Positions 1 to 64,000 of a stretch of DNA of 64,000 nucleotides are shown piece after piece. This DNA comes from Yuukianura sp. NJ FZ-2021 (Eukaryota). A model generated the notes under the pieces. The model was not told the origin of the DNA and ran no database searches. It saw only the letters and a program-made list of their open reading frames with translations. The position numbers were made by a program, and so were the translations under genes. The stretch is from the NCBI GenBank assembly GCA_046563655.1, contig CM102288.1, positions 2,108,001 through 2,172,000 on the forward strand, written 5' to 3'. Position 1 is the stretch's first letter. Every line of letters begins with the position of its first letter.

Positions 1-257
1 AAAGTTTAACACAACTGGCCTAGTTTCGTTGAAAAATCTTGAAAATAGGATGACAGAAGAACATAAAGACTATAGTAAAAAGTGCAATATCTTTACAATT
101 GTGTAATCTAAGAGATCCCATGAAATTCAGGTTTCTTTGTCTATGTTTTAGTTCGTTTCCCACGTCTTCGAGATTCAGGAATGTTTGGTGATTGCACACT
201 CCGGACTTAGCGCTGCCTCAATGACGACAGTGACAATCACCGGAGGGTCCAGCCTTT

Positions 258-1380
258 TCAGTTGCTGGTGATTCCTTCGGAGGATGACCTTTAGTTGACA
301 CGATCATCGACGGTGGAGCGATGTATGACTTCCAGAAGAATTGTGCGAAGAGTATAAAGTACGTAACGTACATTCCAAGTGCCAACTGCACGTTCCAAGG
401 GTCCCGTTCACAGTCGCCACCTTTCTCTGTTCACGTTCCAGACAAAAGCTTAGATTACGTCAATATTTGATGTACTTGGAGAACTTACGCAATACTGCCA
501 TTGAGTATACGTTGGCTGCAATGCCAATGACCATTTGCACCATTTGGACGGAGGTGACGAAAGCAGCTAGAGTCCGTGGGAGTCGATATCTCAAGGCCTG
601 GAATTCCAGTACAAAAGGTAAACTCATGAACGTTTTCAAAACGTCGGAGTAACGTTGTGTAAGTTAATTTACCTTAAATGCGTAGTAGGTGTAGAGCAGT
701 ACATGCACTAGGTAGTTGAGTGACATGAAGAGTCTGTGACTCGGGTCATGTGACTTGTACGTGTACCAAGTGTACATGAGCACTGGACAATATCCATAAA
801 TTATGAAACCATTAGAGTTAATTGGCTATAATTTGATTTTTGTTGATTACTTACCTGTAGCATGATGATACCAATGAAGAAAGATGAGAGGCCGTTTCCT
901 GAGAACGATGAATGCAGTGTCCCCCAACTCAACTACTTTGGACATGATTCCAATGAGTTCCCAAAGGGCCGTGCCCTGACTGAAGTGTTTCCTGGAGCAT
1001 ATGGAGCCATGCAGTCCATTCGGTGTGTGAACCCAAAGATCCCACAGTTCTGGAATGGTCCGTCTGAAAGCCAAGGCTGAGAACATTGCCAGCCCAATGT
1101 TCCAGGCCACCAAGAGTCCTTGAACTTGAAACGGCGGCCGGTCCTTCATCCACCGTCGTCCCTTGAGAATCAGTGTCACGTAGATGATAACTATTTGAAA
1201 CAATTCCACTGTTAGTCAATTAACTTAAGTTAATCAATTGCTTTCTTTTTGATTACCGATTGACAGGCAGAGGCCCCAGTAGTCGCTCATGAGGACTCGC
1301 CATTTTCCAAAGTCAAAGTCCCTTTCGAACCGGTAGAGACGAATGTAGTGCGGATTCCGCAACGGAAGTGGTTCGCGCAT
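258..1380 (-). CDS. ELOVL6: Fatty acid elongase, ELOVL6/baldspot-like (5 exons)
   Basis: KVVELGDTAFIVLRKRPLIFLHWYHH histidine box; TSVQMVQM motif; ATG 1380, GT-AG introns, stop TGA 258-260. Confidence 0.9.
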
Positions 1381-2740
1381 TGTTGATGATTTCCAGAATT
1401 CGTTTCGAAAACGTTTTCTTTCTGTTTTTTAGAAATTCGTAATTTGAAACCCTTGCTCTGGATCAAGGTTTGTTGATTTTAGTTTTAGAAGAGTAACTTT
1501 TCGTTGTCAAGGAACCTTGCTCTGGTTTGTCCAGAGTCTGTAGCCGGACTGAAACTCTTTTTCGGTTTTTGCAAGAAAGTGGAGTGAAAGTGAAGCAAAT
1601 CCTTTCACTTCTGCTTTCGTCCTAGAGGTTTGCCGATTATGGACTCTGGGTCTGGAAGCTTTATATCCAACCGCCACGTCATGAACCATTTCAGCACTCT
1701 TTTTCCTAAAACATAAAAGGATCCAGCCCAGAAATGTTAAAATATTCATGACATTGACTCTTTATTTGCCAGTGGAGATCAATACTGCCAAATAACTTAA
1801 ACTATTTCCCCCTTTATTCCTGTTTTTGTTTTTTCAAAACCAAAAATAACATAGAAAAGGCAAACTTAGAAAACTGGAACCCACAATTTTGTTATTTTTG
1901 GTTTGAAAAGCTAAAACTTTCCTTTCCAGTCCAGAAATCAATAATTTCCAAGCCCATGTTCTTTTTTGATGCTCCGCATCCAGAAATATCTGAAAGACGC
2001 GTGCGAATTTTTACATACGTTTGTATACGTAATAGGCGAGAGAAAAGTTTTTAAAAAAAAACCATTATGAAAAATTAACTACGGAATACCGACTTGCGAT
2101 AGAAATCGTTTTCCTGTGTCAATTATTTTAATGAAGGCGTAAGAAAATTTTCGTGACGCTGATTCGTCCTTTTTCAACCAATGAGAACTCTTTCTTACGT
2201 CCGTTGGGCATAAAAACTGGTTTATGAAGATTCTTAACTCTTTTTAGGTATAAAATTGGACCGGATGGATGAATCAACTGCAGTAGAGTGATGATGACAG
2301 AAGCTACTGAAAGTTCTCGTCACAGTCTTCATAATACTTGGAAGTACTTTGATGATTTCGACTTTGCCAAAGCATTTGAACAGTGAGTCCCAGTTTCTTA
2401 CTAACACACGAACCAAAACGTGCTCATTGACACGTTATGAGGTGTGTGAAAAGTTTTAGTAAGTCCTACAGTTTTTTTGCATGACTTGAGTTGATTCTTG
2501 ACTGTAAAAAGTGTTTGTTGTTGAAATTTTGTAGGACAACGTCCTGCACCTCTTCATTCCATTTGAGTCTGTACTTGATTCACCTCGGGGGAAATCAGCA
2601 TCTCAGGTGAAGGAAGTACACACATCCGTCCAAAGTTGTTTGGTCACAAGACTGAAGAAGTGCAAATTTGACCCAGTTTTGACCATTCTAGAAAGATTCA
2701 GCAGCTCCAGTGACCTGCGCAGTTGGAATTATTCGGAAAG

Positions 2741-4765
2741 ATGATGCCTCTGCCTGATTGGCTGAAAACGGTGCTTGGCCTTTACGAGCCGGCGCTCCAA
2801 ATACATGCTGTCCTCTGGGTGACGTTTCTAGTCTGCCGCTTCAGTAATGTCAAAGTGCCTGGACTACTGTTAATTCTGGACGTTTGTATACACAATTGGA
2901 CAGCAGTTCTGTGCATTCCGGTGTATATTGTGGGATTTCCAATTTTCTATTCTCTAAGATTCGCCATCAACACTTACCTCAAATGGGAGTCAAATGGAAA
3001 AGTTTCGCTGATGCCAGGTTAGAATTCGCCAAAATTTTGAAATACATTTTTTCAAAATTTCGATTTTTGATTTTGGTTTTTGTAGGAAGTGACGCTATTT
3101 GGGGCGTTGAATCTTACGCAAACGCGTGTAACTTCACATCTTTGTACGTTATTGAAGGAATTTGTGATCCAGTTAAAATTAGAAAGAAACTGCTGGAGGA
3201 ATTGGTAGAGCTGGAAGTAAACGGAGAAAAAGTTTATGAAAAACTGAAATGGCGGGCAGGTTCCAGACTTGGTTATCCTGTTTGGGAACGCGTTGAAGAA
3301 ACGTTTGATATGAGCCAACACGTTCTTTTGCTCAACCAATGGAAAAAAGACGGCAGAATGCGATACACTGAAGACGAAGTGTTTGAAGAAATCTCCAGTT
3401 TCTTTGACTATCCTCTTCCAAAGGTGAGAATTATTTAATTAACAACACAATAAATTAAAACAAACTAATTTAATGCCATGATTAATTTATTGTTGGTTAC
3501 AGGACAAGCCGCAGTGGGAAATTTTCATAGTGCCAGAATACGTCTACAACGATTCCAGTATAAACCAGAAAAGTCATTACGCTTTAATTTTTAGGTAAGT
3601 TTGACTAAATTTTCAAACCATTTTTCGAAAAATTATTGGTTTTTAACTGTTTTTGTAAAAACGTTTTGTAAACGTTTTTGGATTTTTAGAGTTCATCACA
3701 GTATTATGGACGGTGTCAGTGCTGGATTTGCTCTACAAAACGCCATCTCCGATACTCCGCCGAAACCCACCGTCAATCCTCTTGCACCACTCAAGTTAAC
3801 ATGGATTGAGCGCTGCATGGGCTACATTTCCATTTTGGTGTTCGGTCTGCGTGGAGCCGTCAGATCTTTTACACTGGCCGAACGAAACTGTTTCCATGGA
3901 CCGAAGTTGACAGGACCAAAAACCCTGGGATGGTCAAGGCCAGTCAAATTAGACAGTCTCAAAACAATGAAAAATGTTACAAAGTCATCCACCACTGCAG
4001 TACTCATGGCAGCCCTTGGAGCATCTCTAAGGAATTTAGCAATTCAGAAGAAATTGAAATTTCCCGCCAAAATTCACTCGTCCCTCACAGTGGCCATTTT
4101 GCCTTATCCAAACATGAAACCTCAAAATCGCTTCACCGTGGTTCTTTTTCCACTGAATTTGGCCTTGTCTTCTACAGTGGACAGGATCAAGGCCACTTAT
4201 AAAGCAGGACAGCGACTCGCGAGGTCATCTGAAGCGATTGTCAACTTTTACTTTTTTAGATTGTAAGTCGTTTGGAAACTTTTTCGAAAATCTGTGCCGA
4301 CAATTCAGGATTTGACCTAAAGATGCGCGCTTTCAATTGCTTTTAGACTTGGACAAACTTGCAACGCGTTTTGTCGCCAGTTCAATAAGCTACTGCATTC
4401 TACAATGCTGCTGTCCAACGTGCCTGGACCAGCGGAAACAGTGACTCTGTTTGGCGGTGATCCTCTTGTCGATGTAACATTTTGGACACCACTTCGAAAT
4501 TGCATTGGTAGGAAACCAACAGTTGCAACTACAAATTACAAGTTAGTGCATTTACAAGTTTTGTGAACTTATTTTTTTGAAAAATATTTAAGGATTGTCT
4601 ATGAGCTTGTTCAGTTATGCTGGAAAAGTTCGAGTTGCGATGGTCAGTGATTCGGCAGTATTTCCAGACTCCGGTGACGTTCCTACGCTGATTTCAGAAT
4701 TTGAAAAGGAAATTGTGCGAACTGGAGTAATTGCTGGACTGGAGGCACAAGATTGTTTTGAATGA
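2741..4765 (+). CDS. WS/DGAT-family O-acyltransferase (wax ester synthase-like), copy 1
   Basis: Catalytic HHSIMDG (HHxxxDG) motif, C-terminal SNVPGP and SLFSYAGKV motifs, N-terminal hydrophobic segment, multi-exon. Confidence 0.85.
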
Positions 4766-5061
4766 ATTTTAAAAAATTGGGAATATTAAGTTTTTTATAG
4801 GTACAACCAAACACGGTTTTATGTAACTCCAACTTTAGCACCGTGGAATAACGGTTTGAGTCATTACAAAGTCTCTCTGAGGCGGAACTTCATATACATT
4901 AATGGCTTAAAAGAGCTAGGCATATTTTTAAACAATATTACCAGTAATGTATTATTTATTACTATTTTAATTAATATATGAACAACGAAAAATCGTTTAT
5001 TTTACGTCTGGGTGAAAAAAAAGGTGTTGAACAATAGTAACTTATTGTGACAATTTGAAAC

Positions 5062-5200
5062 GTTAGATTGGGGCACTGTGCGACGTACGAACTTCGTTAT
5101 ACTAATTTTAAAAGTCAGGTTGGGGCAATGTGAGACGTACGAAAGTTATTCTTACAATTTCAAAGTTAATTGGGGCACTATGAGACGTACGAAATTCGTT
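5062..5200. repeat. Three degenerate ~50-bp tandem units (TTGGGGCAcTgTGaGACGTACGAA core)
   Basis: Core visible near 5068, 5119 and 5169. Confidence 0.8.
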
Positions 5201-5562
5201 TGAAGTTGAAGCGGGAAACTGCTGATCACAACAATAGAGCAATTAACTTTTTCTCCATTCTCCTTGGGCTTTTACAAATTGCAATTACCGGCGTTTGGTT
5301 TAATTAATTAATTATTAATTGTGTTTGCAATTACTTAGCTTCACTTGTCAGAGTCTACTGGTGAGCGTGACGAGCAGCATTAGTACCGGAATTGACCTGG
5401 ACGACTAATTTCCGGAGGAAGTAAACGTTCACGACAGATTTTTAGATTGAACCAGATTGAACTGATTTTTGTGATTTATGTAATTACAGTTTTTTTTTCT
5501 TTTTTTTGTTAGATTACAAGTCAGAAGGAGGAAGACACGTTCAAATTACTTTACTAGAAAAT

Positions 5563-5844
5563 ATGTCGTTCCGTCAGCTTGCAAAGAAGATGAAAGTGGT
5601 TGAGTATGGACTACCTTTCCTGTTGCTGGTAGTCGGAGGTTCGTTTGGAATGAAACATTTCTCTCAAGTACGCTATGACCATCGAAGGAACAAATTACTT
5701 CCAATGGAACTAGAAGAAGCTGGGATTAAAATGAAGAAACCTGGTGAAGTGACCCTGGAAGCTGAATTTGAAAAACTCCAGAAGACGGATATTGACAATT
5801 GGGAAAACATTCGGGGACCCAGGCCTTGGGAAGAGAAAATCTAA
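5563..5844 (+). CDS. COX16: Cytochrome c oxidase assembly protein COX16
   Basis: YGLPFLLLVVGGSFG TM segment and C-terminal DNWENIRGPRPWEE signature. Confidence 0.93.
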   Translation: MSFRQLAKKMKVVEYGLPFLLLVVGGSFGMKHFSQVRYDHRRNKLLPMELEEAGIKMKKPGEVTLEAEFEKLQKTDIDNWENIRGPRPWEEKI

Positions 5845-6255
5845 AAATGTCATCTTCTAAACGACTTTAGATTGTTTAGTCAAAGTTTTCGAGTTATCCG
5901 GAAAAAGTACTGTAAGTTTATACTTAAGGATATATGGAGTTACAATTCATAAAAATAACAATATCCATATGAATGAAATACTCTGAATTTTATATTTTTC
6001 ATTTCAGTACTTTCTGTTTAACGTACTTACGATTAGTGAATATTTTTTATCACATGAAGAGAAACGTTTCAGTTTCGCTTCTGTTTTTAACTTGAGCTGG
6101 AACTTGGAAGACAGAATCGCGTTCGTCTATCCTTCAAAGATACTTCTAAAGTATTTGGCGCATCCGGGGTGATAATGAGGTTTCGATTCCTAGGTTGTGT
6201 TAAGGGGTTGAGCATTTTGACAATTGAGTTATGGACGTTGAACTTGCATTATCAT

Positions 6256-8249
6256 TTAAACAGTAACTTCTTTCCGTAGAATGTCCAGTTCCATGGAAAT
6301 CTTGTCCACTAGGGCTCGCACTGGGACTGTTGAAGGTACGATCGCCTCATCCAGTCTATTCAATTGTCAATACAAATTTTACATAAATTTTTAACTATAA
6401 TGTTTTGTTTTAGAGTTACCCAGCAGCGATTCGTATATATCCATTGTAACTAATTGAGGCAAGTCCAAGTCCAATGTTTCCTGGCAGCATACCACCAGTG
6501 AATATCATGTCTTTGACAGGAATACCACAGTAGTAAACCAAGTCTGGCGGACCACTGTCAACAATTTTTCCAAAACAATCATTCTTTGTAGATTAGTCAT
6601 TATAATTGCTATTACTTGCGACATTGCAGTTCTTACGGAAAGTTTGACATAAGAGCAGTCACAAAACACTGACGAGCAAATATTTGTGTCAGACACGGAA
6701 ACAGTCCACCTATAAACGGAATCATGTAGAACAGGAATATTGGAAGTGTGTTGCTCCGAAGTTCATGAAGATGCTTGTCAATTGCTCGAAGACGTTCAAT
6801 TGGATCGGAAATTCCAACTGGAAGGGTGACCCAGCACAGAGTCCTGGAACACCCGAGGTCAAAGGTCAGTAAAAACGTTATCAAATCGAAATCAATTCAA
6901 TAGTTTTGCAACTTAAACTTACATGAAATTTCTCATTTTCTCAGGATGACCAACCATTGGAAGTGGACAGACACAGTGGATTTTCTTTGGCACTTTGACC
7001 TTTTGTTCTAGCATGAAGTGCCGGACACCACCGGAGAATGCTGCCAGCAGTACGGAAGTAAACGTCACATCAGCAATATTTTTAATTTCTTTGATGTAGT
7101 CTACTGAAATCTTCTCCAGAACGGCTCCATTGACCTTGCGTGACAGTTGTGTTTCAGAAATGTGCCAATCGTTGATGTCGTATGCCATTATGGTCTTGAT
7201 GGCTTGGTATGGAGCCATACACACCATTCCCATTAAGTCCAGAATACGACGACATCCTTGATTTGGAGTGTAGTTGGGGGTCAGGGGCATAATTCGTCCT
7301 TCAGAAGTAATCAACTCTCCTACTAATTTTAGAATACTGAATCCATCTGCAATCTAAAATGACATTTAATTATTAATTGATGACAGGACACGAGGCTGCG
7401 GAACTTGCTGGACAGGGTGCCGACGTTTGCTATACGTTTTGGGTAAACGAACGTTGAAAAAACGTTCAGAAAAACAATTCTCGATCCATTTTTTTTCGGA
7501 TTTTCACAGGGTATTCGTGACACCAATTGATGAGAACCTTTTCATAAGGTACTTCGCACCATATTTCCTGGAATGTTTCCAGGAATTTCCCACTGAAATT
7601 CGAAAAGTGCGGGAAATCACGAAACCAAATTCAAACTTACCGCGTGATGAATTTTTAGACAAACCGCCGTCGCTTGGTTTTCTCCATTTTCGTCCACCGT
7701 GTTTGGAAATAGCAGGAATTCCCAAGGACTCCTGTACTTGATGAAGGGCTTGGAGACAAGTTCATTGGCGATTTTGTACAGAAGAGGTTCGTTGTACTGC
7801 GTAGCCCTTAAGGGCCCATCATACACTTTGGCATGATGAGAAATATCAAAATGTTCATCTTTCTTCCAGAAATAGAAGCCCATCCACCGTGACACATATT
7901 GACGCAGTTCTGGTCTCCTTTTGACTCCATTTTCATCTACGGCGTCAACCAACCTGGCTTGAATGAAACTTCGACCTTGTTCCACCTCAACTACTCCGTC
8001 TAGGATCATGAAAACGAGCAAGGGGGCCCTTGGCCTTTTATAAAGGTCATCCACAGCAAAGATGGAACTTCTTGTAGACAGGATTTTACAAAGGTCAGGT
8101 CTAACGTACTTCCCGATGACTGATATAAAGTATCTGTAGATATAAATTGGAATGCATAGTGTTATTAATATAAATATTGTTGGCACAAACAGAATCGTCA
8201 GGATGATGGCCACAATTTCCCGAAGGACTTTCCACACGAGGCGGCACAT
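6256..8249 (-). CDS. WS/DGAT-family O-acyltransferase, copy 2
   Basis: HHA|IADG motif joined across an intron, RSPWE, SNFPGP and SYNG motifs; stop TAA 6256-6258. Confidence 0.85.
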
Positions 8250-10789
8250 CCTCCTTGACGACGCAGAGGTCACGAGGTCACTGGAATTTTAGCACGGGGT
8301 CAATCATGTCACAACAAAACAGCGTCAAGGCATAGAGGACAGCTTAACTTTGTAAGTTCTTCGGAAATTTTTTCAATTTTGAAAAGAATTTTTTCAAAAA
8401 ATTCTTTTCTTTGTAACTGCGAAATGTCGATGGATTGACTGCTCAATCGTCTTGTTGTTCACAGGTCGATGACGATACACTTTCTGCAACGTCTTCACTC
8501 CAAGTGACTCTGATTTGCAGTATTTCCGTTTTTGCGAAAAAGTATTCTTTTCGCACAAGGCTTATACTTCATTAGGTTTTGTTACAAAGTGGATCAAGGT
8601 AACAGAAATTATGAAAAAAGTTTTCAAAGCCCTGTGGGAAAATATTTGAAGAAGTTGCAGACAAAACGTTAAAAAAAGTATGTTTCTCCCTCAAATGTGA
8701 ATTTTGAGTAGGTGAAAGGAAAAGGACTTAAGATGTTAAGGCTTAATTGGCTTTAAAAGAACGACATACAATACTTGTAGTAAAACTTAAATTGTATTTG
8801 AGCATCCCATTCAACTCAAATCGTAAAATCTTCGTCGTTTTACTAGGCTGAAATGTTTCAAATTTTTTATACCCATAGGCTAACCCAAACTTATTAATTT
8901 AAGTGTTAATTACTTTATCTTTGTCTTTCTTAATTAACTCTGCTGCGAATTTCAAAATTTGACGTGTCCCATTTTTCGTTTTTTTTTTTGTATGCCGAAG
9001 TTTTTATTGAACTTAAAGTTAGTAAAATTATAAAAAGTAATAATACTTAAAATATTATTAAAGTAATTTCATTGGAAGCGTCTCCAGTGAGAATTTGAGT
9101 TTTAATTGATTAAAAAAATTGATTTAGAAAAAATCAAATTTGCGAGTCCTTGGCTGAACGTTTCACAAGGAAGTTGGAAAAAGGCGGAGCCAGTTTTGCA
9201 CGACATGGAAAAACCCGAAGTGTGTTCAGCTAGCGCTAAAACGCTTTTTGACGTAAACTAAATCAGAAAAAAAGTCAACCATAATTAACTAATGATTGCA
9301 GTTATTTAATTTTGAAATTTAAGAAAATGGGTTGAACTTACCCAGTGAATTCCATGATCGTAAGTTTTTTAAGTCCTCGTTATAAATCTGAGTATTGTAA
9401 CTGGTGCTGAGAGAATTACGAAACCAGGGAACAGCAACACCGTAGCAGCAACTACTACCAGGTTAATTACTTTCGTAACTGGAGTCAGTGGATTCATTTT
9501 GGAAATTTCGAAAATTTCAAGTTTCGAAAAACTTTTCACTTTTTCTATTTTTTGCGTCTTGGAGTTAGGATGAGTGGATCTCTATTGTTTTCTTGCAAAA
9601 ACTTTGTGGTTGGTGCAATAAGTTTTGGCAGGGGATTAAATAGGTCCTGGACAATTAAGTCCCGTGTGAAACTTTTTTGCGTAGGAAAATTTCAGTAGGC
9701 CACGCCCAGGCCAAGTGTTGTGGTAAATTTACCAGGATAACAACGCATCTTGAACTGCTTGCAAAAATATTTGATGCGTACTTTTTGCAATATACTGCTA
9801 GAAAAGTAGGACATGCATACTATAGTATTAAAATGCACAAGCTAAAACATATTGGTCATTGGGTTATATCCAGGAATTTGTGTGTCAAGGTCGCCCCTGC
9901 TACTATTGTACTATTTAGTAACTTCGTAAATTTTTCCTACACGTGTAGAACAAAACAACTTTGTTTTCGACATAAAGACTTACTTAAGAGGAAAAACTGC
10001 GTTTTGGCAAAGTGCATCTTCTGTTTTAGCATGTACTGTACATAGTAAGTGCGAACTTCACTAAAAGTGTGAAGTGGTTCACACCCACTGGACCAGGCCT
10101 CCAGAATGGACCAATCAGAAAGCTCCATTTTTGGCAACCTCCTGCTGACACTGACTAGAGTATCACTGACACTGACATTATAACATTAATTAGCATGACG
10201 TCAATGGAGGATCCCATGGAACAAAAGCTAAGACGCACTTAATTTTAATGTTGATTGTGAACTTGATTTAAGTTTGATTAATGTTGGGATTCATTTTTGC
10301 ACATACATTGAAGTTATGTTGAAAGAAGGAGCATTGTGACTGAGAATGAGAACAGGGGAACCTTCAGAAAGTGTCGATTACAACACATTAGTTAGTAAAA
10401 AGTGTTGCTTTTGATTAATTAACGTGTATTTAAGTTGCATAAACTTGATCTTTAAAATCGAATTTTCTGAATGAGACTCGTTGTTTTGATTTAAGAGTCG
10501 AATGTTTTTATTGTTTCGTTAAGGTTGTTTCTTTAGTAAGTTAAAAGCAAGGATGAAATCAAGCAGAAATTAATAGAAATGAAAAATTTTGGACAAGGGA
10601 AAAAAATTATTATTTTTCGAGTTTTTTGAAATAGGCATGCCTAATTTGTGGAGAAATGAATTGGTGTTGTGTTGTGATGAGCCCAGTAAAAGTATTGAGC
10701 AAAGGAAGGACATACTTGAGAAATGTTGAGTTTAGTAACCATCGTAAGGGACAGCAAGATGAAAAGGCACTCACATCGGAGATTATTGT

Positions 10790-11430
10790 TTATGACGAAG
10801 GGCGTTTTTCAGCATGTTTCTTCGTAAAGGACTCTGCTGCTTTCACGAACTTGGATCGATTCTGAAACAAAACGTTGGCTTTAGTATAAACTTTTGCTAA
10901 TAGTTTCGTAGAACTTGATTTATTAGTGTAAGTTGGATACCTTAGAAAACTCTTCGGCTATTTCAGCTCGAAGGGCATGATCAATTTCAGGAAAATTGAC
11001 GAGTTTAACGAGATCACTGAGGACATTTGCTGCCTTCGTAGCTGGTTTCCAGTTTTCTGGATTAATCACCGTAAGGCAAACAGTTCCCTTTTCATCAATG
11101 TTCGGATGGTAAATTGGAGTCTTGAATACGACTGACGGTGGCTTGAAGGGATACTGATCTGGAAATGTAATTTGAATCCGGAAGGCTCCAGAGTTGTAAG
11201 GAGCTTCAGTCGGCACAATTAAGCACTCCCACAGAAGCACATTGGATTCCTCAACTTTGAATCCATGAATCCCCGGAAGTTTTGCTCCTTTAATGTCCAT
11301 AATTTCCTGGAATACATTGACAACGATCAGTGTCAAACAACTTATATTGTAGCTTTGGCCCAACACGTAGCAGGCTTACCTTCTGAAGGCGGCGAACAGC
11401 AGAAGATGTAGTGCCTCCAGTTGTAGCCAT
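10790..11430 (-). CDS. UBE2L3: Ubiquitin-conjugating enzyme E2 L3 (UbcH7-like), 3 exons
   Basis: YPFKPP, HPNIDEKGTVCL (catalytic Cys), ENWKPATK, C-terminal FTKKHAEKRP. Confidence 0.9.
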
Positions 11431-13744
11431 TTTGATATTGCAATTCCAAACGTTTACTCGATCAAGAAACAACTGGACGTTCCAACTTCGATACTTGAAG
11501 CTCCAACTTGACGAAATTAGTATACTACGGTAGGGGTAGCTGAAAACACAAGACAAAGAACACAGATTAGTCAATTTCAATAACATTTGAGGACAAGACC
11601 GAATGTCGACTTCGCTTACTCATTGCTGCTCTCAGAAATCAAGCAATTACAAGTTACAACAATGGCTCAATTATAACGTTTATGATTTATGAATAAAACG
11701 TTTATGAATTTTTTAAATTGTTCTTGATCAGCTGTTGGTGGTTTGAAAAATAAAACAACCGCATACCGTACCCGCCCAAAAATGAAAGACAAAGAAGTTT
11801 CTTTTTCAATTTTGCCGCCAAATTCTTGAGGTCATTGACCACTGAAAGCGGTGTTTTTCAAATTCCCGCCCACAGGTAGCGCGGTAGTAGTTATCAAAAA
11901 ATAAATAAAAAGTAACAAACGTACAATTAATTAGCACTAGCAGTCAAAGTCAAATTAATTAAACTAGGTACTCGATTTGTTTTGGCATTGATAACTTGAC
12001 ATGAGCAATTAGACGAAATCAAGGTCCTACCAAGGCTAAGAACTGTCACAACTTCAGTAAGGTACGCTACAACTTATAGTTATTTCGTTAATTGACAGGT
12101 CAGATGATTATGATTGATTACTCATTACGTAAACGTAGGTAGAGACCTTACCCAGAGGAATATCCAGGAATCAATCACTACAAGTCTTTTACTGCTTGTT
12201 GTTCCAGTTCCAGCTCAAGATTTGAATACAAAGAGTCGCTATCCGTTCACGTCCAGTCACCCTGACAATCTTAAGGTCAGATTCGAACCCACCAAAATTA
12301 GGTATGAAAAACGGTAAACGGAACGGTACGCTGTTGAATTTTGATGTGTTCAAGTGGGATAAGGCAATAAGAACTTTTCTTTCTTCTTTCAGATGTTTTA
12401 AAAGGATTTCGAACGGAAAACGGACAAATAGAACTTGGTTTTCAGCTGTTTTTGGAATTTTGTGTGCCGTGACGTGACCGTCGGCCAGACACAAAAGAGC
12501 AGCAGGTTCTCATACAAGTATACATCTAGATAAAATCCTCAGCAAAATCATTCCAAACGTGGACCAAGTCCAAACCCAACCCCAACAACATCGACATCAA
12601 ATGTCAGCAGGTTTCGGAAATAACAGTTATCGTTTGCTATGGATTTTGTGTCCGTGCTGTAAGTTCTAGGATTTTATTTCCAATGACAAGTGATTCCAAC
12701 TGCTCTTTATGGTCAAAATATCATTAATTCATCCATTTATTGGTTCTTTAGCATCATAAATTACACCAGGAAGACGAAACATTTGAATCACTACTACTTT
12801 TAAGTTACACTCGCTGAATTATTTGCGCGCTCTAATTCTCATTTGATATTTGGAATTGGAACGTAGGAAATTGTGATCGGTTCAGGGGGGATTGTTAGCG
12901 TCATTTGGCAAAGTACTAATCCTGATCCTCCTAATTTTTAATTCATCATTTTCATAACCTTCCTTTTGTTTATTTACAGGTTGGCCTTGAACAACAAACA
13001 AGGACTTCTACTCGAATGCAGTGACCAAAACTTAGACTTAGACATCCAGCATTTCATCTTCATCTTAACCTCTGCGCCGTCTGCGGCCTAAACCACTACA
13101 CCTTCAAGATGTTATTCTTTGACGATTCAACTGTACACAGGTAAGTTCATCGTCACTCCACTAATCCTCCAATTCTAATATTTTCAAGTAGTAAGTTTAG
13201 ATATTTTAAAATGTGTACGCGTACTCGAATCAAATTGGATCTTTTAACTTTTTAGTACAATTCGCATATTGTGCTAAAACTACACAGCCGAGTTACTACA
13301 CTTAAATGATGAGATTGTAAAATTCGTTGTTTGCAATTGATCTTCACACTCATGAAAATGTGTTTATCACTATTTAGCGTCACTGTTTAACTTGAAACGC
13401 GACATCATAGAGATTAGCTCGCATACCGTAGCGTTTGTTCTTACGTAACCGTTGTATGTTGTACAATTTGATTATCCAAAGCCAAACCATAGTTATTTAC
13501 ACAATGGGAGAAAATGGACAATCCACAATTCAAAGTCCTTGGATTAACGAAACCACACTCGTCAGCTGCGGATTGTTTTTTAACTTGGTCTTAGTAAATC
13601 AGGGTGGGGTCAAACACAATTTAATTTTAACCACAAGACACAGTATACAGTTAGTGCATCGACGCGTGGATAGCCTTAATTGCCAAATATTTCCTGGTTA
13701 CGATTAATTTCAAGCATTTCCCGTCCGGACTTAACTTTTTAGCA

Positions 13745-14884
13745 ATGGCTTGTTCGCAGTTGACATTTTACTATTCACAGTGGCGAGCACGTCGTGCTGG
13801 TTACAGCAGCATGATGCAAACGTATCGAGTGACGCTATCCGCTGGAGAGGAAGGGTCAAGGGGCAGGAGACTTTTTTCGTCATACCTCCAAACCCCTACG
13901 AAATTTATTGGAGAACTTCATGTGGTAAACATTCAGCAGAATTGCAAAATTTATGGTTCAAAGTGCAGCTAATTTGACAAATTTTTCTTGTTTTCTAGAT
14001 CTTGTCAATAGCTTTGATCGTGGCATTTAGTGTCGTTATTTCTATTTATGCAACGTTAGCTGAACCTGAAACGCAAGAAATGACTCATTACCGTAAGCTT
14101 AAATTTTTGCTAAAGTTGCAAATTTTTTAATTGATCTGTCGTTAATTTTTTTGCACAATGTTGTAGGGTCAGGAGTAATCGCATTCATGACTGTCTGTAT
14201 TGTCGGAAGCTGTCTTGATCTTGGCCTAGCGATTTTTCTTGTCCACTCTGCCAAACAGGTTGAATTTCCGAAAAGCAAAAAAAAAGCTTTCATGTCATTT
14301 TTTTTTGTCGAAAACTGAAATCGTTTTGATTTTGTTTCCAGATGAGTGTAACCAAGTGCCTTTTTTGGTGGCGGTGCACCTTTGTATCCACGGTTGTGTC
14401 CTGCATGCTCTCTTTGTGTTTTGCCATTCTCGTCGGCAGCGTTCTCATTCTTCTAGCTATTCTACCCAATACAGCCTTCAAGCCATTTGGACTTTACGTC
14501 GCCGGTGGATTTCTAGGCGACATTGCTCGAAACAAAGCCAAAGTTTCAGCAACTCGTCTCCATTTAGAGTCAGATCAAGACAACTTGGATGAGGACTGTG
14601 TAGATTACAGGACACAATCAAAACGACCTCCAACAGCTTCGTCTTCAAGTTCAAATCAAAGTACAACCAGAGCTAGATCAGTCCTGGTTTACCCTGACAT
14701 CGTTGACGGTGATGTCGCCTCCAGCGGTGACACTGTTCCACTAACAACTGCCAATGTTGTTGAAGAAATACTCCAAGAAAAATTCCACTTTTTATCTAAT
14801 CCAGCGTCGTCAAGTCACACGGCTGCGGCGAGGACAAAATCAAATCGCAAGAAATTCTTTGAAGATGACCAAAATCAAAACTAA
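13745..14884 (+). CDS. Uncharacterised ~4-TM membrane protein with Ser-rich cytoplasmic tail (4 coding exons)
   Basis: Exons ~13745-13924, 14000-14092, 14168-14259 and 14342-14884 join in frame via GT-AG introns; four hydrophobic segments; probable 5'UTR exon 12980-13140. Confidence 0.6.
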
Positions 14885-15022
14885 AAAGCACGCTTTTGCA
14901 CGTTTTCTATTATTTTCTTACTGCTAACCTTGAAAGTTAGTTTAATTTGTGCATTATGCCTTTCACCATTGTGATCTCAACTTAAGTCATTCACACATAA
15001 GTTATTTTGTCACTTCAATTAT

Positions 15023-15146
15023 GTTCTGCACAGAAGTAGTTCCTGAGTTTTGAAAACACCGCCACTGAAACGAAACGTTCTTGGGCAAAAGGAAGCTTCA
15101 TTGGCGGTATTTTCGAAACTGTGGAACCAGCAGTTCTGCGCAGAAC
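15023..15146. repeat. Imperfect ~125-bp inverted repeat (degenerate MITE or hairpin) between convergent 3' ends
   Basis: GTTCTGCACAGAA...GTTTTGAAAACACCGCCA pairs with TGGCGGTATTTTCGAAAC...TTCTGCGCAGAAC. Confidence 0.65.
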
Positions 15147-15181
15147 GATAGTAAATGTTAACTTAATTAGTTAATGCTAAC

Positions 15182-15803
15182 TTAATCAGTTAGTGATTTC
15201 ATTACTATGATGACCAAAGACAATGTAAGGAACAGAATTCTCATGGAGGACAATATAAATCTATTCCTCTGCCCATTTCCAGTGAGGTAAGAGGTCACAC
15301 AAGGTCTTATGGTTGTACTTCTTCTGGTTGTATTTGATTCGTCCCAGCTAAATCGCGGAACACAGTTTCCCGTTTTCGACCGGTAGCGTCCTGGAGGACA
15401 TTTCTTTCCAGTGCTAATCGCTCCAAATGAATTGTCAGTGATATTTTCCAGGCCCACTGGAGGCCTATAAGTTGACAGGGGAGGAGTACAAGGTTGCTTG
15501 TTTGACCAAGTCCTGAATTCCAGTGCTAGCGCTGGATCCAGTGGATCTTCTGGAAACAAATCAGTGTCTTCGCCGTCACCAGGGATTGTGTCCAAACTGG
15601 GGTCTTCGGTTGGCTGGGAGTCTTCAACTACTAGTTAATTAGTTGAATTAATCATAAGTTTCAATTAGTCGATTCTTAAATAATTGATATTTATTTGTAA
15701 TACCTGAGTTGAAATAACCGACATCAGCAAGGTCAAGGCCTCCTGGGCCGTAAGGCAGTGAAGTCGCTGGAGACAGCAGAAACGTCAAAATAACGAACAA
15801 CAT
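15182..15803 (-). CDS. Small secreted or membrane-anchored orphan protein (~182 aa, 2 exons) with CPPG-x8-C loop
   Basis: Signal-like MLFVILTFLLSPATSLP; exon 15803-15704 splices in frame to 15630-15182; hydrophobic C-terminus. Confidence 0.6.
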
Positions 15804-15971
15804 TTTGGATCTGGAGTGTTTCAGTGCATCGCTGGAAGCGTTGTGCAAAAGAGGAAGTAAAAACGCAGAAGTGAAGTGACAAAAGGGAGGGCTGTCAACA
15901 GTTCTTGGAAGAAATGAGGTCCATTTCACAGGAAAACAGTTGCATTACCACAAAAAGACGGTTTTGTAACT

Positions 15972-17097
15972 TTATTCAGTGTCTTCTCCAGAAGTTGAGC
16001 TACGTCTACTAGGTGAAGGTACAACGGAAGTTTTCTTGTCTGGAGTAAGCGAATTCCGAGTGTGCCAATACTCAACGTTTTTGTCTTGAACGATTTTGGC
16101 AACTTTTCTGGACACAACTTCTTTCGTCTTGGGGCATTCCATTTTAGACCAACCAATGGGAACCATGAAGTAACCTAAAAGTTTAGACGCCGTTTACAAT
16201 AAAATTAAATCATCTCGGCAGAATTTAGTCTGGAATTTGAAAGTTGTTAGAAGCTGGATCATCAATTAAATTGTACCTGCTGAGCTGACTGATGTCGCCA
16301 CTCCGAGTCCATCTTCTGCTGTTGACATTATGAAGTCTCCATCTCCAATACCGACCTTGAGTTAAAATGAAATCTAACATCCTTGCATTACATTCAAAAA
16401 TGTTTTTAGGATTCGTTAGCTTACCACTCGTGCTAAAACGATATCACCAATACCAAAACTGGTTTCAATTTCGGCCAAATCCCTCTGGCAGTCTGTAATG
16501 TACTCGCGGCGAATAATTCCGCGTAGTGCTTCTTCTAGTTTGACGTTTCCAACATGAGTTATGAGGCAGCGACAAAGTTTTCTTGTGCGAGATGTGACTG
16601 TACAGGTAACAATGGCCATGAGCTGAGGTGAGGCAAAGGGACGATGGCCTGGACTTCTAACCACTGACACGACAGTTAACTAAAAAAAAATGAAAATCAA
16701 CACAAGAAAGTAACCAAAACCAAATATACAACGCATCTAACTTACCTCTTGGTCTGGAAATTCTTGGACTGAAATATGTCCCAAAATGGACGAATAAATT
16801 GCATTCCCAAATTCGTAAGCTCCATCTCCAGCCTCAAAGTACTCGTTAGCGACACACAGTTTCTGACCTAAAAAAAATCAACGTCATTTCATGATGTTAC
16901 TCATTCAATTCTGCACTGGAAAAAACGTAAGCGCTATTAAAATATATCAAGTAACCTGGCATGCAAATTTCTCCTTCACACAGTTCCTGTTTGTTTCGTT
17001 CAGCAGTTGACCTCTGCTGAAGCTGATTCGATACCTTTGCACCACTTTCTGGGGTTTTCACTTGGCCATCAACTTGCATTGCTGTAGAGTCTGCCAT
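15972..17097 (-). CDS. EXOSC1: Exosome complex component CSL4 (5 exons)
   Basis: ICMPGQKLC...IYSSILG N-terminus, S1 domain RGIIRREYI...SFGIGDIVLARV, C-terminal MVPIGWSKMECPKTKEVVSRKVAK; AATAAA overlaps the stop. Confidence 0.9.
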
Positions 17098-17539
17098 TTT
17101 AAAACTTACTTAATCTAAATAAGCTATATTTAGCAAACTGCCCTATTAGTTATTAAATTACAATTAAAATTAAGGATTTCACTAATCGAAATCGTTTTGT
17201 AAACAAAAACGTGCTTTCTTTTCACTTTTCATTTGCCACTTTTTTGACTTTTTATTTTGAATTGACTTTTTTGAAGATTATTTTGATTCAGGTTTGACTT
17301 TCGCGCGAAATCATTTGAACCACGAAAACACCCCGCGGGATTTTTAAATTTGACTTTTAAATTTGGAATCTTGGTTGCAGTATGACTAAAGCAGCGCCAT
17401 TGTACCCGGACAAAGCAGCCATAGTAATTTCGGCCATCTTTATTAGCCACAATTGGTGGCTACACTGTGCAGTAATTTAAGTTGCCACTTGAAGTAGAGT
17501 TAGGTTATGTTAAAGTGGCTGCTTAGGTTGCGGTCGAGG

Positions 17540-17763
17540 TAAACTTTAACGACCGTCATTGTAGCCACACAGTGTAGCCACTCCGCCATTTTTAGTGGCT
17601 ACAATGGGTGGCTACACCTGAGTGGCAACTTAAGTAGCCACTTTAACCTAACCTAACCTAGAGTGGCAACATAAGTTGCCGCAAAGTGTAGCCATCCATT
17701 GTAGCCACAAAAAATGGCGGAGTGGCTACACTGTGCGGCTACAATGACGGTCGTTAAAGTTTA
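17540..17763. mobile_element. MITE-like palindromic element with ~78-bp terminal inverted repeats and an internal (TAACC)3 tract
   Basis: TAAACTTTAACGACCGTCATTGTAGCC... is the reverse complement of ...GGCTACAATGACGGTCGTTAAAGTTTA; TA at both ends. Confidence 0.85.
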
Positions 17764-18286
17764 AAGATAAAGCGTACGTCTTGTTTACAGCAACCAAGAC
17801 AGAAATCACGACGTCGTGATTTGCTCTATTTTAAAAAGTTTTTTAGAGCACAGTGGTAAACAAAACTATTCTGGTCGGCGAAAATTAAAAAAAAATGTGC
17901 AGAACTAAAAATATTTTTTTGATTTTATTAAAAAACTTTTTTTTTTCGTTGAGACACGAAAATATTTTTATAAATATAAAAATAAAACTGTTTACAGCAC
18001 AAAATTTTGTTTTACAAAAAAAAATATCTTTTTGCCAAAAAAACTTTATTTCTTTGGAAAAATATTTCTTTTTATAATAAAAAATTTTTATTTAGGAAAT
18101 TTTTTTTTTAATTAAATAAAAATAATTTATATTTGGAGTCGTCAATGCCCCTCCATAAAGTTGTCTACTTTTTTTAAAAAAACAATCCAAAGTTGAACTA
18201 TAAAGAAGCGCCATTTGAAACTAGGTTTGGTGAAAACTATTATGATAAAATTCGTGACATTCAAAACTTTCACAAAATTGACTCAC

Positions 18287-18563
18287 CTCTACGCCTTCAT
18301 CTTCCTTTTCGATAGCCGTTAGAGACTCCGCGTCAGCCAAATTGTCAACAGCGATAGCCAAGAAGACGTTGAGCAGGATATCTGTAAAAAATTTGAGATC
18401 AAATCGAATTTTCACGAAATTTTGCGGGCTTAGCGAACTTACAGTTCCTGCAGATGAATAGGATAATGAAGTACACGCAGGCGAGAATTCCAATGGAACC
18501 AACACCGCCGTACGCCTGAATCCCTTGATACATCACAGCGTTCCAGTCTTCACCCGTCAAGAT
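18287..18563 (-). pseudogene. Captured two-exon fragment of an L-type voltage-gated Ca channel alpha1 (Cav1/Ca-alpha1D domain II pore loop and IIS6)
   Basis: Exons 18563-18443 and 18381-18287 translate [72 protein letters not shown]; no other channel exons in the window. Confidence 0.9.
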
Positions 18564-18836
18564 CTACAAAGGAAAATTTTTAATTTGTTATGCTTCAAAA
18601 TTCCGAGTTTTATATTTTTTATTTTTTTTATTTTAGGTTTTTGCAATGTCGTCATGCCACCCAGCTTTAATGCTATTTTGGCTTTCTATCCAAATGTATT
18701 TACAAACTTTTCAAACAAAGATGATTCAGTCTTCACAATTTTCTCAGCCACTACGTAAATTCTTTGAACAATTTCAACTCCAAGCAGGAACCCTGATTTT
18801 TTTTTCACGAAAGAGGTCAAGAGGTCAAACATAAAT

Positions 18837-20223
18837 ATGACTCCACTTTTTCGCGCCACTGACCGATTCACGGTCACAGCCTGGCCATGGCCCATGCTTT
18901 TGCTTGTTCTTGGATTCTACATGTTTCCTGCTCCCTCTAGAGCAGGCGAAATTAACAGCAATGAACGTTATTGGGAGTCGTAAGTACAAAGAAACGTAAT
19001 CTAAAACTGTCTTTGGCGCGAACTTTTGGTACGTTTTAAATTTCAAACATAACTCAAAATTTTGATTAATTTTTTTTTGTAATAACAGGGAATGGTACTA
19101 CACAACAAGCAACATGAAGATGTTCCCATTCTTAGTCTTCCAGGACTTCCAAACGTGCTTCGTAACACGAGATCTGTCTCTGCAGGAACTACTTATAGAT
19201 GAACCCGATGACCCTAGTAATCCAGGATTTTATGTTTCCGGGTTGGACTGGTCGGAATGGTCCATATACCTCAATGACTTTGACTTCTGGAACCGACTTC
19301 AGCTGGAAGAGGACGCCGCAGTAATCAAGTACCACAAGATAATCCATGCTGATTCACACTACGACTACATTCGCTGTGCCATTCTTATTTGGCTCGTTTT
19401 TTTCTGCCTGGTCTTTGCTCTTCATACGATCTACTTCTTCTGCCTTGGGCTTCTCATGGGAACGCCTATCCTCTGGGGCCTTCCAAAACTCTACCCATCA
19501 GTAAACGTTTACGGTCGCAAAGTCATCATTACTTGGATGGTCACGTGGAGAGAGCGCATTCGCTTTAACGACAAAGACGCCTACAACGAAATCTACCGCG
19601 ACGTTTTCTACCGCGTTCCGCTCCTGTTCCGTCGACATAGCAGTGAGAGTGAGCCCGAAGAGGTGCGGAACTTGCTGGAGCCGTACGAGACCTACGTTGA
19701 ACCGGATGACGAAATGGTGGAACTGCTGGACGAAAGTTTGTCAGATATGGAACTGGATGCGGAGTTGTGGGCCGCCGTGCCACTGCTGGATGGTGGCGAA
19801 CGCTATGAAAAGACGCGTCTTCAAAAGGAAGAAGAAACTGTTCAGCAAATGATGGAAATGATGGAAATGGATCCACATCGGAAACTGAAGGAAGAAGTTT
19901 ACCGTGAACGAATGGAGGCAGATGCTGCTGAGGAACTGGCACGTCTCGGAGCCGAAGCTGTCGCATATCGAGATGAAATGGAACGACAGGAACTGATGAT
20001 GCGAAGGAAGAAACGGAAAATGGTGTACGACTTCGTGGGACGACGGACTGGTTCGTCTTCGTCTTCGGAGTCAGCTCCGTCGGTAGATGAGGATCGAGAA
20101 GTCCGAATGGCTTACTACAGAGAGGCGTTTGAGAGGAAGAAACGTAAGCAAAAACTTACTCCTAAGAAGCGTAAATACTTCTTGAGAACTAAGGATCCCA
20201 TTATCATTTGGAGACAGCGGTAA
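18837..20223 (+). CDS. Orphan membrane protein (~425 aa, 2 exons): signal peptide, ectodomain, TM region, acidic helical region and basic tail
   Basis: Exon 18837-18979 (MTPLFRATDRFTVTAWPWPMLLLVLGFYMFPAPSRAG...) with phase-2 GTAAGT donor splices in frame at AACAG|19089 to the 369-aa ORF; AATAAA near 20315. Confidence 0.7.
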
Positions 20224-20989
20224 ACTTCTGGACAGCTAGCAACTAAACGTTAAAAGTCTAAACTTAGCCTAACATTATGGCTTCCTAATAGACGCATTGG
20301 TACAATACCAAACGAATAAAAAAAATGCTGTCAATAAAGCAAATGATTTGGTAAATTTTATCATAATAGTTTTCACAGTTTTCACCAAACCTAGTTTCAA
20401 ATGGCGCTTCTTTATAGTTCAACTTTGGATTGCTTTTTTAAAAAAAGTGGACAACTTTATGGAGGGGCAGAATGGAGGGGCATAAGAACGCCTTTTTTTC
20501 AATTAAATAAAAATAATTTATATTTGGAGTCGTCAATGCCCCTCCATAAATTGTGGTCGTAATCCACAATTCTTACGACAACCGAACGTTTTGCCAAGAA
20601 AAATTGGTTTTGTTTTTGTCTGACACGTGCTATGCACGAGTCAATCAGTAACTTTTCAAATTTCAATTTGTCAATAATTGTTAGATTAATTAATTAGAAC
20701 CATAGTTAAATAGCTACTTAGCTTAACTTGGCTACTTAGCCGCATTTCATTAACACTTTGCATTTACATACGGCCGTGCTAGCTACGACTTACGAGGATA
20801 GCCTGCTTCACTTACAGTTACAAGAAGGAAAAGCCTTACGAAAGCCAAACGTTCTTTCGATTACGGTAACTACTATATACTCCGAATTTTGAAATCTGTT
20901 ATCAATTGGTTATTCACAAATCGTTAAATGAGAATGTAGTAATATTTCTGTTTCTGTCACATGTTTCCAGAGAGCGAGAATTGTAAGTC

Positions 20990-23900
20990 ATGGATCTCTT
21001 TGGGTCAGACGAATTGTTCAATATCTTTGAAGCTGATCAGTTGACAACCAGTCGCCCAGGGAAGAGGAAGCTGGAGGATGTTGTAGAATCGTCCACGAAA
21101 ACTGTTAAGAAGAAATCCAAGCTCAAGAACAACAAACCAAAGCCGGACGCGATCGGGAAAACAGGCGTACCGATATCAAACGAAGCAGAATCATCTCAAG
21201 TTGCAGATACAGAAGAGGTAGAAGCAGGAGAGCTTGAAGAAGTTGAACTTGATTCTAATTCCGAATCTGAAGTCGATTCAGATTCAAGTTCTAAAGAAGA
21301 TGAACCAGTGGAGCAGGAATCTGAGGAACCTGACGTTATCACAATTGACGATGAAGATGATCGAATGGAAACACACCCCGTTTCTTCTACTTCCATTTCT
21401 GTGGTTCAAGTAAAAACCGAAATAGTAGTAGAAACACCGTCTACTTCTACAGCAAATGCGGAAGAAAGTTCAAGTAAAACGAATGACCCCGAACCAAATA
21501 AGACAGATGAAGCAGCAGTTCCACCTGCAGATGACGACGACGACGAAGAGGACGAAACTGAAACTAGAACCGAAGACCTTACCGCTCTGCAGAAATTTTT
21601 GCCACAAGTTGAAGTCAAGACGCTGGAAACTCCAGAAGGGTCTGGATGTACTCATGTTGTCACTACCCCAATTGACAACTTCTACTACATTCCTCTTCAT
21701 CCAATTGACAAGCCAGTCAAAACTTATCCCTTCAAGCTGGATTTGTTCCAAGATCGAGCAGTTCAGTGTGTTGACAACTACCAGTCTGTGTTGGTCTCGG
21801 CTCATACTTCCGCTGGCAAAACGGTGGTAGCTGAGTAAGTTTTTTCGAAAATATAATTGATATTCCAACATTTTTCACCAAGATCAAGTGTTTTCTGTTT
21901 GAATTTTTTCATAGATATGCCATTGCCAAAGGATTGAAAGATAACCAAAGAGTCATCTACACCACTCCTATCAAAGCACTCAGCAATCAAAAGTATCGCG
22001 AATTTTATGAAGAATTTAAAGATGTTGGACTCATTACTGGAGATGTCACGATTAATCCCTCTGCGGGATGCCTCATCATGACTACTGAGGTAGGTTATCC
22101 ACAAAGACTTAAGTTAACTAACTTAAGGTTTTAATTACTCAAGCGTTTCATTTTCATAGATTTTGAGGAATATGCTGTATCGAGGTTCAGAAATTATGAG
22201 AGAGGTGGGATGGGTAGTGTTTGATGAAATTCATTACATGCGAGACAAGGAACGAGGCGTTGTTTGGGAAGAAACGATTATTTTGTTACCTCAAAAGACA
22301 CACTATGTCTTCCTGTCGGCTACAATCCCAAATGCTGTTCAGTTTGCCCAGTGGATAACGCATCTTCATCGTCAACCTTGCAATGTTATCCATACCGACT
22401 ACCGTCCAGTTCCTTTGCATCATTACATCTACCCCGTCGGAGCTGATGGAATTCATCTTATTGTGGATGATTGTGTAAGTTACTAATATTTAGCATGAAA
22501 CAGATCATAGCAGATCATAGGTTTACATGATTTTTGATTTTTCAGGGTAACTTTCGTGAAGATGCTTTCAATACAGCAATGGGAATGTTGAAACCGGAAG
22601 CTGGCGGGAGTCGAGGCAGACGAGGCCAACCAGCCCGTTTTGGCCAGAAGGGAAAAGGAGGCGGTGGTGGAGAAGAATCTCCGTGTCAAAAGGTCATCAA
22701 AATGGCCATGGAGAATGACTTGTCTCCAGTTATATGCTTCAGTTTCAGTCGCAAGGACTGCGAAAACTATGCACTTCAACTCTCCAAATTGGACTTCAAC
22801 TCAGGTTTTATGAATTTTTCAATTTGTTTGTGTAAAACACGTTGATTTTATTTTACTAATTGACGGTGTGTTTATATTTAGCGCAAGACAAGAACATGGT
22901 GACAGAAGTCTTCCAGAATGCAGTGGATGTTTTGAGTAAAGAGGATCAGAAGTTGCCTCAAGTCGAAAGTTTGTTGCCTATTTTGAAACGAGGAATTGGA
23001 ATCCATCATGGAGGTAAACCAACCGAAATTTTAAAACGAAACGAAATTCATTATTTCAGTATTTTTCATTTTTTCAGAATCTTATTTTTAAAATTGAATT
23101 TCAGGTCTCCTCCCACTTCTCAAAGAAACAATTGAGATTCTCTTCTCAGAAGGTCTCATCAAAGTACTGTTTGCCACTGAAACGTTTGCAATGGGACTCA
23201 ACATGCCAGCAAGAACCGTAATGTTTACTGGAATGAGAAAGTTTGATGGAAAAGACTATCGATGGGTAAGAATGCAAGTTATCAACTCACAGTCTCTGTC
23301 AAGATCAATACTCTCAATATTTTTTTTCTTTTTAGATCACTTCTGGAGAGTACATTCAAATGTCTGGACGAGCTGGACGACGAGGAATTGATGACAAAGG
23401 AATAACTATTACAATGATGGATGAGAAAATTACTCCAACTGTGGGTCGAAATCTGCTCAAAGGAGCAGCAGATCCAATCAACTCAGCTTTCCATCTTACG
23501 TACAACATGGTCCTCAATTTGATGCGAGTGGAGGAAATCAATCCAGAGTTTATGATGGAACGCAGTTTCTTTCAATTTCAAAACTACTCTTCCATACCCG
23601 GCGTCTGTGAGAGTATGTACAACTCAAGAGATTTTTCAAATGTGGTTTTGGAGAACTGTATACCTCAATTTGTGTTTTCTAGAATTGATGAAAGCGGAGA
23701 AAGAGTACAAGGAAATGGAAGTTCCTCGTGAAAAAGAAGTCGCTTCTTATTATCGATTACGACAACATTTGACCAAACTTGGGAAAGAATTCAAGGAATT
23801 CTTAACAAAACCGAAATATATCGTGCCGTTTCTGCAGCCTGGAAGAATGGTCCAAGTAAGCTTAATTCAAAAAACGAAAATGAAAAGTTTTCTAAGTTTC

Positions 23901-25260
23901 TTGTTTTTTTAAGTACATGTACGTTTAAAAATTCGAATTGCTGTGTCCGATCAGGTGACAACAGGAGTTTTGGAATTTGGGTGGGGAGCAGTAGTGGCTT
24001 TTCGACGTCAAGATAACCCCAAGGAGAATCCGATGACCCACAGTGACCCTGTGTACGTCGTCGATGTCCTCTTACACGTTTCAAGTGAAACAAAAGATGT
24101 CAAGTCAACAAGTGACATCCGCCCGGCCACTTCCGATAAACCATCAGAAATGCGAATTGTTCCAGTGTTCTTAGGTGCAATTGACAAAGTGAGTCAAGTG
24201 AGACTTTACTTATCCCAAGACCTGCGATCCGCCGAACGACGAATGGCAGTACTTCTGAGCATAAACGAAGTGAAGAGACGATTCCCCGATGGTATTCCAA
24301 TTCTAGACCCCATCAATGATCTCAAAATCAAGGATCCAGAGTTCAAGAGAATCGTGAAGAAGATCACAAATTATGAAACATCGTTACATGCCCATCCTCT
24401 GCACAATGACAAACAGACACCGGAACTCTACAACTTGTATCTCAAGAAAGTGGATGTTCATGCAAAGGTGGAAGATGCAAAGAGTGAACTCAAGAAGGCC
24501 AAGTCACTATTACAAATGGATGAATTGAAGTGTCGGAAGAGAGTGCTGCGTCGTTTGGGCTATTCTGCTGGGGATGATGTGATTCAAATCAAAGGCCGAG
24601 TTGCGTGTGAGCTGACGAGTGCTGATGAGCTGCTGCTTACGGAAATGATCTTCAATGGAGTCTTCATTGATCTTGATGTGCCACAGACAGTGGCTCTCCT
24701 CAGTTGTCTCGTTTGCGACGAAAAGAGCAACGAAGTGCCGAAATTGTCAGAAGATCTCTCCGGAGCTTTAAAAATGATGCAGGTTAGTCCTTGATTCGAA
24801 GAATTTGAATATCTTAAGTGTTCTAAAGGTCATGTGATGACAGATTTTTCATTTAATTTTTAGGACATCGCTAGGCAAATCGCAAAAGTTAGCAAGGAGT
24901 GCAAAATGGACACAGACGAAGACGAGTACGTGGAACGATTCAAACCGTTTTTGATGGATGTCGTCTACGGATGGGCGAAAGGAGCCACGTTTTCGGATAT
25001 TTGTGCTATGACTGACATTTTTGAAGGTTTGTGTTTTGATTCCAAAGTTGCAACTTACGAGATTCAAGAAAGTTAGCTAATGAATGTTGAGTTTTCTTTT
25101 AGGTGGCATCATTCGGTGTATGAGGAGACTGGAAGAACTGTTGCGTCAAATGTCGCTGGCAGCCAAGGTCATTGGGAATAAGGAATTGGAAGAGAAGTTC
25201 AACTCGGGTGTGAAAATGATCAAAAGAGACATCGTCTTTGCTGCAAGCTTGTATCTGTGA
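20990..25260 (+). CDS. MTREX: Exosome RNA helicase MTR4 (SKIV2L2)
   Basis: [36 protein letters not shown] motifs; KOW arch; C-terminal [12 protein letters not shown]. Confidence 0.96.
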
Positions 25261-25689
25261 ACGACCTGACACCATGCAGTAATACTTTTAATTACTAAAA
25301 GAGATGGTGTCGTCAAGATGACAACGGACAGGGAGAGGTTAACCTCTCCGTTAGGTTAGGTTTCTGTCTACTAAGGTATTTCTTTTTTTTAAAGTAAATC
25401 CTCTGAAGATCAACTTTTTGGTAATAATTTGGAATTCGACACAAATACTACTTTCACTCAATAATTTCATTTTCACTTAATTTCGATATTGTAACCAATT
25501 CTATTCTTACTTGCCTTGTTTCAGAGTATGGAGAATTTAATTTCAGGAGCGCGAAACTATATGTAATTTTATGGGGGAAAGGGAAAGAAAAGGTTAAATG
25601 TTACATTAACCTGTTTGCTCCGACAATCGGTTGAATTAACCTGCTTCATAATCCGATTACACCGCAATTTGTTGCAGTGAACTTTCGCT

Positions 25690-27249
25690 ATGGTTCGTAC
25701 TTTGCTAACGGCTCGTAGACCCCCTGGAGTAAAAGCTTCACCTAGACGACAGCTGACAACCAGACAAGCCCGTCAACTTGCCTATTCCACTGGTGGTGTC
25801 CAAAATCGTTGCAGGTAACATTTCGTATATCATATTTAAGTTAAGCGGTCATCTTATCATTGTACCTATGTCGATTATTTAATCCAATTAATTTAACTTT
25901 TTATCACATTCAGCATAATATCAGAGGAGGAAAGCATACAACAAGCTGTACAATCATCGTCAATTCTAGTTGCACCAGTTGCGGGTTCCAGCACTAGCTT
26001 CACTACAACTTCTACAGCTACAGTTGATGAAATAGGTGCTGGCAGTACTGCGAGTGCCAGTACAATTACAACAGTGGACGTTGAAACTGCGGGGACCAAT
26101 CACAGTTCAGATGTACCAACGAAAAGTGCGTTGAAACGACTAAAAAAATTGGAAAAATTGGCTGAGAAAAAGAAAATCCGACGGTAAGTTCGGGAATTCC
26201 TGGGGGCTTCAACTTTTACGATTTCTTCTTGAAAACTGGCTTATAAATCGGTTTAATTTTTATTAGGCAAAATGAGCGAGAGAAGCGGAAGAAAAATAGG
26301 GCAAAACTTGCGAATACAGAATTTTCAAGGACAGCTTTGAAACGACGGAAGATGGCCACCAGTGACTGCAAAGTCGGAATTGCCGTTGACCTTTCATTTG
26401 ATGAGCACATGAATGAAAAGGTAACAAGAAAGTGTACGAATAATAGTTCAATGATTCATAAAGTTCGATGATCGATGGACGATGACCTTATTAACATTGG
26501 TTACTTTATGCAGAATCTAAGCAAAACTGTAAGCCAAGTGAGTCGCTGTTACAGTTTCAACAGAAGGCTGCCCAATCCAGTACAATTTCATGTGACCAGT
26601 TTCAATGGAAAAACGGCAGAGATCATGAAGAAGTTTGATGGATTTACACATTGGGACGTGCGTAATTAATCTTAGAAAACTCCGAATCGATCATCATTTC
26701 AATAATCATAACCATATTTGTTTAGGTGAATTTCCATGAAGAACCATTTGACCAAGTATTCGACAAATCCTCTATTGTGTACTTGACAAGTGATTCCCCA
26801 AATGTTCTCCAGAAATTGGAACCGGATAAGTTCTACATCATTGGAGGCCTTGTGGATCACAATTCAAAGAAGGTTGAAAACGTCTTTTTCTAAAAGATCA
26901 AATAGGAGAAATTAATACATTTTAATTTTGTGTTTCAGGGGATTTGCTACGAAATTGCAAAGGAAAAGAACATTAATCACGCTCGCCTTCCAATTGAAGA
27001 ATTTATAGACATGAAAACTAGGAAAGTGTTGAGTATTGTTCATGGTAGGTGATAGAAAGGGTAGAAGTTAAGTAATTATCCGAAGATTTGTATGCTAATG
27101 GTGCTTGTTTTACAGTTTTTGAAGTCCTGGCAAATGTGACCGCTGGAAAATCCTGGCCTGACGCATTGCTCAGCGCGATTCCAGCAAGGAAACAGGCCGA
27201 AGCAAAGGAAAGTTCCTTGGATCAAAATGATTCGGATTCTGATGCGTGA
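25690..27249 (+). CDS. TRMT10A: tRNA m1G9 methyltransferase TRMT10A-like with a histone-H3-tail-derived first exon (7 coding exons)
   Basis: [44 protein letters not shown] motifs; all exons from ATG 25690 join in frame. Confidence 0.9.
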
Positions 27250-27630
27250 ATTAGACTAGGATGGGATTTCCTATTTCTTTAACTGAAATTGTGATGCACT
27301 TTTCAGTTAGAACGGGCGGCCAACAATGTTAATCAATTAAGGATTGATTAATAAAATGTCGCACTCTTTATTGTTCTAACATGTGAGTTCAGAGTGGCGA
27401 TGTAGATCTCATGTTGAGATTTCGCGCGGGAAGTGTTTGCCTCTGTTCAAAACCGGGAAGGTTGTATCGAACAAAAATAATTTTTTTTTTATTTTTATTC
27501 TCTCATTCAATCAACATTTTATTTTACCGATAAATTTGGTTCATTCTTCAAAACGATCAATCGGTACTTCGGTGTATTTTTTTAATTCATAATTAATTGA
27601 AGTTTGAGTTACTCAATTCGGTAACCGGAA

Positions 27631-28191
27631 ATGGCAGATGACGATTACGAACCAGATGAGTAAGTCTTTAAGTTGCTAACTAGTAATTAGCGTTAAATTT
27701 GTTAATTTAACAGGTAATATGTACAGTAACAGTAATGTAATTGTTTGCTTCTAGTCTTGGTGGAGGTGACGAATATGATGACATGCCGGATGACGACGAT
27801 GGTTTGGATGAAATGGCTGGTGATGAAGTGAGTTCGGTTCTTCGCAACCAATGTCCAATAAATATGCGAGATCAACTTGTATTTGTGTTTACAGGATGCT
27901 GACAACATCGACATTATTCCAACGGATGGAAGCACGACTAACCAAGCAGCGACGAAGAAGATTACATCGCCATTTATGACAAAGTATGAAAGGGCTCGTG
28001 TACTGGGTACTCGTGCCCTTCAGATCTCCATGTGTGCTCCTGTCATGGTGGAATTGGAAGGAGAGACAGATCCACTTCAAATTGCAATGAAGGAACTCAA
28101 GGCAAGGAAAATCCCAATCATAATTCGACGATTTCTTCCGGATGGGAGCTACGAAGATTGGAAAATTGAGGACCTCATCATCACTGAATAG
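27631..28191 (+). CDS. POLR2F: RNA polymerase I/II/III subunit RPABC2 (RPB6)
   Basis: [42 protein letters not shown]...LPDGSYEDW. Confidence 0.97.
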
Positions 28192-28484
28192 ATAAGTAAA
28201 ACTTTTGTTATTATTTCTCAATTCTTGGGTAAAATTAAGATTCAGTTGTAAAAAGTGTTAAGGGGTAGTGGAGGCCGCTATTTTTATTTCGTGGCAAAGC
28301 AGGCGCATTGAACACTTTCTAAATAATTTCTGCCATTGAAAAACATTATTACCTAAGTTTAAAATTGGTTAGTTCTAAATTGTTAGTTTTTTTCTTACTA
28401 AACTTAGTTTTTGATTGACTACTGGTTTACTACGATTTGCTTTGGAATGCAATCGGTCTTCCGTTGTATTGCCTTTCCATAATT

Positions 28485-29438
28485 TTAGTCGCCATGTCCG
28501 GCTTGGTCATGTTCTGCCACAATTATTTTCCACAACTGATGACAGTCGTTCTTGTCTGCATTAATGCACTTCACCTGATTCTTGTATCTATGATTCATGA
28601 AAATAGATTTTTATACTAAGTAATTGGTACGAATATCAGTAATTGCCAAAATTTAATTAAAGAAGTGGTTGATCACCCTTGGTGTGCCAGTGCTTTTCCA
28701 CTCCACTTGTTCCTGATCATGACTACTTCGCCATGCTCAGTGTGCACAACTTCCAAGTACCAAAATTGGTTAGTTTCACCAGTTGGATCCGCATAGGTCA
28801 CAAGGGCTTTCCCATCCACTACCAAAATATAAGAGGTCAAAGGTTATTCGTTGTAAAAACTTGAATTAATTGCATCATTTTAAACTTACGTGACTCTTCA
28901 ACCACACGACGTGGTTCGCCCTTCTTCCGACAAAGTGACAACAGGCAAAACCCATGATCTAGATGTGAGAAAGTTAAGTTTTCGTTTTTGAAAATCCGTA
29001 ATTTATGCAATTTTCGGTTTTAACTAACCTTTGATCTCAGCCCGGAATCTTTGAGCGTTTGAAGTATTGCCATCCCACATGAACAATTTCGTTCCATTTT
29101 CCGTTGTTCTCATATACAAATCCAGAAACTGAAATTTAAAAAATTTCAATTAAGATCCGGAGTTTGAGGAAAAACATTTTTCGACTTCAGATCCGAAGTT
29201 GAGGAAAAATTTAATTTTTCAGCTTCAGATCCGAAGTTGAGAGCAAGGTTTTTCCTCAACTTCGGATTTCAATTTTGTTAAAGTTTGATGATGATGATGT
29301 ACTTTTAACTTAAATTTTTATGTTTGTGACGACGTTGTAGTTGAACTGATTAACTTAAATTTGAAGGTTAGTTACCCGATTGTCAGAGACGTTAAGGAAG
29401 CGATACACTTGTCCGTGTTCAATGGTGGTTACCGTCAT
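28485..29438 (-). CDS. Single-domain ricin-B (beta-trefoil) lectin-like protein, 158 aa, 5 exons
   Basis: Exons 29438-29376, 29128-29029, 28958-28890, 28818-28677 and 28587-28485 join in frame; three repeats ending AQRF, NQFW and HQLW; no signal peptide; absent from the ORF track. Confidence 0.75.
29152..29270. repeat. Intronic minisatellite: three direct copies and one inverted copy of ATCCGAAGTTGAG(GAAAAA)
   Basis: Direct copies near 29153, 29189 and 29228; inverted TTTTTCCTCAACTTCGGAT near 29249-29267. Confidence 0.75.
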
Positions 29439-30737
29439 CTTTGGAAATTGACTTTGACCTTTGACCCTGAAATTTGTTTTTGTTTTCAAAACTACAGCAG
29501 TGAAAAGTTAAAATTTCAATTTGTCGTTTTACCTTGGACTTTCTGCTTTCTCCTGTTGGAGCCTTCAGACAAAAATCGATAGTTGCTGTCACTACTATCC
29601 GCACTATCCTTGAGACCAACTTTTTTTTCTCTTGCTTTCACTCCGTTTCAATCCGAAAAAGGAGAACTAGACTAAAATTTTTTGTTTACAAAAATGGGGT
29701 TAGCGTATAAAGTGGTTTACTATAGGAAATGACTACCTTGGAGTTTCTTTTCTCTCTGAATTTCCTTTTGAAATTCGAGAAGGCTTTCGCGCTAAAGGGC
29801 GTGGCAGTTAACAGTCGATATGTAAATTTTTGAGGCACTTATGACGTACTTAATGCAAGTAAACACTCCCGTTGCTACTAAATTTTAGAATTTAGAGGGC
29901 TTGACCTTGCCACTCACTGTCTCCATAGTCCATAATTTTTTATAATCAGAGACACGGATTTCATGTTCTCAGCGTATAGCAGACAGACATCACGTAGTCC
30001 ACAAAAATCCGCAAATAAGAAAGACTAGACGAAAAAAAAACAGATAGGTAATTTACACTTTTTTTTTAAATTCTAAATTTCTTAACTAAAAATTTCTCAT
30101 GCAATTCGATGTTCGAAACACGGGTAAATATTTCCAATGGCTTCCAAATTATGCTGACAAATTGCATCAAAAACATGTCACATTTTGGTTTTGACCTGAA
30201 TCTGAACCTGTCAATGTCAATCGATGACTAGAAAGAAGCAAAGATCAAGGTCAAGATGAGGCGCATGTGCAGTATTTAAACGTATTTCCAGAAGTTATTA
30301 ATCAATGTCAGTCGATGTTACTTAATTAACATTTACCTATTAATTAAAAGCAGTTTTTAGTACTTACATGTGCGTTAGGTGTTGATGTTGACGTGAAATC
30401 AATGCATAAAAGATCTTCTTTGTGAAGATTGGAATCAAATTCAGGTTTGACAAGAACAAGATTATGAATCTTGTTTAGGAAGTTAACGATTACGAAACTT
30501 ATCCCCTCCAAAAACACTTGACTTCCTTCCGTATTGTCTAATAAGATGTGCAGAAATATTGCAAATTTTAGTTATCTCAATTCGCATTTGCAAAACAATG
30601 GAGGCCTTATAGGGTCAAATTGAGATACGAATTGAAATAAAATGTTTGCAAATTTTCAGTCGTGTAAGAGATTCGCAAGTAAGCACTAAGAGGGGTAAAA
30701 TAGAAAATTAAAATTTAGAGGTCAAAGGTCAGCAAAA

Positions 30738-33700
30738 ATGACGTTTAATCGGTTGCTGTTGATCCGAATTCCTGGATTTCTAATTCCAGTTGCGTATTTC
30801 TTTTCTCCTTCGTTTGTTCTCTTCTTTTCTGCTCTCAATTATAGTCAAGACGTTTTCAATGCCACGCAAGATCCAAATTTCACGGATCCCGTTTTCACTG
30901 ATCTGTTCGACTTCATCGTTGGTAAAAAATCAAAATCCAACTTTTTAAATTTGAAAAGACAAAAAATGTAACTAATTTTGATATTTGAATTTTTTGGATG
31001 TCAATTTAGTTGGAGGCGGTTCGGCTGGAGCAGTTGTTGCCAATAGACTTTCGCTGCACAATCGAGTGTTACTTCTGGAAGCTGGTGGTGATGGCAATCC
31101 ACTTTCGTGGATTCCAGTTACTTCGCCAATACTGCTGGGCCAACCAAACATTGACTGGAGACATAGAAGTAAGTTTGATCACAAACTTACACCTTAAGAA
31201 GGAATCACACATGGCAACGGTGGGTCTCGTTTCGCCTTAAATTAATTAACTTTGACGCCTAATTAGAAGTCACAGGTATAACGTAGAAATGTCTACAAGG
31301 GCTCTAAAAATTCGTCATTATCTGTAGAATGCAGAGCCTTGAACCAAACTTGAATTTTTGTTGCGAAGTGATACTAAAAATTGAATACAAGGTTCAATTT
31401 TTTCTACGCGTCGAATGATACCGAAATTCGGGAATTTGGTCAAGGCGGCTTAAGCGCCATGGTCTTCCGGATTTTTAGACACCTCAAACACATTTCTAGG
31501 TCTTATAATGAACATCTAATTAGCAAAAGTAGATGAAATTCTGAGGTAATTTACAAATTTGCAAATGTCGGCAATGAAATTAGCCGTTTCCATGGGAACA
31601 TGTTGATTGTTTTGTTCCAGCTTATTTGATGTGTTGTACCCGGAAAAACTTTGATTCGTCAACCATTCAAAACAGTGCCGACTTTTGCACGTTTGAGCAG
31701 TGATTTTGCTTGGTTACTAACGGCAATGACTGACACCAAATCGTAAACAAACGCTGCCTCTTACCCGTCCTTAATAAAAAAACATTTCAAACAAATTTTT
31801 AACTTTCTAACTTTTAGTTTTACATAGTATAAAAGTAAATTCTAATTTTTAAGTTTGTTGTAGCTGTGCCGCAGACCAATGCGTCGCTTGGACTGGCTGG
31901 CCGGGTAAGTAAATAAATTCTTGACAAAAATTGGGAGGAACTATATGTTCAAAATTTTGAAATATTCTTTTTTGAAATTTTTAGGTGGGGAGATTTCCGA
32001 GGGGGAAAGCACTTGGAGGAACAAGTACACTTAACAGCATGATTTACATGAGAGGTCATCCCAAGGACTATGACAACTGGGCACACATTACTGGAGATCC
32101 GAGGTGGAAATACGACGCTCTCCTCCCGTTTTTCAAAAAACTGGAAGACTACCACGGGCATTTTCCAAATAGTAAGTCAATACTGCCAGCATTTCAAAAA
32201 TAATTGTGAACTTTGCGAACTTTTTAAACTATTGACTTGAACATTTTTGTTTTAGATAAGGAGCATGGTACTGGTGGACCAATTCATGTTGAAAAGTTAC
32301 GATGTGCCCCAGCAATGGACGTATGGCTGGAAGCTGGAAAAGAAATGGGCTACACAGTTCGTGACCTCAACGGTCACCAAATCCCAAGTAAGGTCATTGT
32401 TTTTAGAAAACTGGTTAGTGGATTGTTTTTGATTTTGCTTTTGTTTTTCAAGGTTTTGCTCCCATGGATGTGACAATGAAGATGGGAACCCGTTTTGATA
32501 CGGCAAGAGCCTATTTGACGCCGATTCGTGACCGTGAAAATCTTGTCGTCTATCGTTACGCTCAAGTCGTCAAGATTCACTTGGACAAAGGGCGACCTCG
32601 ACATGCTTACGGAGTGACCTACCAACGACATGGAAAGGTCAAATTTGTGAGAGCGTCGAAAGAAGTCATAGTCAGTGCAGGCTCAATCAACTCACCACAT
32701 CTTCTACTTTTGTCCGGCATTGGACCAAAGGCACAGTTAAATTCAAAAGGAGTAAGCCTAGAACCTAGAACTTCTAAAAAAAAATTAACTTTCTAAAACT
32801 AACTGCATTTTTTTAAATTTTGGTTTCAGATCAAGTGCCGCCTGAATTTGCCCGTTGGACGGAATCTGCAAGATCATGTTTTTACTACAGTTGGGCCAGT
32901 ACTTGTAAAACAAAACGCTTCGCTGCTAGCCGATCGTGATGTTACTGTTCAAAGTTTGACTGACTTTTTTGGAAGTGGAACTGGACCGTTGGTGTCTATC
33001 ACTGGAATGGCTGGAGCCGCTGGAATCAGTTCCACACTTTCAAGCGATTCCTCTTGGCCAGACATCTACTACCACTTTATCGGAGGTAAAACTTAGGTTC
33101 CGATTGATAATTAAACGTAACGAACTGAATTTTCTATATTGAACAAGTAGATTCAAATGATTCCATAGTATATCCAGTAGTATCGTATGGTTCTAATTTT
33201 GATTAAACATTTAAGGTGGAGTTCATCGCAGTCTCGGTTCGGATCAGGAAAAATCGTTTGGTTTCAAGCGCGGTTTTCTCAAACGGTTCTACGATCCAGT
33301 AGTCGGTCGTGATGCGTTCTTTTATGTCGTGACGCTGGCAAGACCTAAAAGTCGTGGTAGAATTTGGTTGCAAAGTAATGACCCCGGGGTCAAACCACTC
33401 ATTGACCCGCGCTTTCTCCATCATCCGGATGACATGACCGTGATGCTTCAAGGGGTCAACTTTACTTTGGAAATGATCGCAAAGACCAGAACAATGAGAA
33501 ACCTAGGGGCTCATTTGTCACCGTACCCATTGCCAACTTGTGTCAATCATCCCTTTGGATCAGAAGAATACTGGCGGTGTTACATCCGTTACTACTCGAT
33601 TACAATCCATCATCAATGTTGTACTGTTCCAATGGGAAGTGGTGACAGAAGAAATTCAGTACTGAATTCGAAATTACGGTAAGTTAGCAGCTCATCCAAC

Positions 33701-33953
33701 ATAAAGTTTTAGAAAGTTTTAATTTTGGTGTTTCTCTGACAGGGTTCTGGGCTCAACTGGCTTGAGAGTAATTGATGCGTCAATATTTCCGGTAATTATG
33801 AACGCAAATCCTAACATTCCGACGGTTATGGTTGGCGAAATGGGAAGTTCGATGATTCGGGAGTACTGGACAAGCCAGTTTGAAATCTGCACAGTTCAGG
33901 GTTACTTGACCTACAAAGACAAGGAGAAATGTTACTACTCGAAATTTGTTTAG
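30738..33953 (+). CDS. GMC oxidoreductase (glucose dehydrogenase [FAD]-like)
   Basis: DFIVVGGGSAGAVVANRL, PRGKALGGTSTLN, SAGSINSPHLLLLSGIGP, VGRNLQDH, LRVIDASIFP motifs; 41-nt microexon at ~31864-31904. Confidence 0.92.
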
Positions 33954-35194
33954 TTAATTGATATTCGTTATTAAATTCCTTAAATTATTAATATCACATC
34001 CTTCTTACTTCTCTGAATAAAGCTCTGGGTGTTAAAAAAATTGATGACAAACTTTTTGCTATTTTTTTTAACTTTTGAAAATTGGAAAGAAAATACTTTG
34101 GATTATGCTGAATTTAGTAGCGAAGAGATTAGCTTTCTAACGCATTCCGTTCCTGAGATATGAATTTTTAAAGTTTTTGAATTTTAGGATTTTTTGGAAG
34201 AGATTTTACGTGGAGAAGCTAATAAAAGTTGTGCTTTGAAAGTGTCCGGAGCTATGCGGGGATCATACGGTCCAGAAAGGCTCCTCGCCTTTCTCAACTT
34301 TTTTACCACTGGCGGCATTCCCATACAAAAGCAATGTAGAGCAGGATTTCCAACCCACCTCTTTGTTTCGTATAATCCCCTATCTCAATCCTACCAAAAT
34401 CACACTAGAACTTTACGATTCCTAGGTTGATAAAATTATAAAAATTGCAACTTTTTAGCGATTTCTGCAATTCCAACGGTCGGCTGAAGTTCCGGAACAC
34501 AATTTCGCATAATGTAGTATAAATTTCTTGCAATTTCAATAAAAATTCCGATAAGCCTCACGTAAATTCTCTAAAAAAAAACGTCTAGTTAGTATGAAGT
34601 TGAATAGCTGAGAGGACGGCTTCCGGTTTTCTGTTAAAAATTAATTGCAACTCTTTAATTATTGAGTAATAATTAAAAAGTCTTAGTTTTAGGCGTTTAC
34701 TTTTGATTTATTTCATGTTACTAATGAGAGACATCAGAGAGTGAGTGAGTGTTGGATTCGTATTCACCCCAGATTTTTACAGAACCATTCTTTGAGTTCC
34801 TTTATAGTTTAAAACTTAGTTTTTTTCCTAATTATTTAAATCTAATAACTTAATTAACTCTACTGGGTTTTCTAAAATGTCGGAAGAGGAGTTCAAATTG
34901 GAGTTTAAGATTCTTGGAATGATATGCCTCTTTTGATATGTTTGATTTCCCCTGCCTCTCTTGTTTTAAAACGGAGAGAAATATCGGGAGGTGGTTCCAT
35001 CCGCCATTAAATTGTGAAGACTTTCTATATTTTAATTACAATTATTAATTAGCGAGTTAGGTGCCTAATTTCAACTGCTCAACACCGTTAAACAGGAATC
35101 TCTCCTAAACTACACGGTCGACTAAACCACCGCTTTTGTTTTACTGGATCTGGAATCATATTTAGAATCGATTGAAGTTTTAGTCATCTCAAGT

Positions 35195-38100
35195 TCAGTG
35201 ATTGTACTGTTCCGGCAGAACATAGGAGATGTCGTCCCATGGATGTCTGTACAATCCTTGTTTCAATCGCTTCTGATCCATAAAGTGACCAATGAATCCA
35301 ATACTTCTGCCCAAAACAAAGAGACCGTTGATGGATCCCTGATCGATGTATTCCTGTGCCTCTTCCCTGAAAAAAACGAAACAAAAATTAAAATTCTGAA
35401 GTTCGTTTCAAAAAAAAATTAGATCGTTTTTGCTTAAATTACCTCGTGAAACATCCAGAATGTCTAAGGAAGTCGACGAAAGCAACGGCAATGGTTCCGT
35501 CCACATTGAGAATCAAGTTCGGTTTCTTCGAGGTCGTGATTTTCTCAACTTCAAGGGCATAGTCAAGAAGTGGAGTAGATGGAAAGTTGGATTTGACGAA
35601 TTCCTTGATGAGCTGAACGCGCATGTCGGGATTGTTAATTGACTTTACTCGATGTCCAATTCCCATGATCAACTCGCCCTTCTTCCGCATCGCGTTGACA
35701 AACTCCATTGGAGTCATGTTAGCATCATAGGCCTCACTGAACTGCGTCGCTGCACCATTCAAAGCACCACCGAATCGATCACCCTACAAACACAAAAGGT
35801 AAATCTTTAGATTTCAATTCAGAAGAGCCAAAGAATGGAAGCATTTTATGAAATCTTACAATCGTAAGGAGTCCTGACACAAGTGATGAGACCAAGTCTT
35901 TTCCAGCTCGGGCACAAACAATTGTGTTATGAGCTCCAGAAACTGCTGGACCGTGATCAGCCGTAACCATGAGACACATTTCAATAAACTTGCAAGCATA
36001 AATCGGAAGCGGTCGTTGGAACCAGAGCAGAGAAATGACACCACCAATTCCCATATCTTGTTTCAAAACCTAAAAACAACAATAGATCGAAATAAGAATA
36101 AACCGTTGTAAACGCCGTACGTAAGTAGCGAAAGGAAGCTAGTGACAACCCGGAAATTGCCGACTTCCGGTCAAACCGGAGCCGCATTAATCACCCCCAG
36201 GCTATGATAAACTGATTTGCAAGCCAGATTGCAAATCGGTCCAATGGTGTCGAGGGTATAGTTAGTTCTAGTGCAGACAGACAGACAGGCCGACAGACAG
36301 ACAGACAGACTCGGAGGAAAACACAAAGTAGGTCATACTTTCCTGAGTAGGACGAGGGGCGCCAGTTCGAAACTTAAATTGTCAGTATCTCTGGAACCGT
36401 AGGTCAAAGGTCAAGGTCACCTTAACAAAAGTTGTTCACCACAATGAGATGAACAACTTTTGTAGAGGTCATTATTTGATTCCGTCAAAAAAGTACTTGA
36501 CCTTGACCTTTGACCCGGACCTGGACAACATCCGGTCAAGCTGGATACTGATTAGACACCCCTGGAATATGTAAAGTAGAAATGTGAAGACAGATTGAAA
36601 ATCGCTCCAGTGGTTCTGGAGTTATAGACGCGAATAGCAAGAGCGACCCCATTATGCAACTTCTAAGGTCTATATCTCCAGAACCCCTGGTCAAAGGTCA
36701 AGGTCACCTATACAAAAGTTGTTCAGTTCGATGAGATGAACAACTTTTGGAGAGGTCATTTTCTCGATTTCTGTCAAAAATGTATCTGACCTTGACCTTT
36801 GACCCTTAAGGGGTCTACTTCCGGTCAAACGAGTCACCGATTGTACACCCCCAGACCATGGCAAGTTCATCTGTAAAGACAGATTGAAAATCGGTCCAAC
36901 GGTTCCAGAGCTAGCTTGACCAGCAGACGGACGGACAGACGGACGGACGGACGGACGGACAGACAGACAGACAGACTCGGGGAAAAACATAAAGTAGCTC
37001 ATACTTTCGCTACTTAATAATTTCAATTTCAAATTCAAATATTTTTAAAGTCTTACATCTGAAATTGGCATTCCAGCGTAAAGCAACTCCTGTCCACGTT
37101 CATCGCAAATGGAAGTCATGAAGGAAGCTGGTTTTCGAATCAGACCTAACTCTCTGCAACAAAAAAATAGAAAAGTTATGCTATTAGAGACAGAGTTCGA
37201 GTTCGAAACTTACAAACTAAGAAAATTCCGTCAACAAAACTTAAAATTTTCTGTATCGGCAAGAAACTTATAAAAAAAATGTAGAAAAAAATACCTAGCC
37301 CAAGAAAAGTCCATTGGAACGGTCGGTGGAGGAACTTCTTCTCGAATTTCAATGATTCCTTTGTGGACGAGATCTTCGTAAACCACTTTGATTTGTTCTC
37401 CCAAATCATCAAACGTATTCGGAACATAGGCTCCAGCTTCTCGGAGAGCCAAGTTCTTAGCAACAGCTGTCTCTCGATCTGAATTTGCACAGGATCCAGC
37501 ATGACCAAATTGAACTTCAGCAGTAAACATTCCAGCGCAAGTTCCAATACACCAAGCCACCAACGGTTTCGTAATCTTGTTCGTTTTGAGTGCCTCACAA
37601 ACTTCGTATTCTTCAATTCCTCCAACTTCTCCAAGAAGTACAATCATTTTGATCTGAAAAACAAGTCATTTCGTTAATTTTACTCGAAATTATGAAATAA
37701 CTCGTCAATTATCAACGTACATTAGGATCTTCTTGATATCTGAGAATGAAATCCATGAAAGTTGTTCCAGGGTATCGATCTCCTCCAATGGCTACACCTT
37801 CGTAAACTCCATCAGAGGCTTTTGAGATGATATTATTGAGTTCGTTTGACATTCCTCCAGATCGAGAAACATAAGCAACAGATCCAGGTCTGTAGAGCTT
37901 CGAGTACAAAATGTTATCCATCATGCCTCCAGTATTTCCAATTTTGAAACATCCCGGTTTGATTCCTCCAACAGTTGCTGGCCCAATGATCGAAACTCCT
38001 TGTTCATGTGCCTTCTTGATAATCTTCCGTGTCATATTTTCTGGAATTCCTTCTGCGATGATAGCAATTGTTCTCATTTGAGGATAATTCAAAGCTTCCA

Positions 38101-41100
38101 TGGTAGAATCATAGGCTGAACGCAGAGAAGCAAAGTTGACCAGCACATCAGCATCCGGGTGTTTTCGGAAAGCATCTTCCATGCTCTTGTAAACAGGAAC
38201 CAAGATTTCTTTATGTCCCCAGTAAAACTTTTGTTTATGATCTCCAGTGAATGGGTAGATGAGAGCAGCGACGGATGGTTCTGCTCGACGACAAACGAAG
38301 TCAAAATCCATCATGCCTTGAACGGCTCTGGTTTGCATTCCCCATACAATTGCTCGTGTAGATTTGGTGAACATGGGTTGTTTTTTCTTTGGTTCTGCGG
38401 AACCAGTAGCTGGAGTGACAGCTTTGCCATCACCAGTTCCCTGAGTCAAACCAACTGACCTATTAGGTGGATTTTCCGATGTTTTACGGGAAGGGCAAGG
38501 ACTTTTCTGAAATCCAACATAATCACTTATTTCAGACTAATTTTCATACATTACAAAAAAAACTTTGAAAAATTGCAAAAGTTGAAGATAGAAGTTAGCA
38601 GTGCAAAAGAACAGAAACCGAAAAGATAACAGAAAGAGTATAAAACTCAGTTTGAAAAAACAAAGACTTCTGGTGCAAATTGTTAGAACATAAAGTAAGT
38701 AACAGTTTTCAAAAAAAGTTTAGAAAAATGAAAATTAGTAGAAAAAGTGAAGTGAAAGTGCATTGCAGAAAAGTCCAGACAGAGTCAGTGCAGGAAATAA
38801 GGAAGTAAATAAGAACCAAAACCAAGGAGGAGAGGCAGCAGAAAATTGAAAGTGTGCAAAAATAATTTTTGCAAGAAATCGAAATTGTTGTATTTTTACC
38901 ACGTTGCTCTGCCCTCCCGGCAGCAAGAAATTGGCAGTAGTATGAGATCCTTCTGGAACTTGGGAGATTGGACGTTTTCCAAGTGCCATGCCCACAATTG
39001 AAGTCATATGCGTCTCTGGACCAAAGACATGAAGTGGAATTCCCAAGTCCTTAGCAACGTCTCTCACGACCCGAAGACCTTCTTGGTAGTTTGGTCCAGC
39101 GCGTCTCACGAAAATTGAAATGTTGTGATCCACCAATTTGGGTTGGAATTCTTGAAGGGCCATGACAATTCCTTTGAAAGTGGCTGCCACATTAGTGAAA
39201 TTTGCAATTCCACCACCGATGATCAGAACTTTTCCTTCTGGGTGCTTCTCTTTCGTCATCAGAGAGAGAATCGTCTTGGCATACTCGTACGTCTGAGTTT
39301 CAGACGGAGCACCAGAGTATTCTCCATAGTTGGCCAATTCGCTGGCTCCACCTAATTCACAAATCGTGTCACTGTAGATCACGGAAGCTCCGCCACCGGC
39401 CACCATTGTCCAAATACGCCCAACTGGATTCAAAATCGTCAACTGTCAACAGAAGCAAAATCAAAATTCATATACATTTTCCAAAAAAATTGCATTCCTA
39501 GAGTCATTTTCTCAAAATGTTCATACCTTGAGACTTGCTCCAGATTTGGCATCCAGATCAGCAATGTAGGCTTCTTCCGGAAATGCATCTCGACCGAATG
39601 GTGGCGGGTACTCAACTTCTCCTCCCCACTTGCTTCTACAAATGAAATCTGCCGTAGCGTCCAACTTTGCTGCCAAGTCCAGCATGTAAATTTTGTCAGC
39701 AGTGATGACAAGTGGATTGATCTCCAAGTAAGTAAAGTAAAGATCCACATAGGACTTGTAGAGAGCCGAAATGAATCCAGCGACCAATCTAAACACAAAA
39801 GAAACATCAAAATCACTTCCATTCATCTTAAATTTTTGAATTAATTTCTCAATTTTGTCATTTACGTTCTCTTTGCCGGTGGAATGTGAACAAGAAGTGA
39901 CTTTGTAATTTCGTCAACCGATGGAATGTGATCAACTGGAACTTGAAGAGTGCTGGCCTTAGCATCAACATCTCCAATGTCTACGCCACCTTCATGATGA
40001 AACAAAATCGTGTCGCCATTTCGATGAGAGTAGATACAAACGTAGGCTTCTTCTTCCTAAAACAATCAAGAAAAAAACACATCAGATCATTACAAATCGT
40101 GTCAAATTAAGTGTCCTCGCTTGTCCCAGTACTTGGAAGTGCAAAGTACATTGGATTAGGGCGATATTCACGGGTTTAGAAAGTTCATTTAGCAAGGTTT
40201 GGATCGATATCCCACTTTCTCTGCTTTCACTCACGCCGTACTTCAATAGAGTAGGCGTGCAAGGTCAGACGCCGAGAAAGCTTTTTAGAATCCAAGAACT
40301 GGAACAGCGAAAGGAGTTCTACTTTCCAGCAATATCCCAAAGTACATACCTGCGCATGTGGTAGGAATGGCTCAATGATGAAATTCCTTAGTTTTCCAGT
40401 AGCTTTGCCAATCTAAAAACAGAAAAAAAGAAAAAAATATGAAGTCGCTCATACTTTTTATGTCCAAGTACTTAAGTCTTAAAAAAATTCCATATCGACA
40501 ATTTATTCAAAATTGAGTCTCTCCACAAAAAAAGTATACGACAAATTTAGCACGCCAACACGCAAATCCCTGGCTTAATAGTAGTGCAAATGTACAAAGA
40601 AAAAACTTGTGAAGAGGAAGACAAAGGTCATAAGGTTCATGTCTTAAAAATTTCGAAATCGTTTCATCTGTAGAAATAGAGAGGAAGAACGTCATTTCGT
40701 CATTGTAAAGGCAATTCAGTGTGTAAATTGATAAACCGATTACACTTCACACTTTTTTCAGTTTTCAATTAATAATGAGAACTAACTGCTAGAAAGTATT
40801 AAAAAAAATCATCTCCCTGATGAACTTTCCTTGAAATTTTCTCAGGTCAAAGGAAGTTTTTCAAAAATTTCGTTTTCCTTTAACTTTTTTCTGATCATGA
40901 ACATTGAACAAGCAAAAGGAATCAACAGGAAATTGCTCATGCATTGCTGAGCTTGTATTTCTGAAATTTTCCAGGCAGTTAATTAGGTAGAGCGTCATCA
41001 ACCTCGAATAATCTTGGGAAAGAAAGTCGTCATCCTTGAAATTCTACTTGCTTTTAAGCTTGTTCATGTTCAACAAATGTCTGAACGCATTCGTCTGTCC

Positions 41101-42182
41101 TCGAGGCATATCCACATCATCAGTTTTTGAAAACCAATGTCTGGAGTGAAAAACAGAAGTCATTGGCCTGGATTTACGGTAATAGGTAGTGAAATTACCC
41201 TACTATTCATTTTACATGTGTAATCATGCTTTTGAACCAGCATTTAGCGGTTTAAATGACCGCTGGTACTGGTTGCATAAAGGTAAGAAATTTCTGGAGT
41301 GTGGTGGTACTCGTAATTTGCGATCATGCCAATGTTGAAGATCGGATGACGAGGATGCTAATATGATGATGGGATGATGCTATGATGATGATGACAGATA
41401 GTGAGTCCATATAGCAACACTAGAGCCAAATGACTAATGTCAAATGTCATCGATCATCTACTTGCCTACTGGTAGGACATCCCTCATTCGTCATGTCGTC
41501 ATTCACTGAATACATGCCAAGATTACAGTTACAGTCATGATGTCGCTTAACTACAGCGAATTACCATGTGAGAAGGAAATGCATTGAGACAATCGAAATC
41601 TCTACAAGATTAGCCAAAATGACTAGATAAATTGTGGACTGACTTTGCGAAATACACAATGAAAAAATCATTAAGTCAGCCCATACTTTTATGTTCGTAA
41701 AGTCAATCCACGCCTCCATCACGTCAATCGTCAAATATCAACATCTCCAACTCCAACCCCATGCTGATGACTGATGCCGGTAACGTGGTTATGTCAATAT
41801 CAGACCACTTTATGGATTCATGCTCATTCATGTGTGAAGAGGTTACACTGATTACATTGAAGAGGTTAATTAACTTGAGATGAATCGATTAAGCTAAACT
41901 CACCTTGATATCCTTGTTCATGCGTTCGTTGACCCATGTCTTGACAGTGGCAATGTCCGCGTTGACCTTGATCAATCCCAACTTTCCGCGGCGCTTAATC
42001 AGCTGATCCGGTTTGACAACAAGTTTGGACGTCGCTAACCATGGATTGGCGGTAATCAGTGTATCCCAATTAGTCGAATCCTCAACGCTGGCAAATTGAC
42101 ATTGACTAAATCCCGCAAACGATGATAGGTGCTTGTTGAGTATACTTTTCCCCGTGGCTTCTCGAATGGCTTTGGCTGACAT
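35195..42182 (-). CDS. ACLY: ATP-citrate synthase (ATP citrate lyase)
   Basis: MSAKAIRE...[30 protein letters not shown] (phospho-His), [21 protein letters not shown]. Confidence 0.97.
36105..37020 (-). mobile_element. Helentron-associated non-autonomous element (HINE/DINE-1-like) in an ACLY intron
   Basis: 13-bp subterminal IR TAAGTAGCGAAAG (36122-36134) and CTTTCGCTACTTA (37004-37016); (GTCT/GTCC)n microsatellite; internally duplicated core blocks. Confidence 0.75.
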
Positions 42183-42838
42183 GTTCGTTGGATTGGTAAT
42201 GTATAGTTACGTAAAAATTAAAAAGTAAACTTAAAAAAGAGAAGGTACTTGGAATGAGTTAATGAATTAAAATAATTAAAATAAAGTGCGAATGTTGAAT
42301 ACTCTGTGTTCTGTGTTAATTGATTCTGGAGTGGATCCGAATACGTCCACTCTTGCTCACCTCTGGATTTGAACTGGCTGGGTGAAGTTGAAGTTGGCTT
42401 TTGCTTTTATCATGTACCCACCCAATCTTTCTCACGCCGACGCCCATACCTATTTTTTGCAAACTTGCATATCGTACCATTGCAAAAATTTTCGCACAAA
42501 TTCGCACGTGAAGAACATCTTTTCGCTGCACGGCTACTGAAATCATCCCCCTGCGAAGTGACTGCTGTGAAGTGCACTTGATTTTTGGAAAATTAGAAAA
42601 AGTACCGTATTTCACGGCGTATACCGCTCGCTTAGAAATTCTTCAAAACTTTATATTTATGGAACAACTTTTACAAAACTAATAGAAATACGTTAATATA
42701 GTAATATGTTACTACATTTTAATCCATTTTTTGCACATTTGCAAAAAATGCTTAAGTTTAGCATGTCAGAGGTAGCAGGAAGTGTACCTTTAGCAGGATT
42801 TTACAGATTAAAGACGTCATTCAAGTTGTTTCCAGTTG

Positions 42839-45800
42839 TTAATAATATTTTTCCTTTTGGTTTGACTCGTGAAGTGGATTTCTGAAGGTCGTGTTTGGAT
42901 TACGGTAGAGGGGATTTTCGGCCTAGAAAAAAAAACCAGAAAACAATTTTCCCATCATTGGCAGTCAATTTAGTGTATACGTAAATTGGCAAAATTTTGG
43001 GAACAAGGAGGATGTTCAATAACAATTTCTAAAGAAAAACAAGTTTTTATGAAAGTGAACTCACCCGATCCCATTTGGCATTACGTTTTTCGTCTTGGAA
43101 TTTGGAATACTCCAGTTTAGCTTGACGTTCACGGTAACACCAAAAGCAAAGCAGGAGAAACAGACCCACCAAAACAATTAAGCCCATGATGGACCCACCG
43201 AGCCACCAAAGTCCGGCCCCACGAAGTAGAGCACAACTCTTGACCTTTTGGGCTTTGATGTTCACTTCGTGTGTCACTGGATCATAGGCGTAGGAGTAGT
43301 AAAAAGTACAGCCATCTTCATCGTCAATGGCGCTGCAGTATTTTCCGACACTGGCTAAAATACGTTTCAGAAACGTTTTCAGTTTAAAAATACAAAATCA
43401 CTTTAAAAATTCATTTTCAAATACTTGGTGCAAATTCGACAACGTTTAGAACAGGATACGGAGCACATTCAGCAGAACATTGTTGCGAATTAGATTCATT
43501 ACGATGCACAGAACAGAGAACACATTTGGCCATGTTGGTGCACTTGTCCGGACAGTTCTGCGAAATTCCAATTTGCAAAAAATCAAAAAACAGAAGAAAA
43601 CGTAAATTTTCACAAAATTTTCGAAAAAAAAAAAAAACAAGAATTTAGCAAAAATGCCAACAATATGTTTTGTACCTGACATTCTTCGCACAATGGTCCA
43701 CTAAAGTCTGGAGAATTGCATACGCAGCGATTACACTCGCAGCGTCCACGTCCACTGCAAATGTCGCTTCCAATCCCGGATCTGCATTTCACCTAAAACA
43801 AATATGAATGTAACAAATCTTTACCTGTTAAATACCATTAAGACACTATTGAAGAAATGATTTAAAAAGTAACTACTGTGGAAGTAGAGCATTGACAAGC
43901 ATCACCAGTCCAGCTACTGTGACATTGACATACTGAGCAAACACATTTCCCTTGGTCAGCACCCGAACACAGTTGACCGTTGAACCGACGACACGAAAAG
44001 TCATCACATTGACAGTACTTCCCATAGTAGCTCTGCAAAAATCGTAAGCAATAGCTCAGAATTGGCAATTTCAGCGATCCGAGTTCTGAAAAAGTGGCTT
44101 TACCTGGCCAGGATTATTTGGAAGCCTCTGGCATTCGCAACGATTGCAAAAGCATTCACCCCTTGAAAGGTCAAAGGTCAAGAATTAAATTGTTCAAAAA
44201 ACAACGCTGTAAGTTAAAATTTAGTTGGTCTTACCTATTTGAACATTCTAGAGACGAATTAGTGTCCTCCCTACAATTCGAAACTGGTGCTTGTGACAAA
44301 CTAGTGTCATCGGTGTCGTCAGACGCAGAGCATTCGCAAAATTTTCCGTAGTAGCCAGTCCCACAGTCACAGGCCCCACATTGTAAAGTTCCCACCAAGC
44401 CACATGAGTGGGATCGCTTGTCGTACGTCTAGAAATAAAACGAAAAAAAAAAATTAGCAAAATCTCCACTTTTGGTGAAATTGTTTAAAGGATTCAGCGT
44501 TTTATTTACTCACTGGATGAGAGGGCTTCTCGCAATCACAGTCACCTAACAAAGGTCAAAGGTCAACAGGAAATTTAGCATAAAATTTGTGAAGTTAGAA
44601 TTTGATTAATTGTAAATACTCACAGTTACTTAGATCAACATCCACCACTAACTGCTCCTCTAGACCAACGACCTGAATTGCAAACGAAGTTGAGCGCATT
44701 CGGAGTTTGTTGCCCTTGCGTCTCGGGCAGTCGCTTAGAAGCAGTTCCGCAGTAAAACTGCAAATTTTGGTAAAAACGTATTGAATTAAATTTATACATT
44801 AATTTATTTAATTTACTTAATTTAAACACTTGATTGTTTTTACCTAACAGTTTTGCCAATTCGAACACCATTACACCTCCCACCCTCGACTGCTTTAGCG
44901 TCACTACCATCGCAGTGACTGTAGAATGAAATCTTGACAGGACTCGTCGCTTCGTTCAAAGTGTGACTCAGCTTTACTTCGGACGAAATTTTCTAAACAA
45001 AAAAGGTGTGCAAATTTACCTCATTTTTGAAGTTCGTATATGGCACATGTGCCTCTGTACTTTAGTAGCGAGAATTGTTGACCTCTGACCTACCTCATAT
45101 TCATGGTTGACCACTTCAATTAAATTGGACGAATTAGCTGATAGTTCAGCAGCAGTAGATCCTTGGATTTGATTGGACAGTCGTTCGTAATCCTTCAACT
45201 GGTCCTTAGTCACTGCAAAGATGATTGCAATGGACTTTTCAGTGACTTTGGAATTTATTTGAGCAATTGACGGGTAGTCCAGAATTCCATCATGAGTATA
45301 CTCTCCTTGAGCGTTGAGGTGACATTGACCATCGTGTGGTTCCAGGATACCCGCAAGCTGAAATTAAAATGTCAAAGGTCAAAGTGCAAAAATTTAATGC
45401 AGCATCACTACGCACTATGCTTAGGAATAGTTTTGTTTCACCCTTCCATCTCCAGCCAAGTGAAAAGAAGCATCAGTTGAAAACATCAGCAGCTTTCGAG
45501 CATCCTTCCGCCAGCCTGCAATTTCAAAATTTTGAAAATTCAAGAAATTTCAAATTTAGTTTTCAGAGGAAACTTTTCCTTCTTACCAATTTGGTCTCCG
45601 CATACTACAGCTTGCATGATGGCGTCAAGCCCGCCTTCAGGTGAATCCAAATTTCCAGAAACTCTGGCTCGATTGACTTCTCTCTATATTTATTAAGTAT
45701 GTAAAAATGTTTTTAATTAATATAATTAATATAATAAAAGCAACTCACCTGGAACAGATCAGTATTGGATGTAAGTGCAAGCGTATGACGATAGCTGAAT

Positions 45801-48286
45801 GGAGGAGCACATTGGAAGTCCACTTCCTCACGTTCATCGCAAGGTTTCTGTAATCTATAAATAAATTATACATTATTATATAAATATTAAGAACTAATTT
45901 TTATATACTCTAAAACGAACGGATTTTGAAAGAATTGGATAGAAGAGTTTCAGTTTTGTTGAAAAGATGCTCATTTTATTCATTTTGAAGCCACAAGACC
46001 GAGGTTTCCTTTGCGTAAGTAATATTTAAAAATTCCATAAAGTTACAAACATGCAGATTTAGAATTATTCGAAAAAGCCAAAGCGAATGTACATTTGTAG
46101 TCGAAAATGTTGAGAGTGGTTGTGCGCTATCAAAATGGACGAGGAAGAGCAAGACAAAAAGTGTTGAATTTGTCTGCATCTGAAAAAGTTGAGTTGTACA
46201 AAAACAGCGTTTTTGAAAAAAGAAAATCACACGTCTTCCAAAATTCTTCCTCCGTCTTTAGTCCTCCCAACTAAAAAAAGTAAAATAATTTATGAAAGTC
46301 TACGTTTTTTTCAAGTTTTTGAAAACCAAAGTGTCAATCAAAAAGTTTACGTCTAGCTTCCACGTAATTCTCAAGGTCCTCCTCCTCCTTCCTTCCGTAA
46401 ATTGCGTTCAGAATGAGCAGAAATACTCCAATGACAAGACAGATGATCCCGGTACCTTCAAAATTTCAAAAAATCAGCAACTTTCAAAAATTTTCAAAAA
46501 ACAAAACCCAAAAATCACATTGAGGTGTGACCCATACCGATTAGCTCAGCCATTTCTGACGGTGTCTGTTTGGTCAACAGAGTCGCCAGGCCTAGGATGA
46601 TTCCAATCAACGTAAAAATTGTTCCAATGTGAAACATGGTGACGGTTCCAATCATCTACAAATCAAAATCCATTTTTCAAAAACTGTTCAAAATTGAATC
46701 ATTTTCTAAAAATCATAGGTCAAAATGACAGACCTTGTTGGCCTTAATTCTGTTTTGTGTCCTCTCATCTGCCAAGTACATGGCCAGTGACGGGGCTGAA
46801 CTTAATCGTCTTTGTCCTCTTCCTGATGGCCCGCGTTTCTTTCGTTGTCTCTTGATTGCAAGAGCCGAATGGACACTAATTCCGTGCATTTTGACTAAAT
46901 CAATTTACTTCAACACGATTAACAAAAGAACTTAGATTCAATTGTCACTTGACAACTCTCGGATTGGATCGCTGGATAGAGCAGTAAAGTCTGACAGTTC
47001 CAAATACAAACAAAACACAAAATCTCGACGTAGAGAGTTTGTTATTGCGGTTGTGTTTGCGAACATAACGCAACTCCAGGACCCAGGAAGCAAAAATTCA
47101 TCGAACTTTTCCAAAAACCTAAAAAAAGCCTAAGGTTCTGTTTCCAAAATCGATACTTTCACTGCATTCACTTTCCCCACTTTCACTTTAGCTCTTTGGC
47201 ACCAAAAAAGCTACTCAGGAGAAAACTTTTGTCTGGAACGCCATTCCGAAATTCCTTCGAGTATGATTACATGAATCATGTTATTATGAAAAGTGACAAC
47301 ACAGAACAACGTGACCTGACATGTGAGTAACGACTAATGGAAAGCATAAAGTAATCGGAGAAGTAATCGATTACTTTACATCGATTACTCAATCAACAAA
47401 GGGTGTTAGATTGCTTATGTTAACTGACCTGTATGGTGTAGTTGATACAAAAGGCATCACAACTTTGTCCACAAAAGAACCGAAACCGATTCGGAAGTTG
47501 CTGGTTCGGTTCAACATGGCGGCGGAGAGCAGCGATCCAAGTTGAGCCACAGTTTTCTAAACAAAAACGAAAAAAAAAATTCAATAATCAAAATTTTCAA
47601 AGTTTCAAAATTATGGAATTTGTGAGGTCAAAGGTTACTCTGACCTTGTCATCAGCCATGGAGTGACTGAGATCCATTAAATAGTACATATCAATTGGAT
47701 AATTTTCGGCTAATCGAAAACTTAGCGTGAGATTGAACGGAATTCCTTTGCGCAAGCTGACTTTGACTCGCTGCGGCTTCAGTTGCACTGGAACGTCGCT
47801 TCCTATACCAAGATCTTCGTCGCTGCGAAAAATAAAAATAAAATTTTACAAAAGTTTTAAGAAAAATCACTTCCAGTTTATTTTCGTTTACCGAATTTGG
47901 AGTTCACGTACCGAACAAGTTGAATTTGATTTTTAGGGGAAATGAGATGTTCTGCACTGCATGTCGAGCGGCTTTCCAAATTTTCAGATTTGAAACAACG
48001 TTCCAGCCATTTTCCATCAGAATTTTTGAAATCCTAAAACCATATTCAAAATTTCGAACAACGTCACAGAAAAACTTTTCATTATTTTAATTTTGGATAA
48101 AGGAAAAGCCAGAATAATTCTTACCGGCATTGAGCACCAAGCACAACCTGGTGTTTGGATGCATTCGCTACATTTGTCTTGATCCTTACACTCAATTACA
48201 CTTGCTCTAATTCCACTTAACATACAAATCAAAACTAACACTAAAAATAAAGTTTTCAAAATTTCCAAAAATATTAAACCAGACAT
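42839..48286 (-). CDS. Integrin beta subunit, divergent paralogue
   Basis: PSI domain [45 protein letters not shown], Cys-rich EGF repeats, TM, tail NPLY...NPLH. Confidence 0.92.
46227..46889 (-). CDS. Nested 2-TM membrane protein (140 aa, 4 exons) inside an integrin beta intron, same strand
   Basis: Exons 46889-46734, 46655-46538, 46455-46351 and 46270-46227 join in frame from ATG to TGA with phases 0, 1, 1. Confidence 0.75.
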
Positions 48287-49439
48287 ATTCTACTTTTTCC
48301 AAAGTGTCGATTTCCCTGAACTTCTGCTTAAAAATGAACCTGAACTGATGATTCATGAACAAACTAAAAAGATAATAATTACAAAATTCCAAGTTTCGGA
48401 ACGTCTGCATACTTCTGTAGCAGTTGTGAACTAAAAAGTAAAAATTCCTTTATCTTGTTGATTTTGCTACAATCTGCAACAACGGAAAACTTTGCTAAAA
48501 ATTTGCTAGTATCTTCCGAACTTAAGTATCTAGTGCACATAACTCTGTCTCGGCAGTGTTGACTCAACTTTTGAATCAAACTGTATCAAAAACGATTTTA
48601 TTTTTTAAGTCCCTTCAGCCAAAAACCAAAACAAACACGACAGAGAGACACCAAGAACTTACAAGTTAGTTTTCTTCACTCATATAAAACCTAAGGTAAA
48701 CAATCTAAACCTAATGTCAGTTATAACCTAACTTTTAAGGCCTCCGGTTATTGACCTTTGACCTACATCTACTTTTACTAAGGTGTTATAATACTTGTTG
48801 TCTGTTTATAGCAGTTTTAGTATTTTCCATTCTGGCACAAGTTAAACATAAAGCTTCTATTCGAGTATATCTGGCCTAAACACTGCTACTTTCTCTTTTC
48901 AAAGTTTTGAAATTTCAAAATTTCAAAGCTTTTTTTCATAATTTCAAAATTTCTTTACAAAAACTTTCTAAGGTCAAAGGTTAACGGCACTGTTAGTTTA
49001 GAGGCACCTTTGCACAAAAGTTAACCTCAAAAGCAGCACTTACTTGTTACTTGTTTTATGATTAAGGCATTTTTGGGAGACAAAATTTCGAAATTTCGAA
49101 TCTCCCGAAGTATTTTTTGTGGAAGGATTTTGAAAGTGGATGTTGTGTGCAGTGATGATGGTTTATGGCAGTGACTCTTTCGTCTTTAAGATATAACACA
49201 CCACACTTACATAAGTATACACTGAAAAAGAGTTGTTGAAGTTAGTAGATGAGCTTCTAGGGTCAAGTTAACTTGACCTTTGACCTTTAAGGTCAATGTA
49301 CACTCGACACTGTAAAAATTAACTTATTTTTAGTATGAGTGTACCAGCGAGGTATAAAAAGATGACGATGATTGATGATTTTCTGAACTAGAATTTGTGC
49401 TGGAGATTTATCGATGATGAGAAAACCAAATTCGTTGAT

Positions 49440-52400
49440 TTATCTGCCAGCGTACAGAGGATTCTTGAATGTCGAAGTTGCTTGACGGTAGATTGGATTC
49501 TCACCCTGATCAAAAATTTTGAAAACAGAACGATCAAAATACTAAAATTTCAAAATTCCGAACAGAACAACTAACCGATCTAGGAACTTTCAAAAATCGG
49601 TAATGTGAAAACTGAAAACAGGAAAAGTTCTTACGGCGTCCCATTTGGCGTTCATTCTCTCCTTTTCAAAACTGGCATACTCTCGTCGATCAGCGATGTG
49701 CGTAGCGCATTTCCAAGCAAGCAGAATTGCCAATCCAACAAAAACAATGGCTCCCACCACGCCAAAAATTATCCAGAAAATGGGTGGGTCCGGTGGACAC
49801 TCTTTGTTCTTCTGACCCTTGATGTACAACTGACCATTTATGTCATAGCCATAGACATAGTAGAACCGACACTTGTCAGTCTCGTCAATATGGTGACAGT
49901 ACTTTTCATCCAGGCTTTCATCAGCTAAAACAAAAACGAAATAGAATTTCAGATACTTGATGCTGATTGGTTGGAAATTTTAAGATCTGACCTGCAACGT
50001 CGTCCACTTTGATAATTTCTGGATACTTGTGGCGACATTCTCTGAGGCAAACTTCTTCCTTTCCGAATTCTCCAGTTTTGAACATTTCACATTGAACACA
50101 ATTAGCTAATTCTTCGCAGCGATCCGGACATGTCTGAAAAATATTGGCAGCATTATTGATTCTGTTGTGCAAATTTGTCATTTGGTTGACTTACTGGACA
50201 CTTTTCACACAATCGTCCAGAATATCGTTCAGTTTCCGTGCTGTTACACACGCAGCGATTGCAAACACAGTCTCCCCTGCCGCTGCACAATTCACTTTTA
50301 CCGGGAGTTTCACATTGGTCCTAAAAATCCAAACAAAGTGCTAATTTTTTCAAAAAAATCAAACTCTATTTTCAAAATTTTGACACAACTAAATTCTTTA
50401 CCGTCTTTGTTGAACATCCACAGTTACTTCCGCTCCATCCTTCAAAACATGTACATTTTCCGCCGCAGTCACAACGTCCATGATCTTCTCCAGAACACAG
50501 GATGCCGTTGTCACGTTCACAACTGAAGTTGTCACATTCACAAAAAGGGCCATAAACTTTCTGAAACACAAAAGTTTTAGGGTCAAAGGTTATCTCGAAC
50601 CACAAAAAAAAAGTTCCAAACATGACATGGTTACCTCTGGTTCCGCTCGTTTGGTACAAACGCACTGGCCACAAACGCAAGTTCCACGTGACTGACAAAC
50701 AATGTCCGTGGTATTGTCCATCTTACATCCTCGGTCATCGTCAGAGAACTCTCTACGATTATTCCCACATTCACAGAACCGTCCAAAATGATTATCGTCA
50801 CAAAAGCATGCGCCGCACTGCGACGTTCCGGCATGGTTACAAAATGGAGAATGTTTTACATATCCCTAAAAATTAAAAAAGAAGAAGTTAGTTCGGCAAT
50901 AGTTTAGAAAATTCCTTGAAATTTTGAAATAGAAAGTTACTTCATTTCCTTCCACTTCACAAGGACATTTACAAATCATTTCCAAATTGACAGTCAACTT
51001 TTCTTCTAGTCCAACCACGTAGATGTCAAATGTTTGATCCCAGTCGGCCGGATTCTTTGGACATTCCGTAATTTCAATTTTAGCCACAAACGTCACCGTT
51101 TTACCAACTCTGAGACCTCCACATTTGTTCGTTTCCTTCATGTCACTTCCGAGACATTTGGAAAAGTACGATACTCGCACAACCCCGGAAGAAGTATCAC
51201 GCAGTGTCACTTCTGAAGTAATTTTCTGATCAAAATCAAAAATGAAAAAATTAGTACAAAATAATATTTTGATTTGTTCCTAAATTTTCAAATTCTTGTA
51301 CCTCGTATTCTCTTTTGACGAGTTCCACAACATTAGAAGAGTTGGCAGACAGTTCACCACAAGTTGACCCCTGAACGAGTTCAGCCAGTCGTTCATAAAT
51401 TCCTACTTGCTCAGCAGTTACTGCAAAGATCATGTTGATTGCTTTCTCTTTAACTTTGGAATTGATTTGAGCAACAGAAGGGTAGTCAAGCAGGGTAGAA
51501 TGGGTGTATTCTCCCTTTGAGTCCATGTGACATCGTCCATCGTTCGGTTTCACAATGCCACCCAACTAAAATATCAATACTTTATTAATTATTTGAACTT
51601 TAGCACAGTTTGTGCCTCGTCCTCCACTCCATTTTGATCAAATTGAGTGAAAAAAAAAAGAATTTCATTGGGTTGGGTTCGTCGAAACTTGGGAAACTGT
51701 AAATTAAATGCAGGGCTGGTCTTTTTAGCACGAAAAAAAGAATAGCTTAGCAATTTTAGCAAAAACCCTGCTATTTATGCTAAAATCAATGTATCCTTAT
51801 GGGGATTGGGCGCGAAGTTCGCAATCAGAACGCTAAGCGACAATTCGGGGCATAGAAAACCTTTGATTTCCGTGAAAGGAGAACCACGCAGAGCTTTGGA
51901 AGTATTTACCGGATTGATTAATAATAAATTAACAAATAATATAGCGCAAAAAGAATATAATCATAAAAAATAATTAATCAGATTAATTTCAAAAAGTAAT
52001 TAATTCTTACACCACAATAGCTAAGATAATTATTTCAGTCATTAACAAAATCAATTTCATCAAAACTGTTTTCTTTTTACTGTTTTTTAAAAAAAATTAT
52101 GCTTTCAAAAAAACTTTTTACGCAGTGAACTTAGCATCGCAGCCGTTTTAGCTTAGCATAAATAGCAATAGTAGCTCGCGCTAAAAATGCTAACGCTAAA
52201 TGCGAACCAGCTCTGATTAAATGATTAAAATTGAAATTATTCTTATGAATTTTAATTTTCAAAATTTACCTTTCCATCTCCAGCGTAATGAAAAGACGCA
52301 TCGGTCGAAAAAACTAAAAGTCGGCGAGTATTATTTGGCCTCCATCCTAAAAAAAAACAAAGTAAGCTATGTATAATTTTTTTTCTTCAACAAATAGGAA

Positions 52401-54903
52401 AAGTTTTATTATACTGTAATATAAGGTATTTAGTAATTATTTATAATACTTGTACTAATTATAATTAATAAAACTTATGATTATGATAATATAATAATTA
52501 TAATAATTATTATAGTGCTCACCAATTTCATCTTCGCAGACAATAGCCTGCATGATAGCATCGAATCCGCCTTCGGGTGCATCCAAATTTCCAGAGACTC
52601 GTGCCCTTTGAACTTCTCCCTATACATTACACAGCACGCACAAAACCACAATTAAGTAAAAATTATAAACTATAAAAATTATAAATTAAAAGCAAGTTAT
52701 AAATTATTACTCATTATTAAAAAGTTATATTTTTTAGTTAAATGTGTAGCTTTATAATAAAAAATTTAAACAAAAAGCAATAAATTAAAAATCCAAAAAA
52801 TAAAAATTCATTTTCCTTCAAAAAATTCTCCTTTAGGAAAAATAAAACTGAACTCCAGTAATTCAAAAATCATAATTTTCTGGATGGTCAGCAAATAAGC
52901 ATTATTAATTAGTAAGTCAAGAGTTGGAGAGAGTGATTAGTCAATTACTTTTTTAAGTCAATGAGAGACAGAGGAAGGAAGAGGTGTGATATTGGTCACT
53001 TGTGCAGTGAAAACAAAAATAAAGTTAAAAAACCATGTGATGAGAGGTGATCACTGGATAAACAAAAAAGAGATTCAAAATTACAAAAATCAAAACATTC
53101 AAAATTACAAAAAGCGGAAATGCTCAACTAAACTACTCAAAAGCGACAGAAATCAAGAAGGTGTTTGGTGATCAGCGATTTTTTTTTAAAGCAAATCGCT
53201 GAATCGCTGAGAGTCACTGCTTGGCGGTGGGAACTTACAGCAAAGCGAGCCGTATTGTCATCCAGACTCATCACGTTCTGATAGCCGTAGACTGGCTCAC
53301 AGTTTGGACAAGGCTGTTTCAAGCTTCAGGAAAATAATTTAATGAAATTGTATAATAATTAAAATATTTTATAAAAAATCATTCCAGATCCCCAACTTAA
53401 AATTTTTTGCTAAATTCCAAATTTTAACCCAGCCGCATTCCCTCCAGTTCTAAAAAAACGAAAACTAAAAAACCATACCCCGCTTTTGATAAAACTTAAA
53501 AAGCAAAAGTGGTGGAACGAGTGCTTTCCAGTGTCCAGCAGCAGCCAGCACAATTAATCAACACAATCAATTAATCTAACTAAACTTAAGTCATACAATG
53601 ATAGAGAAAGGAAGTGTGTAACAGTCAACAGATCTACTGAAGGAAGTGACGCTGGACACATTGACATTTAAGTGACAAACACGAGTGTGCGTAGAGTCAA
53701 TTGATCATTCCGAAATATTTCAAAGAGAAAAGAAGCAACATTGAAAAATTCCTGTTTGAACCATCCAGAATTTGGAAAATGTCCACGTTAACCTTTGACC
53801 TTAAAAATTAAACTGGACGCTGCTGGAATCATCAAGGGACTTACAGCAAACAGTTCCGTTTTTTCCATGAGCGGCATATGGCTACGGAACCCATACGGCG
53901 GAACGCAGTTGTCACAAGGTTCTAAAATTCTTAAGCCCACCGTGTCATATTCCATTTTCAAAAATTAAATTGAAACAAGAGCCACAAAATTTGAAAAATT
54001 GAACTTAAAATTTTAACTATCAAGTCAAAATTTTAACTTCATCAGTTTCTGCTTACGACTTACTTCTTTTCAACAGTAGAGACATAGGGCATGACAACTT
54101 TGTCCACAAATGATCCAAATCCTAACCGAAAGTTAGAAGTTAGTGACCGCATAGTTTGTGCCAATTGAGTCCCCAGTGATGAAAGTGTTTCCTAAAAACA
54201 GAAATAGGATTTCGGAAATGCTGGATGATTGACGAAAAATGCTGCCAGTATCAAGTATCACCTTATCGTCTTCCATACTCTTCGACAAATCCATCAAATA
54301 GTAGAGATCTACTGGATAGTCTTCGGCCTGCGCATATTGAACATGAAGATCATAGGCTTGGCCTACGCGAACTTGAACTTTGACTTGTTGTGGACGGAGT
54401 TGAACTGTTCGGCGGGTTGCAGATCCTTTAGTAATTTCGTCATCCCTGAAACAGCATTTCAAAAGGTCAAGGTCAAAGGTCAAACATTTCTTTGGTTAGC
54501 TTGTATGACTTTTAGTTCAAACTGACCTGATAGGCCACGAGTCACTACTTGGATTAATGAACATTCTTGCATCGCAGCGAATCGATTCCGGGTGAGCTTG
54601 ATGAACTGTACGAGTATTGCAGCGATCCAAGGGCAATCCAGCTTCGTTCTTAAATTCCTAAATATTTCAAAACATTCACATCAAGGCCAAAATTTTCAAA
54701 AATTTGAATTCTTTTGAAAAGATTATGAGTTCACTTACTGGTTGCGCACACCAGATACAGTCAGGGCTCTGGAGACATTCACCGCAAGTCATTTTGGAGG
54801 CACAAGTGAACGTGGCATTTGGTCCTTGAGCTACTGCTATCGAAACTAGGCCAAACAGTATCCATGTGCTGGACCAAATTCCAAAAGTACTTCGGTCCTT
54901 CAT
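49440..54903 (-). CDS. mys: Integrin beta-PS (myospheroid-like)
   Basis: [31 protein letters not shown] repeats, tail [39 protein letters not shown]; alternative 85-nt exons 53929-53845 and 53323-53239. Confidence 0.93.
51711..52215. mobile_element. hAT-family MITE in a beta-PS intron
   Basis: TIRs CAGGGCTGGT/ACCAGCTCTG with perfect 8-bp TSD ATTAAATG (51703-51710 and 52216-52223); many subterminal TAGC/GCTA motifs. Confidence 0.88.
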
Positions 54904-56196
54904 CCTGGCCAGCCTCGAACCGTTGCCCTACTCGAAGATGTCCGAACTCTACTCTAAGATGTCAGTAATCCTTTGACCTGAAAGTTATAACAAGAAAAGT
55001 TGGGCCTTGGCGTTACTCAGAAAGGAAGTTACACAGCAAATGGTGCAACGTCTGCACAAAAACTGAAAAGGGCAAAGCAACTTGAAGTGTTGGCTGACTG
55101 AGACACTTTCTTAAGCGTGGGCAACCGATGACTCAAGAACATCTCTGTAAACGCAATGCCAAGAAAACGGCTCTGCCCAAAATGTCTATAAAAACTACAC
55201 CTTCCGCCCACACCATCAACATCTCAACAGGCTATAGACAGACTTAAGTCATACGAAGAGCCGTAGCCAATTGATTAACGAATGAATAGAATTGTTTAAC
55301 TTACAGCAGCAGCAGAACAATCAAGTTTAAAAGGAACAAGCACCTTGAATTAAGTGGCCTCTTGTTTGTTATCGATAAGATTCCGGATTCTAGTGGACAT
55401 GGAATGTAAACAAAAAATTGGTCAGAGAGGAAGAAGGAGTTTCCTGATCTGGCAGCTCGTAGGTTGCTGCTGCCTCAAATGAATCAGTTGTACAAAAATA
55501 GATGTGCTTTAACCCCAGTTCTTACTTCATCTTCTCTTGCCAATGTCTAGCAAGGGATGTGCCGAAGTCTTCGTGTTGTTTTTGAAACCTCTTCTTCATA
55601 TCCTCGATCCTCTCATATACTTTAGCATGGATAAGGCTATCCAACCCGACAAGAATCAGCCCATGGGGACGCGTACAGACATAAAATCTTCGGCTTCAGC
55701 AGAGTAGATCCACCAATCCACCAATGTTCGTAGATGTAGCAAACATCCACAGGGTTTGAGTACTTCGGACAAGGATTCTTCGGATCAAATCTGTTTTTCC
55801 TATCCACAAAGTTAAACCAACAAAAGTATGATAAAAGTGTCTTATGTACTTTTCGAAGTAATCGGAATTGATTTCTTACCTTACTTGGATCCTCTGGAAA
55901 GAAGTACCAGCCGTATCAGTGGTGTACATATTCTTAGATTTACCATCCAGGACAAGGTTTAGCAGTCAATTATACGTACTTGTCCATGGCCATGTCAAAA
56001 CCCAATGTCCAAGGGTAACGTCCTATGTTGAAATTTAACGGGCAACAAACTGTAACATAGAACATATATAACATTATATTTTATGCGTTAGAATAACTTT
56101 AGAATGAGTAAATTAATTGAATTTACGGAATTAATTGACTTGTTGATGACCAAAAAGTTAAAATCAAAGCTTGTAACTATTTATAGCTTTAAAGTA

Positions 56197-56268
56197 TGAG
56201 TCACGGGGGTTTTCCCTGACGTCACGAGGGATTCCCCCTGACGTCACAACGGATTCCCACAAACGTCA
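56197..56268. promoter_or_regulatory. AP-1/kappaB/CRE motif cluster between divergent beta-PS and NUBP2
   Basis: TGAGTCA, GGGGTTTTCC, TGACGTCA, GGGATTCCCC, TGACGTCA and GGATTCCC within ~70 bp. Confidence 0.6.
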
Positions 56269-56827
56269 CAGATAACAGAGGTCAATGAACCAAAACAATG
56301 CGTAGACGCATGCGCGTTGATTCCCACGAAAATGAAATTCAAATCTTAAAACTGTCTCACCTGCGAATCTAGTACCTAACTTACTGCTTTTAGCATGTTT
56401 TAAGTACAATGACTACTGTAGTTTTAAAATAAATTGCTTGATTAATTATCAGTACAATTAATCATTACAAATTTCCAATTAATTGAACTAAAATAGGGGA
56501 ATTTGGGTGTAATCTGCAAGCGTCTGTTCAATTCTAAAGACAGATGAGTTTGTATGTGCGTGGCGGGAATCATCTGGAGGAACTCGAACCCATGTGGTAC
56601 TGTTTGGATTTTTACCAAATCATGTTAATTCATGAGATTAATTGATCGTTATTAGCAAAGTTGTGATAATTTTTGACTAATCAAGAACTTTTAAGCCTTA
56701 AACAGAGTAAACTTTTATTTACAGTTAGTTACGACATCGATCGCGACCGTGGACGACGACGACATCAAGTTTCGTTCTAAAAATTGCAGATTCAAGATTT
56801 GACCTGCTGACCTCAGTACTTCATAAG

Positions 56828-58155
56828 ATGACTGAAAACTTGAGCAAGTTGAAGCACATAATTCTGGTCCTGTCCGGGAAAGGTGGTGTGGGAAAGTCAA
56901 CAGTTAGCACACAATTGGCCTTGAGTCTTGTTCAGCACGGGTTCAAAGTAAGTTTTAATAAACTGTTTTTCATAGTCAATTGAAATGATTATAGTACTTT
57001 AATAGGAAATAGTCATTTCAATCAGAAATTTAGAACTAACGATAAGTCAATTCTAATTGGTACACGACCATTGCTGTGTGTGCAGTCTGCTTCCCAGGAA
57101 CTTTGCATCAATCAAGGGAATTCACTGTTTGAAAAATTTCTTTTTCTTGGGCGACGTTTTAGGTAGGAATTCTGGACGTGGATGTTTGCGGCCCTTCAAT
57201 TCCGCAAATGCTAGGTCTTGGCTCAGACAAGGAGATTCACCAGTCAGATGTTGGGTAAAATTGGACCAAACCAAACATGTTTACGAACTTGGACATTAAG
57301 CTTAATTGTACTATGATTTTTAAAGATGGGTGCCGGTGTATCTGGATTCCTCAAAGTCCCTTGGAGTCATGTCAATTGCTTTCTTGCTGAAGAGTAAAAA
57401 CGATGCTGTGATTTGGCGTGGACCTAAGAAACATTGTAAACACCGACCCACGACACGACTTACGAGCGATTATCTATTTCTGGTTCTTTAACGAAGGAAC
57501 TGTCTTTGTCTTACTTTTAGCAATGATCAAACAATTTATACAAAATGTGTACTGGGAAGACACCGACTACTTAATTGTGGACACGCCACCGGGTAACTTG
57601 TGAATTAAATACTTTTAGATACGTAGAGTAACGCGACGTAATACGTAAAAAGTTCCATTTACTTTCCAGGAACCAGTGACGAGCACATGAGTGTGATGGA
57701 ATCGCTGAAAGATTATCCGCATAAGAGTGCCGTCTTGGTTACCACACCGCAGCTCGTTTCCGTCAACGACGTTCGTCGCGAAGTAACGTTTTGCCAGAAA
57801 CTGAAGATCCCCGTTCTCGGTATCGTTGAAAACTACAGCTCGTTCAAATGCCCGAACTGTCAGGTATGAAATGCTTAACTAAACTATTAGTCACCATCGT
57901 TCATCTAAAAAAATTCACGACTCAATTTCATTTTTCCATTTTTTCCAGGATTGTACTCCGATTTTCCCACAAAACGGTGGAGAAATCTTGTCTCGTGAAA
58001 CCGGGTTGGACTTGCTGGCCAAAATTCCAATCGATCCTAACCTCGTACGTTGCGGAGAGTCTGGAGAAAACTTTATCCAAAAATTTGCAGAATCAGATAC
58101 TGCTAATGTCTTTGCCCAGCTAGAATCCGACATTCTTAAGCGAATTTCAGACTAA
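56828..58155 (+). CDS. NUBP2: Cytosolic Fe-S cluster assembly factor NUBP2 (Cfd1)
   Basis: [38 protein letters not shown]; lacks the N-terminal 4-Cys extension of NUBP1. Confidence 0.93.
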
Positions 58156-61100
58156 AACGATAACGTTATTCCATTAAAAATTCCCTCATTTTCTCCAATG
58201 TGCTCATTCTACTTTGCATTTCATGGAGGGAGTGAAATACTTGGCCAATTCTTCTTCAAGTGAAACGGAAGCGTCCAAAAAGTGATAAAGGACCTGGACA
58301 CATTGCCCATTAATAAGCTCCACTTTCCAGCGATTCAGCGATGTTAAGATCCAAGAGCCCTTAGCCAGTTATGACTTACTGGAAAGGAAATGAGAATTTT
58401 GCATGACCAGGAGTCATCGTGGCGATGCTTTACAGGTAAAAAGTCAAAGGTTATGCAAAAAAGAAGTGAAGATTCTTATCCTTTTGTGGCTCTCTTCCAC
58501 AAAGTATAATTTTTACTCCTTTTTTCTTTCTACTTCCAGAAAACGTATAACTCCAGGAGTGTTCCAGTAAAAACTCGGCAGTAGTTGAGGATATTTCGGA
58601 AGTTGGCGTGTCCATTTGACTTGAATGGAAAACTTGGATCTTTATCCAGAATGATAAATCTGACTTCCATGGACTTCTTCCGTCCCTCTTCCTACTCTCA
58701 CAGAAAGTAAGTCTCTCTTCCTATATTTCTCTTAACGTAAACCGTCATGGCGTGACTTGACTTGGAGACTAACCTTTTATCGTCATTCCCTTTTATTCTA
58801 GTCGTTTTCCCTGGATTCAACTACTGGACTACTCGACTACTGCCAAGCATTTCTGGCAGTGGCAACACGACATCTTCTCATCAGCTACAGACGCCCCGAT
58901 AAATCATAAGACTTCCCTCATTAACTGCCACGTTCGCAACCCACTTCCACTGACTCAGACGAAACCCTTTCAACTTCTATCTCCATTTCCTAAGCTCCGA
59001 ATTTCGGAGTTCTTTTGTTACCCGGGGAAAGTAGGCCCTTGGACTTAATTGGGATCGAGCCTACCCGGGATATTTCCTCATAAATTTCACGACTTCCAAA
59101 ATCCAATTGAGGCAGGAGAGACGATAGAGGTGGAAACGACAGTGCACCGCGGCGGCGGCGGTTATCTCTACGAACTTTGTAGCTTTTCTCCTTTGCGTGT
59201 CTGTTTTTAAATCGGTTGGTCAAATTGTAGAGAAGGGGTGAACCGTGGCGTGTGCGTGGCGGTGACCGAAGTTGTCGCTTTTTCAAATCCATCCCCGCTA
59301 AAACCGGAAGTATTTGATCCCTTTGTCACACTCCGCTTGACCTGACTTCCCACAATAATTTACATGAGAGAGAAGCAAAAATGAAAGTGAGATTTTGAAT
59401 CATGATTTGTAGTTTTCTAATTTCAAAATTTTGTTCCAATTTTTCACACCTTTACACTTCAACTTGGTGAAAATTTATTGTTTTCTTTTCTAAACAGAAT
59501 TAAAAACAAAAAATTCGCGGCAGCTTGAAACCACTTACGAAAAAATTTGTTTCTTCTTTACCCTATTGCTTATATGCTTGTAGTTGAAGTGTTCTTTCGG
59601 TTGAAAACGATTGTTTTTTGAAATTTAATTGATGTCCATTTTTTTTCTGGAAAAACTTCTGTTATTTGTGATGGACAGTTGAGGTGCTTCATTTGATTTG
59701 GGAGACAAATGACATGAATTAGGCAGGGGAGTTGAGAAGGGGGAAAGTGGAAGGGTTGGTTGAAGTGAAAGTAAACAAAAGTGAAATTGAGACTAGGGTT
59801 AGCCTACGTTTTGTGTGTTTTTGTTGTAATAAGTTTATATCGGAAGAGAGTCCTTCCTGAAATCCAGTGTAGACTATAGGATGATGTTTCCTGAAGCATC
59901 CGTGACCTTTGACATCCCGCTGAGTGGATCGATGAAACTAATTTACACAAACTTTGTCCATTCCCATTTCTAATTTATACTTTGACAGTCTCTTGGACAG
60001 GTGAATAATTTTTGTTCATTCCATTCTAAATTCAAATACACACCCTACATGCATGTATACATTAACAAAAAAAGTTTCATATTTGAATTTTCAGAAACAG
60101 AAACTAAGAAAAAAGAAAAGTTGAAAAAAGAACATACGTGTGTTTGCTGACCAACGTGGTTTACCATTTACCTTTTACTCACTCCGAACTGAGGATGTGT
60201 ACCAAACCATAGTGTTTAGACTTTTTCGGAAATTTTGGAACGGGTGGTAAACGTAAAGGTCAAAAATGGAACTTTCAGTTTCAAACTTGGAAAAGCGAGT
60301 TTTTAATTCGAATTTCTCACGAGTTTTTGTGGTGTTTATGAAGTTGAAATCAAGGCGGAGCTTGTGTTTGTTTTGTTTTGAATGAGGATGCGCTGGAGGA
60401 TGAGCCATGGAGGGTGGATCCTATCTCTTTTTTACTTTCTCTGCACAAGTGAAAGTTAGGCTAGCATAACCTAGCTGTCCAATCCAGAGACACAAGCTAA
60501 AGTAAAAGCACCCCCAAAACTTTCCCATTTTTTTCCAATTTCTGCTTCCTTTTTTCCAAAAAGTCTAAAAAAAAGAGACCAAATAAATAAAAATGCGATC
60601 GTTGGGGAGGGAGAGAAAGTAAAGAATGGTGGAGTTCTGCTGGATACTTCCAGGGAGTAAGATGTTTCTGCAGCATCAAGCATCCATGGTCCAACTTGCA
60701 GCATCCAGCATCCTTGATCGAATGTTGCCCAGCATCCAGTATTCTTTGTCGAATGTTGTGCAGCATCCTGCATTGGCTGGTCCAATGTGCTCTGTGGATC
60801 CAGAATTAAATGGTTCATAAAGAAACAATGGAAGAGAAATGCTTGAGTCCAATTTAGTAGAAAATCAAGTGAAACGAACCGTTTAACTCAAAACTTATTA
60901 AAAAAGGTTCCCTACTCATGCCAATACCGTCCTTTCATCTATCTCAGTTGAGTACAGCATTTTCAAAATTGAATTCAAGTGTACACTTCAAATTTTGAAC
61001 AAGAAAAATAAGCCTTTCAGAAGTCTAAAATAAATTTTTCAAAAACTGAACGTTTAGAAAACTTGTTCAACTAATTAAAAGAATCCTTATTACAAAAGAT

Positions 61101-64000
61101 AATCATCATGCATTACTCGTGTACTTTCACCTGCACAATTCTAAATTTTCTAAAAATTTAAAAACCTAAAACTCTTGTTACAAAAACAGAAATTTTAAAA
61201 ATCGGTGTAGATTCAAATATTGTAGATTCAAATATGGAATTGTAAGTTGTCAGAAAATCAAGGCGTAACCTTTGACCTGTTCGGATGAGTGCGTGGGTGA
61301 TGTTGGTTTGAACTGCGGGGAGGCATTTCATCACTGTCAAAATTTCTTGGAAGCGTTTCATCCACGTCATGTCACTGTACGACTTCTGTCTATGGCGGTT
61401 TCTGTTTGAACAACAACAACAACCGTTTCAAAATTCGAAAATCTCCAATTACGCTCTTCCACAAGTCATCCTACACCTACCACTACTTTCAAATTTCTAA
61501 AATTAAAAAAAATGAAATTTTAAACAAAAAATGCTATTTTTTTTAGAAACTTTTGTGCAAAGTGATCACGCCACTTAAAAAATTTCCGAAAGTTTCTCAG
61601 CCTTTCTTATGAATTTGACTTCAGTTAAAAAAATCTTTTTTCAGCGTGGTGTTTTTTTGGCATTTTCTCCAGTGTCGCTTCTTGTTCTTTTGTATCTTGG
61701 AAATTATTGGGTCCGTAGCTCACATGATGATCTTATAAGTTAGGCTAGGGTTATGTTAACCTTAACCTACCTTTTGTATTCTTTTTTATACTGGGTTGGT
61801 GTGAATTTGCATGGACTAATCAATATTCAATAGTCAATTACTATGGATCGGTTAAGTGTGAAAGGAAATATGGAAATGAGGATCCCCATGTTCTACATAA
61901 CAAATTCAATAGGAATTGGAGCACATTGATTTCTCTGGACCAAAAATCCCCCAGCATCTTCATCTGCTCTCTCCCTCATCTTCGTTTTCAATAAATTCTA
62001 TTGTGTTCTACAAAGAAAAATCAATCCCAACACCTTGATTTTTGTCCTACTCAGATTATTGCCAATAATAATTAATACACCTTTCCTTTTCCATCTGCTC
62101 TGTTTTGCATTTTCTTAACATAAAACATGACCTATGACCTAACATCATTGTAAAACTAACATGGAACATCATGAAAATATGAGAACGGACAAACTATGAT
62201 CACAGTTTATGAGACAAAATTTAGTTTATTTTTGAAAGCTAAATGGCATAAAAATTTAGTTGAATCTTTTTCATAATTTATAATTAGTCAGTTTATTTGC
62301 AGGATTTTAATTCCACTTGCTAATCTTTGAACTGCTGGGTTGATAAAAATACGAAGTTGGAAGGTTCTTCGACGATCTGTTATGGAAATATTTTTTGAAA
62401 ATTTTCAATTAAAAAAAAGATTGATTTTTGAAATGCATTTTTGATTTGGGGTGAGTCATTTACTGTAGGAAGGTGTGAGTGGTTTAAGTGGATCACTTGT
62501 AGGTTTTGATTGTTTGGAAATGGAAATGTGATCTCTGTGAGACTGAGGGCGTTTGTTCCTTTACTACACGCTTCACTTACTACGGGATCAAATGATACGA
62601 ACTTCTTCATTTACACATTAACATTTCATATTACATTATGTTAAGAGTACAAAAGTTAGTACAAGTCAATTGATTTGAATCGATTTGCATCTTCTGCATA
62701 ACCATACAAATCTTCTCTGATGAACCCATTGTCCCAATCTACGCTTCCCGTGAGAAAAAAATTCTCCTCATGCTGTCAAGTCTTAAAAAACGACATTTTA
62801 TTAGAGGGGATGTCAAAAACGGATAAACTTTCTCCAACGAAGAACAAAAATTTCATTTTTCTTTGTTTTTCAGAAAAAAAAACTGCAGATTTTGGTCATT
62901 TTTGAGGTTGGTTTTCTCTTCTCTTTCTGGATGGATCAATTCATGTTTTATGGAGGGAACCATAAATTGCAGACTTTCTCTTTTTCTGTTCTTTTTTTCG
63001 AACTGGGATCATTTGGACACAAAAAAAAACTTGACTCGAGGGAGACTCTTCCAATTTTTTTCATCTTTTCCCCTCAGCATTTCCCAAAGAGAAGAAAAAG
63101 AATAGAGAAAGTACTTTCTCTTTTGCTGAAGAAACTTCAGGAGATTCCCTTACGCTCTCTTTCCAACTTTTTCCAGAAGAGCTGCTCAGAATCGATTTTC
63201 TCAGAAGAAAAAAGCCCAACAGGAAAAAAAACTTGGTTTTTCGAGATACTTTTACGATCTTGTCTTTTCATCGTCTCTCCAAAAGAGAAAGTTGGAGAGA
63301 GCGAACGAGATGGGAAAAAGAAAGTGGCCATTTCCCCTTTATTAGGTTTTCGGTTTCTTCCAAAAAGCGAAGAGGAGGAGGAGGGAGGAGGAGGTGGAGG
63401 GGGAGGAGGAGGGGGGCTTCGGAGGTTTACGTGTGGGAGACATGTGAGTAATGTGTTTGAAAGAACTCCAGGGGGGCTTCCATAAAAATACCCGGGTTTT
63501 CTGTGATGACCTGCGGAAAGTCAATCAAATCCAGTCCATGCCTGCATGTTGCTGGAGAAAACACTTTCTCTTGGAGAAAGCGTTTTCTGACATCCAAATT
63601 AGAGCGCCAGAATTCAAATTCCGGGAGCGGGAGAAAGGAGACAGTTGCGGTGAAAGTTAGGTTGATTCTATTGTTCTTGTTTTGGCTTTTGTGTTGTGAA
63701 TGTGAAAGTTGGAGTGAACGTGACTCCTTGGGGGGACGCCAACGTGAAAAGCAGGCAAAGTGAAAGTCGCGCGAGCGACGCTACGTGAATTTGGGAGAGA
63801 TGCTGGTTGGTTGCCTAGGGAGACTGTGTTACTAGATAGGATTTGTGGAGGATGAGCCACGGTTAGGTTAGTTCTTCCTGAGGTGGAGAGTAGGCGGAGA
63901 CTGTTGTGTCCCAACCTCTGCCCAGAAGTCCCATCCTTTTCAGGATCTGCGCTCCAACAGTCCCATCATTTACCCATCCAAAGATTCCCTCCCACTGTCC

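What the first reader, a model, noticed from the sequence alone, without database searches (positions are those of the whole stretch)
18287..18563. Captured Cav1 calcium-channel pore exons, antisense inside the element
Seen: two consecutive exons with their intron and splice sites encode the domain II selectivity filter (TGEDW) and IIS6 ([12 protein letters not shown]). They lie directly against the left TIR, with no other channel exons nearby. The retained intron indicates DNA-level capture, not retroposition. The conserved ICGN reads ICRN, a single-base change suggesting recent capture with early decay. Inference: transcription through the element could yield antisense or small RNAs against the parent channel gene.
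Basis: partly seen in the sequence, partly recalled or inferred. Interest (0 to 1): 0.72.

Follow-up and report, generated by a model that had tools for sequence, protein, structure and literature searches.

The report
Stray calcium-channel exon pair by inverted repeat
Two exons and an intron of an L-type calcium-channel gene were copied as DNA into a gap between unrelated genes, next to an inverted repeat, and are most likely a young, non-working leftover rather than a regulator.

Summary
On the minus strand, exon A (18443-18563), a 61-nt GT..AG intron and exon B (18287-18381) encode 72 open codons of a Cav1 alpha-1 subunit: the domain II TGEDW filter through IIS6. tblastn with 4 full-length arthropod Cav1 proteins finds only these two exons in 64 kb (E about 1e-27). 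The window is gene-dense with unrelated genes, so this is an isolated DNA-level fragment, not part of a long gene.

It lies 34 nt inside the left arm of a 107/116-nt inverted repeat (18146-18252 and 20354-20469). ICRN is real and unique: 0 of 120 relatives carry R.

The transposon reading is only partly supported. There is no target-site duplication, no transposase and no second copy seen. An odd 63-nt direct repeat also flanks the unit. The unit also holds an orphan gene under purifying selection: 10 of 11 listed variants are synonymous.

The best fit is a single-copy Pack-TIR-like gap-filling or template-switch duplicate, with the channel exons as a passenger. "Recent capture" could not be dated because no parent locus was available. 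The antisense or small-RNA idea is untested because no RNA run was listed. It is a modestly interesting new member of a known kind.

The parts
18443..18563 (-). Cav1 exon A: domain II pore loop (TGEDW) and first half of IIS6. It ends in ICRN plus the first base of a Tyr codon. An acceptor TTGTAG lies just upstream at 18564-18569.
18382..18442 (-). Retained 61-nt phase-1 intron, GTAAGT...ACAG (U2-like). It sits at the position that carries a U12-like 5' splice site at 32 of 46 environmental Cav places.
18287..18381 (-). Cav1 exon B: second half of IIS6 ([12 protein letters not shown]) and the start of the II-III linker. It is followed by a donor-like GTGAGT at 18281-18286.
18146..18252 (.). Left arm of the inverted repeat. 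Its outer end starts with TGCCCCTCCAT.
20354..20469 (.). Right arm of the inverted repeat. It carries a 9-nt tandem duplication relative to the left arm. A second copy of the terminal 11-mer follows at 20472-20482.
18102..18164 (+). Left copy of a 63-nt direct repeat (96.8% identical to 20493-20554). It overlaps the first 19 nt of the left arm.
20493..20554 (+). Right copy of the 63-nt direct repeat, just outside the right arm.
18837..20223 (+). Orphan two-exon gene inside the repeat pair. The model is inferred from sequence: exon 1 18837-18979, intron, exon 2 19089-20223, about 425 aa. It has hydrophobic segments and a charged helical C-terminal half. There are no homologues, but the polymorphism is almost all synonymous.

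Best explanation
The two exons are a partial DNA-level duplicate of the host's own L-type calcium-channel alpha-1 gene (Cav1, the Ca-alpha1D type). The piece runs from the splice acceptor through exon, intron and exon.

It lies in the roughly 3.9-kb divergent intergenic region between an EXOSC1-like gene and MTR4. There it sits as passenger DNA 34 nt inside one arm of a single-copy 107/116-nt inverted-repeat pair. The same pair also encloses a functional orphan gene.

The most likely origin (inferred, not shown) is repair-associated copying. A break or gap at a foldback or MITE-like inverted repeat was filled by template switching to ectopic host DNA. This is the route proposed for single-copy Pack-TIRs in animals.

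The fragment cannot make a channel: it has 72 of about 1,900 codons. It carries an Arg at an otherwise invariant Gly of IIS6. I take it to be a young, non-functional pseudo-exon pair. No regulatory role has been demonstrated.
For: Shown:
- Channel identity and isolation.
- Unrelated genes on both sides: ELO, COX16, an E2 enzyme and EXOSC1 to the left; MTR4, GMC oxidoreductase, ATP-citrate lyase and integrin beta to the right.
- In true Cav loci the preceding exon lies within about 0.1-1.8 kb (30 of the 80 loci examined).
- The intron is retained at the conserved phase-1 site.
- R occurs at a position where 118 of 120 hits and all 46 motif places in the fetched loci have G.
- The inverted repeat and its terminal 11-mer: 4 exact copies, all at repeat ends, against a chance expectation of 0.34.
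- Local continuity is seen in contigs of two studies.
- Exon GC3 is 0.61, against 0.34 in the intron and 0.31-0.35 in the flanks. This points to little neutral decay so far.

Literature: Pack-TIRs exist in animals, and single-copy ones are attributed to gap filling (PMC8277862; abstract and sections 7-9 read).
Against: - There is no target-site duplication at the arm ends, and the arms match no repeat family that I could detect. So the transposon-relic part of the story is unproven.
- The 63-nt direct repeat overlapping one arm is not explained by simple gap filling.
- The parent locus was not seen, so neither direction nor age of the copy is measured.
- In a variant haplotype contig (X3 record 20), 5 of the 7 listed differences fall in the 61-nt intron and 1 falls in 120 exonic nt. 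This could mean constraint on the exons. Fisher p is 0.12 on the listed sites, and ranges from 0.036 to 0.50 depending on where the 2 unlisted differences lie.
- In the paper, 56.9% of Pack-TIRs lie within 15 kb of their parent. Here no parent lies within 18 kb on the left or 45 kb on the right.
Confidence: 0.55

Rival explanations
1. A mobile non-autonomous TIR transposon captured the exons recently. Transcription through it yields antisense or small RNAs that act on the parent channel gene.
For: Long inverted repeats with a repeated terminal 11-mer. The host fragment lies next to an arm. The coding frame and composition are almost undecayed.
Against: There is no TSD, no other copy in the window, and no sign of a high-copy family at the arms (weak). 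The exons lie in the 2.1-kb loop, not in the stem that would form dsRNA. The resident gene's inferred start (18837) lies beyond the exons and on the other strand. No RNA data exist. Nucleotide identity to the parent is unknown.
Confidence: 0.1
2. The exons are functional. They have been exapted into a new or chimeric transcript, or into a small pore-loop/S6 protein, and are kept by selection.
For: The frame is open over 72 codons. Acceptor, intron and donor-like signals are intact. Only one atypical residue is present. Listed haplotype differences concentrate in the intron. GC3 is high. A functional gene 270 nt away on the other strand could share a bidirectional promoter.
Against: There is no start codon or upstream exon in evidence, and no RNA data. 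The Gly-to-Arg change hits an invariant S6 position. The polymorphism test is not significant on the listed sites (p 0.12). A young neutral copy gives the same picture.
Confidence: 0.12
3. No transposon is involved. A complex repair or replication event, with template switches, copied the channel piece here. The same event created the inverted and direct repeats.
For: The right-hand 200 nt (20354-20554) consist entirely of an inverted copy of 18146-18252, a 13-nt re-copy of its end, 10 nt plus a T run, and a direct copy of 18102-18164. There is no TSD, and the unit is single copy.
Against: The exact terminal 11-mer is repeated 4 times at the ends. The region is already a nest of MITE-like repeats. 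Both points fit a transposon-derived repeat. The two models differ only in the origin of the arms.
Confidence: 0.18
4. An assembly chimera joined a channel contig to unrelated sequence.
For: No contig bridges the arm boundaries with 31 letters on both sides. The best-holding runs may be the assembly's own data.
Against: The junction of exon A with the upstream non-channel DNA is spanned in two studies (X1 record 6, X2 record 14, X4 record 29). X1 record 6 runs from exon B into the orphan gene with 0 differences. X3 record 20 runs from 30 nt inside the left arm to exon A.
Confidence: 0.03

Closest known systems
Single-copy Pack-TIRs of animals (Tan et al. 2021, PMC8277862; abstract and sections 7-9 read, supplements not seen)
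   Same: Host non-TE DNA lies between terminal inverted repeats. The unit is single copy and lacks a transposase. Its origin is plausibly repair or gap filling rather than transposition.
   Different: The arms here match no identified TE consensus or multicopy family, and no TSD is present. The parent is not within the window, whereas 56.9% of theirs lie within 15 kb. The paper's screen found no Pack-TIR in insect reference genomes. The filler here also includes an apparently functional orphan gene.
Ssk-FB4 of Drosophila melanogaster, a foldback-type Pack element (same paper, section 9)
   Same: Long inverted repeats with rearranged, tandemly duplicated ends enclose a nearly whole gene that evolves as a protein-coding gene.
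   Different: Ssk-FB4 is multicopy with distinct 9-10-bp TSDs and arms of about 700 bp, and its parent gene is known. None of this is shown here.
Pack-MULEs of plants (recalled; also described in the abstracts of PMC8277862 and PMC5861414, the latter seen only in the search listing)
   Same: Genomic fragments, with their introns, sit between long TIRs. They are often fragments of genes.
   Different: Pack-MULEs belong to the Mutator superfamily, with 9-11-bp TSDs and many copies. Neither feature is seen here, and the host is an animal.
Turmoil-1 transduplication in C. elegans (Sela et al. 2008, PMC2572040; abstract read)
   Same: A DNA transposon in an invertebrate carries fragments of host protein-coding genes.
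   Different: In Turmoil-1 the fragments lie within the inverted terminal repeats themselves, and the element is multicopy. Here the fragment lies inside the loop, next to an arm.

Membership tests
Cav1 (L-type) voltage-gated calcium-channel alpha-1 subunit | Domain II pore-loop selectivity motif TGEDW followed by IIS6 ([25 protein letters not shown]) | tested here: met
   The motif and S6 are present, with 39 of 40 exon-A residues among those common in the 120 relatives. The exception is Arg in place of the invariant Gly.
Cav1 (L-type) voltage-gated calcium-channel alpha-1 subunit | Closest relatives are L-type (Ca-alpha1D, 'muscle calcium channel alpha-1') rather than other channel classes | tested here: met
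   Every hit that carries a channel name from its source is labelled L-type or alpha-1D. Many of the 120 listed carry no name or only 'hypothetical/unnamed', and no formal tree was built.
Cav1 (L-type) voltage-gated calcium-channel alpha-1 subunit | A complete four-domain coding gene | tested here: not met
   Only residues of about 637-708 of a roughly 1,985-aa reference are present in 64 kb, so this is a fragment and not a gene.
Pack-TIR / transduplicating TIR DNA transposon | Terminal inverted repeats bounding the unit | tested here: met
   Arms of 107 and 116 nt, 90.5% overall, with blocks of 98% and 100%.
Pack-TIR / transduplicating TIR DNA transposon | Target-site duplication directly flanking the arms | tested here: not met
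   The flanks differ. Instead, a 63-nt direct repeat overlaps the left arm.
Pack-TIR / transduplicating TIR DNA transposon | Arms belong to a recognisable TIR transposon family (consensus or other copies) | tested here: inconclusive
   There is no other copy in the window. Contig depth at the left arm is 1.4-3.2 times single copy (and the tool warns this is not a copy number). No eukaryotic TE library or whole genome was available.
Pack-TIR / transduplicating TIR DNA transposon | Internal sequence copied from a parental host locus that still exists elsewhere | not testable with these tools
   Host origin is inferred from homology only. No genome is held, and the metagenome scan found no same-species locus (best 83% aa).
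Processed pseudogene / retrocopy | Loss of introns, and a poly(A) tail | tested here: not met
   The intron is retained at the conserved position, and the flanking acceptor is retained.

The most novel reading that the evidence does not exclude
The inverted-repeat unit is a young Pack-TIR-type cassette in a springtail-like hexapod. It has given rise to a selected orphan gene. In it, the calcium-channel pore/IIS6 exons are kept under constraint because they are transcribed. That could be from a promoter shared with the orphan gene, or from the flanking repeats on the other strand. The product would be a small pore-loop/S6 peptide or an RNA that modulates the parent Cav1 gene.
Probability: 0.07. 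Interest if true: 0.7.

Novelty: new member of a known kind. Interest (0 to 1): 0.3.

Why it matters
If the repair-copy reading is right, this is a clean animal example of inverted repeats seeding DNA-level exon duplication in a compact genome. It comes from a lineage where such cases are barely catalogued: the 2021 survey found none in insect reference genomes. The copy still carries intact splice signals, so it is raw material for exon shuffling.

It also comes with a practical warning. Isolated, well-preserved ion-channel exons like this can be mis-annotated as channel genes.

It does not, on present evidence, bear on channel regulation.

Tried and rejected
- Whole genome: not held. The parent locus, other copies of the arms, and exon-versus-intron divergence therefore could not be measured.
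- RNA: no RNA holder was listed, so nothing can be said on expression, strand or small RNAs.
- Parent locus in the runs: laying contigs at 80% likeness showed no second locus over the exons in X1. The bin 18368-18488 has depth 47.0, equal to the one contig there. Contigs, holes and the filter for human-like conserved sequence make this no evidence either way.
- X4 has no cover over 18247-18488. This is no evidence.
- Metagenome scan with the 54-aa reading of exon A: 132 relatives were found and 80 kept, the best at 83% aa. None was from the same species. They were used only as controls for gene structure.
- Nested-gene idea, that the orphan gene and the exons were copied together from a Cav1 intron. 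I looked at the intron before exon A in 8 of the 80 loci. The longest ORF was 161 aa. I did not align any of these ORFs to the orphan protein. There is no support, and the taxa are distant.
- Orphan protein: no Pfam match; 0 hits among 4,142 word candidates; 0 hits in 1.84 billion representatives; no usable atlas hit. The single-sequence AlphaFold2 model was poor (mean pLDDT 53.9, pTM 0.23), so no fold search was run.
- TSD search at several possible arm ends found none.
- Earlier notes of this scan returned nothing.
- A long gene with huge introns was rejected, because unrelated genes on both strands fill the window.
- A retrocopy was rejected because the intron is retained.

Full report
**What is there.**
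On the minus strand the sequence reads as follows:
- an acceptor, TTGTAG, at 18564-18569;
- exon A, 18443-18563;
- a 61-nt GTAAGT...ACAG intron, 18382-18442, which splits a Tyr codon in phase 1;
- exon B, 18287-18381;
- GTGAGT at 18281-18286.

The two exons give 72 open codons. They run from the domain II pore loop (TGEDW) through IIS6 ([12 protein letters not shown]) into the first residues of the II-III linker.

A word-indexed search of 5.8 billion proteins returned 742 hits at E <= 0.001. Every listed hit that carries a channel name is an L-type (Ca-alpha1D, 'muscle calcium channel alpha-1') protein. These are mostly from insects, and the other listed hits are unnamed.

I ran tblastn with four of those proteins (three insects and one ostracod). 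It gave E 6e-26 to 5e-28, with 87.5-90% identity on exon A and 85-96% on exon B. No other channel match in the 64 kb had E below 0.9. The observation and its coordinates are therefore confirmed.

**Is it part of a real channel gene?**
No. The window is compact and full of unrelated genes:
- Left side: ELO, COX16, an E2 enzyme, and an EXOSC1-like gene on the minus strand ending near 17100.
- Right side: MTR4 from about 20990 to 25257 on the plus strand, a GMC oxidoreductase, ATP-citrate lyase and integrin beta.

As a control I fetched 80 environmental Cav loci and mapped a reference channel onto 30 of them. Where the contig allows, the preceding exon lies about 0.1-1.8 kb upstream of exon A. 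Here nothing lies in the 45 kb upstream.

The host is probably a springtail-like hexapod without annotated proteins. Its MTR4 fragment is 62% identical to a collembolan protein and 50-56% identical to everything else listed.

**DNA-level copy.**
I found the motif pattern at 46 places in the 80 loci. At those places:
- 32 have an intron at exactly this position with a U12-like 5' splice site;
- 3 have another GT intron;
- 10 have no intron;
- 1 runs off its contig.

The window's intron is at the same site but is U2-like. Retention of this intron and of the upstream acceptor excludes retroposition.

**ICRN.**
118 of 120 hits read ICGN, none reads R, and the other 2 of 120 are out of register. 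All 46 places read G. Every other exon-A residue is one that is common among relatives.

The Gly codons at those 46 places are GGT 21, GGC 12, GGA 11 and GGG 2. AGG is therefore a single step only if the unseen parent uses GGG.

**The 'element'.**
The inverted arms lie at 18146-18252 and 20354-20469. They align over 116 columns at 90.5%. The only gap is a 9-nt tandem duplication in the right arm. Exon B ends 34 nt from the left arm.

The terminal 11-mer TGCCCCTCCAT occurs exactly four times in the window, all at these ends. Chance expectation is 0.34.

Several things argue against a plain transposon:
- There is no target-site duplication.
- The right side carries a second copy of the 11-mer.
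- After 10 nt and a T run, the right side also carries a 63-nt direct copy of 18102-18164. That segment includes the first 19 nt of the left arm.
- No ORF of at least 120 codons in the window has a transposase domain.
- No other copy of the arms is in the window.

Contig depth at the left arm is 1.4-3.2 times the single-copy level. The foldback MITE at 17531-17763 reaches about 100 times. The tool warns that contig depth is not a copy number, so this is only a hint that the unit is single copy.

**What else is inside.**
A plus-strand gene fills most of the unit. Its model, inferred from sequence, is exon 1 at 18837-18979 and exon 2 at 19089-20223, about 425 aa.

It has no detectable homologue:
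- no Pfam match;
- 0 hits in the word-indexed search;
- 0 hits in 1.84 billion representatives;
- no usable atlas hit.

Its single-sequence AlphaFold2 model is poor, at pLDDT 53.9.

It nevertheless looks functional. Of the 11 variant positions that one search lists inside it, 10 are synonymous and 1 is Asp-to-Glu. Ten of the 11 are third codon positions, with a binomial p of 1.3e-4. One search lists only the best-supported variants; 106 others across the 3.6 kb were not shown.

**Assembly.**
Contigs from two studies span the junction between exon A and the non-channel DNA upstream: X1 record 6, X2 record 14 and X4 record 29. X1 record 6 runs from exon B through the intron and exon A into the orphan gene without a difference.

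A variant contig (X3 record 20, 18223-18467) reaches 30 nt into the left arm. That is one letter short of the tool's bridging rule. The arm boundaries themselves are not bridged.

The best-holding runs may be the assembly's own data. Only X4 is from another study.

**Age and constraint.**
Exon GC3 is 0.61. The intron has GC 0.34 and the flanks 0.31-0.35. The frame and splice signals are intact, and only one residue is aberrant. This fits a young neutral copy or a constrained one.

In the variant haplotype, 5 of the 7 listed differences lie in the 61-nt intron, 1 in 120 exonic nt and 1 in the flank. Two further differences are unlisted. Fisher p is 0.12 on the listed sites, and ranges from 0.036 to 0.50 over the possible placements of the two unlisted ones. 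I treat this as a hint only.

**Mechanism and comparison.**
The closest described class is the animal Pack-TIR. Tan et al. 2021 (PMC8277862; abstract and sections 7-9 read, supplements not seen) reported the following:
- 370 cases in 100 genomes;
- none in insect reference genomes;
- 98.6% single copy;
- single-copy cases attributed to transposition-independent gap filling with microhomology;
- the multicopy foldback case Ssk-FB4 attributed to fork stalling and template switching.

The present unit shares several features with that class: inverted arms, host filler, no transposase and a single copy. It fails the TSD test, and its arms cannot be assigned to a family.

The composite right end (inverted copy, re-copied tip, then direct copy) looks like serial template switching. 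I therefore favour a repair-copy origin, at 0.55. Whether the arms derive from a transposon remains an open sub-question.

The antisense or small-RNA inference has no support. The exons are in the loop of the repeat, not the stem. The resident gene starts beyond them on the other strand. No RNA run was listed.

**Verdict.**
- Observation: confirmed.
- Interpretation: partly supported.
- Kind: a new member of a known kind, of modest interest.

Noticed in passing
window 17531-17763: A foldback MITE with 78-nt arms at 96% complementarity, 68 nt apart. In all four runs it reaches about 100 times the single-copy contig depth, with many joints and loose ends at 17532-17546 and 17755-17763. It is a very abundant repeat family in this organism.
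   Followed up: partly
window 17884-18138: An AT-rich repeat with weak inverted ends. It shows about 5-6 times the contig depth in X1, and diverged copies elsewhere stop at about 18133-18138, just before the left arm. Its last roughly 37 nt (18102-18138) are part of the 63-nt direct repeat.
   Followed up: partly
window 18837-20223 (+): An orphan two-exon gene of about 425 aa, with hydrophobic segments and a charged helical C-terminal half. It has no homologue in any searched library, yet 10 of 11 listed variants are synonymous.
   Followed up: yes
window 15972-17109 (-) and 20987-25257 (+): An EXOSC1/CSL4-like gene and the MTR4 helicase gene lie head to head. Both are RNA-exosome components. 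The repeat nest and the inverted-repeat unit sit in their shared 3.9-kb upstream region.
   Followed up: partly
L001-L080 (environmental Cav loci) compared with window 18382-18442: The intron after ICGN carries a U12-like 5' splice site (T|RTATCYT) at 32 of 46 places with the motif. It is absent at 10 and is another GT type at 3. The window's copy is U2-like, which suggests a minor-to-major intron conversion in this lineage.
   Followed up: partly
P0001 (database protein): A stick-insect protein model contains the pore-loop exon four times in tandem. It looks like an annotation or assembly artefact, or tandem alternative exons.
   Followed up: no

Follow-up and report, generated by a model that had tools for sequence, protein, structure and literature searches.

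A histone H3 tail-derived exon as a candidate first coding exon of a TRMT10A-type tRNA methyltransferase gene in Yuukianura sp. NJ FZ-2021

A stretch of 64,000 nucleotides from contig CM102288.1 of Yuukianura sp. NJ FZ-2021 (hereafter the window) carries, ahead of the body of a TRMT10A-type tRNA methyltransferase gene, a start-codon exon whose sequence is clearly homologous to the N-terminal tail of histone H3 and not a chance likeness. The exon, termed exon B (25690..25814, plus strand), begins with an ATG, comprises 41 codons and two further nucleotides, ends in phase 2 and is bounded by the donor CAG/GTAACA. We consider it moderately probable, judging from the sequence, that the start exon of an H3.3-type gene was captured as the first coding exon of TRMT10A, either as the sole one or as an alternative. 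None of the papers listed by the literature searches describes such an exon, whether on TRMT10A or elsewhere outside histone genes.

The exon peptide was searched with phmmer against 177,635 distinct PDB sequences. The best E-value was 2.8e-5, with query residues 1-39 aligned to chain residues 1-38 and hence in Met-to-Met register. Of 113 matches at E<=10, the best 60 without exception belonged to H3, to its variants or to H3/CENP-A-type chains. Alignment with an H3.2-type reference gave identity at 21 of 37 positions, and chains with serine at the H3.3-type position gave one extra identity; the 22 identities with the H3.3 tail reported in the original prediction, including the H3.3-type serine, were therefore reproduced. 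The alignment with H3 contains one insertion of a single codon and one deletion of two codons. The similarity also held against composition-matched shuffles: the Smith-Waterman score of exon against H3 tail was 87, compared with a mean of 25.9 (sd 4.7, maximum 66) for shuffled exons, and this score was attained by none of 20,000 exon shuffles and by none of 20,000 comparisons in which the H3 tail was shuffled instead. A tblastn search of the window with full H3 gave a single match at E<1, at 25690-25806 (E 2.8e-5), covering H3 residues 1-38. The next-best match had an E-value of 2.8, and no second H3-like piece or histone-fold sequence was found in the 64 kb.

No histone-fold domain followed the tail in the tblastn search of the window, and Pfam assigns the exon peptide no family. 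By its sequence, exon B is thus a homologue of the H3 tail and not a histone, the PF00125 fold being absent. The serine lies in the context S-T-G-G-V, as in H3.3-type PDB chains, and is a weak sign of an H3.3 parent, since only one site is concerned and a single mutation separates it from alanine. The likeness to H3 ends at the donor, with no histone fold anywhere in the window, which fits an intron-bearing H3.3-type parent better than a retrocopy or a canonical H3 gene, which has no introns. We infer H3.3 parentage over that of another H3. As in the first coding exons of H3.3 genes (human H3-3A and H3-3B, fly His3.3A/B), exon B consists of Met plus the H3 tail and ends shortly past GGV at a donor. 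The intron at this point in H3.3 genes we take to be of phase 2, within the Arg codon after His-Arg-Tyr, and we assume the arthropod H3.3 gene structure to be likewise. A published account describes canonical histone genes as intronless and places the start codon and K27 of human H3-3A in exon 2, the first exon being non-coding; an antisense oligonucleotide printed there for the 5' splice site of human H3-3A exon 2 implies an end of CAG/GTA. The acceptor-like site shortly ahead of the ATG of exon B may correspond to this placing of the start codon in a second exon. Unlike H3.3 genes, exon B is not followed by a histone fold, would join a methyltransferase and has lost most of its lysines.

Larger protein collections were also searched with the exon peptide. 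A HMMER scan of 1.84 billion representatives returned seven proteins at E<=0.001, all of them mispredicted proteins with two H3 copies each and none a TRMT10 protein. A word-index search for the peptide among longer proteins gave 14 candidates, none at E<=0.01. This N-terminus was found on no protein of the 5.8-billion or 1.84-billion libraries, a result that says little because the window's own TRMT10A is also not in those libraries (best match 86% on exon 5). In a protein atlas, the best scores of the exon peptide were 0.88, to unnamed clusters, and 0.76, to a cluster with the histone family on 15% of its members; both are below the meaningful level.

The gene downstream of exon B is, by its sequence, a TRMT10A-type tRNA m1G9 methyltransferase with an intact domain, and it lies on the plus strand. 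Exon 2 (25914..26183) encodes a linker rich in Ser and Thr and then a stretch rich in Lys and Arg; this basic part can be aligned with the N-terminal regions of other TRMT10A proteins, among them the closest relative, P0009. Exons 3 (26267..26420) and 6 (26939..27044) were placed by alignment, exon 3 also by its splice sites, and exon 4 (26514..26657) by alignment with a weak PF01746 match. Exon 5 (26726..26872) matches PF01746 at 42.4 bits (E 8.3e-11), above the cut-off of 27.3, is 86% identical to P0009 and contains the motif GGLVDHN, which is invariant across all eight aligned TRMT10A-type sequences; the V-D-x-N catalytic motif within it was assigned by likeness, without alignment to the yeast protein. 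Exon 7 (27116..27249) ends in a TGA stop, and a candidate poly(A) signal, AATAAA, lies at 27350..27355, about 100 nt past that stop. The predicted protein is 69% identical to P0009 over 290 aligned residues, and the best named database matches carry the NCBI label TRMT10A-like. A metagenome scan with P0009 gave one distant locus, 46% identical and without H3-like sequence. Like TRMT10A and Trm10 proteins (SPOUT, PF01746), the predicted protein has a basic N-terminal stretch and a V-D-x-N motif. Unlike in the seven relatives retrieved, a 41-residue H3-derived leader would be added ahead of the usual linker. PMC3874184 describes the Asp of the V-D-x-N motif as the catalytic base in Trm10 and the N-terminal extension as necessary for tRNA recognition.

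Exon 2 has no in-frame Met, and its open frame runs from 25897, preceded by an in-frame stop close ahead of the acceptor, so TRMT10A needs a start codon further upstream. The basic region that exon 2 encodes is conserved with relatives and so must be translated. A start at the Met of exon 3 was ruled out, as the conserved basic region upstream of that Met aligns with relatives. Between 25261 and 25913 there are seven ATG...GT candidates in phase with exon 2, and only exon B has a consensus donor, which matches that of exon 3 (AAG/GTAACA). The putative intron 1 (25815..25913, plus strand) is 99 nt long, runs from GT to AG with a T-rich tract ahead of the acceptor, and compares with 66-93 nt for the other introns of the gene. 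When 25814 is joined to 25914 the frame is open through seven exons and 1080 nt, with one terminal stop. The in-frame join to a Ser/Thr-rich exon without Met, and from there to an intact TRMT10 domain, which the original prediction had described, was recovered in this model. The same is true of the exon boundaries, which could be read directly from the letters: the 3' end is AAT CGT TGC AG/GTAACA, and an acceptor-like site, tttgttgcag (25669..25677, plus strand), precedes the H3-like ATG by 12 nt. This site could be a relic of the 5'UTR intron of the donor gene, or it could still serve as the acceptor for a non-coding exon further upstream. The intervening 12-nt leader TGAACTTTCGCT (25678..25689, plus strand) begins with a TGA in the reading frame of the ATG; the open frame of exon B spans 25681-25818, and 25690 is the earliest possible start within it. 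Unspliced reading past the donor meets a stop one codon further on.

Spliced-leader trans-splicing at the acceptor before the ATG was set aside because the nearest relative bearing a name belongs to the springtails, in which we know of no trans-splicing. Around exon B, repeats were limited to short two-copy matches and no mobile-element frame was found. A search for a palindromic GGTTAA/TTAACC pattern yielded nothing further, and Rfam gave no match on the whole 64-kb window.

A further feature, additional to the observations of the original prediction, is a rival or ancestral first coding mini-exon, mini-exon A (25528..25562, plus strand). It begins with an ATG, comprises 11 codons (MENLISGARNY) and two further nucleotides, and is among the seven candidates that share the phase of exon 2. 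Its donor is TAT/GTAATT, and an acceptor-like tttcag precedes the mini-exon by 3 nt. Its first five to seven residues resemble the start of P0009, to a degree that only 6 of the window's 1274 open peptides beginning with ATG equal or better. P0009 and five further relatives with complete N-termini have short, mostly acidic starts of the Met-Glu or Met-Asp type, and none of the seven retrieved TRMT10A relatives carries an H3-like leader. The comparison of N-termini proposed with the original prediction counts against it or complicates it. The idea of an exon-shuffled chimera stands as regards the H3 homology and, on paper, the in-frame join; it is weakened by the differing N-termini of relatives and by the rival mini-exon.

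The substitutions that separate exon B from H3 do not look like those of neutral debris. Seven of eight aligned lysines have been replaced (three by Arg, two by Gln, one by Asn and one by Leu), the lysine retained being the conventional K14, and none of the five aligned arginines has been (Lys versus Arg loss, Fisher 0.0047). The selective loss of lysine with only K14 retained, as originally predicted, was thus confirmed and is statistically real. Among the first five tail residues, three positions are changed relative to H3. At first and second codon positions there were 10 AT>GC changes versus 8 GC>AT changes in an AT-rich background (binomial 0.0006-0.0083). The GC content of exon B is 0.51, versus 0.26 for the intron and 0.35 upstream, and is 0.61/0.63/0.29 at codon positions 1/2/3. 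Neutral simulations at matching divergence reproduced the Lys/Arg pattern in 2 of 3000 runs and left ATG, frame and GT intact in 181 of 3000. These tests are post hoc and depend on a simple model of mutation and on an ancestral coding sequence that was itself inferred. They use canonical H3 as the comparison, so that they are silent on where the changes happened; the divergent features of exon B could predate its move and stem from an H3 variant gene that was its parent.

The 41-residue leader contains 8 Arg, 1 Lys, 7 Ser/Thr and no Asp or Glu. On composition alone it is probably a targeting peptide, with a mitochondrial presequence as first choice and a nucleolar or nuclear signal as second. 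Such a presequence-like composition is not specific, because the H3 tail is also acid-free and basic. Leader residues 2-6 form one hydrophobic-x-x-hydrophobic-hydrophobic motif that is lacking in H3, a candidate for the receptor-binding motif of mitochondrial presequences. The hydrophobic moment of the first 10 residues was 0.55, compared with 0.48 for the H3 tail, and was attained by 2800 of 20,000 shuffles; amphipathicity was dropped as support for a presequence because it is not distinctive. The targeting peptide originally proposed is plausible from its Arg-rich, acid-free composition and gains nothing from amphipathicity, which is no better than in many shuffles. The other function proposed at the outset, an unmodifiable histone mimic, is unlikely from the sequence. 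We defined a mimic as retaining modifiable lysines in a recognition motif, and that reading is weak here because nearly all of these lysines are gone.

The start of TRMT10A could also be explained by mini-exon A alone. It would then be the true first coding exon, spliced to 25914, and the H3-like exon an intronic fragment that is skipped or unproductive and contributes nothing to the protein. This explanation is possible but doubtful. It agrees with the phase of mini-exon A, with the resemblance of its start to that of P0009 and with the short non-H3 starts of all six relatives with a complete N-terminus, and its first intron of 351 nt would near the local norm of 66-99 nt once the inserted piece is subtracted. 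The donor of mini-exon A is nevertheless weaker than that of exon B, and its composition, about 12 G+C in 35 nt, is that of the background. Where introns are so short, an internal exon flanked by good splice sites would also be hard to skip, and splicing of mini-exon A to the 25677 acceptor meets a stop after 10 codons, as read from the sequence. A neutral relic is, moreover, at odds with the contrast between Lys and Arg and with the kept ATG, frame and donor, given how rarely either outcome arose in the neutral simulations.

Other accounts of exon B are less probable still. It may be a recent non-functional copy from an already divergent H3 variant gene elsewhere in the genome, the odd pattern having been acquired in the parent. 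Tests against canonical H3 cannot assign the changes to parent or copy, which leaves room for this account; we regard it as improbable, since it requires an unobserved parent with nearly all modifiable tail lysines gone and does not account for a phase that matches exon 2 exactly at an intron-like distance. Near-total loss of modifiable tail lysines is unusual for a nucleosomal H3. Alternatively, the H3-like frame might be translated unspliced as a 42-residue peptide ending at the TAA that straddles the donor, a uORF or micropeptide that may regulate translation of TRMT10A. The stop one codon past the donor is as this would require, and the constraint on exon B does not identify the selected product, but the consensus donor, matching phase and 99-nt spacing would then be coincidence and TRMT10A would still be without a start codon unless mini-exon A were used; this seems very improbable. 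Chance resemblance or an assembly artefact is extremely improbable in view of the shuffles, of the E-value obtained in Met-to-Met register and of flanks that are continuous with an otherwise regular gene.

Under the preferred explanation, capture of an H3.3-type start exon by TRMT10A, a piece of an intron-bearing H3.3-type gene would have lodged between an MTR4-like gene and TRMT10A exon 2, bringing the start-codon exon with splice sites on both sides. Exon B would provide the ATG and the acid-free, Arg-rich leader, and its phase-2 donor would join the phase-2 acceptor of exon 2 across the 99-nt intron to give a chimeric TRMT10A of 359 residues. We infer that exon B is spliced to TRMT10A and translated, and that the leader is functional. 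After capture, the exon would have evolved as coding sequence under selection, with lysine removed and arginine retained; the leader would therefore no longer work as a modifiable histone tail. Exon B is possibly an alternative first exon alongside the older mini-exon A. A more specific version, rather unlikely and offered tentatively from the sequence, is that selection reshaped the H3.3 start exon into a mitochondrial presequence, replacing lysine, keeping arginine and making a hydrophobic patch from the first tail residues. Used as an alternative to the ancestral mini-exon, it might yield both a nuclear and a mitochondrial m1G9/m1R9 methyltransferase from one gene.

Several known systems resemble parts of this arrangement. 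Known histone mimics are short convergent motifs that keep modifiable lysine. Exon B is like them in placing H3-tail-like sequence on a predicted non-histone protein, and unlike them in that the likeness spans the whole tail and is by descent, with the lysines nearly all gone. As with UNG1 and UNG2, there are two mutually exclusive candidate first coding exons and a shared body, here known from sequence alone; one candidate TRMT10A start is a short ordinary end and the other an Arg-rich, acid-free leader. PMC6511853 describes unique N-termini of the UNG isoforms for mitochondria and nucleus, and in vertebrates the mitochondrial role falls to a separate paralogue, TRMT10C, with its own targeting sequence, according to PMC3874184. 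The insect Su(var)3-9/eIF2-gamma fusion, as described in PMC1435931, is an example of a chimeric gene and is similar in that an exon of one gene is usable in frame by an unrelated neighbour; it differs from the present case, in which the donor would be a core histone gene contributing the tail exon only, an arrangement for which the literature searches yielded no precedent.

A real splice would mean that a peptide ranking among the most conserved and constrained of eukaryotes has been reused by descent outside chromatin, and exon B would offer a datable, stepwise record of selection on an H3 tail once off the nucleosome, in which charge was kept as arginine and the lysines recognisable to histone writers and readers were removed. 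A histone gene would also be added to the few genes known to have given exons to chimeric ones. Should exon B be unused, the finding would be a histone gene fragment in an intron, whose substitution pattern would still need explaining. Should the leader be a presequence, it would provide one concrete route for the origin of new targeting peptides. For tRNA biology, a real splice would point to a lineage-specific re-routing of a TRMT10 enzyme.

Translation of 25690-25814 on the forward strand reproduced the 41-residue peptide of the original prediction, in which a histone H3.3 tail exon had been captured as the N-terminus of TRMT10A. Its likeness to the H3 tail was far beyond chance: phmmer against the PDB aligned the peptide Met on Met (E 2.8e-5), the best 60 of 113 matches all being H3-type chains, and the alignment score of 87 was reached by 0 of 20000 composition-matched shuffles (25.9±4.7). 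When whole H3 was searched against the 64 kb by tblastn, this exon was again recovered (E 2.8e-5), and no further match in the window was better than E 2.8. Only the H3 tail is present, and beyond the donor AG|GT the likeness is gone. In a retrocopy or an intronless canonical H3 gene the histone fold would follow directly, whereas in a gene with an intron there it would not; the absence of the fold therefore points to an intron-bearing, H3.3-type parent, and the Ser in S-T-G-G-V points the same way. The end of the exon presumably matches the exact position of the H3.3 intron. The anatomy and statistics of this finding are solid; the case is drawn from a single genome, with expression and function putative. 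Published excerpts describe canonical histone genes as without introns and place the start codon and K27 of human H3-3A in exon 2, exon 1 being non-coding; an antisense oligo against the 5' splice site of the start-codon exon implies CAG|GTA.

In the gene model, the H3-like exon is followed on the same strand by exons 2 (25914-26183), 3 (26267-26420), 4 (26514-26657), 5 (26726-26872, with PF01746 above the curated cut-off), 6 (26939-27044) and 7 (27116-27249). The seven exons comprise 1080 nt with one stop, which is terminal, and all introns are GT...AG (99, 83, 93, 68, 66 and 71 nt). The predicted product showed 69% identity (199/290 aligned) to P0009, the nearest relative that the protein libraries contain, and 39-58% to six other relatives, two of which are named TRMT10A-like by NCBI. 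The GGLVDHN motif was invariant across the alignment; in Trm10, the Asp of such a motif reportedly serves as the catalytic base (PMC3874184). A metagenome search with P0009 retrieved a single locus, which carries a TRMT10-like domain (L001, 1167-1936; 46% identity, two blocks about 50 nt apart), with no H3-like sequence nearby.

The window is animal DNA with short introns. The TRMT10A-type gene (25690-27249, +) lies between an MTR4/SKIV2L2-type helicase gene ending at 25260 (+; Pfam MTR4 beta-barrel E 2.3e-50, DSHCT E 6.9e-20 and 4.2e-17) and an RPB6 subunit gene from about 27860 (+; PF01192 E 9.7e-12). The best named match of an MTR4 exon was a springtail protein (62% identity; following matches 56% and 54%), and from this single exon the source is probably a springtail or other early-branching hexapod. 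These three housekeeping RNA-metabolism genes run head to tail across 23913-28191 (+) with very little promoter space, about 430 bp separating the MTR4-like stop from the ATG at 25690 and about 500-600 bp separating the TRMT10A stop at 27249 from the first RPB6-like open frame (from 27741). Three copies of a palindromic GGTTAA...TTAACC element lie in the 430-bp gap (25335-25344, 25592-25613 and 25630-25643), among them one inverted and one direct pair; a stricter pattern search gave no others in the rest of the window. The same heptamer, GTTGCAG, occurs in the acceptor ahead of the H3-like ATG and in the exon's donor, as part of a direct repeat of 20 nt at 75% identity (25666-25685 and 25803-25822) that is probably due to chance. 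Elsewhere, two open frames about 6 kb apart (43047-43397 and 49590-49979, both -) share similar Cys-rich stalk, membrane-span and cytoplasmic-tail segments, which by reading makes them candidate tandem integrin-beta-type genes, and a run of long open frames at 35439-39913 (-) is, likewise by reading, a candidate ATP-citrate-lyase-type gene. A G/C homopolymer-like tract at 63137-63520, reading poly-Gly on one strand and poly-Pro on the other, lies in low-complexity sequence close to the window end.

Indirect evidence favours use of the H3-like exon by TRMT10A. Exon 2 has no Met, has a stop just before its acceptor and encodes a basic segment conserved with relatives; it is therefore translated from a start upstream. 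Seven in-phase ATG...GT candidates lie between the MTR4 stop and exon 2, and only the H3-like exon has a consensus donor (GTAACA, identical to that of exon 3) and an intron of local size, the other six encoding 1, 1, 2, 6, 10 and 11 residues. The exon also stands out sharply by composition, with a GC of 0.51 where the intron has 0.26 and the upstream sequence 0.35; at codon positions 1, 2 and 3 its GC is 0.61, 0.63 and 0.29, the last at background level. No protein in the libraries searched carried the N-terminus predicted here, which says little because the window's own TRMT10A was also missing from them (best match 86%, exon 5).

The selective loss of Lys claimed originally was borne out, with 7 of 8 Lys and 0 of 5 Arg replaced relative to H3 (Fisher 0.0047, or 0.014 for Lys compared with every other residue). 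Codon positions 1 and 2 show 10 AT>GC changes and 8 GC>AT changes against an AT-rich background (binomial 0.0006-0.0083 across the equilibria assumed), and both indels are whole codons. Neutral evolution was simulated 3000 times at 0.3 substitutions per site, a divergence matching the amino-acid identity; the ATG, open frame and GT all survived in 181 runs and the Lys/Arg pattern arose in 2. These tests, post hoc and based on a simple model, all point against a decaying relic.

None of the relatives compared has an H3-like N-terminus, and P0009 begins with a short Met-Glu-Asp type end aligned near the start of exon 2. Also in phase with exon 2 is a mini-exon of 35 nt at 25528-25562 (+), whose donor is weaker and which is preceded, 3 nt upstream, by an acceptor-like site. 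Only 6 of 1274 ATG-started peptides in the window resemble the P0009 start as well as or better than its first five to seven residues do (roughly 0.02-0.03 allowing for a handful of candidates), and it is probably the ancestral first coding exon. By reading, a transcript joining it to the acceptor ahead of the H3-like ATG would meet a stop ten codons on, so the two exons are mutually exclusive as starts. The same phase and resemblance would suit the mini-exon as sole start, with the H3-like exon lying unused inside a 351-nt intron; we regard this as unlikely, since the divergence of the H3-like exon does not look neutral, and for that reason lean towards the H3-like exon having either replaced the mini-exon or joined it as an alternative first exon. 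Two ATA codons, each one transition from ATG, directly follow the exon 2 acceptor (25915-25920), near where the start Met of relatives aligns, and may be what is left of an ancestral start since lost, or else a matter of base calling.

Both exon capture and the gain of N-terminal exons are familiar types of event. The exon could have arrived with a copy of an H3.3 gene's 5' part, inserted either in the 5' region of TRMT10A or in its first intron; alternatively, MTR4 and TRMT10A may once have flanked an H3.3 gene, with a deletion then fusing the two introns. A repeat search around the exon found no repeat or mobile-element frame deciding between these two routes. At the level of titles and abstracts, no case was found of a core-histone tail exon as donor, reshaped under selection.

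The leader is Arg-rich and acid-free, as first described (8 Arg, 1 Lys, 0 acidic and 7 Ser/Thr residues). The suggestion of a histone mimic fared less well: judged from the peptide, the leader cannot be one in the usual sense because nearly all modifiable Lys are lost and 3 of the first five tail residues are changed. The leader has gained, through the changes at its start, a hydrophobic-x-x-hydrophobic-hydrophobic motif absent from H3; its helical moment is ordinary (reached by 2800 of 20000 shuffles). Losing Lys while retaining Arg is the pattern expected of a mitochondrial presequence or of a nucleolar signal rich in Arg, and it could alternatively have been driven by selection against a soluble protein soaking up histone-modifying enzymes. 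Extra tRNA binding could be a third role, by analogy with the basic N-terminal extension reported to be used for tRNA recognition in Trm10 (PMC3874184). With modest confidence, the leader is a candidate targeting peptide, mitochondrial as first choice. In UNG, two first exons before one enzyme body are reported to give nuclear and mitochondrial isoforms (PMC6511853), and the TRMT10A locus, as read from its DNA, would have a like layout of two candidate first exons and one enzyme body.
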